Notes: generated by a model from the letters alone, not told the origin. DNA of 64,000 nucleotides from Anthoceros angustus (GCA_010909165.1 MU008158.1:2939478-3003477), one strand, 5' to 3'; counted from the stretch's first letter, positions 1 through 64,000 are shown. Numbers and translations are program-made.

Positions 1-876
1 GGGGACGGCAATCACATGATTTTGTGTATGTCAAGTTTTAGCGTCGATGTGCAAGCCATGGTGCCGCAGTGTGAAGCGGAAACGGGGTTTGAGTTTGGGG
101 AATGCGATTCGGGAATGTTTTGTCCACACGTGGTGGTGGACCGGTGGCTATGAGCCAACGGTCAATGTCACATGGCATGGACTAGAGGCGGTTACATATG
201 AACTACACCATATGTTTTCCAATACTTTATTAGCGAGAAATGTATTCATCAGCATATACTTTGTACCTTGGGGATGTATATTTGAATAATATTATTCCAT
301 GTATTTTACATGAATAACCCTAAGGCCCACAAAGTGAGCCGCTAGTGATGCATTCTCCAATTGTGTAACATGACGGTGTACACTTTTCCATATGCCGGTT
401 GTAAAGGTAGCTTTGGTCGTAATGTATCCCAAAAGTGACACGATTGAAATAAAGCCTAAATAAATGTTCTAGTCCGCACGCCATAAATTTATAAGGATCT
501 CTACTTTTCTCCCGAATGCCTCTTTTGTTTAACCATGAGACATCGAGGTGTGGAAATATTGCCAATAAATTTCAAGTTTTGATGAAGTGGAATGGGTTTG
601 GGTGTCTGCGTTGTATTTTTAGCGGCCGTTTCCCACAAACCCTCAAAATCAACGTTCCGAGTTTTCTTAAGTGCAAATTTTGATGACATATTTGGCCCGT
701 CTCCGGAAAGTGGAGTGTGTCACTAGCCCTAAGGAGACCCTGTTGAAGGGTAAGAGTTGGAGCCTTCACCTATAAGTTCAACATGCAGGCACACACTTGG
801 ATACAATTATGTGTGTGCAGATCGCAGCTACTTGTGGTTGAATGTGCAGGTGCTCATGTGTTGGTGTGGGTCTGCA

Positions 877-1169
877 CACTATAAGAAAATGAGGGTTTTT
901 ACAACAGTTTTTACAACAGGTGTTACAACGCGGCGTTGTAAAACGGCGCAACAACGCCGTTGTAGACCGAAAGCTTCATGACGTTGTAAAATTGCTGACA
1001 TGGCCAGTTCCAGCGCCATGTCATTAAAGTGGTGATATGGTGCCACATCACCGCCACATGTGCAACCCTCGCGCGGGGACAAAAGAGTCCTTCAACCGGC
1101 CAAGGTCATCAAGGATCCATGTTGGCGTTGGCGAGTGCTTGCTTCGATAGAAGGTTTGGAGGGGCCATG
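877..1169 (+). mobile_element. CACTA (En/Spm) left terminus, array copy 1
   Basis: CACTATAAGAAAA, matching the En/Spm TIR type CACTACAAGAAAA, followed by subterminal TTTACAAC/GTTGTAAA motifs in both orientations. Confidence 0.8.
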
Positions 1170-2368
1170 CAATGCCACGCGAATGAAGGTTGCAGAGGAG
1201 GCCGCCGACCGGGAGCGGGGAGTGGAAGTGAAGGAGGAGGCGGTAAGCACTTACCTCTGTACCTTTTCGCTTGAGAGTTGAGCATGGTTGTCGCATGCAC
1301 TAACGGGCTGTTCATTGTGGCGAGACAGTGATGGGGACACCCTTGGCAAACCGGAGGAGCACTTGGAGATAGGAGCGTGAAGTGGGTTACCTAGGTTTTT
1401 TTGCAAGCGATCCGTAGACTAGAAGCGGGGCGGGAGGAAGAGAAAGGGAGGGAGAGGGGTTGGATGCTTCGTAGCTTTCGTGGCTTCACCGGGTCGAGTT
1501 GGGGACGGCAATCACATGATTTTGTGTATGTCAAGTTTTAGCGTCGATGTGCAAGCCATGGTCCGCCAAGTGTGAAGCGGAAACGGGGTTTTGAGTTTGG
1601 GGAATGCGATTCGGGAATGTTTTGTCCACATCGGACACCGGTGGCTATGAGCCAACGGTCAATGTCACATGGCATGGACTAGAGGCGGTTACATGTGAAC
1701 TACACCATAGCGGTTTTCCAATACTTTATTAGCGAGAAATGTATTCATCAGATATACTTTGTACCTTGGGGATGTATATTTGAATAATATTATTCCATGT
1801 ATTTTACATGAATAACCCTAAGGCCCACAAACAAAGGAGCCGCTAGTGATGCATTCTCCCAATTGTGTAACATGACGGTGTACACTTTTCCATATGCCGC
1901 TTTGTAAAGGTAGCTTTGGTCGTAATGTATCCCAAAAGTGACACGATTGAAATAAAGCCTAAATAAATGTTCTAGTCTTACGCCATAAATTTATAAGGAT
2001 CTCTACTTTTCTCCCGAATGCCTCTTTTGTTTAACCATGAGACATCGAGGTGTGGAAATATTGCCAATAAATTTCAAGTTTTGATGAAGTGGAATGGGTT
2101 TGGGTGTCTGCGTTGTATTTTTAGCCGCTTTCCCACAAACCCTCAAAATCAACGCCCGAGTTTTCTTAAGTGCAAATTTTGATGACATATTTGGCCTGCC
2201 TCCTAAAGTGGAGTGTGTCACTAGCCCTAAGGAGACCTGTTGAAGGGTAAGAGTTGGAGCCTTCACCTATAAGTTCAACATGCACACACACTTGGATACA
2301 ATTATGTGTGCGATCGCAGCCTACTTGTGGTTGAATGTGCAGTGCTCATGTGTTGGTGTGGGTCCGCA

Positions 2369-2790
2369 CACTATAAGAAAATGAGGGTTTTACAGCTTTT
2401 ACAATGTGTTACAACGCGTTGTAAACGCGCAACAACGCCGCTGTAGACCGAAAGCTTCATGACGTTGTAAAATTGCCGACATGGCCGCCGCCATGTCATT
2501 AAAGTGGTGATATGGTGCCACATCACGCCACATGTGCAACCCTCGCTGGGACAAAAGAGTCCTTCAACCGGCCAAGGTCATCAAGGATCCATGTTGGCGT
2601 TGGCGAGTGCTTGCTTCGATAGAAGGTTTGGAGGGGCCATGAGGTAGGGTTTTGATGGGGAGGTCAACCCATCATGCAAGGTCGATCACTTCCTCTTCTG
2701 TGTGAGGAAGGAGTGTTAGTCTCGCGTGAAAACAGCTTTGAAGTGCGAATTAGGTTGGTAGATGTGGTTTGGATAGGCGTAGTGTGCTCC
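2369..2790 (+). mobile_element. CACTA left terminus, array copy 2
   Basis: CACTATAAGAAAA at 2369 followed by the same subterminal motifs. Confidence 0.8.
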
Positions 2791-4165
2791 CGTGGGAGGT
2801 AGGAAAAAGCCAAGGGGAAGAGGACTATAGGATAGCGAAGGAGGGGTTCTGGAGGCGAAACGAAGGGTGCAGCAACTCCAGCAGTGTCGCGGAGGAAGGA
2901 GGGTGAAGGAAGAGCACGAGGACTGTCCGGTCCCAAAGAATTGTTTAGAGCTTCCGTGACCTTGCATGCCGTGAGTCCATGCAAGCTTACGAATGAAGGT
3001 TGCTGCAGAGGAGGCTGTCGCCGGGAGCGGGAGCTGGGTGGAAGTGAAGGAGGAGGCGGTGGCACTTACCTCTACCTTTTCGCGAGTTGAGCATGGTTGT
3101 CGCATGCACTAACGGGCTGTTCATTGTGGCGAGACAGTGATGGGGACACCCTTGGCAAACCGGAGGAGCACTTGGAGATAGGAGCGTGAAGTGGGTTACC
3201 TAGGTTTTTTGCAAGCGATCAGACTAGAAGCGGGGCGGGAGGAAGAGAAAGGGAGGGAGAGGGGTTGGATGCTTCGTAGCTTTCTCGTGGCTTCACCGGG
3301 TCGAGTTGGGGACGGCAATCACATGATTTTGTGTATGTCAAGTTTTAGCGTCGATGTGCAAGCCATGTCGCTGAAGTGTGAAGCGGAAGCAGGGGTTTTG
3401 AGTTTGGGGAATGCGATTCGGAATGTTTTGTCCGTCACGGACGGTAGGTGGCTATGAGCCAACGGTCAATGTCACATGGCATGGACTAGAGGCGGTTACA
3501 TGTGAACTACACCATAGCGGTTTTCCAATACTTTATTAGCGAGAAATGTATTCATCAGCATATACTTTGTACCTTGGGGATGTATATTTGAATAATATTA
3601 TTCCATGTATTTTACATGAATAACCCTAAGGCCCACAAAGTGAGCCGCTAGTGATGCATTCTCCAATTGTGTAACATGACGGTGTACACTTTTCCATATG
3701 CCGGTTGTAAAGGTAGCTTTGGTCGTAATGTATCCCAAAAGTGACACGATTGAAATAAAGCCTAAATAAATGTTCTAGTCGCCATAAATTTATAAGGATC
3801 TCTACTTTTCTCCCGAATGCCTCTTTTGTTTAACCATGAGACATCGAGGTGTGGAAATATTGCCAATAAATTTCAAGTTTTGATGAAGTGGAATGGGTTT
3901 GGGTGTCTGCGTTGTATTTTTAGCGGCCGTTTCCCACAAACCCTCAAAATCAACGTTAGAGTTTTCTTAAGTGCAAATTTTGATGACATATTTGGCCTGC
4001 CTCCTAAAGTGGAGTGTGTCACTAGCCCTAAGGAGACCTGAAGGGTAAGAGTTGGAGCCTTCACCTATAAGTTCAACATGCAGCACACACTTGGATACAA
4101 TTATGTGTGTGCGGATTATACTTGTGGTTGAATGTGCAGTGCTCATGTGTTGGTGTGGGTCCGCA

Positions 4166-4787
4166 CACTATAAGAAAATGAGGGTTTTACAGCTTTTACA
4201 ATGTGTTACAACGCGCGTTGTAAAGCAGGCGCAACGCCGTTGTAGACCGAAAGCTTCATGACGTTGTAAAATTGCGACATGGCCGCCGCCATGTCATTAA
4301 AGTGGTGATATGGTGCCACATCACGCCACATGTGCAACCTCGCTGGGACAAAGAGTCCTTCAACCGCCAAGGTCATCAAGGATCCATGTTGGCGTTGGCG
4401 GTGCTTGCTTGCCGATAGAAGGTTTGAGGGGCCATGAGGTAGGGTTTTGATGGGGAGGTCAACCCATCATGCAAGGTCGATCACTTCCTCTTCCGTGAGG
4501 AAGGAGTGTTAGTCTCATGAAAATGTACTTTGAAGTGCGAATTAGGTTGGTAGATGTGGTTTGGATAGGCGAGTGTGTCTGTGAGGAAGTAGGGAATTGC
4601 GCAGTCAAATTTTGATCGCCTCGTGTTTTGGCATTGTGAGGTCTTTTATGAACTTGACCATCATTGCGCTCCTCCTCTACATACCTCACAATAACAAAAC
4701 ATAAAAATCGCTCGGTTTAATTGTAATGGCATCTCGGACATTCCAAATAAGTGAAGGAATGGTTTTTGTGATGTGTTGTTCATGAAC
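4166..4787 (+). mobile_element. CACTA left terminus, array copy 3
   Basis: CACTATAAGAAAA at 4166; 620 bp of element sequence before the array junction at ~4787. Confidence 0.8.
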
Positions 4788-6353
4788 CACCTCGTATCAC
4801 AAGGGAGGATGTGGAGCGAGCCAAGGCGGAGAAGGATGGAAGTTGCCCATCCAGGACTTGTGTGGAGGCCATTTGGGTCTCACTGCAAAGTGGGCGGGGA
4901 AAGACGGTATGGTGGCCATCTCCTTCCATGCAGAGGTGGCGGTGGCATCGAGATTTTCCAGATGCCGCAGTGAGGTAGGAAAAAGCCAAGGGGTGGAAGA
5001 GGACTATAGGATAGCGAAGGAGGGGTTCCCGGAGGCGAAACGAAGGGTGCAGAACTCCCAGTGTCACAGAGGAAGGAGGGTGAAGGAAGAGCTCGAGGAC
5101 TGTCCGGTCCCAAAGAATTGTTTAGAGCTTCCGTGACCTTGCATGCCGTGAGTCCATGCAATGCCACGCGAATGAAGGTTGCAGAGGAGGCCGCCGACCG
5201 GGAGCGGGGAGTGGAAGTGAAGGAGGAGGCGGTAAGCACTTACCTCTACCTTTTCGCTTGAGAGTTGAGCATGGTTGTCGCATGCACTAACGGGCTGTTC
5301 ATTGTGGCGAGACAGTGATGGGGACACCCTTGGCAAACCGGAGGAGCACTTGGAGATAGGAGCGTGAAGTGGGTTACCTAGGTTTTTTTGCAAGCGATCC
5401 GTAGACTAGAAGCGGGGCGGGAGGAAGAGAAAGGGAGGGAGAGGGGTTGGATGCTTCGTAGCTTTCGTGGCTTCACCGGGTCGAGTTGGGGACGGCAATC
5501 ACATGATTTTGTGTATGTCAAGTTTTAGCGTCGATGTGCAAGCCATGGTCCGCCAAGTGTGAAGAAACGGGGTTTTGAGTTTGGGGAATGCGATTCGGGA
5601 ATGTTTTGTCCACATCGGACACCGGTGGCTATGAGCCAACGGTCAATGTCACATGGCATGGACTAGAGGCGGTTACATGTGAACTACACCATAGCGGTTT
5701 TCCAATACTTTATTAGCGAGAAATGTATTCATCAGATATACTTTGTACCTTGGGGATGTATATTTGAATAATATTATTCCATGTATTTTACATGAATAAC
5801 CCTAAGGCCCACAAACAAAGGAGCCGCTAGTGATGCATTCTCCCAATTGTGTAACATGACGGTGTACACTTTTCCATATGCCGCTTTGTAAAGGTAGCTT
5901 TGGTCGTAATGTATCCCAAAAGTGACACGATTGAAATAAAGCCTAAATAAATGTTCTAGTCTTACGCCATAAATTTATAAGGATCTCTACTTTTCTCCCG
6001 AATGCCTCTTTTGTTTAACCATGAGACATCGAGGTGTGGAAATATTGCCAATAAATTTCAAGTTTTGATGAAGTGGAATGGGTTTGGGTGTCTGCGTTGT
6101 ATTTTTAGCCGCTTTCCCACAAACCCTCAAAATCAACGCCCGAGTTTTCTTAAGTGCAAATTTTGATGACATATTTGGCCTGCCTCCTAAAGTGGAGTGT
6201 GTCACTAGCCCTAAGGAGACCTGTTGAAGGGTAAGAGTTGGAGCCTTCACCTATAAGTTCAACATGCACACACACTTGGATACAATTATGTGTGCGATCG
6301 CAGCCTACTTGTGGTTGAATGTGCAGGTGCTCATGTGTTGGTGTGGGTCCGCA

Positions 6354-6987
6354 CACTATAAGAAAATGAGGGTTTTACAGCTTTTACAATGTGTTACAAC
6401 GCGTTGTAAACGCGCAACAACGCCGCTGTAGACCGAAAGCTTCATGACGTTGTAAAATTGCCGACATGGCCGCCGCCATGTCATTAAAGTGGTGATATGG
6501 TGCCACATCACCGCCACATGTGCAACCCTCGCGCGGGGACAAAAGAGTCCTTCAACCGGCCAAGGTCATCAAGGATCCATGTTGGCGTTGGCGAGTGCTT
6601 GCTTCGATAGAAGGTTTGGAGGGGCCATGAGGTAGGGTTTTGATGGGGAGGTCAACCCATCATGCAAGGTCGATCACTTCCTCTTCTGTGTGAGGAAGGA
6701 GTGTTAGTCTCGCGTGAAAACTGCTTTGAAGTGCGAATTAGGTTGGTAGATGTGGTTTGGATAGGCGTAGTGTGCTCCGTAGGAAGTAGGGAATTGCGCA
6801 AGCTGAAATTTGATCGCTTCCTGTGTTTTGGCATTGTGAGGTCTTTTATGAACTTGACCATCATTGCGCTCCTCCTCTACATACCTCACAATAACAAAAC
6901 ATAAAAATCGCTCAGTTTAATTGTAATGGCATCTCGGACATTCCAAATAAGTGAAGGAATGGTTTTTTGTGATGTGTTGTTCATGAA
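6354..6987 (+). mobile_element. CACTA left terminus, array copy 4 (continues into unique sequence; right end not found)
   Basis: CACTATAAGAAAA at 6354. No matching TAGTG end with TSD was found downstream. Confidence 0.75.
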
Positions 6988-7754
6988 CTTGCTCACTCAA
7001 CCAGCCGTGCTCAATGTAAGATTGAGTGCCACGACAAAAGGGGATATTGTGCCGTTCCGCACGACAAACGAGCACAGATCCAAGTGGTCACCAAAAGTCA
7101 AAATATGCTAAAATTGTAAACCATGGGCATAGAAGGCAGGTGCCTTAAAGGGAAAATACCACAATGCAAGCCGTTGCATGATATTCCGAATAAACTAGAA
7201 CCCTAATTACTAGAGTGTCATGTTCCTTGAATCATTGTGGAGAACTCGGGGACGAACTTGACAAGCGGGAACACGAAGGGAGCATTGCGAATGGCCTCGT
7301 ATGGGAAGGAGCATGGCATGCAGATATGTTGCATGTAGGCGTGATATGCCCTAAAGTTGCGCCCCGTCACTTTGTGATGATCGCTTCTCCCATCCCGCCT
7401 AAGTCGTCAGAATATTTATTTAAGATTTCCATCGCAATGAGGAGATTAAATATAAGGGGATAAAAGTACATGGTCCTTGGATCATGGTACGAAATACCAT
7501 GCTCCAAGGACGCACGATATTCCGAATTATAGTCACTAATATCAGAGTAATGCACGACTCGGTGTCCCAATTCCGCAAAACAAAAAGTAGTAAGAACCAC
7601 TTCAAGCAAGTGTAAGTGTTTCGCAAGAACTAGTTAAGGTAGATTTTTTTTTGTTTCTTTTTCCTACGGGATATGGGGAAATGGGATGAGACAGAAAACT
7701 AGTAGGGAAATTAGGTGTTGACCCGTGCTTGAGGCAGCGGTAAGGGTGAGTTAC

Positions 7755-7979
7755 ACGAGGCGGCGGTGAGGGGGACTTGCACGAGGCGGTGGTGAGGGGG
7801 ACTTGCATGAGGCGGCGGTGAGGGGGACTTGCGCGAGGTGGCGGTGAGGGGGACTTGCGCGACGGCAGTGAGGGGGACTTATGCGAGGCGCCAGTGAAGG
7901 GAACTTGCGCAAAGTGGCGGTGAGGGGAACTTGCACGAGGCGACTGTGAGGGGCTCTTGCACGAGGCAGCGGTGAGGGA
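7755..7979. repeat. 26-bp GC-rich minisatellite, ~9 degenerate copies
   Basis: Consensus approximately cgaggcggcggtgagggggacttgca repeated head to tail. Confidence 0.9.
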
Positions 7980-8699
7980 TGGGAGACAGTTTGCTGCACG
8001 ACATCGTAGACATCAGGCTTGCTGTAGTTCGTGGTTAGAGTATCTTCGAGTGTCTGCTGCCTTTAGGTCTGCTGAGCGTTGATGCCCAAACATGCCAGGA
8101 AACAGCCTTCCAAGCTATGGTCGGAATTGGAACGGCTCTTTGATTGATTTTGTGGTTTTGCTGCTGGGGGCTTGGTCATTTGAAAATTGCATGACTGTGG
8201 GATGAAGCGTGCAATGTGATTGACATATATCCAATGTTAACACATCAAGATCAGACTAGTTGCGACTTCGAAGAGCAAGGTGTGACTGTGTATGTAAGGA
8301 CAGATGCATTCAAATCTGCTCGTTCTGTATTTGGTGAGTTTTGTTGAAGTGGAGTGTGCTTGGAAGCAATGACGCGAGCTGTCCCGTTTTTTGAGTGCCT
8401 GCATGTTTTTTGAATGGCATTGAACTAGCACATCATGTACTCTACTGCGGTTGTGTGATGCCAAACAGGAGCGCCTTGCTTTGCGTTGTGCTTTCCAATT
8501 CCATGCAGGATAGGATATACAATTGATGGACGACTGGTTGGACTGCGACTGCTCTATACAGGGCTAACATATCCATCATCTCATTCACATATGCTACATT
8601 TGAACCTAATGCATGCATCTAGGGCTAACAAATAGGGCTTCAGTATAGCAACTTGTTTGATGCACGGCTAAACCTATTTGACATATGTGCAAGACTGGG

Positions 8700-9000
8700 T
8701 TGTGATTGTTGCTGTTGAATCTGGTGTATGCTGCTGAACCTAGTACATGCTGTTGAATCTGCTGATGAAGCATGTGCTGAATCTAGTACATGTTGTTGAA
8801 TCTGCTGATGAAGCATGTGCTGAATCTAGTACATGTTATTGAATCTGTTGTTGAATCTGCTAGTGCTTATTGCTAAATCTGTTGCTACTTATTACTGAAT
8901 CTGCTACTACTTGTTGCTGAATCTGTTGCTGCTTGTTGCTGCTTGTTGCTATATTTGCTTTTGCTTGTTGCTGAATCTGCTATTGACTGTTGCTGAACCG
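8700..9000. repeat. Degenerate tgctgaatc/tgttgaatc repeats, including a ~43-bp direct duplication
   Basis: tgttgaatctgctgatgaagcatgtgctgaatctagtacatg occurs twice, with many shorter ctgaatc units. Confidence 0.75.
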
Positions 9001-10193
9001 TCCTCGTATTGTCTTCCAAATCTTGCCCCCGTATCGTCCTCATGAGATGTCGACACGTGCCAAGTTCATGTGCCAGAGCATGATGATATCGCAATGGTGT
9101 CGTACTTTCGTAGAGTATGTACATGTACCGTATAAGGTGTTTGCCTTGCTAAAAATATCCGCCGAAGCCCTAGTCTCCGCCCCAGTGTCATCCATGAATG
9201 CGCGGATAATATTGCTACCATAATATTATCTAACATAACCTTGACAATCAGCAATAGCAAAAAAATGTTAGATGTCCTAATACTGTGCTCAAAGGATTTA
9301 TGATACCAATATGATAGATAAATTCATGCTTTTGATTGCACACAAGGGACCTAACATACCCTATAAAAATGGAGTTATTAGAATTTCAAGTACCTGTTAT
9401 TTACCTTTAACATATGTGTAGAGTATTATATTTATATCAACATATGTATAGAGTACATGACATAATGAAGATCAAGTTAACAACTTTCAAAATTGAACAC
9501 ATTCTATTAAAATATAATTTTTAAAGTTTTAATTATTTGTTATACATCACTTTACATGTTACCGAGATCAAGTTCAATATCATCGAAATTATGCTAAGCT
9601 CAAGGCTATATATGCGTAAGTGTTTAGTGATAATTGAGTAAAGATGTGAAGTGCCTTCTTCTAGTCCCAAAGTATGGTCTACTTTCCAATTCTTTTGTCT
9701 GTTTAGTAGCATTGTAAACTTTGACAGGGGTCGTATACACCTAGGTCTTTTAAGGTACCAATGAAGATATGGATAGCCTCTCTTGGTTACACTGGATGTG
9801 AAGGATGTGTACCTTCCAACGAACTTGACTGAGCATTTCGTGGGCCTTTTGACAAGGAAAGGCCTTAGAGCCTCCGAAGGACCAAGAATCCAACGAGGTT
9901 GGCGAGCTTGCAAGCTCCTCCAGTTCTTGCTTTGACGAGATCAGGAGGGGAATCACCTCATCTAACTTGACCCTCAGCCAGGTACCTTGTCTATTTCGCA
10001 ATTTAGGGCAATAAGCATGACCTTGAACCCGTCCGTGCCTGTGTCAATGGTCCTAGCGCTGATGGTGGAAGGGAATGTTGTAACTAATTGGTGCATTCTG
10101 GTTGTTGTCATCCTCCCTTGCAGCGCTCTCGCCCACGCCGCCGTTAGGCTCTATTTTTCACGAGCTTCCCTGTTACTTTAGTCTGAAAGTGAC

Positions 10194-13138
10194 ATGGAGG
10201 GGCAGGTTACCGGTGCTTATGAGGAACAAGAGAAGGTGGCTGCTTTCATGGAGATTCTAGGCGAGCCAGCAGATCGGGCGCACCAGTTTTTGCAGGTGAG
10301 TTGGCTGGGTTTTAGCTAGGACGATATAATAATGACCAGATCTGCTGGTTTCGAGGCCCAATTCCTAGATAGCTTCTTGGTGACTCGTTTGGTGACAGTT
10401 CAGTCCTAGCGTTGCCTCTGTTTTCTCCTCACCTGCAAGGTATGGTCTGTATTTGCTGTGTCCGGGTTGAATCCCTCCTAAGACTTGCCGATTTCTGCTC
10501 AATCTGCCCAACATTCCTGCGGTTGGCAACTGCATCACGATTAACTTGTTCCTTTCGTTTCTTTGACCTCCCTCATTTTCTCGGTGTCATTGGGTTGTGA
10601 AAAACCTGTACCTCCCACCCTGATTGCTCTCGCTGTGTTCCAAGGACCCAGCTTGAACAGAAAGTGGTTCTCGCTTATTCAGGGTGGGAAGCCCTTGCTT
10701 GTAAGTACGGATTTCCTTCAGGCCTAATCCTTGCGCTGAGTTCCCATGCTTCCTTTTCTGTCTCTTTGCAAGGCAACAAGCTGGCAGCTTGAAGAAGCAT
10801 TTCAGCTCTATTTTGCGGGAGGAGTTATTGAAGGTGGATCTGGTAGTGTCCCACCTCCAGTCCCATATTCTGGTCTCTCATCTTCTGGGCTTTCTGGATC
10901 ACCGTCTCCACCGGAACAACCTTCCATCCAAAATACTGCATCTGAAAGGTTGAATTCTATGGTCCTCATCGCTTGTGGCAGCTTATGCCTTTTCTTCCAG
11001 TCGTATACTGAAATTCTTCTAAACACCGAGGTGAACCTTGCAGTTTGAAATCCAATCTTGAAGAGTACGTACGTCCTCCTCTGCCTGTCAAACGAGAAGC
11101 TCTGTATGACAACGTTTTACAGTATAGGTATCCCTTTGTGCCATTTCATGCTTATTTCTTGTCAGCATGTGTTTTCCATACTTTTTATCAGTATCTGCCA
11201 GCCTCAATCGGCTGCCATGTCCATGAAGCTAGTTGCTTGAATTCAGGGGGCATGAGGTGGGCAAGACATTAAATCAACCCGGGTCTGTGGATGCTTTTCG
11301 AAATTTTGAAGATGAGGCTGCTCAGCAATCAAGATGGGGGGCAGAGACAAGTGGGAACAACTTGTCTGCTCCTGCAGTAGTAAAGGACTCATTGGCTGCC
11401 ATGTACCGACCACCGTTTGTGCTGATGTTCACAGGAACATTTGAGCAGGTGATTCTTTGTTGGTTTTTGATCTGGTGAACAACTTGATTGTTATGTCTGT
11501 AATGATGAGAGATCTTTACTTAGAAGATGCTTCATTTTATGCCTGAAATGTTCATCAATTCATTGTCCAGGCAAAAGCTGAGGCTGCAAGGCAAGAAAAG
11601 TGGTTGCTTGTAAACTTGCAATCTACCAAGGAGTTCTCGAGCTACACGGTATCACATCTGTTCACCGTGTTTCCTCATATTCTGATGCTGGCAGAGGAAA
11701 AGTGACCACCACTGGCGACGATCAATGCTAGTTCAAGTGCTTGCCTAGGACTGACTGCCTGATTTGACAACCTGTGTTTTCAGCTAAATCGAGACACATG
11801 GGCTCACGAAGCTGTGAAAGATACAGTGGGAATGTCATTTGTCTTCTGGCAGGTATAGTGAATACGTTCGAATACCTTCAAACGGTCTTCCATATTACGT
11901 TCCATGTTCTGGGTTCTGCGGTTCAGATTTGAAGTGTGCTACAGGTAACAAGAGGTAGATTATGAAAGTTGTTGTTGAAACTGTACAGGTATATGATGAT
12001 GCTGATGAAGGGAAAAAGGTTTGTACATTCTACAAGTTAGCAGCAATGCCTACAACTTTAGTTCTGGATCCAATCACAGGACAGAAGATGCGGTCGTGGG
12101 AAGGAATGATTGGCCCAGATCGTCTGCTTGAGGTGAAGGCTTGTCAATGCGTCATAGAATGGGAACATGAAGAGGCTTTGTTGTTGCCCTTTTCTTGTTC
12201 ACAGAAAACTCAATTGACGTCCATGTGGTCAGTGAGCAAGGTGTTGTGCTTTTTGGTTCAAGGGTGTATGACAAGTGATGGAATATGTGGCAGGATCTTG
12301 TCCCCTTTCTCGACATGGGGCCATGTGACAAGCAGGTGCCTTCGATCACTCCTCAGAAGAGGGCTAGAGAATCTGCCTGTCAAGTGTCTGACACTTCTGC
12401 AGGTCCTACTTTTCAGAAAAATTCTTGTACGTCTGAGGATGATTGACTTGAAGCTATTGGTTTTGGCTGCAGCTAGTTGTTGAGTTCACTGTGTTTCCTG
12501 GTTGCCATACCCTTGACGTGCTCTGATTAAGTTGGCCTGCCTGTAGATCGTGATGGAGGCCTCCAAAATAACTATGAGAATCTTCGGCAAACTTCAGCGG
12601 AAGAACATGAAGTACGTCGCGATGAGGAAGAGAAGGGGCGACCTTTTCAAGCTACTGAGTCATCAACAAAAAACACGTGCTTGGAAGACTTTGGCCAACT
12701 ATCTGATCTCCCTGAAGAACCTGCAGCTGACACTCCCACGGCATGCAGAGTAGCTTTTCGTTTTCCTGATGGCAAGAGGAGTCAAAGGAGATTCCTTCTC
12801 ACGGATCCTGTGATGGTACGCGGTCTCAGAAACTCCAAGTCTGCAACGTGAATGACTGAAATGGTTTACTGTCGATTTTCATCAGCATGTTTTCAACTCA
12901 ATGTGAGGTCTGCTCGGGTCTAGGCATTTTCAGGGCTGATAAGTTAAATGTGGCATCTTGTGGAACGTGGCAGCATCTCTGGTCATTTTGCCGTAGCCAG
13001 GTACAGGGAGCTGAAGGACGCGCTTTTCGCCTTACACATTCTGTACCAGGCGCATCTGACGCGTTGCATCACAGCTCAAGTTTGACCATGCTGGAGGCAG
13101 GGGTTGCAAACTCAATGCTGGTGATGACATGGCTTTAG
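10194..13138 (+). CDS. PUX7: Plant UBX-domain protein (PUX7-like; UBA-like, UAS and UBX domains), multi-exon
   Basis: Exon 1 (10194-10295) MEGQVTG...RAHQFLQ splices to ATSWQLEEAFQLYF at 10773. Later exons encode WLLVNLQSTKEFSS, LNRDTW, VYDD..EGKKVCTFYKL..MP..LVLDPITGQKMRSWEGMI and a C-terminal UBX (VAFRFPDGKRSQRRFLLTD...TMLEAGVANSMLVMTWL*). Introns are GT-AG. Confidence 0.92.
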
Positions 13139-13836
13139 CCTTACCTCGGGGGCATTGTGGAATGTATAATCGGAGCCTGCTAGGGGTTAGTGGTTGGAAA
13201 CTGTGGTCGGGATGGAGGTCGCCTCCCGTCATAGGTGAGGCAAAATAGTTGTTTAAGCACAAAGTGTAGATGGATATAACATTTGTACCCCAAGACCGGG
13301 AGGGGCCAACATTGGCCTTTTGAAACCTTGGGGGCCAACGGATTATCGCAAGTGACTACGTAGTATGCGATAAAGCTGCATTGTAAAATACCTTCGCATA
13401 TTTACAAGGGCGATTATTTTGTTTCATGCTGATAAAGCACACGTTGTCGCTGGTTAGGTCTAAGGATCCCTTAGCGTTGCAACGAACCAATCCCAAAATG
13501 CTGCGTCCAGCATATACCACCCATGTGCACATAGGCACCGGCACAACGAATCGGTCCCAAATGCCGTCCCAAATGCCGCGTCCAGCATGAACCTCCCATC
13601 TGTACATGAAGCACCGGCACAATCCCGTTCAGTCCCGAATGAATCTCTATGCGAGATTCACCCCAAATTATTAAAGTCTTGTTCTTATCTACTATTATTT
13701 TCGTTTTTCTATTATTTTTTACCCTTTACTAATTTTTTCAAAGACCGTACGTGCTAAGTGGAACCCATGGATAGACCAAAAATTTCCTCTATATTGTGAC
13801 CGCAAATCACTGGGATCTAGTTGTGTCCACTGGACA

Positions 13837-13976
13837 GGCATGCTTCCCTACTTGTCATAGCTCTTTCACGACGGCTTTGGGATAGCATCAAGGAGGAGGT
13901 TTTGCAGGCATGCTTCCCTACTTGTCATAGCTCTTTCACGACGGCTTTGGGATAGCATCAAGGAGGAGGTTTTGCA
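13837..13976. repeat. 70-bp direct tandem duplication inside a degenerate ORF
   Basis: caggcatgcttccctacttgtcatagctctttcacgacggctttgggatagcatcaaggaggaggttttg occurs twice in succession. Confidence 0.9.
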
Positions 13977-14919
13977 TCTGCTGATGGACAATTGGCAGGA
14001 TGGGATGCAAGACATTCGTGGAGCCCTTCGCCACATACGAGGATTGACTAAGCTCTAGGAGTCCATTAATCCCAATGAGCCAGAAACTTATTTGAAGTAG
14101 CTCAACTTATTTGCACCATACGGCTGGAGCAACCTCTCCCACAGGCCTTTTTGACTTGGTGCTTTCCACCAAACCCTAAAACTACGAGCTCCCATTTCCT
14201 TCAAAGCCAAACCACTTGCTCCAACCTCGAAAAACCAACATGCTAAAAAAGAAGAGCATGTTGAGCCCCAATGGCGGGGGACTATAGAATTGGAAATGCA
14301 TTTCATAAAATAATAATATAGGTTAGTATATAAAAATTAAATTGATTAAGATAATAATATTATTATGAATATTTTTTTAGAAATTCAAATATAGGCTAAA
14401 ACATAAAAGCTTATAGAGTTTTTAAAAGTATGGTATTACAAGATTTAAAGAAAAGAAGACGGAGTAAGATTGGCTGAAAAGAAGAAGCGATTGTCAATCA
14501 TTGGAAAGGAGTATATTACATTCTTGTATTTGTAGGATATTTTGCAAGGTGCATGTCTGAATGTTATAGACTAGTAACTCAATACAATGGAAGGTAATTC
14601 AGCTACAGAAAAACTTCTACTATTGGGCCGTAGGATGTATGGTCGCTTCCATAGTGTTGTAGCTATGATGTTTTTTGTGGTAATATTATTGAGTTAATTA
14701 AAATCAAACACCAGTCATAAGCTGGATATAAAGTAAGCCCATAGGGCTATCCCTATCCTTGACACTTCCCCGCACATAAGTGGATTTATGTTAAAGGGAA
14801 GAAATACAAAGTAACTCTAGCTAGTTATGGCGGTTAATTGGAGTATATCAAATCCAAGGTTATATGTGCTTGCACCACTATTGGACATTTGTTGCATGAC
14901 CATTCAATACTATGTGGAC

Positions 14920-16150
14920 ACCACATCAATTCAACCGAAAAAAATAGAAGCGCCTAACTGATTTGCGGTCATTGTTAATGATAATCGGATGTTACATTAA
15001 TTAAACCGAAATAGATTGACACAAAACCAAGATTATGCACTCGTAAATACCACCAGTATTCTTAAACACTGTCGCAGTTACTGAAGAAACCACCTTTGGT
15101 ACACCGCTTTGATTAAGCACAATTACGAATATTATTTGATGAAATAGCTCTTGAATACCGCACCTAACGAAACACCTTGAGAGATGTTCTCAACCTTAAA
15201 GTGCTCTCGAACATTGAACCTTAACTAAGGCGCATAGTGGCAATTAGTGTTTCTACGGTCCGCTGCATTTGAGGCTAAATCGCTGCATTGGAGGCTAAAT
15301 CCCAATTGGCTGATTCTATTCCTCTAGCCAAGTCATTCAAAATGTTTTGAGATGTGTTTCATGAGGTGCGATGTTTAAGAGGTGTTTCATCAAATGATTC
15401 TCATGGTTGCCCGGCTAGGTGCTTTCACTTGGTCTTCTCAATCAATTTCGGTTTAATTGATGCGCGCGCCCTCGCAATTTATCACCAATAATTGTTGCTA
15501 TGCTCCTCAGTTAAGATTTAGTATTCGAGAGTGGTTTAGGGTTGAGTGTTCCAGAGGTGCGGCATTCGAGATATTTCGTCATATGCACTATTCAAGAGGT
15601 GTTCATCAAATGATACTTATGCATTCGTTTTCTCTGCTAAGCTCTACCACTTGGTTTTGCGTGAGAGAATTTCCATTCAATTGATGCGACCTCTGCACTC
15701 ATCACCGATGCAGAAGTAGAATGATAATAACAAATTTAGTGAGCTAATGAATCCAATTGTTCGATATATCACTACATACATCTACAATTTGTCTGTTGAG
15801 ATCATCATCTCTATCCGTCGGAGATGCTGCCTCCATAGCTGGCTCATGGCCAGAATTCGTGTTCGTGTCTTCAATTTCCTCCTTGGTCTTCACCTTCATA
15901 GTTGGCTGAGGGGCAGAATCTACGTCCGTATGGCCTCCTGATAGCGAAGAATGCCTCACCTCATTGAGTACCAAACCCCTCATGCACTGACATGGAGCAT
16001 AGGGACAAGTGTTAATGATTTGCGGAGGCCGCATCAATTCAACCGAATTGACTGACATTAGACGAAGTATTGTAGAAGTGCCTAACTTAGTTGTGGTTAT
16101 TGTCAATGTTGTTCTAAAATCGCATCAATTCAATCGAATTAACTACACTG
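14920..16150. repeat. Degenerate foldback region built from direct and inverted modules
   Basis: Forward arm ~14995-15245 (aattaaaccgaaat.gattga...atttgatgaaa.a.ctctt.aa.a.cgcacct) is matched in reverse complement at ~15340-15460 and ~15485-15690. The module catcaattcaaccgaa...tagaag.gcctaact recurs at ~14925 and ~16030-16140. Confidence 0.65.
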
Positions 16151-16729
16151 AACTTAGTAACAATGTCTACTTGACTTGCAGACACTACCTATCCACTCCC
16201 TCACCATAAGATAATACGATGTTTACTCAAGTTGACTAGGAAATATTTGGTGGATCTCCATGTTCCAAAATTTACTCAAAATTTGGAGAATCAACGACTG
16301 GATTGTACAGCATGGACACTCCTGGAGGAGCATTATTATCTTAAGCTTGATAAAATTACGAAGCCTTTGCCCTTTAAGAGCACTATTCGTAAGCTTGATA
16401 AAATTATGTAGTCTTTGCTCTAAGCGGAGCACTACTGTAAGACAAAATCATGGAACCTTTATCTTTGAAGGAGAGTTGCTTTTGTAAGCTTTATAAAATT
16501 ATGTATAAACCCTTTTGCTCAACTAGCATGCAAAAGAATAATGATTGTTTGGTATGTCTTTCAGATGTTAGACATGCCAAACATGAGCTAATTCTCAAGG
16601 ATTATTTGGTGTATCTTAGAGATGTTAATTTTTGAGTCCTACATCATTAATGATTGCTCTATAGTAAGAACGAAAATAAACCCTTTGATCTAATAAGTGA
16701 TCCACCCCTATGACATTTAATTGCAAAGT

Positions 16730-17000
16730 TCACATTAGCTTATGTTAAATTTAGTGTGTCTAATAGAGTTTTGCTAGATATACCAAACAATTATCGGAGA
16801 ATTAACTTATGTTTAGCTTGTCTAACATTTCTTAGACACATTAAATAATCCAAGACAACTAGTTTATTATTAGCGTGTCTAATATAGCTAAAGAATTAGC
16901 TCATTTTTACCTTGTCTAATATAGCTAGAGAATTAATTAATCTTTTGGCGTATTTAACACAGCTAGAGAATAAGGTCATCTTTAGCTTGTCTAACATAGC
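16730..17000. repeat. Degenerate short tandem repeats (ttagc.tgtctaa.atagctagagaatt)
   Basis: At least 5 similar tgtctaa-centred units. Confidence 0.6.
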
Positions 17001-17419
17001 ATCCCTAGTGGCAATATTGGACGATACCATCCAATGATACAGTTTGATAATCAGGATTAAATCGAGCCACTACATAGAATGTCAAGCGGAATTACAATAA
17101 GACGTATATTTTTCTTGTTAAGTTATATGCGCCGGTCCGAGAAGTCTCAATTCGCTGCCCACGGTTCAGTTCGATGAAACTGCTAGTGTGTGAGGGTCCG
17201 ATTTGAAGTAGTCTTTGTTCCTCATGTATCAAGTCTAGCCAACTAGGCATAAACTACCTATTATATATATTATCAGGCTATGTTATAATAGTTTCATCTA
17301 GGCCATTGGATGATTACTAATTGTCAACCCTCGAACTCACCTTTAATTGCGAACCCTCGAACTCCCAATTTCATAATGCTAAGTTACAACAGCCAATACT
17401 AAACAATCCAAGTTGTCTT

Positions 17420-17780
17420 CTAGAGTATCCACCTTGTCAAAAGCTTGTGATTATTGTCCAAGAGCATGACGAGATTCCTATGGTAGCATTCAAATTTCTT
17501 ACTTTGCAAGAAATCAAAAGTATGTTATTACAAGTCACCCTTGCATTACACGGAGCACATAAGGCACATGGATTTGAGCATCGCGATTTTCATACTTCTA
17601 TTCTTCTAGCTTCTTCATTCTTCTAGCTCATACTACTAGCTATATAAATATTCTTCTAGCTCGTACTAGAGATGAACAAAGTGGTGAACTATATGTGGTA
17701 GGCAACAAAAGAAAATAATTAAAACATACGGAATAAAGACATCTATCATAGATGTTGGAATATTCAATGTGACGCCGAGA
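17420..17780 (+). pseudogene. Haspin-like Ser/Thr kinase fragment
   Basis: EYPPCQKLVIIVQEH...EIKSMLLQVTLALHGAHKAHGFEHRDFH, then NILLARTRD and, after a frameshift, IIKTYGIKTSIIDV. These correspond to the haspin motifs ...SLLVQ.TA.LA.AE...FEHRDLHWGNILL and IKTFGV.ISIIDF. Disrupted by stops and attcttctagct duplications. Confidence 0.7.
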
Positions 17781-18540
17781 TGCTATTCACCAAGATGAAG
17801 AAATTCGAGTCAACTCATCATAATTATCTTCCACACTACATTTGTCCCGAATAGTATGTACAAGATTTTTGAGTCATTTTGGGACTAGAGTCAACACTCT
17901 CTAGATCAATTATCCAGTTAAAAGATTTCTTGAACAAAAGTTTGAAGATTTAAAACTACCTGTAAACGACCTTTACACATTAATTAATTTTGGTAGGCAA
18001 GCAAGAAAATGCTCCTCCACAGCAAAGATTGGAAAAGATTTTTTTTTTTGAAGAAATGTGAACAGGCCACAAAGACATTGAAGTTAAGGCAAATGAGTAT
18101 GAGTTTATCAAGTCCGATTGCCCGTCGATATCTTGTATCATATGGATTAAGAAATAAAAGAAAAGTTGCAGACGAGTTTGTATAATTTTGACTGTCCATT
18201 GATTTATTTTACAAGTTTGATCAAGAAATGATCTATTTATTTAAATGATAGACCCTTCTAGTGGCTTACGGAACTTGTCTCTCTGGCTGCTGCTATGGCT
18301 CAGGGAGAGACGTCTCATGGAATCTCCCATGTCCTTGCTATGGACAAGCCCACCCCCTCCTCTGCCACGTGTGCATCTACTTGCGGTTGGGGAAGCCTTT
18401 ATGCGGCTTCTCAGCCATACTATTGCCCTTCAATGACGCTCCCTTCTCTGCTAGCACCTCAAATCCCCTTCAATTTGGCATGGCCACTCCAAGGGATGCG
18501 AGTCCTTGGTGTTTGAAGTAAAGGCATGCCTTAACACCCA

Positions 18541-18755
18541 TGTCGCGCTGTCAAGCAACATAGCTAGTCATGTCCGGAAGTGAACAATTCCATCAAAGAC
18601 AAAAATGAAATGATCAGGCTGATCCAGTAGCTAACAAGAAAACAAGACATAAATTTGTGACTAGGGAGACATACAGACATACATACAAACATACATACAA
18701 ACATACATACAAATATACATACATACATACATACATACATACATACATACATACA

Positions 18756-18789
<34 letters not shown>

Positions 18790-19046
18790 CATACATACAT
18801 ACATACATACATACATACATACATACATACATACATACATACATACATTTCCATGCTCACATGGGCTCATTTATCAGTCTTGACACATGGCTTGTGCTTT
18901 GTGTCAATGATATCCCTCACTCTCTCCCCCCACTGCTTTGTATCAATGATATCCCTCACTCTCTCCTCCCATTGCTTTGTGTCAATGATATCCCTCACTT
19001 TGTCTTAGCGCTAGTCTCGCTAGTGGTTACAGTTAATAGCATGACA
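18541..19046. mobile_element. Solo LTR-like insertion (TG...CA) with 4-bp TSD CCCA
   Basis: Termini TGTCGCGCT...AGCATGACA are imperfect inverted repeats. ccca flanks both sides (18537-18540, 19047-19050). Removing the insert and one TSD restores the CRE RT frame AAC ACC CAC CCA GAG TGG (NTHPEW). Confidence 0.85.
18669..18848. repeat. (ACAT)n microsatellite, ~45 units, inside the solo LTR
   Basis: Direct reading of the sequence. Confidence 0.97.
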
Positions 19047-21286
19047 CCCACCCAGAGTGGTGGTCTTGCAAATGGATGTTGAGAACACCTTCAATACCAT
19101 CTCCAAAGGCGTCATCTTTGAGGAGCTTAGGGACGCTGCCAGCGTCTTGGGGAGCCTTGTCCCTTTTGTTCAATGCTTTTACGGGAGGTCCTCCAACCTC
19201 TATTATCAGCACAAGAACGTGTCATCGGGATTCGCTATCTCTGCCTTGAAATCAGCCACAGGTACTAGGCAAGGCGACTCTTTAGGCGGTGCTCTCCTCG
19301 CCATCGCTCACTCTCATAAGCTTTCTTTGGTGAGCTTGAAGGTTAAATTGCCAAGTGCAGTGTTTGGTCTCCATGGGGAATCCTCTCTACTTTGTAGTTC
19401 CTTGTAGGGAAAGTTTGCTCAGGCCTTGGGCCTATGGATTTTGGGGGTCCGCTTCAGTTCCCTTGACTTCATCGAGAGCTTTTTGGACCAGGCTCTTGCG
19501 GAGGACCTCCCTTTGCTAGAGGATGCACAGGTGGCCTTTGGTATTCTTTCCTCTTGTTTTGCTAGGCGCCCTGGCTAACTCATTCGCACGTTGCCCCCGT
19601 CTCCGATCCTTCTATCCCGGCTACAGGGGTTTAATAGGTCATGGATATTCTAGGTGACATCATGGGTTCTGAGGCTTTCCAGTGCCCTATAGGCGATCTT
19701 GCCCGCTGGCAAGCATTCATGCCGGTGCAATTTGGAGGCACAGGTCTGCTCTCGTTGGAGGTATCTTTCCTGTCCGCGTTTTAGGGCCTTTATAATTTTT
19801 ATATAGGTGATCCCTTGTAAAAGGAGGGACAACAAAAAAAAAGACTTTATTTAATTATTTAGGTTTTATAGACTTTGCATACTAGCTAATTAATGCATGC
19901 TTCAATAATTAAGTTTTAATAATAAAAACCAATCTAGATACTATCAAAAGCCAAGATAGCTTGCTCTCTATGACTTGCTCTCTTTCAACTTGTAGATACG
20001 GGGCCCCTCTCGATGACTTTGGGACGCACTTGGCTCGCTGTCCCGCGGGTGGGCAGCGTATCGCTACACATGACGCCGTCCGGGATGTCATGTTCTCTAT
20101 TGCTAGGGAAGGTGGGTTCCTTCCATTTAGGGAGCGCCCTTACACCTTGCTCAACGGGGTCTCGCTTAGGGCAGACCTATTTTTGACCCGGGGGGGATCA
20201 GGTTTCGGTTGCTGATGTGGTGGTAACGGATCCCACCCGGGAGAGTGTCTGCGAACATGTTATTCTTAACCCTCCAGGTTGGGCGGCGGAGAGATGTGCA
20301 ATGGCTAAGGTCCACAAGCACTCTCCTATGCAGGACGGCCACGCCTTTGTCCCCCTTGCCATTGAGACTCACGGAGCCATGGGCAAGGATTTCTCTAGGT
20401 TCGTCAAGGCCTGCGCTAAGGCTTATCATAACCGCAGAAATGGGTTTGGCCTCCCCCTTTCTTGTATTGTTGCTTTCATCCGGCAGAGGGTTTCCATAGC
20501 TCTGCAAAGAGCGTTGACTAACGTAGTGTATAGAATGACAACGAGCGCGGGAGATGCAGCTTCTTCGACACCGGTGGTAAATAGGCCTTTTCACATGTGT
20601 GGACAGTGGACTCTTCCCTTTGGTAGGTAATAAGCTAGGTTTTGTTTTTTTTCATAAGTGTGGAGTGGGAAATAAGGCGAAAAGGGAGAAATAAGGTCGG
20701 AGTAACTCCGGACTGCATTCCGGAGTAGGTAGAGAGACTCCGGACCGCACTCCGGATCGGCTACGGACGACACTCCGGAGCGGATACAAACCGCACTTCA
20801 GAGTACACCGTGGTAAGTCCGGACTACACTCCGGAGTAAGTCGTGATAAGTACGCCAAGGAAAGTAACTTGGGAGCGGGAAGCGTATTTTGGCAAGAGGG
20901 GCCACGTGGACGGTGCTGAGAGGTGGACAGGCATGTAGCGGACCAAGACCGTAGGGTTGCCAATGGCCGTTATAGGCAGGTATTCATGCTCCGTACAGGC
21001 GTGACATAAGGCTAAGTCTGTGGCGCGTAAGGCTAGAGTAAGCTATGCAGCCTCGGCGATTCAGGCGTGAAGGATGCCCATCCGCTTGATTCTCGGCCGC
21101 CACCGAGCGAAGGTCATTCTTTGAGCAACCTCAACGCAGTCTCTCGCGCTTAGACACCCCGCTCTCTGGCGTTGTCTCTTCAAGCGTCCGAGCTTGCCTT
21201 TGCGACCGGAGCAACCGAATCAGCGACGGGAGAACGGAGAGTTGCGGAGCCTCAACCCTCAGCAGCAGAACAAGAGGAGCACAGCA

Positions 21287-22313
21287 ATGGGGCCCAAGAA
21301 GGCAGCGGAAGTGTGGGAGCCCTGGCGCTTGGTGGAATGAAACATCGTCACCAAACGGTATCCTGACTTTGGACCTTGGCTGGAGGAGGCAGAGGAGTTG
21401 GTAGAAGACTGGCACCTGGATATCTTCAGGCTGTCTGGACCTTCGAAGCGTCGCTCTGGTCCGAGAATATGCTCGGAAAATGTTGGCAGTAGCCAACAAA
21501 GAGGTCCGCTCCAAGAGTCTGAGGGAGGACCCGAGGAGGTGGACCGTGGAGGTCCTGAGGGCGGTTTACAATCGCCCAGTTGAAGAAATTGGGGGCGTAG
21601 TCCCGGAGCCCCTTAAGGTGAGGGGGAAGGTGGAAGCGGCAAGGGCGGCGCTCTTGAGGCGGGGGACGCAGCGGTCCTCAAACGGTTGGTTGATGTCGGA
21701 CCTGCTGGACAGGCGGGTGAGGGCGGTGGCGAAGGTCATCGTCCACTGGAACATGCTCACCAAGGTGGACCACCTTGGTGACAACCTAATGGTGTTCCTC
21801 CACGCCCTACAGAGAGGGAAGAGGGCCGATTGGGGAAGGATTATCTTCGCCCGGATCAACCAGGAGGCCAGGAAGCTGCGAAGTGAGAAGCCGCCTCCAT
21901 CGGCGTTATCGCCGTTCCTCATCCATGTATGGGGGCACCTCAACCTCCTAAAGGAGAGAGAGGAGGAGCGGGCGCTCCGGAAGGGTCTGGCGGCCCCGCC
22001 TGAGGCGGAGCGCGAAGGGAGAGCGCTGGAGGCGGAGGTCCGTCCTTCCAAGGCCAAGCGGGTCCGGGAGGAAGATGACTGGGAGGGGATTCCGGACTCC
22101 ATACGTCTGGAACGGACCCCCTCGCCACCCCGGGAAGCGTGGGAAGATATTCCCGCCTCTCTCCTTTTAGTTCCTTCAACGGAGCACCCTCACGGGAGGC
22201 GCCCACGGGAGGAGGCGGGCGGTGGCCGACCAATCAGCCGCGGCCGCGGAACCCCGCCCGACGAGGCAAGTGGCCAAGAGACGGAAGACGGCCCCCACCA
22301 GCGCGGCGCCTAG
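21287..22313 (+). pseudogene. Gypsy extra ORF downstream of pol, N-terminal part (disrupted)
   Basis: ATG at 21287 (MGPKKAAEVWEPW). The 277-aa ORF contains NGWLMSD..TKVDHLGDNL..DWGRIIF..PFLIHVWGH, and the same motifs are conserved in the copy at 58.8-59.5 kb. Confidence 0.7.
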
Positions 22314-22525
22314 GACCGTACCGGTCCCCTTACCCCTGCCTATGGAGTAGCAGGAAGCGGAGGAGGCCGTAAGAAGGGCAGAGCGAGATGCTGCCCAAGG
22401 AGCAGGAGGCCATTGGCAGCAACCACACCCCGAGCCAGTCCTGTCCCCAACCGGGAGAGGTAAGAGCACTACAAGAATCGCAGGTGTTTTACAACGCATT
22501 TTACAACGTAATTTACAACCTCACG

Positions 22526-25500
22526 TTGTAAAAACGGGCATTTTACGTTTATGGCGGCGACAACTAGGTTGTAAAAATCTTGTGGCGGGCAAGGTTGCCA
22601 CGTCGGCAAGTTCTTGACGTGGCCGCCACGTCACCTAACCGGACGGGTAAGGTGTCCGGGTAGCCGTTTAGCGTCATTTACAACGTTTACAACGTCGTTT
22701 ACAACCTAAATGACAACGCCATTTACAACGCGTGGTTGCCTTGTAATCTAGGTTGTAAAATAGGTTGTTATTAGGAGGTTGTAGTCGGCGACAACTAGGT
22801 TGTAAAGTGGGTCTATTTACAACGTGGTTTACAAGGTCGTTTACAACCTCATTTACAACCTTCAAACACCCTTACTTTACAACGTCATTTACAAGCGTCA
22901 TTTACAACGTCGTTTACAACGTCGTTTACAATGTCGTTTGCAGCGTGGTTTACAAGCGTGGTTTACAAGGTCGTTTACAACTTGATTTGCAACCTCATTT
23001 GCAACCTCATTTACAACGTCATTTACAACGTCATTTACAACCTCATTTACAACGTCATTTACAACCTCATTTACAACCTCATTTACAACCTCAAAATTCA
23101 CGAATCGCTAGTTTTACAACAAAATCTACAAGGTAGATTACAACTTGAAAAATTCACGTCTCAATGATTTACAACGTTGTTTATACATTAAAATATATAC
23201 GTATTCTACAAAATAGTATACATCTCTTTTCATACATACGGTACGGACATAAGGTATACTATATGGTATCATATCGAAGATCAAATTATACATGTATATC
23301 ATACAATACGACTCTTTATACAATATATGATAATATTGACAAAATAATTATTGAATTAAATAAATAGGTATCTAATTAAGATTATAAATCTATGAATTTA
23401 ATAATGTAATTACATTATATCCATTCCATTTAAATCCTAATTTTTGGGCAGTATATATACATATTATTTTAACTAAATTTGGCCCCTAATTAGGGACCAG
23501 ATTTACATAAAATAATGCATACATAATATCTTAAAATTAGGATAAATGAAGGCAATATATATTGTAACATAATCCGACGCCTTGTAAGTTCGCGATCTTT
23601 ACAAGGCTGTAGAATGCGCTTGCACTTGAAGGTTGTGATGATCCTCCTACTAGATATTCTCCGGATTTGAAGGCCATCATATGTGCGGGGTCAGAACATG
23701 CATGTGAAGAGGAATATAAGATGCAAGTCAAAAATCCAATAGAGCCAAAGCGAGATTAGCTTACATGACACGGACTTGACACACCACAAGCAGCCCCACC
23801 AAAATGGTAAAGAACTTGACACACAAGCAGCCCCACCAAAATGGTAAACAACTTGATGCACCACAAGCAGCAAAATGGTAAAGAACTTGACACGCCACAA
23901 GCAGCCCCAAAATGGTAAAGAAAAGTCGGGTCTAGAGCACACCTTCCACCAAAATGTGTGCCCCAAAGCCTTAGCTAGATTCCTCAACCTTCTCCAAGAG
24001 CAAAATCCTTGATCCATTATTACAAAGTTGCAAAATTTCAAGCCAAACGAGCACACACCTTAGCGGAGGTATATAGATACTTGATAGCATCAAAATCACT
24101 GGGACAAACATTTCACACCTCTTCCTCTTTCAACAATCATTGAGTGCATCCAGTTGTAAAAGCAGGCATTTGCGTTATGGCGGACAACTAGGTTGTAAAA
24201 ATGCGGCGTGGCAAGGTTGCCACGTCGGCAAGTTCTTGACGTGGCCGCCACGTCACCTAACCGGACGGTAAGGTGTCCGGGTAGCGTTTAGCGTCATTTA
24301 CAAGCGTTCGCTCGTTTACAACCTAAATGACAACGCCATTTACAACGTGGTTGCCTTGTAATCTAGGTTGTAAAATAGGTTGTTATTAGGAGGTTGTAGT
24401 CGACAACTAGGTTGTAAAGTGGGTCTATTTACAACGTATTTACAATATCGTTACAACCTCATTTACAACCTTCAAACACCCTTACTTTACAACGTCATTT
24501 ACAACGTCATTTACAACGTCGTTTAGCGTCGTTTACAATGTCGTTTGCAACGTGGTTTACAACGTGGTTTACAACGATTTGCAACCTCATTTGCAACCTC
24601 ATTTACAACGTCATTTACGTCATTTACAACCTCATTTACGTCATTTACAACCTCATTTACAACCTCATTTACAACCTCAAAATTCACGAATCGCTAGTTT
24701 TACAACAAAATCTACAAGGTAGATTACAACTTGAAAAATTCACGTCTCAATGATTTACAACGTTGTTTATACATTAAAATATATGTATTCTACAAAATAG
24801 TATACATCTCTTTTCATACATACGGTACGGACATAAGGTATACTATATGGTATCATATCGAAGATCAAATTATACATGTATATCATACAATACGACTCTT
24901 TATACAATATATGATAATATTGACAAAATAATTATTGAATTAAATAAATAGGTATCTAATTAAGATTATAAATCTATGAATTTAATAATGTAATTACATT
25001 ATATCCATTCCATTTAAATCCTAATTTTTGGGCAGTATATATACATATTATTTTAACTAAATTTGGCCCTAATTAGGGACCAGATTTACATAAAATAATG
25101 CATACATAATATCTTAAAATTAGGATAAATGAAGGCAATATATATTGTAACATAATCCGACGCCTTGTAAGTTGATTGTGATCTTTACAAGGCGGTGCAT
25201 CAGAATGCGCTTGCACTTGAAGGTTGTGATGATCCTCCTACTAGATATTCTCCATTTGAAGGCCATCATATGTGCGGTCAACAACATGCATGTGAAGAGG
25301 AATATAAGATGCAAGTCAAAAATCCAATAGAGCCAAAGCGAGATTAGCTTACATGACACCGGACTTGACACACCACAAGCAGCCCCACCAAAATGGTAAA
25401 GAACTTGACACACAAGCAGCCCCACCAAAATGGTAAACAACTTGATGCACCACAAGCAGCAAAATGGTAAAGAACTTGACACGCCACAAGCAGCCCCAAA

Positions 25501-25741
25501 ATGGTAAAGAAAAGTCGGGTCTAGAGCACACCTTCCACCAAAATGTGTGCCCCAAAGCCTTAGCTAGATTCCTCAACCTTCTCCAAGAGCAAAATCCTTG
25601 ATCCATTATTACAAAGTTGCAAAATTTCAAGCCAAACGAGCACACACCTTAGCGGAGGTATATACAGATACTTGATAGCATCAAAATCACTGGGACAAAC
25701 ATTTCACATCCAGTCCTCTTTCAACAATCATTGAGTGCATC
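22526..25741. repeat. ~1.6-kb tandem duplication inside the CACTA element
   Basis: 22526-24152 is repeated at ~24153-25741. The junction falls at a ttg(t/c)aaaa microhomology; copies differ by small indels. Confidence 0.92.
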
Positions 25742-27339
25742 CGATTTGCAAAAGCAAAGTCTCCATCGTGCATCATCCACCCCATCCCTACACCAATGCT
25801 CACACACAGTACTCATCGCTTCTAAATTCAGGCAGCAAGAGCAGGACAGGCACTGAGGCCCTCTCAACAATAGCCTAAGTGCCTTGCGCTTCTATCTCTT
25901 CACGCCCTACCAGGATGTGCGAACCTGAATTACACCCCGCTATGTTGCCATCGGAGCATAACAAGAATTGCAGAGCATCAGCACCATAGAATTGCACAGC
26001 ATCAGCACCATAGAATTGCAACAGAACAAGAGCCAAAGGAAATAAAAGCGTGATGGAGGTACGGTGGGCACCTTGGCGCAATGGGAGTAGAATCGTGAAC
26101 TTCTCGGCACAGGAGATGGGAGTCCCAGTGGCCGATCTTGACGAGGCGTCTCAGACAATCTCTATCTCCCACAACGAAGGAGAGATACCGATAAATTCAC
26201 CGTGAATTGAGCATCCGGATACCATTCTGCACTTAGCAACCCCTAAAACTTCACATGCCAATTCTATCCATGAACTTGCCTACCAAGGTGTCCCGACAAC
26301 TACCTCATCCACATCCCTCGCTCAACAATCGCTTAGTGCAGTAAAACACCTAGGCCCGGCGTCGTCTTCCGATTCATCATAGACACATACATGTCTACTG
26401 TGTAGGTCCCGACCACTCAACATCCAGCAATCCTCTTTCAACAATCAAATCAATCAATCACAAAACCTTAGGCTTGGCGTGCATCCTCCAATTCACTACA
26501 TACACATATGTGTGTAAGTATTGCAGCAAGTTTGAGGAGCCTTTCATGGGCTAGATCCACCGTCTAGTCCTTAGGTGTTTTTTGAGGCATAGGATCGCAT
26601 TTTACAACATAACGCCTTGTTAGATTCCCACTATTTTCGAAGCAGGAGCATCATGGCACTTGAAGGCCGTGATGCTGTGCTAAAAGACATGCTCCTGGAC
26701 TTGAAGCGTGCAGGTTCAGCAGCAGGATGTATGTTGATGCACGAGGAAAAGAAGGTTCAATTTGTTTTCATAGCACGAGCATCACGGCACTCTAAGGCCG
26801 TGATGCTCCTGCTAGCAGACATGCTCCTGGACGTGAAGGCCGTTATACATGCAGGTTCATGAGCAGAAGGATGAATGTTGAGCCTATCAAGAGGAATATA
26901 AGATTCAAGTCACAAACCCAACCCAACAACGCACACAACCATCGTAATTAGCTTACCCAAAGCTCTTTCATCCGTGGATTTCACCAATGCCTCTGTCAAC
27001 CCGCAGAGCATTCTTGATCGACAGATCAAGACTATCCAATATCCTTAAACACGCGAGATACATCGGTTAGTGGACAAGTCACAAACCCAACCCAACATTG
27101 CACGCAACCACAAGTTGCGAAATTAGCATACCCCAAGCTCTATCATGGCGAGGATTTCACTTGTGCTTCACAACTCAAGGAGCATTCTTGGATAGCTCTC
27201 AAGACCATCCAATATCCTTGAACACACAAACACATCGATTCTTGGACAAGTCACAAACCCAATCTAACATGGCACGCACCACCGGTTGTGGAATTAGCTT
27301 ACCCCAAGCTCTTTCATGTCATGGACAATGGTGGCCATA

Positions 27340-27720
27340 CAATGGTGCCCAAATAACGCCCAATAATAATGGCGCTAACGCCCAATGGCGCCCAATTAAT
27401 GCCCAACAATGGCGCCAACACCCAACAATGGCGCCAACAATGGCGCTTAACGTCCAACTATGGCGTGATTAACGCCTAACAATGGCGTCCAACACCCAAC
27501 AATGGTACCAAATTAACGCCCAACAATGGCGCCCAATTAACGCCCAACAATGGCGCCTATTAATGCCCAACAATGGCGTCCTACTAACGCCTAACAATGG
27601 CGCCAAGTAATGCCCAATAATGGCACCCAATTAACGCCCAATGGCGCCCGATTAACGCGACAATGGTGCCCAACGCCCAACAATGGCACCCAATTAACGC
27701 CTAACGGTGGCGTAGCCCGA
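27340..27720. repeat. Degenerate cccaacaatggcgc / cccaattaacg tandem repeats
   Basis: More than 15 short units by direct reading. Confidence 0.85.
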
Positions 27721-28063
27721 CAATGGCTGGCCATACAATGGCCCTGCGAAAGGTAAGCATGTACGAACATGTACCATCGAAGGCGCACTTGCTTGTGGGC
27801 ATAGAGGTGGTACCTGCTCACAATAAGAACACTAAAGAAAATGCTAAAGAGCGTGACGTACTAGTATTAGAGCACTAGCGGCCCCCCTCTCAACTTTTTC
27901 CCTCTCCATGCCAGACTGTGTGTAAGGGCTGGGATTAATGGAGTGCGAGCTGCCGAGTGGCACGCCTCCGTACTCTTGAATGGACGCGTTCATCATGCCC
28001 CCACAAAATAACCCCAATCAAATTTAAAATAGCCCTCCCCGCCTCACATTTTGAAGAAAAATG

Positions 28064-28760
28064 CTTTACAACGTAATCTACAACAAGGGAATCACGTCAT
28101 CAATCGGTTGTAAATGGCCTCCTATCATATTTTTGTGATTAATAACAATAATAAAGAGTTTAAAAAATAAAGAACACATTTTGAGAAAATTACTTTACAA
28201 CGTAATCTACAACAAGGAAGCCATGTCATCAATCGTTGTAAATGGCCTCCTATCATATTTTTGTGATTAATAATAATAATAAAGAGTTAAACAAATAAAG
28301 AACACATTTTGAGAAAAATGTTTTACAACGTAATCTACAACAAGGAGCCATGTCATCAATCGCTGTAAATGGCCTCCAATCATATTTTTGTGATTAATAA
28401 TAATAATAAAGAGTTTTGAAGAAATAAAGAACAAATTTTGAGAAAAGGCTTTTACAACGTAATCTACAACAAGGAGCCACGTCATCGCATGCTGTTGTAA
28501 ATGGCCAATCATATTTTTGTGGTTAATAATAATAACAAAGAGTTTTGAAGAAATAAAGAACAAATTTTGAGAAAAGGCTTTTACAACGTAATCTACAACA
28601 AGGAGCCACGTCATACATCGTTGTAAATGGCTTCCAATCATATTTTTGTGATTAGTGATGTTAATAAAGATTTTAGAAAAATAAAGATCAAATTTTGAAA
28701 AAGCTTTTACAACGTAATCTACAACGTGGGAGCCACGTCATCAATCCGTTGTTGTAAATG
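28064..28760. repeat. ~128-bp subterminal tandem repeat, 6 copies, at the CACTA right end
   Basis: tttacaacgtaatctacaac recurs at ~28064, 28194, 28322, 28452, 28580 and 28706; each unit carries an inverted gttgtaaa. Confidence 0.9.
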
Positions 28761-29248
28761 AGCACCCAAAAGAGTGCCACATCATCCAACTAGAAACCCC
28801 TGTAAACCGAGTCTTAAAACTTGCCACATCAGCGAAACTCAAACCAATTTACAACGGAGGTGTTTAGACGTTGTAAAGATTGGGGGATTTGCAAAAGGGG
28901 TTTTGTAAAACACCCCTCTCCCTAGTAGTGGAGGGCTAGCTCCAGGACCCCCTCACCACCTCCAAGCCCCAAGAGAAGACGGGCAGAGAAAGAGTTAGCG
29001 GCCAAGAGGGCCAAGGAGGTGGAAGGTCCGGACCAGAACACTCAGGACCTGAGGGTCCTAATTAGGTCCGGAGATCCCAGTCCGGCCTCCCTCCGGACTG
29101 CCGTATGGCGGTCCTTAACGGACCGAGAGATGCCCGCTCCCACGACGCACTTCCTGGGTGCCTCCCCAGCGGTGGCCGTAGAAGAGACACTGTGCTGCAA
29201 CCGCCATGTATGCCTGGGGCCTGAACGGGAAGGGAGAAGACCCGTGAA

Positions 29249-30007
29249 GTGGAGGCCACCAGAGAGGCGGATGGTGCCGCTCCGTGGTCAGTGGAGGCGC
29301 CCAAGGCGAAGAAGGCGGAGTCCCTCGCGAGAATCGAGGAGGAGAAGCGCCGAGCGGCAGAGAGGGAGGCCAGGTCCATTCAACAAGATCGAACCAAGAT
29401 CCTTCACCTGTGCGAACAGCTGAAGCAAGCGCAGGAGGCCCAAGCAAAGGCAGAGGACCTTTGCAGAAGGAGGGAAGTGGCCCAGGAGGAGGCCGAGGAA
29501 GCCCGGAGGCAAGCAGAACGGGCTAAGGACCTGGCTGAGACGGCTCGACAGGAGCAACGCCAAGCCTGGGAGGCTCAGGTGAAGGGGGCGGGGGAGGCCG
29601 AAGCCGCTTCAAAAACAGACAGGGACCACTACCGGGGGAATCGGAACCGATGGAGGGAGACGGCAGGAGCAGCCGCGGCCAACTTGAAGGCCGAACAGAC
29701 GGCAGCGGAGCAGGCACGGACAAGCCGTGCAGAGGAGAGGGAGGCCAGCAACCGGGAGATGGAGGATCTCCGGGCACAGCTGCAAAGGACGGAGGAGCGG
29801 CAGGAGATGGAAGACCGCAAGGAGACTTTGGAGCTGCAGCTCCAAGTGACCGTGGAGCGGAACGGGGACCTCCAAGGAAGAATTGAGGACCACGAACGGG
29901 AGATAGAGCGGCTCCAGCTCTGTTGGAGGGTGGAGGAGGTGCGACAACGAAACAAGGAGCAGGACGTCGCCGAGATGGAGAAAGACTTGGATGAAGCAAT
30001 GAGGTGA
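29249..30007 (+). CDS. Gypsy extra ORF, C-terminal coiled-coil-like part (252 aa)
   Basis: E/R/A/Q-rich heptad-like ORF; a homologous degenerate copy lies on the minus strand at ~57.4-58.2 kb. Confidence 0.6.
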   Translation: MEATREADGAAPWSVEAPKAKKAESLARIEEEKRRAAEREARSIQQDRTKILHLCEQLKQAQEAQAKAEDLCRRREVAQEEAEEARRQAERAKDLAETARQEQRQAWEAQVKGAGEAEAASKTDRDHYRGNRNRWRETAGAAAANLKAEQTAAEQARTSRAEEREASNREMEDLRAQLQRTEERQEMEDRKETLELQLQVTVERNGDLQGRIEDHEREIERLQLCWRVEEVRQRNKEQDVAEMEKDLDEAMR

Positions 30008-30719
30008 GCGGGCCCACTTTGGGAAGGAGATATGAGCTTCAAGCAAGGATGAATGGTGGGAGAGAGCTCAGCGAGCACGGACCCACTCGGAGGAGGCGGG
30101 AGGAGGCAGCTGCGCCATGGCCAGTAAGTTGGCCGAATTGAAGAAACGCCGGGAGACGGAGCACGCGGAGCAGCAGCAGAGGCTGCAGGAAGTGACGGAG
30201 GCATCTTTGGCGGCCTCAAGAGATTCCGCCCGGCTCCAGTTGGCGAGCCTTGCGACAGAGACGGCCTAGCAAGCCGGCTAGCACGCCCAACTGCCGGAGC
30301 ACCTTTGGAGGAGGGAGTACCGGGTGCTCCAAGCGCATGTGGAGGAGGCAATTCAACAAGTCGATTCAGACTTTGCCTACTACCACGCCGAGCTCCTCAA
30401 GGCCTTGGAGGTCCTGAGCCAACCCCGTCAAATCGACGGACCTCCGAATGGATCAGAGGGAGGGGGAGGAGATGAAGGTCCCGGGGATAGTACAGCCACC
30501 GGGACCTTAGTATCGCTGTTCGGGGACGAGGGCAGCAGCGGGGAGGAGCCCCGGGAGGAGCAGGATGCGGCAGACACAACGAAGCATGAGGTAAGCTTGC
30601 CGCAACCCTCCAAGGAAGGCAGGGACGAGGGACCCGAGGGGGCTGGAGAGGGGGAAGTCCGGGGAGACCCAAGCCAGGTGGGGGGTCCGATGAGCGGGGA
30701 GGGACCTCCAGGTGGAGAA

Positions 30720-31135
30720 GTTCAAGGGCCCGAGTTCAAGGGCCCGAGAGTTCAAGGGCCCGAGAGTCCGGAGTTCAAGGGCCCTTGAACCCTGAGGTCC
30801 GGACTCCGGAAATAAGACCAGACCCTGAGGTCCGGACTCCGCAAATAAGGCCGGACCCCGAGGTCCGGACTCCAGAGTCAAGGCTAGACCCCGAGGTCCG
30901 GACTCCAGAGTCGAGGCTGGACCCCGAGGTCCGGACTCAGGAGGAGAGGGGAATCACCCAGGCACCTTTCGTAGTAGTCTCCGGTGGTCCCAGGCACGGA
31001 CCCACTGAGGTCCTGACTCATAAATAAGGCCGGACCCGAGGTCCCCAGTCAAGGCTAGACCCCGAGGTCCGGACTCCAGAGTCGAGGCTGGACCCCGAGG
31101 TCCGGACTCAGGAGGAGAGGGGGAATCACCACCGA
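30720..31135. repeat. ~33-bp minisatellite (ccccgaggtccggactccagagtc..ggct.gac) plus ttcaagggcccgag repeats in the Gypsy 3' non-coding region
   Basis: Multiple tandem copies upstream of the PPT. A related ggtc(c)ggact array lies at 56630-56760 in the second element. Confidence 0.85.
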
Positions 31136-31214
31136 CCTGCTCAGGCGAAGTAGTCTCCGGTGGTCCCACAGGGCACGGACCCACTCGGAGGTCAGGAGAG
31201 GACGGAGAGGGGGA

Positions 31215-32840
31215 TGTGGTGGTTACCGCGGTTGTCAGACCGCCGCCGGTAGCTCAACCTGACAGAGTCTCGGGAAGGGGAAGGGGCCCCGCCTCGCGGA
31301 TCATCCGATTGGGTGCGCCGCAACTGTCCGGGCTAGGGATTGGGCCACCAGCGCCGAGGCGGAACAAAGAGCACTCCATTACCGTGACGATGTAGATAGG
31401 CGGAATAGTAGGCGGGCAAGGCACCTGAAATGGCTACCGTAATAGGAGTGTAATAAAGACGCCGCCTTGGGCGAGTATAAGAGGGCAGTGCTCTAGTAAA
31501 GCATCTTTTTCTTGGGGTGGATACTGCGTTTCCTTGTAGACCCTTGTGCGTCTTTGCTAACGTGAGTCCTGAGTCATTGAGCAGGCACAGCAGCCCCAGA
31601 GAGATTGATCAAGGTCCTAGTGATGGACCCTAACGTGTGGTGGTGTGTGCAGGGACGAACGATTAGAGAGCCTTGCTCTTCCAGAGCCGGGGGTCGACAT
31701 TGGACGGACCAGAACGCGTGAGCCGGTGGAACTCGGGGAGGGCGTGTAGAGCCCAGACGGAGAGGCCCGGCGGAACGATGACGGAGGTCGGAGAGGACGG
31801 AGAGGGGATGCAGGTTACCGGTTGTCGGACCCGCCCGGTAGCTCAACCACAGTCTCGGGAAGGGGCCCGCCTCGCCGGATCATCCGATTGTGCGCTGCAA
31901 CTGGCTGCCAGGGATTGGGCCACCAGAGGTGAACAAAGAGCACTCCCAGCCCCACCGCCGATGATGTAGATAGGCGGAATAGTAGGCGGCAGGCACACCG
32001 AAATGGCTACAGCTTTTAATAGGAGTGTAATAAAGACGCCGCCCTTGGGCGTAGTATAAGAGGGGTGGCCGCTCTAGTAAAGCATCTTTTCTTGGGGTGG
32101 ATATCTGCGTTTCCTTGTAGACCCTTGCGTCTTTGCTAACGTGAGTCCCGAGTCATTGAGACAGCCCCAGAGATTGATCAAGGTCCTAGTGATGGACCCT
32201 AACGGTGGTGGTGCGGACGAACGATTAGAGCCTTGCTCTTCCAGAGCCGGGGGTCGACATTGGACGGACCAGAACGCGTGAGCCGGTGGAACTCGGGAGG
32301 CGGTAGAGCCCAGACGGAGAGGCCCGGCGGAACGATGACGGAGGTCCGGACCACGCAACCCACCCACTCTTCCCAAAAGAATGATGAGCGAGTGAGAGTG
32401 GTGAGGAGAACGGACTAGAGGCGAGGCGATCGGTAGACTACGGACGCGAACGAGTCTCAAACGCTTACCTGGCCCGTCTCGTGAACGTTAAGAGTAGTTA
32501 GTAGTAAACTGAGACCGCGCGCATTTTGGGTCCGAAACGGTCATGACGGTGAGGTGAGAATCGGTTGAGACGTGCCAAACGGAACCTATCATTCTCTTGG
32601 GAACGTCCCCCTTGCTACAACGACATGGGACTGTGCGCGCCCGGCTGGCCGTCAGCGAAAGTCGCGCCACAACATGCCTGACCACGAAGTTCTTCAAGCG
32701 GTTGGTGGTTTTGAAATGCGTGATCGTGGGGGCTAGTCCCCCTGGCATGGTGCCCTTCGTTGGGTTTTTCCCCTTTTGTTTTTGGGGTGGATGGGTTTTT
32801 CCCATCTCTTTTTCAAAATAAAGTCGTGTTTCCCCCCTCA
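31215..32840 (+). mobile_element. Gypsy 3' LTR with a tandem duplication of PPT plus the first ~580 bp
   Basis: 31197-31790 is repeated at 31791-32345. Homology to the second element continues to ~32710. An AATAAA and ...cccctCA occur near 32840 (end inferred). Confidence 0.7.
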
Positions 32841-33653
32841 AAAGCCAAGAGTTATGTAGCAGGTTTCATAATAATGAAAAATAAATGATGAATCTCTTAA
32901 AATTAATAGGTATTGGACAAGAAAAATCAAGTTATATTGCTTCAATGATTAATCACTGAAGCAAAATACAACTCCGCCAATTAAAAAAATGATGTAAATG
33001 AAAAAATGCGTCCAACAATGATCTAGATATTGGACCCTAGCTTTTTGAGGCTGGGGCATGGTGCTAAATTTGATGGGAGAGGTTGTATTTGATCAGTAAT
33101 ATGAACCGTAGGTTTTCGAGTCCCTGGCGATCCATTGGTCAATTATAACATGAGATCATGTGAACTCGTCATTTGTTTGTACGTCTCCCTTGTGAGCCTT
33201 ACAACAATTCGACCTCCAGAGATTTGTTTCTCTCTTATGCACATGAGAAGCGATTGCTACATACCTTCAAACATATTGGGGGATGGTGGAGGCACTGGTT
33301 AGAGAAACAAGGCCCCTCGACCTGTTTTTTCTTTCTGGAGAAGAGAATACCATGGTTGCGCCAACCTAATTCAAGATCTTGTGAACATTTGAGCATTCCA
33401 AACCCATGTTCATGATTATCACTCATGACATTAATATACCCAGTACCTATAATTTGAGGACGGCAGAAAATTGCGGAGTATCTAAGAAGAGCAACATGCT
33501 TAACATGGAATGATACTAGAGTACTTGGTAAAGGGACTACGAAAGATTGAGGAATTCTTAAAAAGACCAATGTGTTGAACAACGCAAAATGATACGAAAG
33601 AGTATTTGTGTTAAGCAGATATGTTGGAATCACAAGCTCAGAAATATAATTAT

Positions 33654-34284
33654 TAGTCCTTGGTCCTCGAGCTGACTATTTAAGGATCACTACGAACTCA
33701 CAGTTCGGGAGCTCAGTTCGCGCAGTTCGGGTCAGTCCCAGGTCAATAGTCAACATCGAACTACACTCGAATCACCGCACAGACACAATCCATGGTGGTA
33801 ACTACTGTAGTTCGCTGACAATGTGTTGACGTAGCAAGTAATGATTGGCTGCCAGTTGAGTTTCTCTCAGTTCGGACGAACTGAGATGAAAGAAAAGGTA
33901 TTGTACATTTTGCTTTTACCGGTTGCCTCTGCCACTTCCTTTTTGTACGAAATTTTTTGTCTTGTGTTTCAGCTTAACCTCGAGCTCCTGCCGGGAGGGT
34001 TTTGCGGGCTGTTCCGTGGGGATCTGCTTTGCTTGGCTTGACAAGCAAATCCTTGTTTTCACCAAGATTGCGCAGTGCTTATCGAGGAAGTGTCTACTTT
34101 CAAGCCACTTGCAGGAATGTGAAGCTTGTTTCTCATTCTTACCACAAGTACGATTGCTACGTACCTACACGAGGAATCATTGATGATGTAGGACTCAAAA
34201 ATCAGCCCTAGAAAGAAAGCCCCTTTGCCGATGTTGAGTGATATCATCCATTGATACGGTTTGATACTTGGGGACCAAGGACTA
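33654..34284. mobile_element. 631-bp element bounded by a 13-bp perfect TIR (TAGTCCTTGGTCC), MITE-like or hAT-like
   Basis: tagtccttggtcc at 33654-33666 and ggaccaaggacta at 34272-34284. There is no 8-bp TSD, although the terminal TA could be a TA TSD. Confidence 0.5.
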
Positions 34285-34759
34285 CTTAGGACCCTTACAC
34301 ACTAGCACTTCTATCGAACTGAGTTCGATAGAAGTAAACTGTGGCTCGCGAATTGTGACTTCTCGGACAAGCGCATACAACTAAACTATAGAAAATCACC
34401 TCATTGTCATTCCGCTCGAGATCTCATATAATGGCTCGATTTAACATGTTTCCCTCGTGCGAAACGAGCTGCGTGTAATTAAATCTTCATTTAATTTTAT
34501 TTATTAAAAAAAGACCTACATACTTTGATGCAAAACTTAAGTTGGGAAGAGCTTGCATCATTTGAGTGCAACGATTTAAAGGCCATTGACTCCAAAGTTA
34601 TAATACATAGGAAGGGGAAGGAAAATCAAGGATACTTAGCTCACCAACATCTATATATTATTGGTTCAATCAAATTATACATTAGAGAGTTATGTTTTCT
34701 CATTGCTGAATCAAAATTGTGTTATCCGATGTCACAAAAACAAGTAAATTCCAAGGATA

Positions 34760-34906
34760 CAACTTCAACTTCAACTTCAACTTCAACTTCAACTTCAACT
34801 TCAACTTCAACTTCAACTTCAACTTCAACTTCAACTTCAACTTCAACTTCAACTTCAACTTCAACTTCAACTTCAACTTCAACTTCAACTTCAACTTCAA
34901 CTTCAA
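34760..34906. repeat. (AACTTC)n hexamer microsatellite, ~24 perfect units
   Basis: Direct reading of the sequence. Confidence 0.97.
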
Positions 34907-34956
34907 GTGCAGTTCCTTCTCGTTCGCTGGCAGCGGGACCAACACTTGTGAGGAAT

Positions 34957-35166
34957 GACACTTGCGATCTCGGTCATCCGCAAAAGTCACAAGACACTTG
35001 CGATCTCGGTCATCCGCAAAAGTCACAAGACACTTGCGATCTCGGTCATCCGCAAAAGTCACAAGACACTTGCGATCTCGGTCATCCGCAAAAGTCACAA
35101 GACACTTGCGATTTCCGTCATCCGCAAAAGTCACAAGACACTTGCGATCTCGGTCATTCGCAAAAG
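34957..35166. repeat. 36-bp minisatellite, ~5.8 copies
   Basis: gacacttgcgatctcggtcatccgcaaaagtcacaa at 34957, 34993, 35029, 35065, 35101 and 35137. Confidence 0.97.
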
Positions 35167-36172
35167 CAAGGCCAACGCATGCGGAAAGTTCTTAACCCCT
35201 TGTCGACGAATCGACTTATTTTGAGTCTTTGGCATCGAAGAACAACCATATCTTTGTTGTTTAATGTGGTCCTTATGAGATGTGGTTGACAGAATGTGGA
35301 GAAGGTAATGGGCTATTTGTGGACTTCATGGGGAAAACAATTTGCTCCCCATGCACACAGCAGCGGGAAGTTTGAGATTCCATGAGATGCTTTGGAACTC
35401 ACGGTAAGCATGGTAAGAGGACCGGGATTGGGTTGAGCACCGCGCGCTCCGACCACAAAAGCCTGCTCGTCGTGGCAGGCATGCAATGGCCATGTCCATC
35501 GAAGCCGACACACGTACAATCGTGCGGGAACGTGGCTTGCGTTTTGACATAGGGTACGCGACCCACCTGGTTAGACTCACACACCCGGGGGGGGAGAGAT
35601 AACACATTCTGCAAAATGTAAAATTTTCCATGTTTTAAATCTGATTTCACAACCACCCAAGTTTTATAACACTGTCCAAGTCCTATCAACACGATTTGAT
35701 TACCGAGGTGCAACCCAGCAAAAAAATTCCCCAAATCGTTCCCGAGTTTCACAACCTGGAACTACGAATCAATTTGCATTCAAGAAATACCAGACATCGG
35801 CAAGCGATGGAGAGAGACGTCGGTCGGGCTCGTAATTGTCGTTTTAAGTCCAAACACAAAAACATTGTCAAGCCCCTCCCATATTTTCCATCATTTAACG
35901 GTCGATAAAAACGGGGAAAACCCTCCGTCCATTATGGGTTAAGACATAATAGCAGAATTCATCCCCCACAAGAAGCCCTTGCATGGACCATCGCCACAGC
36001 AAGCAGCCACGGCACTCGGGACTCTAGAGAAAATTCACTTCATTATAGTGGAGAAATAACAGATCACAGAAGCAAGCTCAAAGTTCACCAACAAGCTTGT
36101 CGTGAAGTGTCATGCATTCTATCCTTCCCGGTGGCCGTGCAATCCGACCAGGCAGCTGATCTTCCCGAACCG

Positions 36173-36601
36173 CTACGCCAGTCCTCCACTCGAAGCTGTC
36201 CTGATTATCTGAAGAAGAGCTGCCACAAAATCTAGTCTCAGCCATGTGCCGCACGAACCACCTCCCTGGCCATAATTCAGGGACGAAACTTACCAGACCC
36301 TATGACAACAAAGATGAAGAAGCCTAAGACCATGGGGCCAACCGGGTACTGACTACCCTTCTTCAATGTGGTCTCTGGCACAGCTCCTCGCTTAAGAACA
36401 TTCTTCTGGAACTTGGCAATTTTCCGATCCGCCAATCTCTTAGATGTCGTCTGCCAGCACCAAAGGTGAACGTAGTATGAGCTAGTTGGCACACCCCTGT
36501 GCAAAACAATCGTGAGGCAGATCCGGCTGCAGCGCGCTATTCCTGCTCCACCACTTCGTCAGTTGTCACGAATCCAGACCGTTCGACCTACAACTCACCA
36601 T
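36173..36601 (-). CDS. SERP1: Stress-associated ER protein / ribosome-associated membrane protein RAMP4 (SERP), 3 coding exons
   Basis: ATG (36601-36599) is followed directly by GTGAGT. Exon 36450-36294 encodes TTSKRLADRKIAKFQKNVLKRGAVPETTLKKGSQYPVGPMVLGFFIFVVIGS; exon 36219-36173 encodes ALLQIIRTASSGGLA*. Confidence 0.93.
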
Positions 36602-36778
36602 CTTGTCCGCAAGCAGGAGTCACGCGACTGGTGAGTGCTTCAGAGCGATGTAGACGAGGAACTTCACACCGATAAAGATTTTAGGGCTGAATGAGTCCGG
36701 TTATATGGGCTGTGCCGGTTATGTGGCCTGCCGATTCTGCCCGGACACGTCTCGAATGACTTTCACGTCTTCACGCGT

Positions 36779-39606
36779 ATGGCGGGAGTCCAGTCAACTC
36801 GCTTGGCTCCGTGCCCCGTCTATCGGGTCCTCTACCTTCTCACGGCTCTGCCCATGTTGCTGGCCGCTTTTGCATTTGTGCTTCAGTGGAATGGAGAAGT
36901 GAACGATTCTGCTGGAACTGCACGGCTGGATGGCGAGACTCTTAGGTTTCCGGGCATGCAAATCACCTCTCCTTCCGCTGGGCATTTGTCCTCTGCCGAT
37001 GCTCTCAGTCGATTGCAGCCCAATTCTGCCACCTCGGTGCCGCACCAGCCTGGCTGGCAGGATTTGTCCTTAAACGATTTGGGTCCCAAGGTGAGATTTG
37101 CCCTGGAGGTGCCAGATAATTTGCAAAGGAACTGCTTGGCTAGTTACGGTTGACACCTTGCTGCTCCTGCTTGATCCAGATATGCATCGCGTCAAGCACA
37201 TCAGCTGGGCTGGATCAGATTCTGCCCTGGTTGTTCTTTCATCGTGTGCTGGGTGTCACCAGATTTTTCCTTTTCGTAGAGGGGAAGGCAGCTTCTCCGC
37301 ACAGTGCAGCTATCCTCGAGAGCATCACTGTGAGTACGACCTACCCATCTGTTCGGCATTTTTTTAAGGCTGTTATTCCGTTAATCCTAGTGTCTTTATG
37401 GTTGGTCGTAGGGTGTTACCGTGATTCACCGCACAAAGGACTTGGAGGAGCGGCAAGAGAAAAGGTTTTGCGGTCTCGTCTGGCCTTGGCTCTAAAGTTG
37501 ATTGCTGCTTCGCAGTTTATCTGTTCAACGTTTAAATTTACCTGCTATGCCACATGACTCTTTGCAGCGATGTACTTAAGCATGTGGCATCAGACAGCGT
37601 TTGTTGTTGGCAGCTTGTTAATATGTGGCTCACTGTTTGATATCAGTCGGATCTGGAATGAGACTTGGTTGTCAAGTTTCTTCTATCGGCCTTGTAACTA
37701 CGAGCTATTTGTGAAGCAGTCCCTTAACATGGAGATGGCGATAGTGATGGCCCGAGTAAGCATTTCATGATGATCTGTAGCAAACCATGTCAGGGGGCAA
37801 TGATTGCAGCAGATGGCATGCCATTTAGGCGGGCCCTTTCTTTGGTTAATCTGGCCATGTTGTGACTATAGTCATCTCCCATCAAAGAGATAGGCACATG
37901 GTTCAATTATGTCCCGATCTAAGGAACTGCTTTTCTGGAAACTGCAACTGTAGGATTCTGGCATGGAGTGGATTATTCATCTTGACACGGATGAATTACT
38001 GCACCCTGCGGGTGCCAGGGAGTATTCTCTTCGAAGTCTACTTGGTGATGTTGCGGCTGACGTGGACATGGTTGTTTTCCCAAATTATGTGAGTGATAAA
38101 TGCGGAGGTTGCAGCACTTTGAACATTGAGTCCCCAAGTGATCCCTTTCAATTATTCCTTGCTGCACCAATCAGCTACACTGCTCACCAGTAATTCGTTG
38201 GAGTACAGGAGAGTGCTATTGAACGGGATGATATTGTGGATCCCTTTACTGAGGTGAGTGTAACCTTCTTATGTAACCTTCTAGCTGAATTGGTGCCAAT
38301 ATGCAGGATACTGCATAGCAATTATAGCCTTCTAAACAGGTTGTCCTCTTGCTAGCATGCATGAGATGCTTCAGCTTTGTTGTTCAAGTCAGATATGTGT
38401 GTCATGAAGGTCATTTGTCCGAATCGTTGGAATCAGTCCATCATGGCGATGCTTAGCAGCTGCTTTATTCGATGTCATGAGAAAGGTTTGCGGAACATTG
38501 TTTAGAAGCCTGTGTAAAAACTGGTCTTTCTATCCGTTTGCTGAAGAACTCATTAATTATGCAGGTCTCCATGTTCAAAAAGAACTTTGATCACGTGCCA
38601 AAGGAAACGTATTTTGGCTTGTACAAAGAGGCCACCCGAGGCAATCCAAATTATTTTTTGACCTATGGAAATGGCAAGGCGGCAGCACGAGTTCAGGATC
38701 ATCTTCGCCCAAATGGTGCCCATCGCTGGCACAACTACATGAAGAACCCGAAGTCAGTTATGTCTGTTTAATTTTGATTGAAGATGCTGTGGCAGTCTGG
38801 TTCACCTGAGCTGACGGGAATAGATGATTACTGGCCATGCAGCGAGGTTAAATTGGAGGAAGCAGCAGTTCTTCATTATACATACTCAAAGTTTTCAGAC
38901 TTAACATCCAGGCGTGATCGATGTAACTGCAAGCCTACAAAGGAGGATGTGAAGAGATGCTTCATGCTGGAGTTCGATCGAGCTGTATGGTTTCTCTTTT
39001 TCATATGCCTATCCTTGTGTAGTGTGTAAAAGTTGCTTTTCTTCTGCTAATTCTATGTCCATTGTACAGGCCTTTATAATTGCTTCGACCTCAACTGAGG
39101 AGGGGATGCACCGCTGGTATTTAACCCCCCCCTGGCCCCCCTCCCGAACAATCATGACTTCGTCTTTGCTTGCTTCTTAAGAATCAAAAAGTAATTACAC
39201 TGTATTTGCTTTTTTCAGGTATCGGGAGCATGTCGTTTGGACTGACAAAGAGCTGAACTTGAAGTTAACAAGGAAGGGCCTCCTTACTCGCATCTATGCC
39301 CCTCAGGTCTGTCTTTGTCTGGCAGGAATGCTGCCTTTACAGATGCCAGTCACCAAGTGAAGTTGTATGAGGAGAACTGCAATTATCTAGAGTGGGGATG
39401 TGAGTAATCATTTACTTTTCTTTTGCTCGCAGGTTATTGTACAAGGTCTTAGGGATGCAGGCGTTTTCAAGGATGCTCTGGCGTCCGGGGAGGCGCATTT
39501 TCGAAACTCCGCCCTCAAGAACGAGCTGCGATCCTCCGGCGTCGCTTCACCCAAAGGCGTTGGTCCCTCCCAAGCAGACGGTCAATCCAACGTAGCAGTG
39601 GAGTAG
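36779..39606 (+). CDS. KOB1: Glycosyltransferase-like KOBITO1/ELD1/ABI8 homologue, multi-exon
   Basis: [82 protein letters not shown]...[13 protein letters not shown] and [25 protein letters not shown]. Confidence 0.92.
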
Positions 39607-40293
39607 AGCAATTTAGGTGGCACATTTTTAACTGGGATGTTTACTGAATGACTCTGTACCTCTTTCAATTCTTCGCTAACACATTTGTGGGTGGACCTGT
39701 GGGACTGGGAGCTCGAGTTTGTTTTTGTATCCACCATTGCTAGTAATAATCACTGAAATCAGAAAATTCTTAGCAGAATATAATGCTCATCCGTGACCTA
39801 GTCGGTTTAAATGCTGTTTATCGCACACTGATTTGTTCGTGGGATTGCGCATCTCAACTCGCCTATAACCCGGTTGTGGTGTGCCGCTTTGTTTCGGCCC
39901 AACTGGTCTTCAAATCGCGATGTTCAGATACCCATGGTTCAGGTTTTATAATAATTCATGATGATTCATGAAAACTCGGGAGTAACTTACAACGAGTTGA
40001 AACTCCGAGTAAAAAATCTACACACTCCTGAATGCATACACCATACACACTCGGAGTGTAGGAAACTCGCCGATCGGTGGTACGAGCTGTTTGCTGGCTA
40101 GGAGTTGTCCTGTTACCTGTAAACAAGGTAAAAGAAGGTTCACCTGATCGTGACTGCAGAAATGAGACAGATTCGGGGAAAACAGTAGAAACGAAGGGAC
40201 AGAATGGCTAGCAAGGCATCCGTATACTGACCCTGCAAAGATGCAAGTACTTCGGGATTTGAAGAACCAAAACATCCCTGAGGTACCGTCTTC

Positions 40294-42015
40294 CTAAGTA
40301 ACATCTACTTCGGAGCTCCGATTGCTGTTTTCAGTTACCTTCTCTGAACTCGCCTTGTATGTCAAAAACACTGTCCAGAAGAATGCAGCAGAGTTGCTAA
40401 ACAACGGCTGCCAGGACACGCCACAACCGAACCCCTCCACCACCCACCACACCGCAACCAAACAACACCGAAAGAAAAACCATAAGCCAATGTAAGTCCA
40501 GGTCCTCGGTCTCGAGACAACAGCAAACGCAAGAGACAACACAATCCACCTTGCCATCATGAATCAGATGTGCAAGCTGAACATAAGAATATCACAAACA
40601 ACAAACTCACTGCAAAACACATCAGGGCAATAGTGGACGAGCCCTGGCCACATTGCATATTGCAAATAAACAGAAACAGGTTCTCCCCCCTGCTAACGCC
40701 ACCAATCTATCCACCAGTGGGCCTGAGCGTCAGTCAAGCAACATGCTCAGCCATTGTCAAAATCTTGACCAGTGACCGACTTCGGAGTTCATGTGGAACA
40801 GGTCCGAAAATTCGAGTCCCCACGGGTTCCCCCTGCTTGTTTACAATGACTACTGCATTATTGTCAAATCTTATCTCACTTCCGTCATTACGCTGTTTCT
40901 GCATGGATGTACGCACTATCACACAATTCACAACCTCTCCCTTTTTGACTTTCCCGCGAGGAGTTGCGTCTTTTACAGACGCAATGATGGAATCACCTAA
41001 TGTGGCACCACTTCCTCCTCCCAAAACTTTAATACATTGAACGCGTCGAGCTCCAGAATTGTCAGCCACTTCAAGGTTGGTTCTCAGTTGCACGAAAGCT
41101 CTCCGTTGCTACCAGTAACGTATTTGTCCAGAGGACAATATCAACATAGCAGTTTCCAGTATCATATTCAAATTACTAGATGCTCCATAGGACATGCAAG
41201 GCAGCACCCATCGATTCTACGAGTGAAGATAAAATACCTGGAGATGCAGCGGCACGTATCGGTAAATCAGGAAATCGCACACAGGCCAGTACACAAGCCC
41301 GTGCTTGAGAGTGGGAATCACGTCCCGACGCAGTCTTCCAGCAATCTCCCTCGTTGTCTCTCCTGGAAACAATCGGGTGGTGGTGTTCACCCAAACACCA
41401 AGCACGAAAAGGCAGGATAGAAGAATTGCAATCCCTACCTTGAGCGAGGGCATTTGCAGAGAAGAAGACGGCAATGAAGCTGGGCCCATAAACAGTTTGC
41501 CCCAGTACAATCTTCTTGAAAACAGAGAACATGTCACGCTTCGGTATCATCTTGGCTAGGAAATTGAACCATACGTGAAGGCTTGGGCCTGACACGAAAA
41601 ACCCAAATGCCGCCATTCGCAGGGTTCTGGGCATGTCCCAAATAGGGGATTCCGCATCATGAGTCTCGTGAGACGCACATATTCCCTGGAGCGAGAACAG
41701 ACTGAATCAGGTTACAAAACACAAGCTTGCTCCAGCTCGGTCGATGCAAAGCCAACGTCAAACAGAGCAGACCTGACATGCGAGGTCCGCGGAAGCGTAA
41801 ATGGTGCAGGCCGTCACACTCTTGGTTCCAATGGGATGGTTTTGAAGCATCCGAAGGTACCACCCCAGCAAGGGGGAGGTGGAAGGTGCCGGTCGCAAGG
41901 GCTGCGCGACCACAGCCTTGTCATCTGGTGAAAGCTGAGGCCTCGCTCGACGAGACGTGCAGAGCAGGCGTGCAGGGAAGTTCGCAGCGTGCGGTAGGCG
42001 CCAGGATCGTAGCAT
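40294..42015 (-). CDS. Mpv17/PMP22-family membrane protein with a predicted mitochondrial presequence; exons 42015-41773, 41685-41439, 41362-41238, 40407-40294
   Basis: [24 protein letters not shown]; [29 protein letters not shown]; [31 protein letters not shown]|[20 protein letters not shown]. All introns are GT-AG and phase-consistent. An upstream in-frame ATG also exists at 42159. Confidence 0.9.
40734..41108 (-). CDS. rpl14: Mitochondrial-type ribosomal protein uL14 (HUELLENLOS-like) exon nested in Mpv17 intron 3; no own start codon
   Basis: [31 protein letters not shown]...[12 protein letters not shown]...[13 protein letters not shown]...[10 protein letters not shown]. The codon immediately upstream is an in-frame TAG whose AG can act as the splice acceptor. 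Confidence 0.92.
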
Positions 42016-42220
42016 GCTGATTGCCGGGCGGGCAGGCACGCAGCCGTCAGCTAAGAACCTAGCAGGCCTCACTCCTGGGCCCGGGAGCAGACGGGAAACA
42101 TACTTAGGTCGACCTAGGCACGTAAATCGGCAAAAATTAATTGTCTGGAGATATTCCATTTCAAAAATTGTGTAGGTAGAAAGTACAAACAGGATGGAGG
42201 GAGGCTAGCCGAGCAGCTTT

Positions 42221-44030
<1,810 letters not shown>

Positions 44031-47000
44031 ACCGGTTGACGAGGGGCGAATCACCGGTCCGGCAATGCAGAGAATGGCGCCTCTGGGAGAAGGAAGAAAG
44101 GGAGGAAATCTGCGGCTCGCAAGGCCAGGCCAGCTGGCGACATTTCAGTGGCTTACTGACATCTTATCGGAGAGGGTCTACGGCCGCGGATTCCTGGCCA
44201 CGCATCGCTAATCTTTGGCATCGCCTCACAAAACTTACAAGCAGGAGGCTGAAAACTGCGATGGGCTATTTCAGGAATGTGGTGTACAATTTCCTGATGT
44301 CACAAGACTAGGCGACAAAACCGCTGTTCGTTGGGAAAATTATTTTGTAGTCCCTCTCCTACTACCGCAAGCTTCTCTCCAACTCCAACTGCGACCGGAT
44401 CATGTGGATGAGTTGCTTATACCCCCGTCCGCGAGGCTGAAACAATACAAATTCGATTACCCAACAGCTTTCATGGATGCTGTACAATTTAAGGTACATT
44501 TTTCTGCACCACGAATTCTGAGATACCCCGTTTATGTGCGGGATGTAATGTAGAGAGTCTGTGCGACCAAAGAATTTTTAGAACATAAACTATGAAGTAT
44601 TTTTATTTCGTAAAATATTTGGTAAATGTTTTCTAGAATTGCGTAACAACATGGTGACCGTATCGTGTTCAAAGTTTTAAAGTCAAGTTTCGGGGACTAT
44701 GTTCATAAGATGTGAAGGGGTATTATTCCGTTTATTTTTATAATTGAACATCTAATTTTTAAAATCCACAAAGTTTTTGGGATGGAAGCACTTGGGGAAC
44801 TCAAAGTCGGATCACCTTCTTCAAAGTTGCTTGACCTTTTGCATTGGCCGGTACGGCTTGGTGTAGTCGGCGGTTGCAGCCCAAATCGGAGCGTGGGCAG
44901 AAGGGAGCGCACCAGCACAAAAGGGGCAGGAGGACCCCATTCTCGGGGCTATTGAAGTCGCGCCTTGAGGCACTACATTCTTTTAGATCAATTTTGAGCA
45001 ATCTTGGCTCTTTCCTAATGCAATCTTGCGGATTCTTGTTCGGCAACACCGGGACTGCTAAAGTCTCGAATACTCACCTTGCTAGGACTGATTGAGTCCC
45101 AGCTATTCTTGTAGCCGGAACTGCCGGAGTCTCGAATGTGGACATGCAGGCTGCTGGGAGTGTTAGAACCCCGAGTATCGGGACTCTCGGAGTCCCGAGT
45201 ATGCTTTGACGTAGGACTTGTAGAGTCCTTGGCCTGCATTGCTTAGGGCTCACCAACACTCTCCAAACCTGTCCACATGCCTTCTAACCAGGCTGTCTGT
45301 GGTACACGATTGGCTGCAAAAGATGTCAGCGGTTTAGCTAAAAATGGAGCCACTTGACCAATAAGAGGGCGAGTAGCACGCCGATGCTGCCCATTGAAAT
45401 CGGGCCTCCAAATCCAGATTGAGGAGGCTGCTGGCCTAGAAATCGTGCCACATCCTGCGCCCCACATCCTACCCGGGACTCATCCACACCCAGCGCTTCG
45501 AGGCAATTAGGACTTTTGGCCGTCCCAATCTTCTTTTCATCTCGCACGACATGGGCTCGTAGCTGTCCAGCAGGCACATACTGCAAGTAAGACTTGATCG
45601 AGATCAGGACTCGTGCGTTCTCGGGCCATCCCGATCTCGATCACGCCTACTCGGTCTCCCAAACCCTGCTAGCCCGCTCCTTACCTTTTCCTTGTTTTTG
45701 GCATCTTACACATTTGGCCTTTTAAGTATAGTAATTTCTTGATTTTTAATTTTACTAATTCTAATTAATCTACGCCGAATCACCCCTCGGGGTACGGTAC
45801 TCCCACTCACTATGAAATAAAATGAGGGAGATATTTACTCTATTCTTATGGCTCAAAATAAATCCATAAAGCTAGCTTTTAGCTAAATTGAATTCAAGCA
45901 AAGACTTAAGTAAAACCATTTAAGATTTACGTCCAATTTAAAATAAGTATGAACCATTAAGCGTTCTTATGAACCACTTTTCTCTTGAAACCAAAAACCG
46001 GGTTTTCTTCCTGAGAGGATAAGGTAGAACCCGAACATTGTTGAAGGTGAGTAATTGGAAACCTGAGTTGGTTATTGTTGCTGGAAGAGTTTTTTAATTA
46101 GGCTTTGCAAAATTATTCTGATACCATGAAGAGAATCAAAGACTTGCTCAAGAAGTTGATGCATTAAGCTCATAATAGATAGTACATGTTTATAGGAGGT
46201 AGGTGAGTACAGGTAGTTGTAACCAAATAATTAATTATCTAATTAGTAAAATATTTTTATTCCTAATAATTAATTAATTCAATTTTAGGATTTTCTAGGT
46301 GCCCCTAATGAATAATGCCTTAATTATCTTAATATTTCATCATGGTTCAACAAACGGGATGCTTGATTATTGAAATTGTTAGGCTGGAGCAACATGAGGG
46401 AGGTGTAGTTCCCTTCGACCCAACAAATAAGAATTCTTGAGATAGTTTGAAATATATTTTTTTACCGATGGGTTATAGTTGTAAAGAGTACCATCCTTTC
46501 CCTTATCACGGTATCATATTGCTTGTTCCTTCTACTTGTGATCCTCACCTATAAATGCTAATGTGTTGCTTTTGCAGTCTCCGTTGGTGCTTACATCTGC
46601 TATGTTTGCTTGCTTTTCTTATTTGTGATTATCACCATCATTATCATTATCAACGGGAAAAATCTGGCGCTTTAGACCTCGCACGAAAAACACGCTAAGA
46701 TAAGCACACACCTCCAAAAACCTCAAAAGCCTCCGGAACCTCCATGAGGTTCCTCGAGGTATTTGTAGCAAGTAAGTGGTTAAAAGTCTAATACCATTAA
46801 TGGAAGCATCTAAGAAGAAAGACTCCTAAAAACGTAGGCATAAGTAATTGAAATCAAGTTTTTTCTTTGTGGGTATATGTGAGTTATGGCTTTGGCATTT
46901 GCGGCATGACGTATTTTTATGGAGGTAAATGGGATCGCGATCATGGAGTTGAAGGGGTTTTCTCATAGGTCTCTCTAGTTTTCTTGCCATAAGTTTAGAG

Positions 47001-47097
47001 GACCTATCATATGTGCCACAAACACCGCACTTTCTTGGAAGTATGGTACAATGTGCGTACCTAGTGCTAAACTATCAGAAAGAAATAAGTAAATTGA

Positions 47098-48455
47098 TTA
47101 CACAACATCCCAATCTTCTGTTTCTGAATACTGAATGCTACTAGTTACATCCTGAGGAGAGAGCTGTAACGGCTGAAGTTCCGGCAGTTGGCTGCTAGAG
47201 GACCGTGCTATCATCCTCAGAACCATGTCGCGTATCCATTCCGGAGATAACCGAAATTGCCGGTTCAGCTCATCCCGCAAATCGCTATGTACCCTGAGCC
47301 AGTTACCAAGTATCCGATGGACGTGCGCCCGGACCATTCGCATGGGAACTGGATACTGGTCACAAAATTGCAAATACTCCAGCACAAGATTGGGCGCATC
47401 GACGCCGTCTGTGGACTGCCCGCTACCCTGAGACATCACTTGGCTATCCGATTGCTCGCCGGTGCCACCGTGCTGGCTAACTTCCTGAACGGGCAGTACA
47501 CGACGACCGGAAAAGAGAGCAGGATTTTCAAGCAGTGCTTCAGCGGACATGACCCCGTCAACCCCAGTGAATTTGAGGCACTCGTAGGCATCCTCTAGCC
47601 AGCGTACGTTCCCATTAGCAATCACGGGTATTCTCACCGCTTCCTTCACAGCACGGATAGCATTCCAGTCCGCTCGGATGGTCTTCCCGCACTTCTGATC
47701 CCGAGTCCTTCCGTGCACGGCCAAGAGAGAACAGCCAGCTTCCTGTAGCATCTGCGCATAGGCTAGGGTGTCTTCCAATTTCTCGTGGATGCGGATCTTA
47801 CAGGAAACAGGAACTGAAAGGCTGGAAGCCACTTTTGAAACAAGAGCATAGATGAGGGGCTTGTCATCCATCAAGAAAGCTCCATAGTTCCCCCGTTTGG
47901 CAATCCGCTGCGGGCACCTGTCACCAACGGCGGCGCATTAGCACACACCATTACAGCCTCACTGATCGCAGCGGGTGGAAGCATTAGCAAGCAAGCATAC
48001 TCACCCCAAATTTAGGTCAACATAGTCGCAGTGGGGAGCTACCAGCGTTGCTGCTTGGACGAGAGTGTCGGGATCGTTAGCGCAGAACTGGACAAACAGC
48101 GGCCTGTCCTCCTGCATCACAGCAGGGTAAGAATCCTAGCCATCCAGCAGCAAGTAGCTTCCGCTGCCCCCAGCCCTACGCGCAAGCAAGCAAGCAAACA
48201 ACTCCGCCATACCTGGCAGGTGGTGAACTCGGAGCGGTACTTGGGGGTAGTAGCGAAGAGCCTGGCATGCAGCATGGGGGTGTATGCTGCCTTGGCTCCA
48301 TATTTCCGGCACATCATGCGGAAAGGGAGCTCAGACTGGTCCACCATGGGAGCCACGATGAGCTTTGGAGCTCCCAGGCTGAGCCAGTACTGCCAAGCCC
48401 TCTGGATGCGCTTCTCAGCGGACGACCAGGCGCTGGAATCGTCGTCCGACATCAT
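47098..48455 (-). CDS. DUS1: tRNA-dihydrouridine synthase (DUS1-like), 3 exons
   Basis: [51 protein letters not shown]|[31 protein letters not shown] and IANGNV. Confidence 0.93.
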
Positions 48456-48577
48456 GCGACGGCAGAGGCGAGCGAACTGGGGCAAATAGGTCAAGCTGGA
48501 TGTTCCATGCTACTGTGCAGTATGTATATGTAGATATTAGGGCGAGCTCTGGCGGTGGCTGCTGAGCAGTAGCAGCC

Positions 48578-50049
48578 ATGGCGGCAGCTTCGGGCCTCAG
48601 CATGAGCCTGAGCCTGAGAGGGAGTGGCGGCCACTGGTGTGAATGCAGCGGGCAGGTCAAGGTCTCGAGTTGCAGGCAATTGTCGGTCAGGGTATCGGCA
48701 TATGCAGCGCCCGCGTTGCAGCAGCTAACTGTTGCAGAGCCGGATCCTGTGTACAGCCGCGTTAAGGCCTTTGCACCTGCTACCGTCGCTAATCTGGGGC
48801 CGGGGTTCGACTTCCTGGGCTGCGCGGTGGATCACTTGGGGGACCTGGTTACCGTGGAGGTAAGCGAGTTCGGGAGCGCGTGTGATGTGTTTGTTGCGAT
48901 TCACTAGTACCAACTTTGCTTTGGGTTGTGGAAGCAGGTGTCGGAGGAGGTACCGCCCGGGGAGGTGGCCATATCCGCGGTGACTGGTGATCATGGGCGG
49001 CTGAGTTCGTGCGCCGACGACAATTGCGCCGGCATCGCTGCCAAGGCAACTTTGCAGCTGTTGGGGGTTCGATCCGTGGGCCTGTCCTTGTCGCTGCACA
49101 AGGGGCTGCCTCTGGGCAGCGGGCTTGGTTCCAGCGCAGCCAGTGCAGCTGCAGCGGCCGTTGCGGTGGGTACCAAATTCCGGAATTTTTCTCCTTGTCC
49201 CCGCGCTGGATGCGTTTGTGTTGACTGTGCCAGGTGGTTGTGCTGCAGGTGAATGGGGTTTTCGGAAGCCCGCTTACGAAGGGTCAATTGGTGCAAGCTG
49301 GGTTGAAATCCGAGGCGGCTGTGAGTGGTTACCATGCTGATAATGTTGCTCCTTCCATCTTGGGCGGTTTTGTATTAGTGCGCAGTTACAGCCCTCTGCA
49401 ACTCCTCCCGCTCGCCTTTCCTTCCGACAAAAGCCTCTTTTTCGTCATCGTCTCACCAGACTTCGAAGCGCCGACCAAGGAAATGCGTGCCGTACTACCC
49501 GCTGAGGTCCGCTAAACTTGTCTTTTGCCCGTCGCTTCTTTCTGAATTGCCGAGCAACTTCGTGCCCTTAGTCTGTTTTGTGGTGATGTCTTCAGGTTTC
49601 CTTGAAGGATCACATTTTCAATTGCAGTCAAGCTGCGGCTCTCGTCTCCTCTATTGTGCTAGGGGATGTAGCCTTGCTCGGTGCTTCTCTCTGTAAGCGC
49701 GTTCTGCCCACCTCGAGTACCTAGTAATTTGCTGCTTCTGTGCTACTTGGATCTCACGTATTCGCCCTCTCCACTTGTCACAGCTTCAGATTCAATAGTG
49801 GTGCCCAGAAGGGCTCCGCTGATCCCCGGTATGGAGGCGGTAATAAAGGCCTCATTGGCATCACATGCTTACGGCTGTAGTGTAAGCGGAGCAGGCCCAA
49901 CTGCTGTTGCCATCACTGACTCTGCCGACAGAGGCAGAGAGATAGGTGCTAGCATGGTGCAGGCCTTCCGAGTATCTGGGGAATTAGGGTCTGTAGCATC
50001 TGTGCATCAGCTCGACAGAGAAGGAGCTCGAGTAATCGAACAGTGGTAA
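48578..50049 (+). CDS. HSK: Plastid homoserine kinase, 5 exons
   Basis: VKAFAPATVANLGPGFDFLGCAVD, KGLPLGSGLGSSAASAAAAAVA (GHMP motif), HADNVAPS.LGGF and SGAGPT, plus an N-terminal transit peptide. Confidence 0.95.
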
Positions 50050-50176
50050 TCCAGTTTGTTTCCGACCTCAAACCGTCAGGCCTGAGAATGAAATACTTTT
50101 CGCTCGGTTAAAGTAGGTATGTATCTCACAAATTTCACTTTGCTTTTCTATTCTTAATTCCTGCTCTACGATTCTC

Positions 50177-51697
50177 TCAATTCAGCAGGCCCCCATAAGA
50201 AGTCGGGCGGAGGAGTCGAACCCGCCGTCTCTCGCTCAGCTCCTTCACCTGATGCAATAGTCTAGATATTCTCTGTAATGAAAGCCCACACATCAGTCCA
50301 AACCGCTTTAAGAGCCCAAGAAAGCAAAACAGGCACCTGTAAACAATGAAACACACACAAACAAATCTTCCCACCACTACTCAAATATCCAACTTCGACC
50401 ACCACAACAGAGCACCGTTCCACAGCAAGTTGTTTCCAACACCAGTTGCACAGCACCACTCATCCACAACATTGAAAGAGTCCCATCTCTGCCCGCCACA
50501 GGACCCTCCGTGCACGCTTTGGACAAGACGAGGCACCACCTTTTGCACAGGACAGCACACCACCACTGCCGAAGCAGACAAACAAGTATGCCAAACGAAC
50601 CAACAATCTATCTTACACCATATTAAGGAGGTTCCCCTTACATCATCTCTAGAGCACAGCTGCAGCCGAAGTTGTTGATTTTGGTATCGTTCACGCTGCC
50701 AGCGTTGCCCGAGGATCACCAATCCCATCACAGCGGCAGCTAACGCAAGAGACCACAGGGTGTTAGCTTGCCTGGCCTGCACAAAACATTGTGCTACTCG
50801 CCGCTTCCACCATCCGTCGCACGTGTATTGGACGTCACTCTTTGAAACACAGCTCTTCTCATCCGACAGCTCCGGCACATCCTCCACTGCATCCGCCTCC
50901 TTAACCGGCACCAGATCCACCCCATCGTCACTGTAACCACTCTGTCCGGTTCGGGTGAGAAGCACTTTTTCCTGCCCCTCCTGAAGCACAAAGGTCGGTT
51001 CTGCTTCCACCTCCTCAGCATGATCCACATTCAGTTCAGCGCCACCCTTCCACAGCACATGCTCATCTTTCACCCCAGAGTGGCTGGCCACCGAGGCAGC
51101 AGAAGCCTCTACAGCAGGCGGGATAGGGACAGAACCCAAACCGAGCCCTTCGGAAGGATAAGAGATCTCCGCTCCTCCCTCCCCGCCTGAATTCAAGCCG
51201 GAACCCAGTGAACTCTCACTTAGGGTCAAGCTTGCAGCACGATACGGAGCCACAGGCACACTGCTCGGAGACGAAACCAGATGTATGGAAGCAGGGTCTA
51301 TCCAGTCCTTCCCACATGCTTGAGGTGCACCTTGTGCCAATCCATGCCCCTCTGCAGGGTCTTCCACCAGAGAAGTACCATGCGGATCCGAAACGAACAC
51401 ACCTGGGGATTGGCATGCCTTCGTATCTGAGCCTGCCCGCAAGGCGAGATTTTCATCCAGCTGCTCTGACGAGGGGACCATGAAATGCTGGGAGTGGAGA
51501 AGAGAGAAATCGACCCCGGATGATCCGCCACTGGCGGTGTTCATGTCTGATGCCATGAGAAACGTACTGCCATCCATGGGCGCACCAGCCGAGAAGCATG
51601 AGGTCACACACATGCCAGACATTGAACCCGAGATCACCTCCCATTCTTGGGGCACCCGGCCGGGGCTGTCCTCACTGTCGCCGCCAGTGTCAGCCAT
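50177..51697 (-). CDS. ATG8-interacting protein (ATI1/2-like), 2 exons
   Basis: N-terminal AIM EWEVI, a long acidic/Ser-rich region, then CDGWWKRR..QANTLWSLALAAAVMGLVILGQRWQRE (TM), and a short last exon RISRLLHQVKEL. Confidence 0.8.
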
Positions 51698-52259
51698 TAC
51701 TTCCTTGACTTGATTCTTGAATGGCACGGTTGCATGCTTGCCTCCCTGCTTATTTACGTTAGGTCTCCACGACTGACCCCGGTTCCGAGAATCCTAACCC
51801 GCTTCACGGCAGTCACAGTTGTTCAAGGTATGTAGGCAACGTCGTTTGGAGGATCGGCCTAATCGGATAGAGTTTACTTACCTATGTCCCCTGACCGCAG
51901 GTTTAGTCCTGCACGATTACGGCCAAGCTCCCGTGCGGTAGAAACTTCGTGATGCTAGAGGCATATGCAACCAAGGATGTATGTCAATTAATATGGGACG
52001 TCAGCAGTTGATGTTCCAGCTGAATTTGATTGTAGACTTTATTCTAGTGGTAGCGCTAATTCTATCGGACTAGTTGGGTTATCTAAACTTAAGAATAAAT
52101 AATCACTTATTGCTGGAATATTGTATAAGTACTGAGGTCTTCAATTAAACTCAACTCACCGATTGTCACCAGTCGTAAGTAAGATTGAAGCAAGCGGTCT
52201 ACAATAGCTCTCAACTTCAAGTAACCGAACGTTCTGTAATATGATACGCCTAACCAAAT

Positions 52260-53160
52260 GTGTTACTTGTCCAGTTGCATAAAGATGCTACAGTCAACCA
52301 ATCCAAGCCCTTCTCGGTGAAAGCAGTGTTTAAACTTCGGCAAGGATTTTGTCATTATCGTCTGTGAGTACATACTGTACCTTAACAATTCCTCTCTCAG
52401 CAGCATCATGAATATAATGGTGTTGAATCTCAATATGCTTCGTGCGCACATGAAAGACACGATTAGCGACAAGAGATTGCAATGGTTGACATATTGTCAC
52501 AATTGAGCACTGTTGGCCCTTCCTGCTTCATATCCAAATCTTTACATAGCTTTCTTTCCCATTCAGCCTCTTTCGTGGCTCCAGTGAATGCTTTGTACTC
52601 CGATTCTATTGATGACAGTGATATTGCAGCTTGTTTTCTACAAGACCAATTAACAACAGTGGAGCTAGCAAGAAAGCAATATGCTGAGATGCTTTTTCAG
52701 GTGTTAGTATCTGAAACCCAATCTGCATCAACAAAGCATGTCAATAGCATATGCTTCTTTCCGCTTGGCTTGAAGCAGAGGCCATAATTTGGAGTACCCT
52801 TGAGGTACCGCATGATGCGATTTGAGAGCAACCCAGTGATCCTTTCCTGGATTCTCTAAGGACTGAGCAATAGCATTTACAGTATTTGAGATATGTAGTC
52901 AGGTTTGATTACTCGAGAACATGAGAGTACCAACTCCCATACGATAAGGAATATTTTCCATCTCTTTCTTTCCCCGTTCAGATTGTGGACAAGTAGTAGA
53001 TGAAAGCTTAACACCTACAGCACATAAAAAGACCTCCTTGCATCTGTGAAAGCTTTGGCCCCAATATGTATAACCTCATTGTCTCATAGTGTTAAAAGAT
53101 CTCCTTATGTTTAAAAGAGCTTTGGTCCCGAAAATGAATTTTGTATGTTCACAAACTTAG
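52260..53160 (-). mobile_element. Ty1/Copia RT and RNase H remnant
   Basis: PYRMGVGTLM..ENPGKDHW..RIMRYLKGT; FVDADW..WSCRKQAAISLSSIESEYKA..KEAEW..CDNMS..VFHVRTKHIEIQHHYI. Contains in-frame stops. Confidence 0.9.
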
Positions 53161-53199
53161 TGCTACAGGTGTCGTTGAGTTCATTTTTCTTCAACTTAA

Positions 53200-55480
53200 A
53201 TTGTTAGTGTAGGAACATTTTGAGTTATTATACATAGGTGGAGGGCCATGCTCGGTACTCAAAGACGCCTGCAACATGGTAATTCTGTAAGGAGGTTTAT
53301 ATACGAACCCCCTTCCTGTGTGTAACCCTTTGGCGAAAATCACTAGATCTAAATCACGCAAAGCCATCATGCCTCTCGACAATGGACCATTCTTGGCCCC
53401 GACTAAGTCATGAACAACACAATTGAGGCATACACACATAATAGTAGGTATACCACTACCGGAAGCCAGATGTGGAAGAGGGACGTTTTAAATGTGCACT
53501 TCGCAAAATGGCACCGATAGACACATGGCATAATGAAGTTTATGTCTGAATCCTAATACATTGGATCCGGTTACATGCGTCTGGTCTCAACTGGGCCCCG
53601 AATGTATGTAATCTAAAACTACTAGGTTTCGACACGCTCTTCTTCACAAACTGCCATTCTCACCCAAAGCGTTGTCATCGTTGTTAACCTCCGCTTGGAC
53701 CGCTGACGACGTGGGAGGTTGCCATATGGTATCCAGCTGTCCTTCCTCCAACACCCGCCTGCTCGGTCTTCATCCTCCGGCACTCAAAGAAACAACTTGG
53801 GCCTTTGAACAATCCTTTTCACTTATACAAACCTCCTTTGCCCAACTGGGGGCCTTGCGATGGGGCTCAAGGTAAGCTCTTCTTCAAGATCCGGAGAACC
53901 TCGTGTCGTGGATGCGCTGGGGATGTATCCAAAGACACCGTAAGTCCGCCTGATGGCGATGCTTCCACAGCAAGGCCGCTAATACACAGCCACTCCGAGC
54001 ATGCGCCCACCACCCTTCTTTTGAGAAGGTCTTGATCAATTTCATCAGCCCAAGAGGCCTTTGGTATGGGCATACCACCAACTTGTCATGGGACAAGTAC
54101 ACCTTCTTTACCACGTTGTCATGGCCTATGACGGACCTCCCATTGTTAAAAGTGCCATGCATGGCATTCGGCATCATCGAGCTCGATCCTTTGAACACCC
54201 ATCTTTCAAGCCCCATCAAGCGGTCACATACTCCATCGCTTTCAACCGCCCCTATCATTGCTCATGTTAGTTTTATCCCACACGAAGACACCAGCCACCC
54301 TTCTTACACCACTGCGCATCGATTCCGCATCGTGGGCTTCCTCCACTCCATGCATGACAATCATGCGGAAGTCTTCGCTTGTAGTTTTCTCATGGCTGAA
54401 TACTCAACATAGTGGCATCCATCCGTTTGTCCATAGGCCCAATATCAAAGCCTGCAGGCATCCATGACTAACGGTGTACCTCCTCACGAAGGTAGCCCGC
54501 ATCTCAAAATATCTCGCTTCTCCACTTGGTAATGAACCTCCTTCTCGATCCAGCGGTAAAATGTGCAGCCCTTCATGAAGATCACATATACGCATTTGCA
54601 TTTTCGTCTTCAAACTCTTCCAATTATTGATCTCGAAAATGAAATTCTTAAAGTCCTCGGCATTTTACGCAAGTTGTCTATATCCTTCAATTCTTTGCAG
54701 GCAAAAGCGAGTAAGTGCATATCGTGTATGCGGTGAAACATTATGCACCCGTAGATCTCAAAGGCATTGAGGCGGCGCGGCGCCCCTCAGCCGGTTCTGG
54801 ATCTGAGATGCGGCGCGGCCGGCGGCGCCGCCAACTCGGTCCCCACATCACATGTGGAAGTGGCCTCGGCCGCGGCGCCTGCAAACGTTAGGGTTTATAG
54901 CAGGCGACATATGAGAGTAAGCGATGGGTAGTATGGCACACCGGTCTGCCGTCTGGCAAGAGCTATCATTTCGTCGATCAGAATGCAAAGGATATTCCGG
55001 CCTAACCTCTTGAATGATGAGCAGCCCAAGTGTGTTTACCATAGCCACTTGTATAACATGAAACTTCTTAGTAAGGTAATCTCCTCATCCATACCTTTTA
55101 GGTCGATAATACATCACACACCTTCTCGGTCGGCGTGAGTATCCGTGCACTCTCAGTGGAATCCCTTGGAGCGATTTCCACGGCTTTGCTAGCATATCCT
55201 TGACTTCACGTAAGCGATGTCAACAACACGAGCCTCCTCTTGTACCTTCCGTTTGCCTTTGCCCTTCTTACTTGTTCGGCGGTTTTTTTCGGCAATTCTC
55301 CGACCTCCCATTTTGAAAATATTCGATCCACGTTGTCCCAAACCTTCCCTCTGTTTCGCAATGCATAAGATGTGGGTCCGATTGTCCACCTTATTACGCT
55401 TGTAAACATCGTCTTCCAGACCTCCGTGTCTCAATCGCCAATCAAGCCCAATACGGTATAGGTTGAATTTCCAATTCATG
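53200..55480 (-). mobile_element. Highly degenerate L1-like non-LTR retrotransposon (RT region)
   Basis: Frameshifted fragments resemble L1 motifs: ITLL..IQVAMVN.L..II..RPE; GRNIL..EMIALA; AIL..AYSHMS; EDFRMIV.GVEE..VAGV.VWDKT; PFCE..HL. Alignment was by eye only. Confidence 0.5.
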
Positions 55481-55529
55481 GTCATCTGGACATCATCTAC
55501 GCTTTGGCAATAAGCGATTCGTCCTCAAG

Positions 55530-58500
55530 TACGACACCTTTCTCAATGAAGGACATCTTCTTGGCACAGCCGACATCGTGTTGTGATGCATTGCCGATGC
55601 ACTCGCATTTCATACGTCAGAGTACACATGAGCTTCTGTGGCGGGACTTTCTTGATGGCCCGTACGGCGCGCACAATCACGTGTCGTTGTAGGAAGAAGT
55701 CCGTTCCCAAGGGAATGATAGGCCCGTTTACGCGTTTGGTGATTCTTACCGTCCTTGGCGCTCGTTCGGTCTCCACACATACTCTAACTACTCTGGCGTT
55801 CCGTCTGGGCCGGTATGGCCAAGCGTTTGGACCCGTTCGCGTCCGTATCGTTCACATACATCCTCACGCATCGGTCCTTTCCTCTCTCCTCTCACGCTAC
55901 ACTCTTGATCTTAGAAAAGGCAGCGCGATTCTGTGATCGGACCTCCTCGTCGTTCAGGGCCTCTCGTCCGGGCTCTACACCCTCCGGAGTTCCTCCGGCT
56001 CACGCGTTCAGTCGTTCGGTGTCGGACGCGGCTCGGACGACGATCGATCACCCTTCCACTGCACACACCACAGCGTTAAGTCGTCACGGGACCTTGATCA
56101 ATCTCCCGGGTATCGTGCACCTTTCGGTGACTCGGGACTCACGTTAGCAAGAAGACTCACAAGGTGCAGCAGCGGCATCAACACCAAGAAAGATGCTTTA
56201 CTAGGCGACCTCGGCCCTCTTATCTGCGCCCAAGGTGGCGTCTTTATTACCCCTATTACGGTGATAGCTCGGTATACCTAATCGGCCGCCTACCATCCTA
56301 TCCCCCTATCTCCTTCGCCGTAGTGGGAAGGTCACAGGCCCCCCTCGGAATGGGTGGTCAATCCCCGTCACAGCGGTTGTGGTGCACCCAATCGGATGAT
56401 CCGTGGCAGGCCCCTCCTCTCCCGGAATCACAGCCGGGTTGGGCTCTTGGCGGTCGACAGCCGGTTACCAGCGTCATCCTCCCACAGCCTCCCCAGGTCC
56501 CCGCGGTGGGGCCACCGCTATCGGCTCCCCTAAGCGTAAGTCGAAGGGGCTCCTCCTTCTTGCCGCCGGTCCTCGAGGTCTGTCTCGACTCTGAACTTGA
56601 GTTATTCTGGTCGTGGCTAGGTCGACCTTGTCTCTGGGGTCCGGACCTCGGTCGGTTGTCAGTCCGGACTTGGTCGGACTTATTCGGTCGGACTTGGTCC
56701 GGACTTATTCGTCGGACTTGATCCGGCCTCCCTCTGGTCAGGACAAAGTCGGACTCACGCCGGGTTTCCTCCCTCAGGACTCCTCCGTGGCTCTCCCTCG
56801 AAGTCCTCCATTCCCGATCGCCCGTGACTCCTTTGGCCCCTCCTTCCATGGTGAGGTCGGGGTGCTTACCTCGATCGCATCCGCGCTCCCTGTTCCTCCT
56901 CGGTTGCTCCTCTCCGCCGCTCCGTCATCTCCAAGCAGGGGCCACTAGGGTCCTGTCTTTGTCCCGTGGCCTTCATCTCCTTGAGCCTTCCAGTCGTCCG
57001 TCTGAGTCGGGAGGCTTCTGCCTTCGGGAGCTCGGCGTGGTAATAGGCAAAGTCAGATCGACTTGTTGAATTGCCTCTTCCACGTGTGCGGAGCACCGAT
57101 ACTCCCTCCGCCATAAGTGTTAGGGGGCGTCTTTGCTCGGCTTGGGCCACCTCTCTGCCCGGTTGTGTGCGGGCACCGATACTCCCTCGCCATAAGTGTT
57201 AGGGGGCGTCTTTGCTCGGCTTGGGCCACCTCTCCTGCCCGGTTGGGTGGGGGCGTATCACGAGGCTACAAGGCGGCCTCGGTCACCTCCTGCAGCCAGC
57301 TGCTCACTGCTCCGGCTCCGTCGTTTCCTTCCATTGCCGACTTACCGCCATAGCGCGGCGTTCCCCTTCGCCTTTCTCGGTGGACCGGCTTCTTTTACCT
57401 TCCGGTGCTCGCGCTCCGTTCATTACGGCCTTTAGCTCATGACTCCCTCTCAGGCGGTCGGATACCTCCGTCCAGGCTCGGACTTCCTCCGGCTCGCCAT
57501 GGCAGCAGCGTCCAACTCCTTGGATAGTCGCGATTTTCCTCCGTCTTGAGACGGGCGGGCTACTCTTTCGTGCTCGAGTCGTGGATTCTCTCGTTGAGAA
57601 TCACTGCTTTCTCCGACGCATCTTGGGTTGTAGCTCCAGCGTGTCCTTCTTGTCCTCCATCTGCGCCTCCTTCTACCTCTGCTCGGAGATCCTCTATCTC
57701 CCAGTCTCTGGCCCTTACTGCTCCATAGCCACTTTGTCTGCGGTGAGTTAACCTCGGCTGCTCTCTCTCCACGGTTCGATCCGTCTGTAGTGATCCGGTC
57801 GCTCTTCACCGGCTTGACTCCTTCGCCGCCTTTACAGGCCTCGCCCATTTGGCGCTCTGGCCGGGCCGCCTCCGCAGTCCGAGCTCTCTGCGCTTGTGCG
57901 GGCCTCTTCCGCCTCTGCTGCGCTTCCTCTTACTGCAAGGTCCTCCGCGCTTGGGCCTCCCAGGCTTGCCGTTTGTGGTGAAGAACCTTAACCGTCTGTG
58001 AACCGGGCCTCGCTCCGCCACCGGCGTTTCCCTTCCTCGATCCGGCGAGGACTCCGCCTTTTCCTTTGCCCTCGGCCGCCTTCACTTGCTCTTGGGTTCC
58101 ACCATCCTCCTCGGGTGGCCTCCACTTCACAGGTCTTCTCCACTGTGAGACCCCAAAGCATTCCGTCCATGGTGGCAGGACTTCGCCGTGTTTCTTCCAC
58201 GGCCACAGTGAGGCCCCACAAAGTCCGTAGTGGGAGCCGGCATTTCTCGATCCGAGGACCTCCATACCTTGATCCGGAGTAAGTCGGGGGGTTCTCGGAC
58301 CTAATCGGGACCCTCGGGTCACAGTGGTGGTCAGTCTCACCCTCTTGGCCCTCTTGGCCTCTAACTCCTTTGTGCCCTCTTTCTCCAGGCTCGGAGGAGG
58401 TGAGGGGTCGGGAGCAAGCTCTTTTGCCCCTTCACATCGGGGCAGGCCGGCTCGAGGTGGGGCTGCGCGGTGACCTCCTGCTCCTTGGGCCGTCCTTCGC

Positions 58501-61500
58501 CCTCCTTACGCCTCTTGACCTCTTGCCACTCCGTGGGCGGGGGTAAGTCTGGCACCGAGGTCTTTGCGTTGGTAAGCGGCACCGTCTTCGCCTCTTGCTC
58601 CCGGAGTTCGGCTCGGCCGTCGTGGTTGTTGGCTGTTGTTACCGCGGTCGGGCCGCCGCCTCCGGCATCGGCTCCCTCTGTCTGCTCGGAGGGCACCAAA
58701 AGGAGGAAGGGAATCGCCTCCCAAACTTCCACAGGTGGTGAGGGGTTCGCTCAGCGTATGGAGTCAGGAATCCTCGATCGTCCTCCTCCGAGTCCGCTTG
58801 GTCTTGAAGGGCGACCCCCACCTCAGGCGCCCTTGCACGCTCTACGGGCCTCCGGCCCTTGGCGCCGCTCAAGCTCTCCTCCTTGAGGCTCGAAATGTCC
58901 CCATACATGAATCGGTATGGGGTCGATTGATGGCGAGGCTTCTCGCTCCTTAGCTTGCGTGCCTCCCAGGCAGGCGAAGATAATCCTTCCCAGTCGCTCT
59001 CTTCCCAGCGGCGCATGCGAGAATACCAGGTTATCACCAAGGTGATCCACCTTGGTGGCGAGTTCAATGGACAATGATCCGGGCTACCGCCCTTACTCGG
59101 TCGGGATCGGATATCAACCATCCGTTGGTTGTCCATTGCGTTCGAGCCTCGCCGGCCGGCCCTATCTTCCCCGCCTTAAGGGGCTCGCTGCGCCCCTTCT
59201 TCCTCCTTGGCGGTTGTAGGCCATCCTCGGGACCTCAAGGTCCATCGCCTCGGTCCTCCGGAGGTTCTTGGATCGGACCTCCTTGTTGATCGCCCGGCAT
59301 CTTCGGGCAAACTCCGGACTAGGTAGCGTTGTCAAAGGTCGAGACCATTTGGAACACGTCCGGATGCCCTGCACCAATTCCCACTTCCTCCGGCCGGGGC
59401 CGTCCGGATAGCGCGGGTCACAATGTTGCGCTCCACGAGGTCCATGGCTCCCACTTCCGTCGGCTTTTGGGTGCCATTGCTTTCTCCTCCTCTTGTTCTG
59501 TAGGCTGCGGCGAGTCGGCACGATGTTCCTCCGCCGCGCGTTGCTCCAACCAGCGGTGCGCGCTCTAAGCGCCCAAAAGAGCGCCGAGCCGGATTGCGGA
59601 GAGGGGGATGCGGGCTGCGTGATGACCTCCCTCCTTGGCGCTTGTGGAAATAGCTTCTGGCGGAAGGCGCCTCTTCGTTGTCCATGCGCGAGTGCATGGC
59701 TACGACCCTCGCCGCTTACCACGGCCTTCGCGCGGCCGCGGGCGTGAATACTGCCTGCGGCCTGCAGCAAGTTGCGGTCACACCTCTGCATGCCGACCTC
59801 CACTCGGGGCCGTCCACGTGGCGCCGCCTCGTCATCCTCACGCCTCGCTCCTGGGTTACTTTCCTGGCGTACTTATCCTATTTTGACACTGGGTGGGTTC
59901 GGACTTATCCGTTACTCCGGCGTAGTCGAGCTTGCCATAGTGGTCAGGGGTCCGTTGTTCACTCCAGTCGGAGTATACTCGAGCCTCGTCCGGGCTACCC
60001 CAATTTATTCCTCCTTTTCCGCCTTATTTATCCTTCAATCCTAAAAAAAAACCCTACTTATTTCTTAACTCCCGAAGTGCATAGCCCACATACTCCCTTC
60101 TCATCATTGGCGTCTCGCCAACAGCATACTTCTTCACCCGCCACCCGTTTCAGTGGGCAGCACTCTCCATCTAGGCGCATCGTGGGCGGACCCGTTGTCA
60201 TATACTTGCACCACTTGATACGGACCCATCCATCTCGGTGAAGTTTGCACGGAAAATGCATGTGGACTATCATAAAGGAGGGCGGGTCCCCTTCCTTTAC
60301 ATACTCCACGATTCGCGATGATCGTGCCAAATCTTTGTTGGTTTTGCACCATGCATCTTTGAGCTTCTTCCTGTCCTCTGTCTTTGCAAACCCCAAGAGT
60401 CGCTCGGTGGCTTTCCTCTTATCGTCTCCTTCCATCATTACTCGAAAAGTGGGCACTTCAAACTCTCGGCATTACGGAGAGTGTCGTAGGTCAAGTAAAG
60501 TCCGTTGTGTGGTCACCTTCTGCTGTCGGGCATACGGTGCGGATGGCGGCTTGGTATCGATCATGGGCGTAGTTCCTGTGAGTTTATTGATCCTGCGGAT
60601 GAGCCCATTTGTCTTCTCTGTCGGCCCATTGGCCTTAGGATTGTAGGGTGCCGTCTTGCGATGATTGATGCGAAATACTCCGTCATGGCGGCCACCACAT
60701 CATTAAGGAAATGGGTTCCCCTATCACTTACCAAGCTGCGGACATCCGTGCGGGTTATGATGTTCTCGTCGAATTTGGCCACGGTATTTGCGAGTCCGTT
60801 CTTGTCGCCGCCTCTACCCACAGTGCGGTGGTCCGTTGCCACCGGGATGTATCTCCTTTGTGTGTGTCTTGTCGTGTAGTATGGGTCCAACAAAGTCAAT
60901 ACCCACTTTTGAAGGTGCGGTGCCAATATCGGTACTAGCGGCCCTTTGTGTCGTCGGGGTTGGCTTTCCGATCCGGTGACAAGCATCACACTTCTTCTAA
61001 GCGGTGGGTGTCCCCATACATTGTTGGCCACGGTATCCGCTTCAAAATCTTTTGGTGGTGACTGTCTTTTAGTGTCCACCCCAATCCTTCGTGCATTCCC
61101 TTGGCCAGCTCCTGTCTCTGCCGGTTGTAAGTACCGTTCTACTCCGTCAGGCCCTAATTTGAACACACACCGTTGTACATTACGAAGGGTCGAGCATAGT
61201 GCACGAATGCCTCCCTCATCCACAGTCGATTTTGAGCTCCATTCCCAGTACCGCTCTATTTCTTCGTGGGTCGGACGGCGGCGGACCCTCCCTTCTCGCT
61301 CACTAAGGCTGCCGGTTCTCGTAGCTTGGGGTTCGGTCATGGGCTCCTCGGTTGTACTTTCTGCGGCAACCAATGTCTCATCGGACGCATCTTCACGATC
61401 TCTCAACTGCTCTTTTCAATCGTGACGAAATGCGCATTTGGTCTGCCTCCCTTGTCTTGTTTCCACTTGACGTGAACTCCTGCAGCAACAATATCCACCT

Positions 61501-64000
61501 TGCTATCCGTCCGGACGGTCCGTCTTATTCACCGGATGCTTGAGCAAAGTGGTCTACATAGAACACAAACTCCTTTGGGTAGTAGGTAGTGTCGAATTTC
61601 TTGGCCATATACCATACCTTGGCTCTGTAGTTGTGTATTTTCGTTCGCGTGGGTGGTTCCGGCGTAGTATACGGGATAATCCGCTTGTCGTCCTTGCTCG
61701 GCACTACTCCGATAGCAAAGCGGACACATCTACATACACATGAAATTTCTGCTCGATCCGGTCCTCTTAGAACCGGTGCGCCAAGGTGTTACGTAAATCC
61801 GAAGGCCTCCTCTCGCTCCGTGACGGTCCAAACCTCCTCCTTCCTTGATGATTACATCAACTTAGCGCCCTCTTCTTAAAAGTCCTTAATAAACCGGTAG
61901 TATCCCACCATTCCGAAACCTCTCGGCTCCTTTAGGTTCGTCGGTGGAGGCGGATGACCGGACCTTGTCTGGTCCACCTCGATTCAGCCGCGATGTCGAC
62001 AAGATTCCCTCCGTCATTCCAAAGTAGCATTTCTCGGGTGTAGGCTCAATTGAGTCTCCGGCGCTCAAGCACCTTCTTAGATGTCCAAGGTGTTTGTCCT
62101 GCTCCCCATGCACACAAAATCATCCGAGAATATCTCCATGAAGTCCCTCGAGTCACGGAAGGCGTTGGTCACCATGCATGAGCGACCACAGCTCGGTCAT
62201 CCCAAAGGCACTTCTCTTGTAGGCAAGCGTACCCCAGTAGTGAAGGTCGTCTTGTCCCGGTCGCTCCCTTAGGTGCAATTGGTTATGTCCGGAGTAGCCA
62301 TCCGAGGAAGGAGTAAGTAGTCGACCACCTTGTCCAAAATGTCGTCTCTGAATGGCATCGGAAGTGGTCCTTCTCGTTGCGTTGAGCTTCCTCAATCTTG
62401 GCATACCAATTTGTCTTTCTTGGGAACCACCACAATCGTAGCGACCCACTCGGCGATGGGGAAAATGATGTCTGCCTCCGGTACTTATCAAGGACCTCCT
62501 TCACCTTGATCGAATACTTGGGGTTGAGCTTGTATTGTCGGATTGATGGCACCGCTCGGCTTCAAATCGATCTTATGCTCTCCACTTCTTGAATGCCCTT
62601 CATGTCGTGACCTTGGCGAACACACCTCATAAAACTCCCATGCTTTAGTCCTTCCTTGGTCCGAGGCATGCCTTTCTTAAACTTGAGAATTTGCTGGCGG
62701 ACCTCCACTTCTTCCACGTCGTCCGGGTTCACGTCTCTCCGTTCCGTCTTTGCCTCATGCGTCCAAACCCTCGTCCTCTCTCGGGGATCGTCCTCTCGCA
62801 TCCCCATTCTGAGCTCGTCGGAGGTGAATCGTGTTACTCCTTGAGCTTTTCCTTGGTCCGACTCTTGTTGTCTCCCTTGTCTTTGGTCCGACCTCCTCTT
62901 CACTTCCTTCCTCCGGCCCGTTGTGGCGTTTACTCGAAAACAATCAATCCACTTCGCGCCAAAGGCATCCATGATAGTCCATCTCCTCCTCGGACCCGGC
63001 GGATCTTGGCGAAAAGTCGCCTCCTCGGAACTATCTTGTTCGTCTGGAGTCCTCCGAGGTATACCCGGTAGTGCTCACGGTTTCCCACAATAGGTGTCCT
63101 TGCTCCGGTGATAGCAACCCTCCCTTCTCGCACCTTAGGGTCCCACCACCGGCAAGTGAATCTCCTTCCTTCCAAAGTGTAGCTGCAGGCCAACCCGACC
63201 ATGGCCGCTGACAACACCTCATACCCTAATGGTCCGGCGGTTTGATCACAACAAAATCCGGTTTGTAGGGTGCACCTATGGTGGCCAAGACTCGGTTAAC
63301 TCCCGCGGATCTCTTCTTGACATATGCCATTCTCGAGTCTTCGTTGAGGTTGAAGGATGTGAAGCCCAATTTTCGTGCGTGGCTTCGGTGATGAGGTTGA
63401 CTCGGACCCGTGTCCAGCGGTACATCCTTGATGATACATCCAATCTCCACTTGTACCACTGCGCCCAGGTCGTATGGGACACCACCCTCACTTCCTGCTA
63501 CCCTTCCTTTGGTGCTCATGGCCGCTGGGTTTCCCTAACGACGGACGGACCTCTTGTATTTGGGTTATCCCTCGGTTGTCGAAAGGACACAGGGTCTTGA
63601 TTCATCATCGGTCGCCACATTAAAGGCGGGCTTCTACCCCAATCGAGGATCCTGCTGCTGCGTCCTCATCCTCTCCCGGTCACTTGTTACGGTATTCTCC
63701 GGATGCTTGCGCATTTCCTGCAACATCTCGGTCACCTCCGGACTACGTCCGGTGGAAGCTAACGTCGCCGTCGGGAGGCACCGTTCCTTCTCCACATCTC
63801 TGCGGAGAACTTCCTTGGGTAATCCCTCGGCGGCTGCCGTCCAGCCCTCCTTCATCGGTCGGATCCTCTGCTGGTATTTTGGTTTGATTGCCTTCCTCGG
63901 CGTCGTGGCGCTTCCTCCGATCTTGTTCTTCTTGGCGCCTTTCTCGTCGCTCCTTCCTTCTACAGTAGACACCTCAAGATTTCCTCCCAACTCCTTCCTT
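55530..64000 (-). mobile_element. Ty3/Gypsy non-chromovirus element: gag end, protease, RT, RNase H, integrase, extra ORF, PPT and 3' LTR; runs off the window
   Basis: Protease IKDVPLDTG (~63.4 kb). RT YKLNPKY..VVVPKK..DYRKLN..DHFP..YKRMPFG (~61.9-62.6 kb). Integrase SDRGTHF (~60.7 kb) and FPGKL.TRWMGPY (~60.2 kb). The PPT precedes TGACG at 56476. The LTR distal end is approximate. Many frameshifts. Confidence 0.9.
57083..57245. repeat. ~79-bp direct tandem duplication in the Gypsy extra-ORF region
   Basis: gtgtgcgg.gcaccgatactccctc.gccataagtgttagggggcgtctttgctcggcttgggccacctc occurs twice. Confidence 0.9.

What the first reader, a model, noticed from the sequence alone, without database searches (positions are those of the whole stretch)
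40294..42015. Mitochondrial rpl14 hidden in the last intron of an Mpv17/PMP22 gene: probably two unrelated proteins from one gene
Seen in sequence: the Mpv17 exon-3 donor (CAG|GT at 41238, phase 0) splices correctly to the conserved last exon at 40407 ([11 protein letters not shown]). The 830-nt intron between them contains a complete, intact 124-aa uL14 coding exon (41108-40734) on the same strand. This exon has no ATG before the conserved domain and is preceded directly by an in-frame TAG. That TAG's AG is a phase-0 acceptor, compatible with both the Mpv17 exon-1 donor (41773) and the exon-3 donor (41238). Mpv17 exon 1 starts with an Arg/Ser/Leu-rich presequence ([23 protein letters not shown]), and the uL14 exon starts with QRRAF-VQ, an R-3-type processing site. 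Established: rpl14 is absent from land-plant mitochondrial genomes and is nuclear-encoded (Arabidopsis HUELLENLOS). In grasses, rps14 sits in an sdh2 intron and shares its presequence by alternative splicing. Inference: this is an analogous but different arrangement, in which uL14m and Mpv17 are mutually exclusive 3' exons sharing promoter and targeting peptide, possibly via an MPP-cleaved precursor. I know of no description of this pairing.
Basis: partly seen in the sequence, partly recalled or inferred. Interest (0 to 1): 0.92.

Follow-up and report, generated by a model that had tools for sequence, protein, structure and literature searches.

The report
Mitoribosomal uL14 spliced onto Mpv17 gene

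Summary
On the minus strand a four-exon Mpv17/SYM1-like gene (42015-40294) carries an intact 124-codon uL14 segment (41108-40734) in its 830-nt last intron. That segment has no ATG and is directly preceded by an in-frame TAG.

Transcript contigs from four related organisms show two canonical GT-AG joints from the exon-3 donor at 41238. One goes to 40407 and gives Mpv17 (242 aa). The other goes to 41108 and gives an open 329-aa frame: Mpv17 residues 1-205 plus uL14. The two joints have similar depth. The uL14 segment is not a separate cassette: its transcript runs on through the distal acceptor, so this is alternative 3' splice-site choice.

The nearest relatives found (92% and 88% identical) encode free-standing 144-aa precursors with their own 24-residue presequence. 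Marchantia and Sphagnum genes are also not nested. An angiosperm SYM1 orthologue has the same last intron, empty. So the capture looks derived and lineage-specific.

Import and cleavage at the conserved QRRAF|VQ motif are inferred, not shown. This is a new variant of the rps14/sdh2 and rpl32/SODcp kind, unusual because the shared part is most of a polytopic membrane protein. I found no paper describing it.

The parts
42016..42084 (-). 5' UTR of the shared transcript. Contigs end at 42067 (X1) and 42084 (X13). There is no ATG upstream of 42015 within it.
41773..42015 (-). Mpv17/SYM1-like exon 1 (81 codons, phase-0 donor). Residues 1-47 are an Arg-rich extension with no acidic residue before D31, a putative mitochondrial presequence. 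The conserved family core starts at LLGWYL.
41439..41685 (-). Mpv17 exon 2 (247 nt), 64-69% identical to angiosperm 'protein SYM1' / 'PXMP2/4 family protein 4'.
41238..41362 (-). Mpv17 exon 3 (125 nt), matching PF04117 positions 7-46. Its phase-0 donor at 41238 is the branch point of the two mRNAs.
41109..41237 (-). 129-nt intron removed in the uL14 mRNA (GT..AG). It ends in TAG, which is both the acceptor and an in-frame stop, and aligns with a CAG (Gln) codon of the free-standing relative.
40734..41108 (-). uL14m coding segment (124 codons plus TGA), used as the proximal alternative 3' terminal exon. No indel here in organisms B-D.
41088..41108 (-). QRRAFVQ, the streptophyte-wide R-x-F motif at the front of uL14m and the candidate MPP/ICP55 (-3R type) processing site.
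40408..40733 (-). Non-coding in both forms: 3' UTR of the uL14 mRNA and intron of the Mpv17 mRNA. Diverges by about 10% among organisms A-D and carries the only indel (40584).
40294..40407 (-). Mpv17 exon 4 (37 codons plus stop), matching PF04117 positions 48-61 and encoding the last hydrophobic helix. Uses the distal acceptor. Read through as 3' UTR in the uL14 mRNA.
40089..40293 (-). Shared 3' UTR. The X1 contig ends at 40089. The poly(A) site was not mapped.

Best explanation
One transcription unit makes two mRNAs by choosing between two 3' splice sites after exon 3 of an Mpv17/SYM1-like gene. The distal acceptor (40407) gives the complete 242-aa membrane protein. The proximal acceptor (41108) gives a 329-aa chimeric precursor: Mpv17 residues 1-205 (putative presequence plus most of the membrane domain, lacking the last helix) fused in frame to mitochondrial ribosomal protein uL14m. 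The stop is at 40734 and Mpv17 exon 4 becomes 3' UTR. Shown here: the gene anatomy, both joints in RNA of four related organisms at comparable depth, the open frame, strong purifying selection on uL14, and the absence of this nesting in the nearest relatives found and in the outgroups examined. Inferred: the precursor is imported using the Mpv17 N-terminus and is cut on the matrix side at the conserved R-x-F motif (QRRAF|VQ) by MPP, with or without ICP55. That would release a uL14m whose N-terminus corresponds to residue 2 of bacterial uL14. Historically, an older free-standing nuclear uL14m gene landed in a pre-existing Mpv17 intron and lost its own start and presequence.
For: One search shows the joints. 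41238 to 40407 has depth 43.7/191.7/809.6/9.7 and 41238 to 41108 has depth 50.4/377.4/414.5/10.9 in X1/X2/X6/X13. Both have GT..AG ends. Contigs cover 40381-41110 continuously, and in X6 one contig carries the uL14 segment and about 29 further letters that match the side length of the 41108-41238 joint, so it probably crosses into exon 3. Exons 1-3 contigs are shared. B-D have no indel in the uL14 CDS and only an in-frame 6-nt change in exon 2. One search shows the open 329-aa frame. Searches give the Pfam matches. Searches place the segment with plant mitochondrial uL14m (Arabidopsis mitoribosome HLP, 6XYW, E 3e-43) and alphaproteobacteria. One search gives dN 0.05 against pS 0.85. Searches show that relative L003 has an intronless 144-aa ORF with its own ATG and no Mpv17 exon within 1.7 kb upstream or 2.4 kb downstream. 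Searches show Marchantia and Sphagnum are not nested. One search shows the Nelumbo SYM1 orthologue has the same intron after ..VHLQ, without uL14. Searches show the R-x-F-[IV]-Q motif is kept from Closterium to angiosperms despite unrelated upstream sequences. PMC4986872 gives the plant -3R motif RX(F/Y/I/L)|(S/A). PMC1543663 describes the SDH2-RPS14 precursor as thought to be proteolytically processed between its two parts.
Against: No protein data exist: import, cleavage and the mature N-terminus are untested. The residue after the putative cut is V, not the usual S/A. The carried part contains several hydrophobic helices, which is awkward for delivering a matrix protein. Published Mpv17/Sym1 topologies disagree (4 TM N-out/C-out in PMC6166979; 5 TM with the C-terminus in the matrix in bioRxiv 2024.04.12.589178), so the side on which uL14 would emerge is uncertain. 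Contigs hide rare isoforms. Bin-depth arithmetic hints at some retention of the 129-nt intron in X1. I could not scan the whole genome for a second uL14m copy. The organism is inferred, not known. The host protein's mitochondrial location is inferred from its sequence only.
Confidence: 0.65

Rival explanations
1. uL14 is made independently of the Mpv17 reading frame. Possible routes are a minor exon-1-to-uL14 mRNA (41773 to 41108, the reader's other option, giving a 205-aa precursor), a transcript that starts in or retains the 129-nt intron, or non-AUG initiation at GTG 41093.
For: Both donors are phase 0. Depth arithmetic leaves unexplained coverage over 41119-41237 in X1, roughly 25-45 against 50 for the spliced joint. 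GTG 41093 sits where the bacterial start codon would be. Some mitoribosomal proteins are imported without a cleavable presequence (my own knowledge).
Against: No 41773-41108 joint appears in any of four runs. X6 and X13 depths leave no room for intron coverage. With the intron retained, the Mpv17 frame stops after 6 codons and the uL14 frame is closed by TAG. No AUG precedes the domain. A downstream non-AUG ORF is a poor substrate for eukaryotic translation.
Confidence: 0.12
2. The chimeric mRNA is a tolerated splicing by-product. Functional uL14m comes from another locus, and this copy is redundant or on its way out.
For: I could not search the rest of the genome. The fusion to a membrane protein looks awkward. 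The long 3' UTR (about 650 nt) could make the mRNA unstable.
Against: The proximal joint is as abundant as the Mpv17 joint in four organisms. The ORF is intact, in frame, and free of indels in all four, while the flanking 40408-40733 diverges by about 10% and carries an indel. dN is 0.05 with saturated synonymous sites. Notes on about 1,000 windows of this genome mention no other uL14, which is weak evidence. No exon junction lies downstream of the stop, so it is not a classical NMD target.
Confidence: 0.1
3. The 329-aa protein is not cleaved. uL14m stays anchored in the inner membrane through the truncated Mpv17 domain and tethers the large mitoribosomal subunit, or an assembly intermediate, to the membrane.
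For: The frame is open across the junction. The shared part keeps the hydrophobic helices at about residues 66-85, 103-128, 136-164 and 178-196. Mitoribosomes are membrane-associated in other eukaryotes (my own knowledge).
Against: The R-x-F motif is retained exactly at the junction, as in every free-standing streptophyte uL14m, which fits processing. Close relatives work with a 24-residue presequence and no anchor. uL14 lies at the subunit-interface side rather than at the exit tunnel (my own knowledge).
Confidence: 0.08

Closest known systems
rps14 nested in the sdh2 (SDHB) intron of grasses (Figueroa 1999; Kubo 1999; reviewed in PMC1543663)
   Same: A mitochondrial ribosomal protein coding segment without its own start lies in an intron of a nuclear gene for another mitochondrial protein, on the same strand. 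Alternative splicing gives the host mRNA or a chimeric host-exon plus r-protein mRNA. The host N-terminus is thought to supply targeting, and the fusion precursor to be processed between the two parts.
   Different: Here the host is a polytopic Mpv17/SYM1-type membrane protein and 205 residues (three exons, most of the protein) are shared. SDH2 is a soluble iron-sulphur subunit contributing one exon. The event is alternative 3' splice-site use with a shared 3' end. rpl14 left the mtDNA before land plants (PMC3814193) and sister lineages have a free-standing nuclear gene, so this is a secondary capture and not the original activation of a fresh transfer. Processing is untested here.
SODcp-RPL32 chimeric gene of Malpighiales and mangrove (Cusack & Wolfe 2007; Ueda 2007; PMC8429499)
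   Same: An organelle ribosomal protein is expressed from a host gene by alternative splicing and borrows its targeting peptide.
   Different: That case concerns the plastid, not the mitochondrion. Its host is a soluble enzyme. It followed a recent plastid-to-nucleus transfer, and in poplar it resolved by duplication and subfunctionalisation.
Plant mitochondrial uL14m (Arabidopsis HUELLENLOS/HLP; mitoribosome structure 6XYW chain Ak)
   Same: The uL14 segment is an orthologue: E 3e-43, with QRRAF aligned to QRRTF at residues 43-47 of HLP. The R-x-F-[IV]-Q motif is the same.
   Different: HLP and all other streptophyte uL14m proteins examined carry their own, lineage-specific N-terminal extension (24-200 aa) in a dedicated gene. 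None of the 20 long-extension hits scanned with Pfam has an Mpv17 domain, nor does any of the 283 proteins retrieved by blastp, except the Mpv17 homologues themselves.
Mpv17/PMP22 family: yeast Sym1, human MPV17, plant 'protein SYM1'
   Same: The host gene is a full member. PF04117 is split over exons 3 and 4. It is 52-54% identical to angiosperm SYM1 over the core, with the same four-exon layout as Nelumbo.
   Different: No family member is known to me, or was found in the literature searches, that has an alternative C-terminus encoding a ribosomal protein.

Membership tests
Ribosomal protein uL14 (Pfam PF00238) | Full-length match to the L14p/L23e profile above the gathering score | tested here: met
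   153.6 bits against a cut-off of 23.6, profile positions 2-121 of 122
Mitochondrial-type uL14m of streptophytes (HLL/HLP orthologues) | Groups with plant mitochondrial uL14m and alphaproteobacterial L14 rather than plastid uL14c, and keeps the R-x-F-[IV]-Q front motif | tested here: met
   Best solved match is the Arabidopsis mitoribosome HLP (E 3e-43); spinach plastid L14 scores only 1e-28. Nearest database proteins are moss, liverwort and lycophyte uL14m and Alphaproteobacteria. Tree. Motif.
Mitochondrial-type uL14m of streptophytes (HLL/HLP orthologues) | Actually incorporated into the mitoribosome | not testable with these tools
   Needs proteomics of purified mitoribosomes
Mpv17/PMP22 family (Pfam PF04117) | Match to the family profile and conserved core | tested here: met
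   Exon 3 matches positions 7-46 (38.3 bits, cut-off 27) and exon 4 matches positions 48-61. Alignment with SYM1 orthologues. Same exon layout as Nelumbo.
Mpv17/PMP22 family (Pfam PF04117) | Location in the mitochondrial inner membrane (as opposed to the peroxisomal or plastid paralogues) | tested here: inconclusive
   Only sequence features are available: a 47-residue Arg-rich N-terminal extension beginning MLRSWRL. No predictor or experiment was available.
Host-gene-nested organellar r-protein gene expressed by alternative splicing (rps14/sdh2 type) | r-protein CDS inside a host intron, same strand, without its own start codon | tested here: met
Host-gene-nested organellar r-protein gene expressed by alternative splicing (rps14/sdh2 type) | Two mature mRNAs that share the host 5' exons, one host-only and one chimeric and in frame | tested here: met
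   Joints 41238-40407 and 41238-41108 in four runs. Open 329-aa frame.
Host-gene-nested organellar r-protein gene expressed by alternative splicing (rps14/sdh2 type) | Chimeric precursor is imported and cut between the host part and the r-protein | not testable with these tools
   Only the conserved R-x-F motif at the junction speaks for it
Host-gene-nested organellar r-protein gene expressed by alternative splicing (rps14/sdh2 type) | Arrangement arose as the activation step of a recent organelle-to-nucleus transfer | tested here: not met
   rpl14 is missing from the mtDNA of bryophytes, Zygnematales and Coleochaetales (PMC3814193). The sister lineage has a free-standing nuclear gene with its own presequence. 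This looks like a secondary capture.

The most novel reading that the evidence does not exclude
The 329-aa product is a working, uncleaved protein: a truncated Mpv17 membrane domain that carries uL14m at its matrix end and so anchors the large mitoribosomal subunit, or its assembly, to the inner membrane. A milder version is that the precursor is first inserted into the membrane and then clipped at the membrane face by the bc1-integrated plant MPP. That would leave a truncated Mpv17 with its own role and couple the dosage of a channel protein to mitoribosome production.
Probability: 0.08. Interest if true: 0.85.

Novelty: new variant of a known kind. Interest (0 to 1): 0.62.

Why it matters
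Known cases of organellar ribosomal protein genes riding on a host gene (rps14/sdh2, rpl32/SODcp) are few. They all involve soluble hosts and recent transfers. This case has three consequences if it holds.

- The same solution would be open to a gene that had lived in the nucleus since before land plants, replacing a working presequence.
- The borrowed part could be most of a polytopic membrane protein.
- That raises a concrete, testable question about mitochondrial import and processing: how is a matrix protein released from behind several hydrophobic helices?

It would also tie expression of a mitoribosomal protein to an Mpv17/SYM1 homologue, a family linked to mtDNA maintenance in humans. 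Finally, it warns annotators that this uL14m will be missed or mis-modelled; no product of it was found in the protein collections searched (though a 329-aa fusion lay outside one search's length range).

Tried and rejected
1. Exon-1-to-uL14 splicing (41773 to 41108). No such joint appears in four runs. It is kept only as a minor rival.

2. A remnant of the relatives' presequence in the 129-nt intron (ILETAM against LLELAM). Local alignment scored no better than 1158 of 2000 shuffles, so rejected. Only the TAG/CAG correspondence at the acceptor is retained as an observation.

3. A conserved exon boundary in front of the Q-R-R-x-F motif across land plants. Not so: the Marchantia CDS is intronless, and the Sphagnum intron lies 8 codons further upstream.

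4. Mpv17-uL14 fusions elsewhere.
   - 20 long-extension hits were scanned with Pfam and none has PF04117. The other apparent fusions look like gene-model artefacts (retrotransposon, Skp1, DAP epimerase, S17).
   - The 329-aa fusion itself could not be used as a query, because a spliced product has no single reference and I did not type it. The length window of the search for homologous proteins (68-217 aa for the uL14 query) would have excluded it anyway.

5. Mature N-terminus of Arabidopsis uL14m in the N-terminomics supplements of PMC4986872: no entry.

6. Synteny between L003 and the window: none beyond the uL14 CDS.

7. Literature: no relevant paper for rpl14+Mpv17, HUELLENLOS+splicing, or hornwort/Anthoceros+Mpv17/PMP22/uL14m.

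8. Structure prediction of the fusion: not run, for the same reference problem.

Full report
**What is in the sequence**

On the minus strand, downstream of a highly expressed GAPDH-type gene (stop at 42221), lies a four-exon gene.
- Exon 1: 42015-41773, 243 nt.
- Exon 2: 41685-41439, 247 nt.
- Exon 3: 41362-41238, 125 nt.
- Exon 4: 40407-40294, 114 nt including the stop.

The joined product is 242 aa. Exon 3 matches Pfam PF04117 (Mpv17_PMP22) positions 7-46 (E 1.4e-9). Exon 4 matches positions 48-61, so the 41238/40407 junction continues the profile without a break. Exon 2 is 64-69% identical to angiosperm proteins named 'protein SYM1' or 'PXMP2/4 family protein 4'. The whole core aligns with them. 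The Nelumbo orthologue has the same four-exon layout, with its last intron after ..VHLQ. The window's protein has a 47-residue Arg-rich N-terminal extension (MLRSWRL...) in front of the conserved core.

**The nested segment**

The 830-nt last intron contains 41108-40734, which encodes 124 codons plus TGA.
- It matches PF00238 (Ribosomal_L14) over positions 2-121 of 122 (E 2.8e-45).
- It has no ATG in front of the domain.
- It is directly preceded by an in-frame TAG, whose AG is a phase-0 acceptor.
- Exons 1-3 total 615 nt, so splicing 41238 to 41108 gives an open 329-aa frame.
- The best solved relative is Arabidopsis mitoribosomal HLP (6XYW chain Ak, E 3e-43); plastid L14 scores far lower.
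- The nearest named database proteins are uL14m of Sphagnum (81%), Ceratodon (80%), Marchantia (76%) and Diphasiastrum (75%), then Alphaproteobacteria (64-66%).

**RNA evidence**

Logan contigs of four runs labelled as four different organisms were laid on 39400-45100. X1 is identical to the window. X2, X6 and X13 differ by about 3-4% over 40381-41110. The contigs lack the introns of GAPDH and of Mpv17, so they are transcripts.

From the donor at 41238 there are two joints, both with GT..AG ends.

| Joint | X1 | X2 | X6 | X13 |
|---|---|---|---|---|
| 41238 to 40407 (skips 830) | 43.7 | 191.7 | 809.6 | 9.7 |
| 41238 to 41108 (skips 129) | 50.4 | 377.4 | 414.5 | 10.9 |

- The exon 1-3 contig is common to both forms.
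- No joint from 41773 to 41108 is listed in any run.
- In every run a contig covers the uL14 segment continuously, in three of them down to 40381. That is across the distal acceptor and about 27 nt into Mpv17 exon 4, where the two paths merge.
- In X6 that contig has about 29 further letters beyond 41108. This equals the listed side length of the 41108-41238 joint, so they probably lie on exon 3.

The event is therefore a choice between a proximal and a distal 3' splice site. In the uL14 mRNA, Mpv17 exon 4 is 3' UTR, and no exon junction lies downstream of the stop.

**Signs of constraint inside the clade**

- The only indel in the 40381-41110 contigs is at 40584, which is non-coding in both forms.
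- At least 13 of the 26 substitutions of X2 fall in 40462-40588. This leaves at most 13 for the remaining 522 nt, which include the 375-nt CDS.
- Organisms B-D carry a 6-nt, in-frame difference at the start of exon 2.

One loose end remains. Bin-depth arithmetic leaves unexplained coverage over the 129-nt intron in X1 (roughly 25-45). There is none in X6 or X13.

**Relatives**

The closest proteins in the 90% clusters are P0162 (92% identical, Logan contig L003 of 4607 nt) and P0161 (88%, a Trinity transcript).
- Both come from free-standing 144-aa ORFs with their own ATG and a 24-residue extension, MLARRQAVRLLELAMSQRSQ or MLGRRQVAGLLELAVQHRLQ, directly followed by Q-R/K-R-x-F-V-Q.
- In L003 the ORF is intronless. 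No Mpv17 exon lies within 1.7 kb upstream or 2.4 kb downstream.
- DNA identity to the window is 76% over the CDS and stops exactly at 41110 and 40738.
- The window's TAG aligns with a CAG (Gln) codon of L003.
- Nei-Gojobori counting gives dN 0.05 and pS 0.85, which is saturated. This indicates long and strong purifying selection.
- In a maximum-likelihood tree the window is sister to (P0161, P0162) with support 98/93. The clade is separate from mosses, liverworts, a lycophyte, a fern, seed plants and Zygnematophyceae.
- The Marchantia uL14m CDS is intronless and lies between a prefoldin gene and a DUF2462 gene. The Sphagnum gene has one intron 8 codons upstream of the motif. Neither is near an Mpv17 gene.
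- None of the 20 long-extension uL14 hits scanned with Pfam carries an Mpv17 domain.

By parsimony, a free-standing nuclear gene is ancestral. The nested, start-less state is derived in the window's lineage, and the host intron is older than the insertion.

**Organism**

The organism is not given.
- The uL14 clade lies outside all named lineages.
- Introns are very short and intergenic spacers about 110 nt.
- Unchecked notes of this scan mention nuclear rps1, rps19 and sdh3 and hornwort-type editing factors.

Together these make a hornwort likely. I treat that as an inference.

**How it most likely works**

Shown here: one promoter, two mRNAs, and two reading frames that share 205 codons.

Inferred: the chimeric precursor uses the Mpv17 N-terminus for mitochondrial import and is cut just in front of the uL14 domain. 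The argument for cutting is the motif.
- Every streptophyte uL14m examined, from Closterium to angiosperms, has R-x-F-[IV]-Q exactly where bacterial L14 has Met-Ile-Gln, whatever precedes it.
- The window keeps the motif as QRRAF-VQ at the first codons of the segment.
- R-x-(F/Y/I/L)|(S/A) is the plant -3R class, read as MPP cleavage at -2R followed by removal of one residue by ICP55 (PMC4986872). The residue after the cut here is V, so the fit is partial.
- The SDH2-RPS14 precursor of grasses is described as thought to be proteolytically processed between its two parts (PMC1543663).

Whether uL14 would emerge on the matrix side depends on Mpv17 topology, which is unsettled.
- In the four-helix N-out/C-out model, human residues 162-170 fall in the last helix (PMC6166979). 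On that model exon 4 encodes that helix, and uL14 would replace it at the matrix end of the preceding loop.
- A five-helix model puts the C-terminus in the matrix (bioRxiv 2024.04.12.589178).
- My hydropathy scan finds hydrophobic stretches at about residues 66-85, 103-128, 136-164, 178-196 and 202-220.

**Comparison with what is known**

The arrangement works like rps14 in the sdh2 intron of grasses (PMC1543663) and like SODcp-RPL32 (PMC8429499). It differs in five ways.
- The host is a polytopic membrane protein.
- Three exons and 205 residues are shared.
- The mechanism is alternative acceptor use with a shared 3' end.
- The plant lineage is different.
- The history is different: rpl14 is missing from the mtDNA of bryophytes, Zygnematales and Coleochaetales (PMC3814193), so the gene had long been nuclear, and its sister lineage still has its own presequence.

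Full-text searches found no description of an Mpv17-rpl14 pairing.

**Verdict**

The finding is real, expressed and conserved in at least four close relatives. It is a new variant of a known kind. The RNA-level claim is strong, about 0.9. The protein-level mechanism of import and cleavage is plausible but untested, giving an overall confidence of 0.65. Interest is 0.62. It would be higher if the fusion proves to be uncleaved, or if import of a matrix protein behind several membrane helices is demonstrated.

Noticed in passing
window 42221-44170 (minus strand): GAPDH-type gene (C-terminus ..[24 protein letters not shown]) with at least five introns seen as joints. Its depth is 20-50 times that of the Mpv17 gene. 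Its transcript 3' end (loose ends at 42193 and 42219) lies only about 110-130 nt from the 5' end of the Mpv17 transcript contigs (42067-42084). The Mpv17/uL14 promoter must therefore sit in or right after the GAPDH 3' UTR.
   Followed up: partly
window 41659-41684: Organisms B-D replace 26 window letters at the start of Mpv17 exon 2 with 20 letters. This is an in-frame 6-nt difference, two codons shorter, in the loop after the first helix.
   Followed up: partly
window 41109-41237: Bin depths in run X1 exceed what the listed contigs explain by roughly 25-45 over the 129-nt intron. This suggests partial retention of that intron in X1 only. X6 and X13 leave no room for it. The contig itself was not among the rows shown.
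   Followed up: partly
window 39918-40230: Run X13 shows two further joints (39918-40044 and 40114-40230) downstream of the Mpv17 stop. They could be introns in the 3' UTR or belong to the next gene. Another expressed gene covers 39430-39816.
   Followed up: no
L003 1701-2135, and P0161: The closest relatives encode uL14m as an intronless 144-aa ORF with a very short (24-residue) presequence, MLxRRQ..LLELA... P0161 is labelled as the second ORF (p2) of its Trinity transcript, so another ORF shares that transcript.
   Followed up: partly
P0001-P0226 (streptophyte uL14m set): All streptophyte uL14m proteins examined replace the bacterial initiator Met with Phe and have Arg two residues before it (Q-Q-x-R-x-F-[IV]-Q). 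Upstream extensions are unrelated between lineages and range from 24 to about 200 residues.
   Followed up: partly
other windows of this genome (notes s1-300106, s1-291225, s1-305995, s1-300286): Unchecked first-reader notes report other chimeric or relocated mitochondrial genes in the same genome: an ATPbeta-SDH3 chimera, ubiquitin fused to a uL6 half, and nuclear rps1 and rps19. If they are real, this genome may be rich in second-hand targeting solutions.
   Followed up: no
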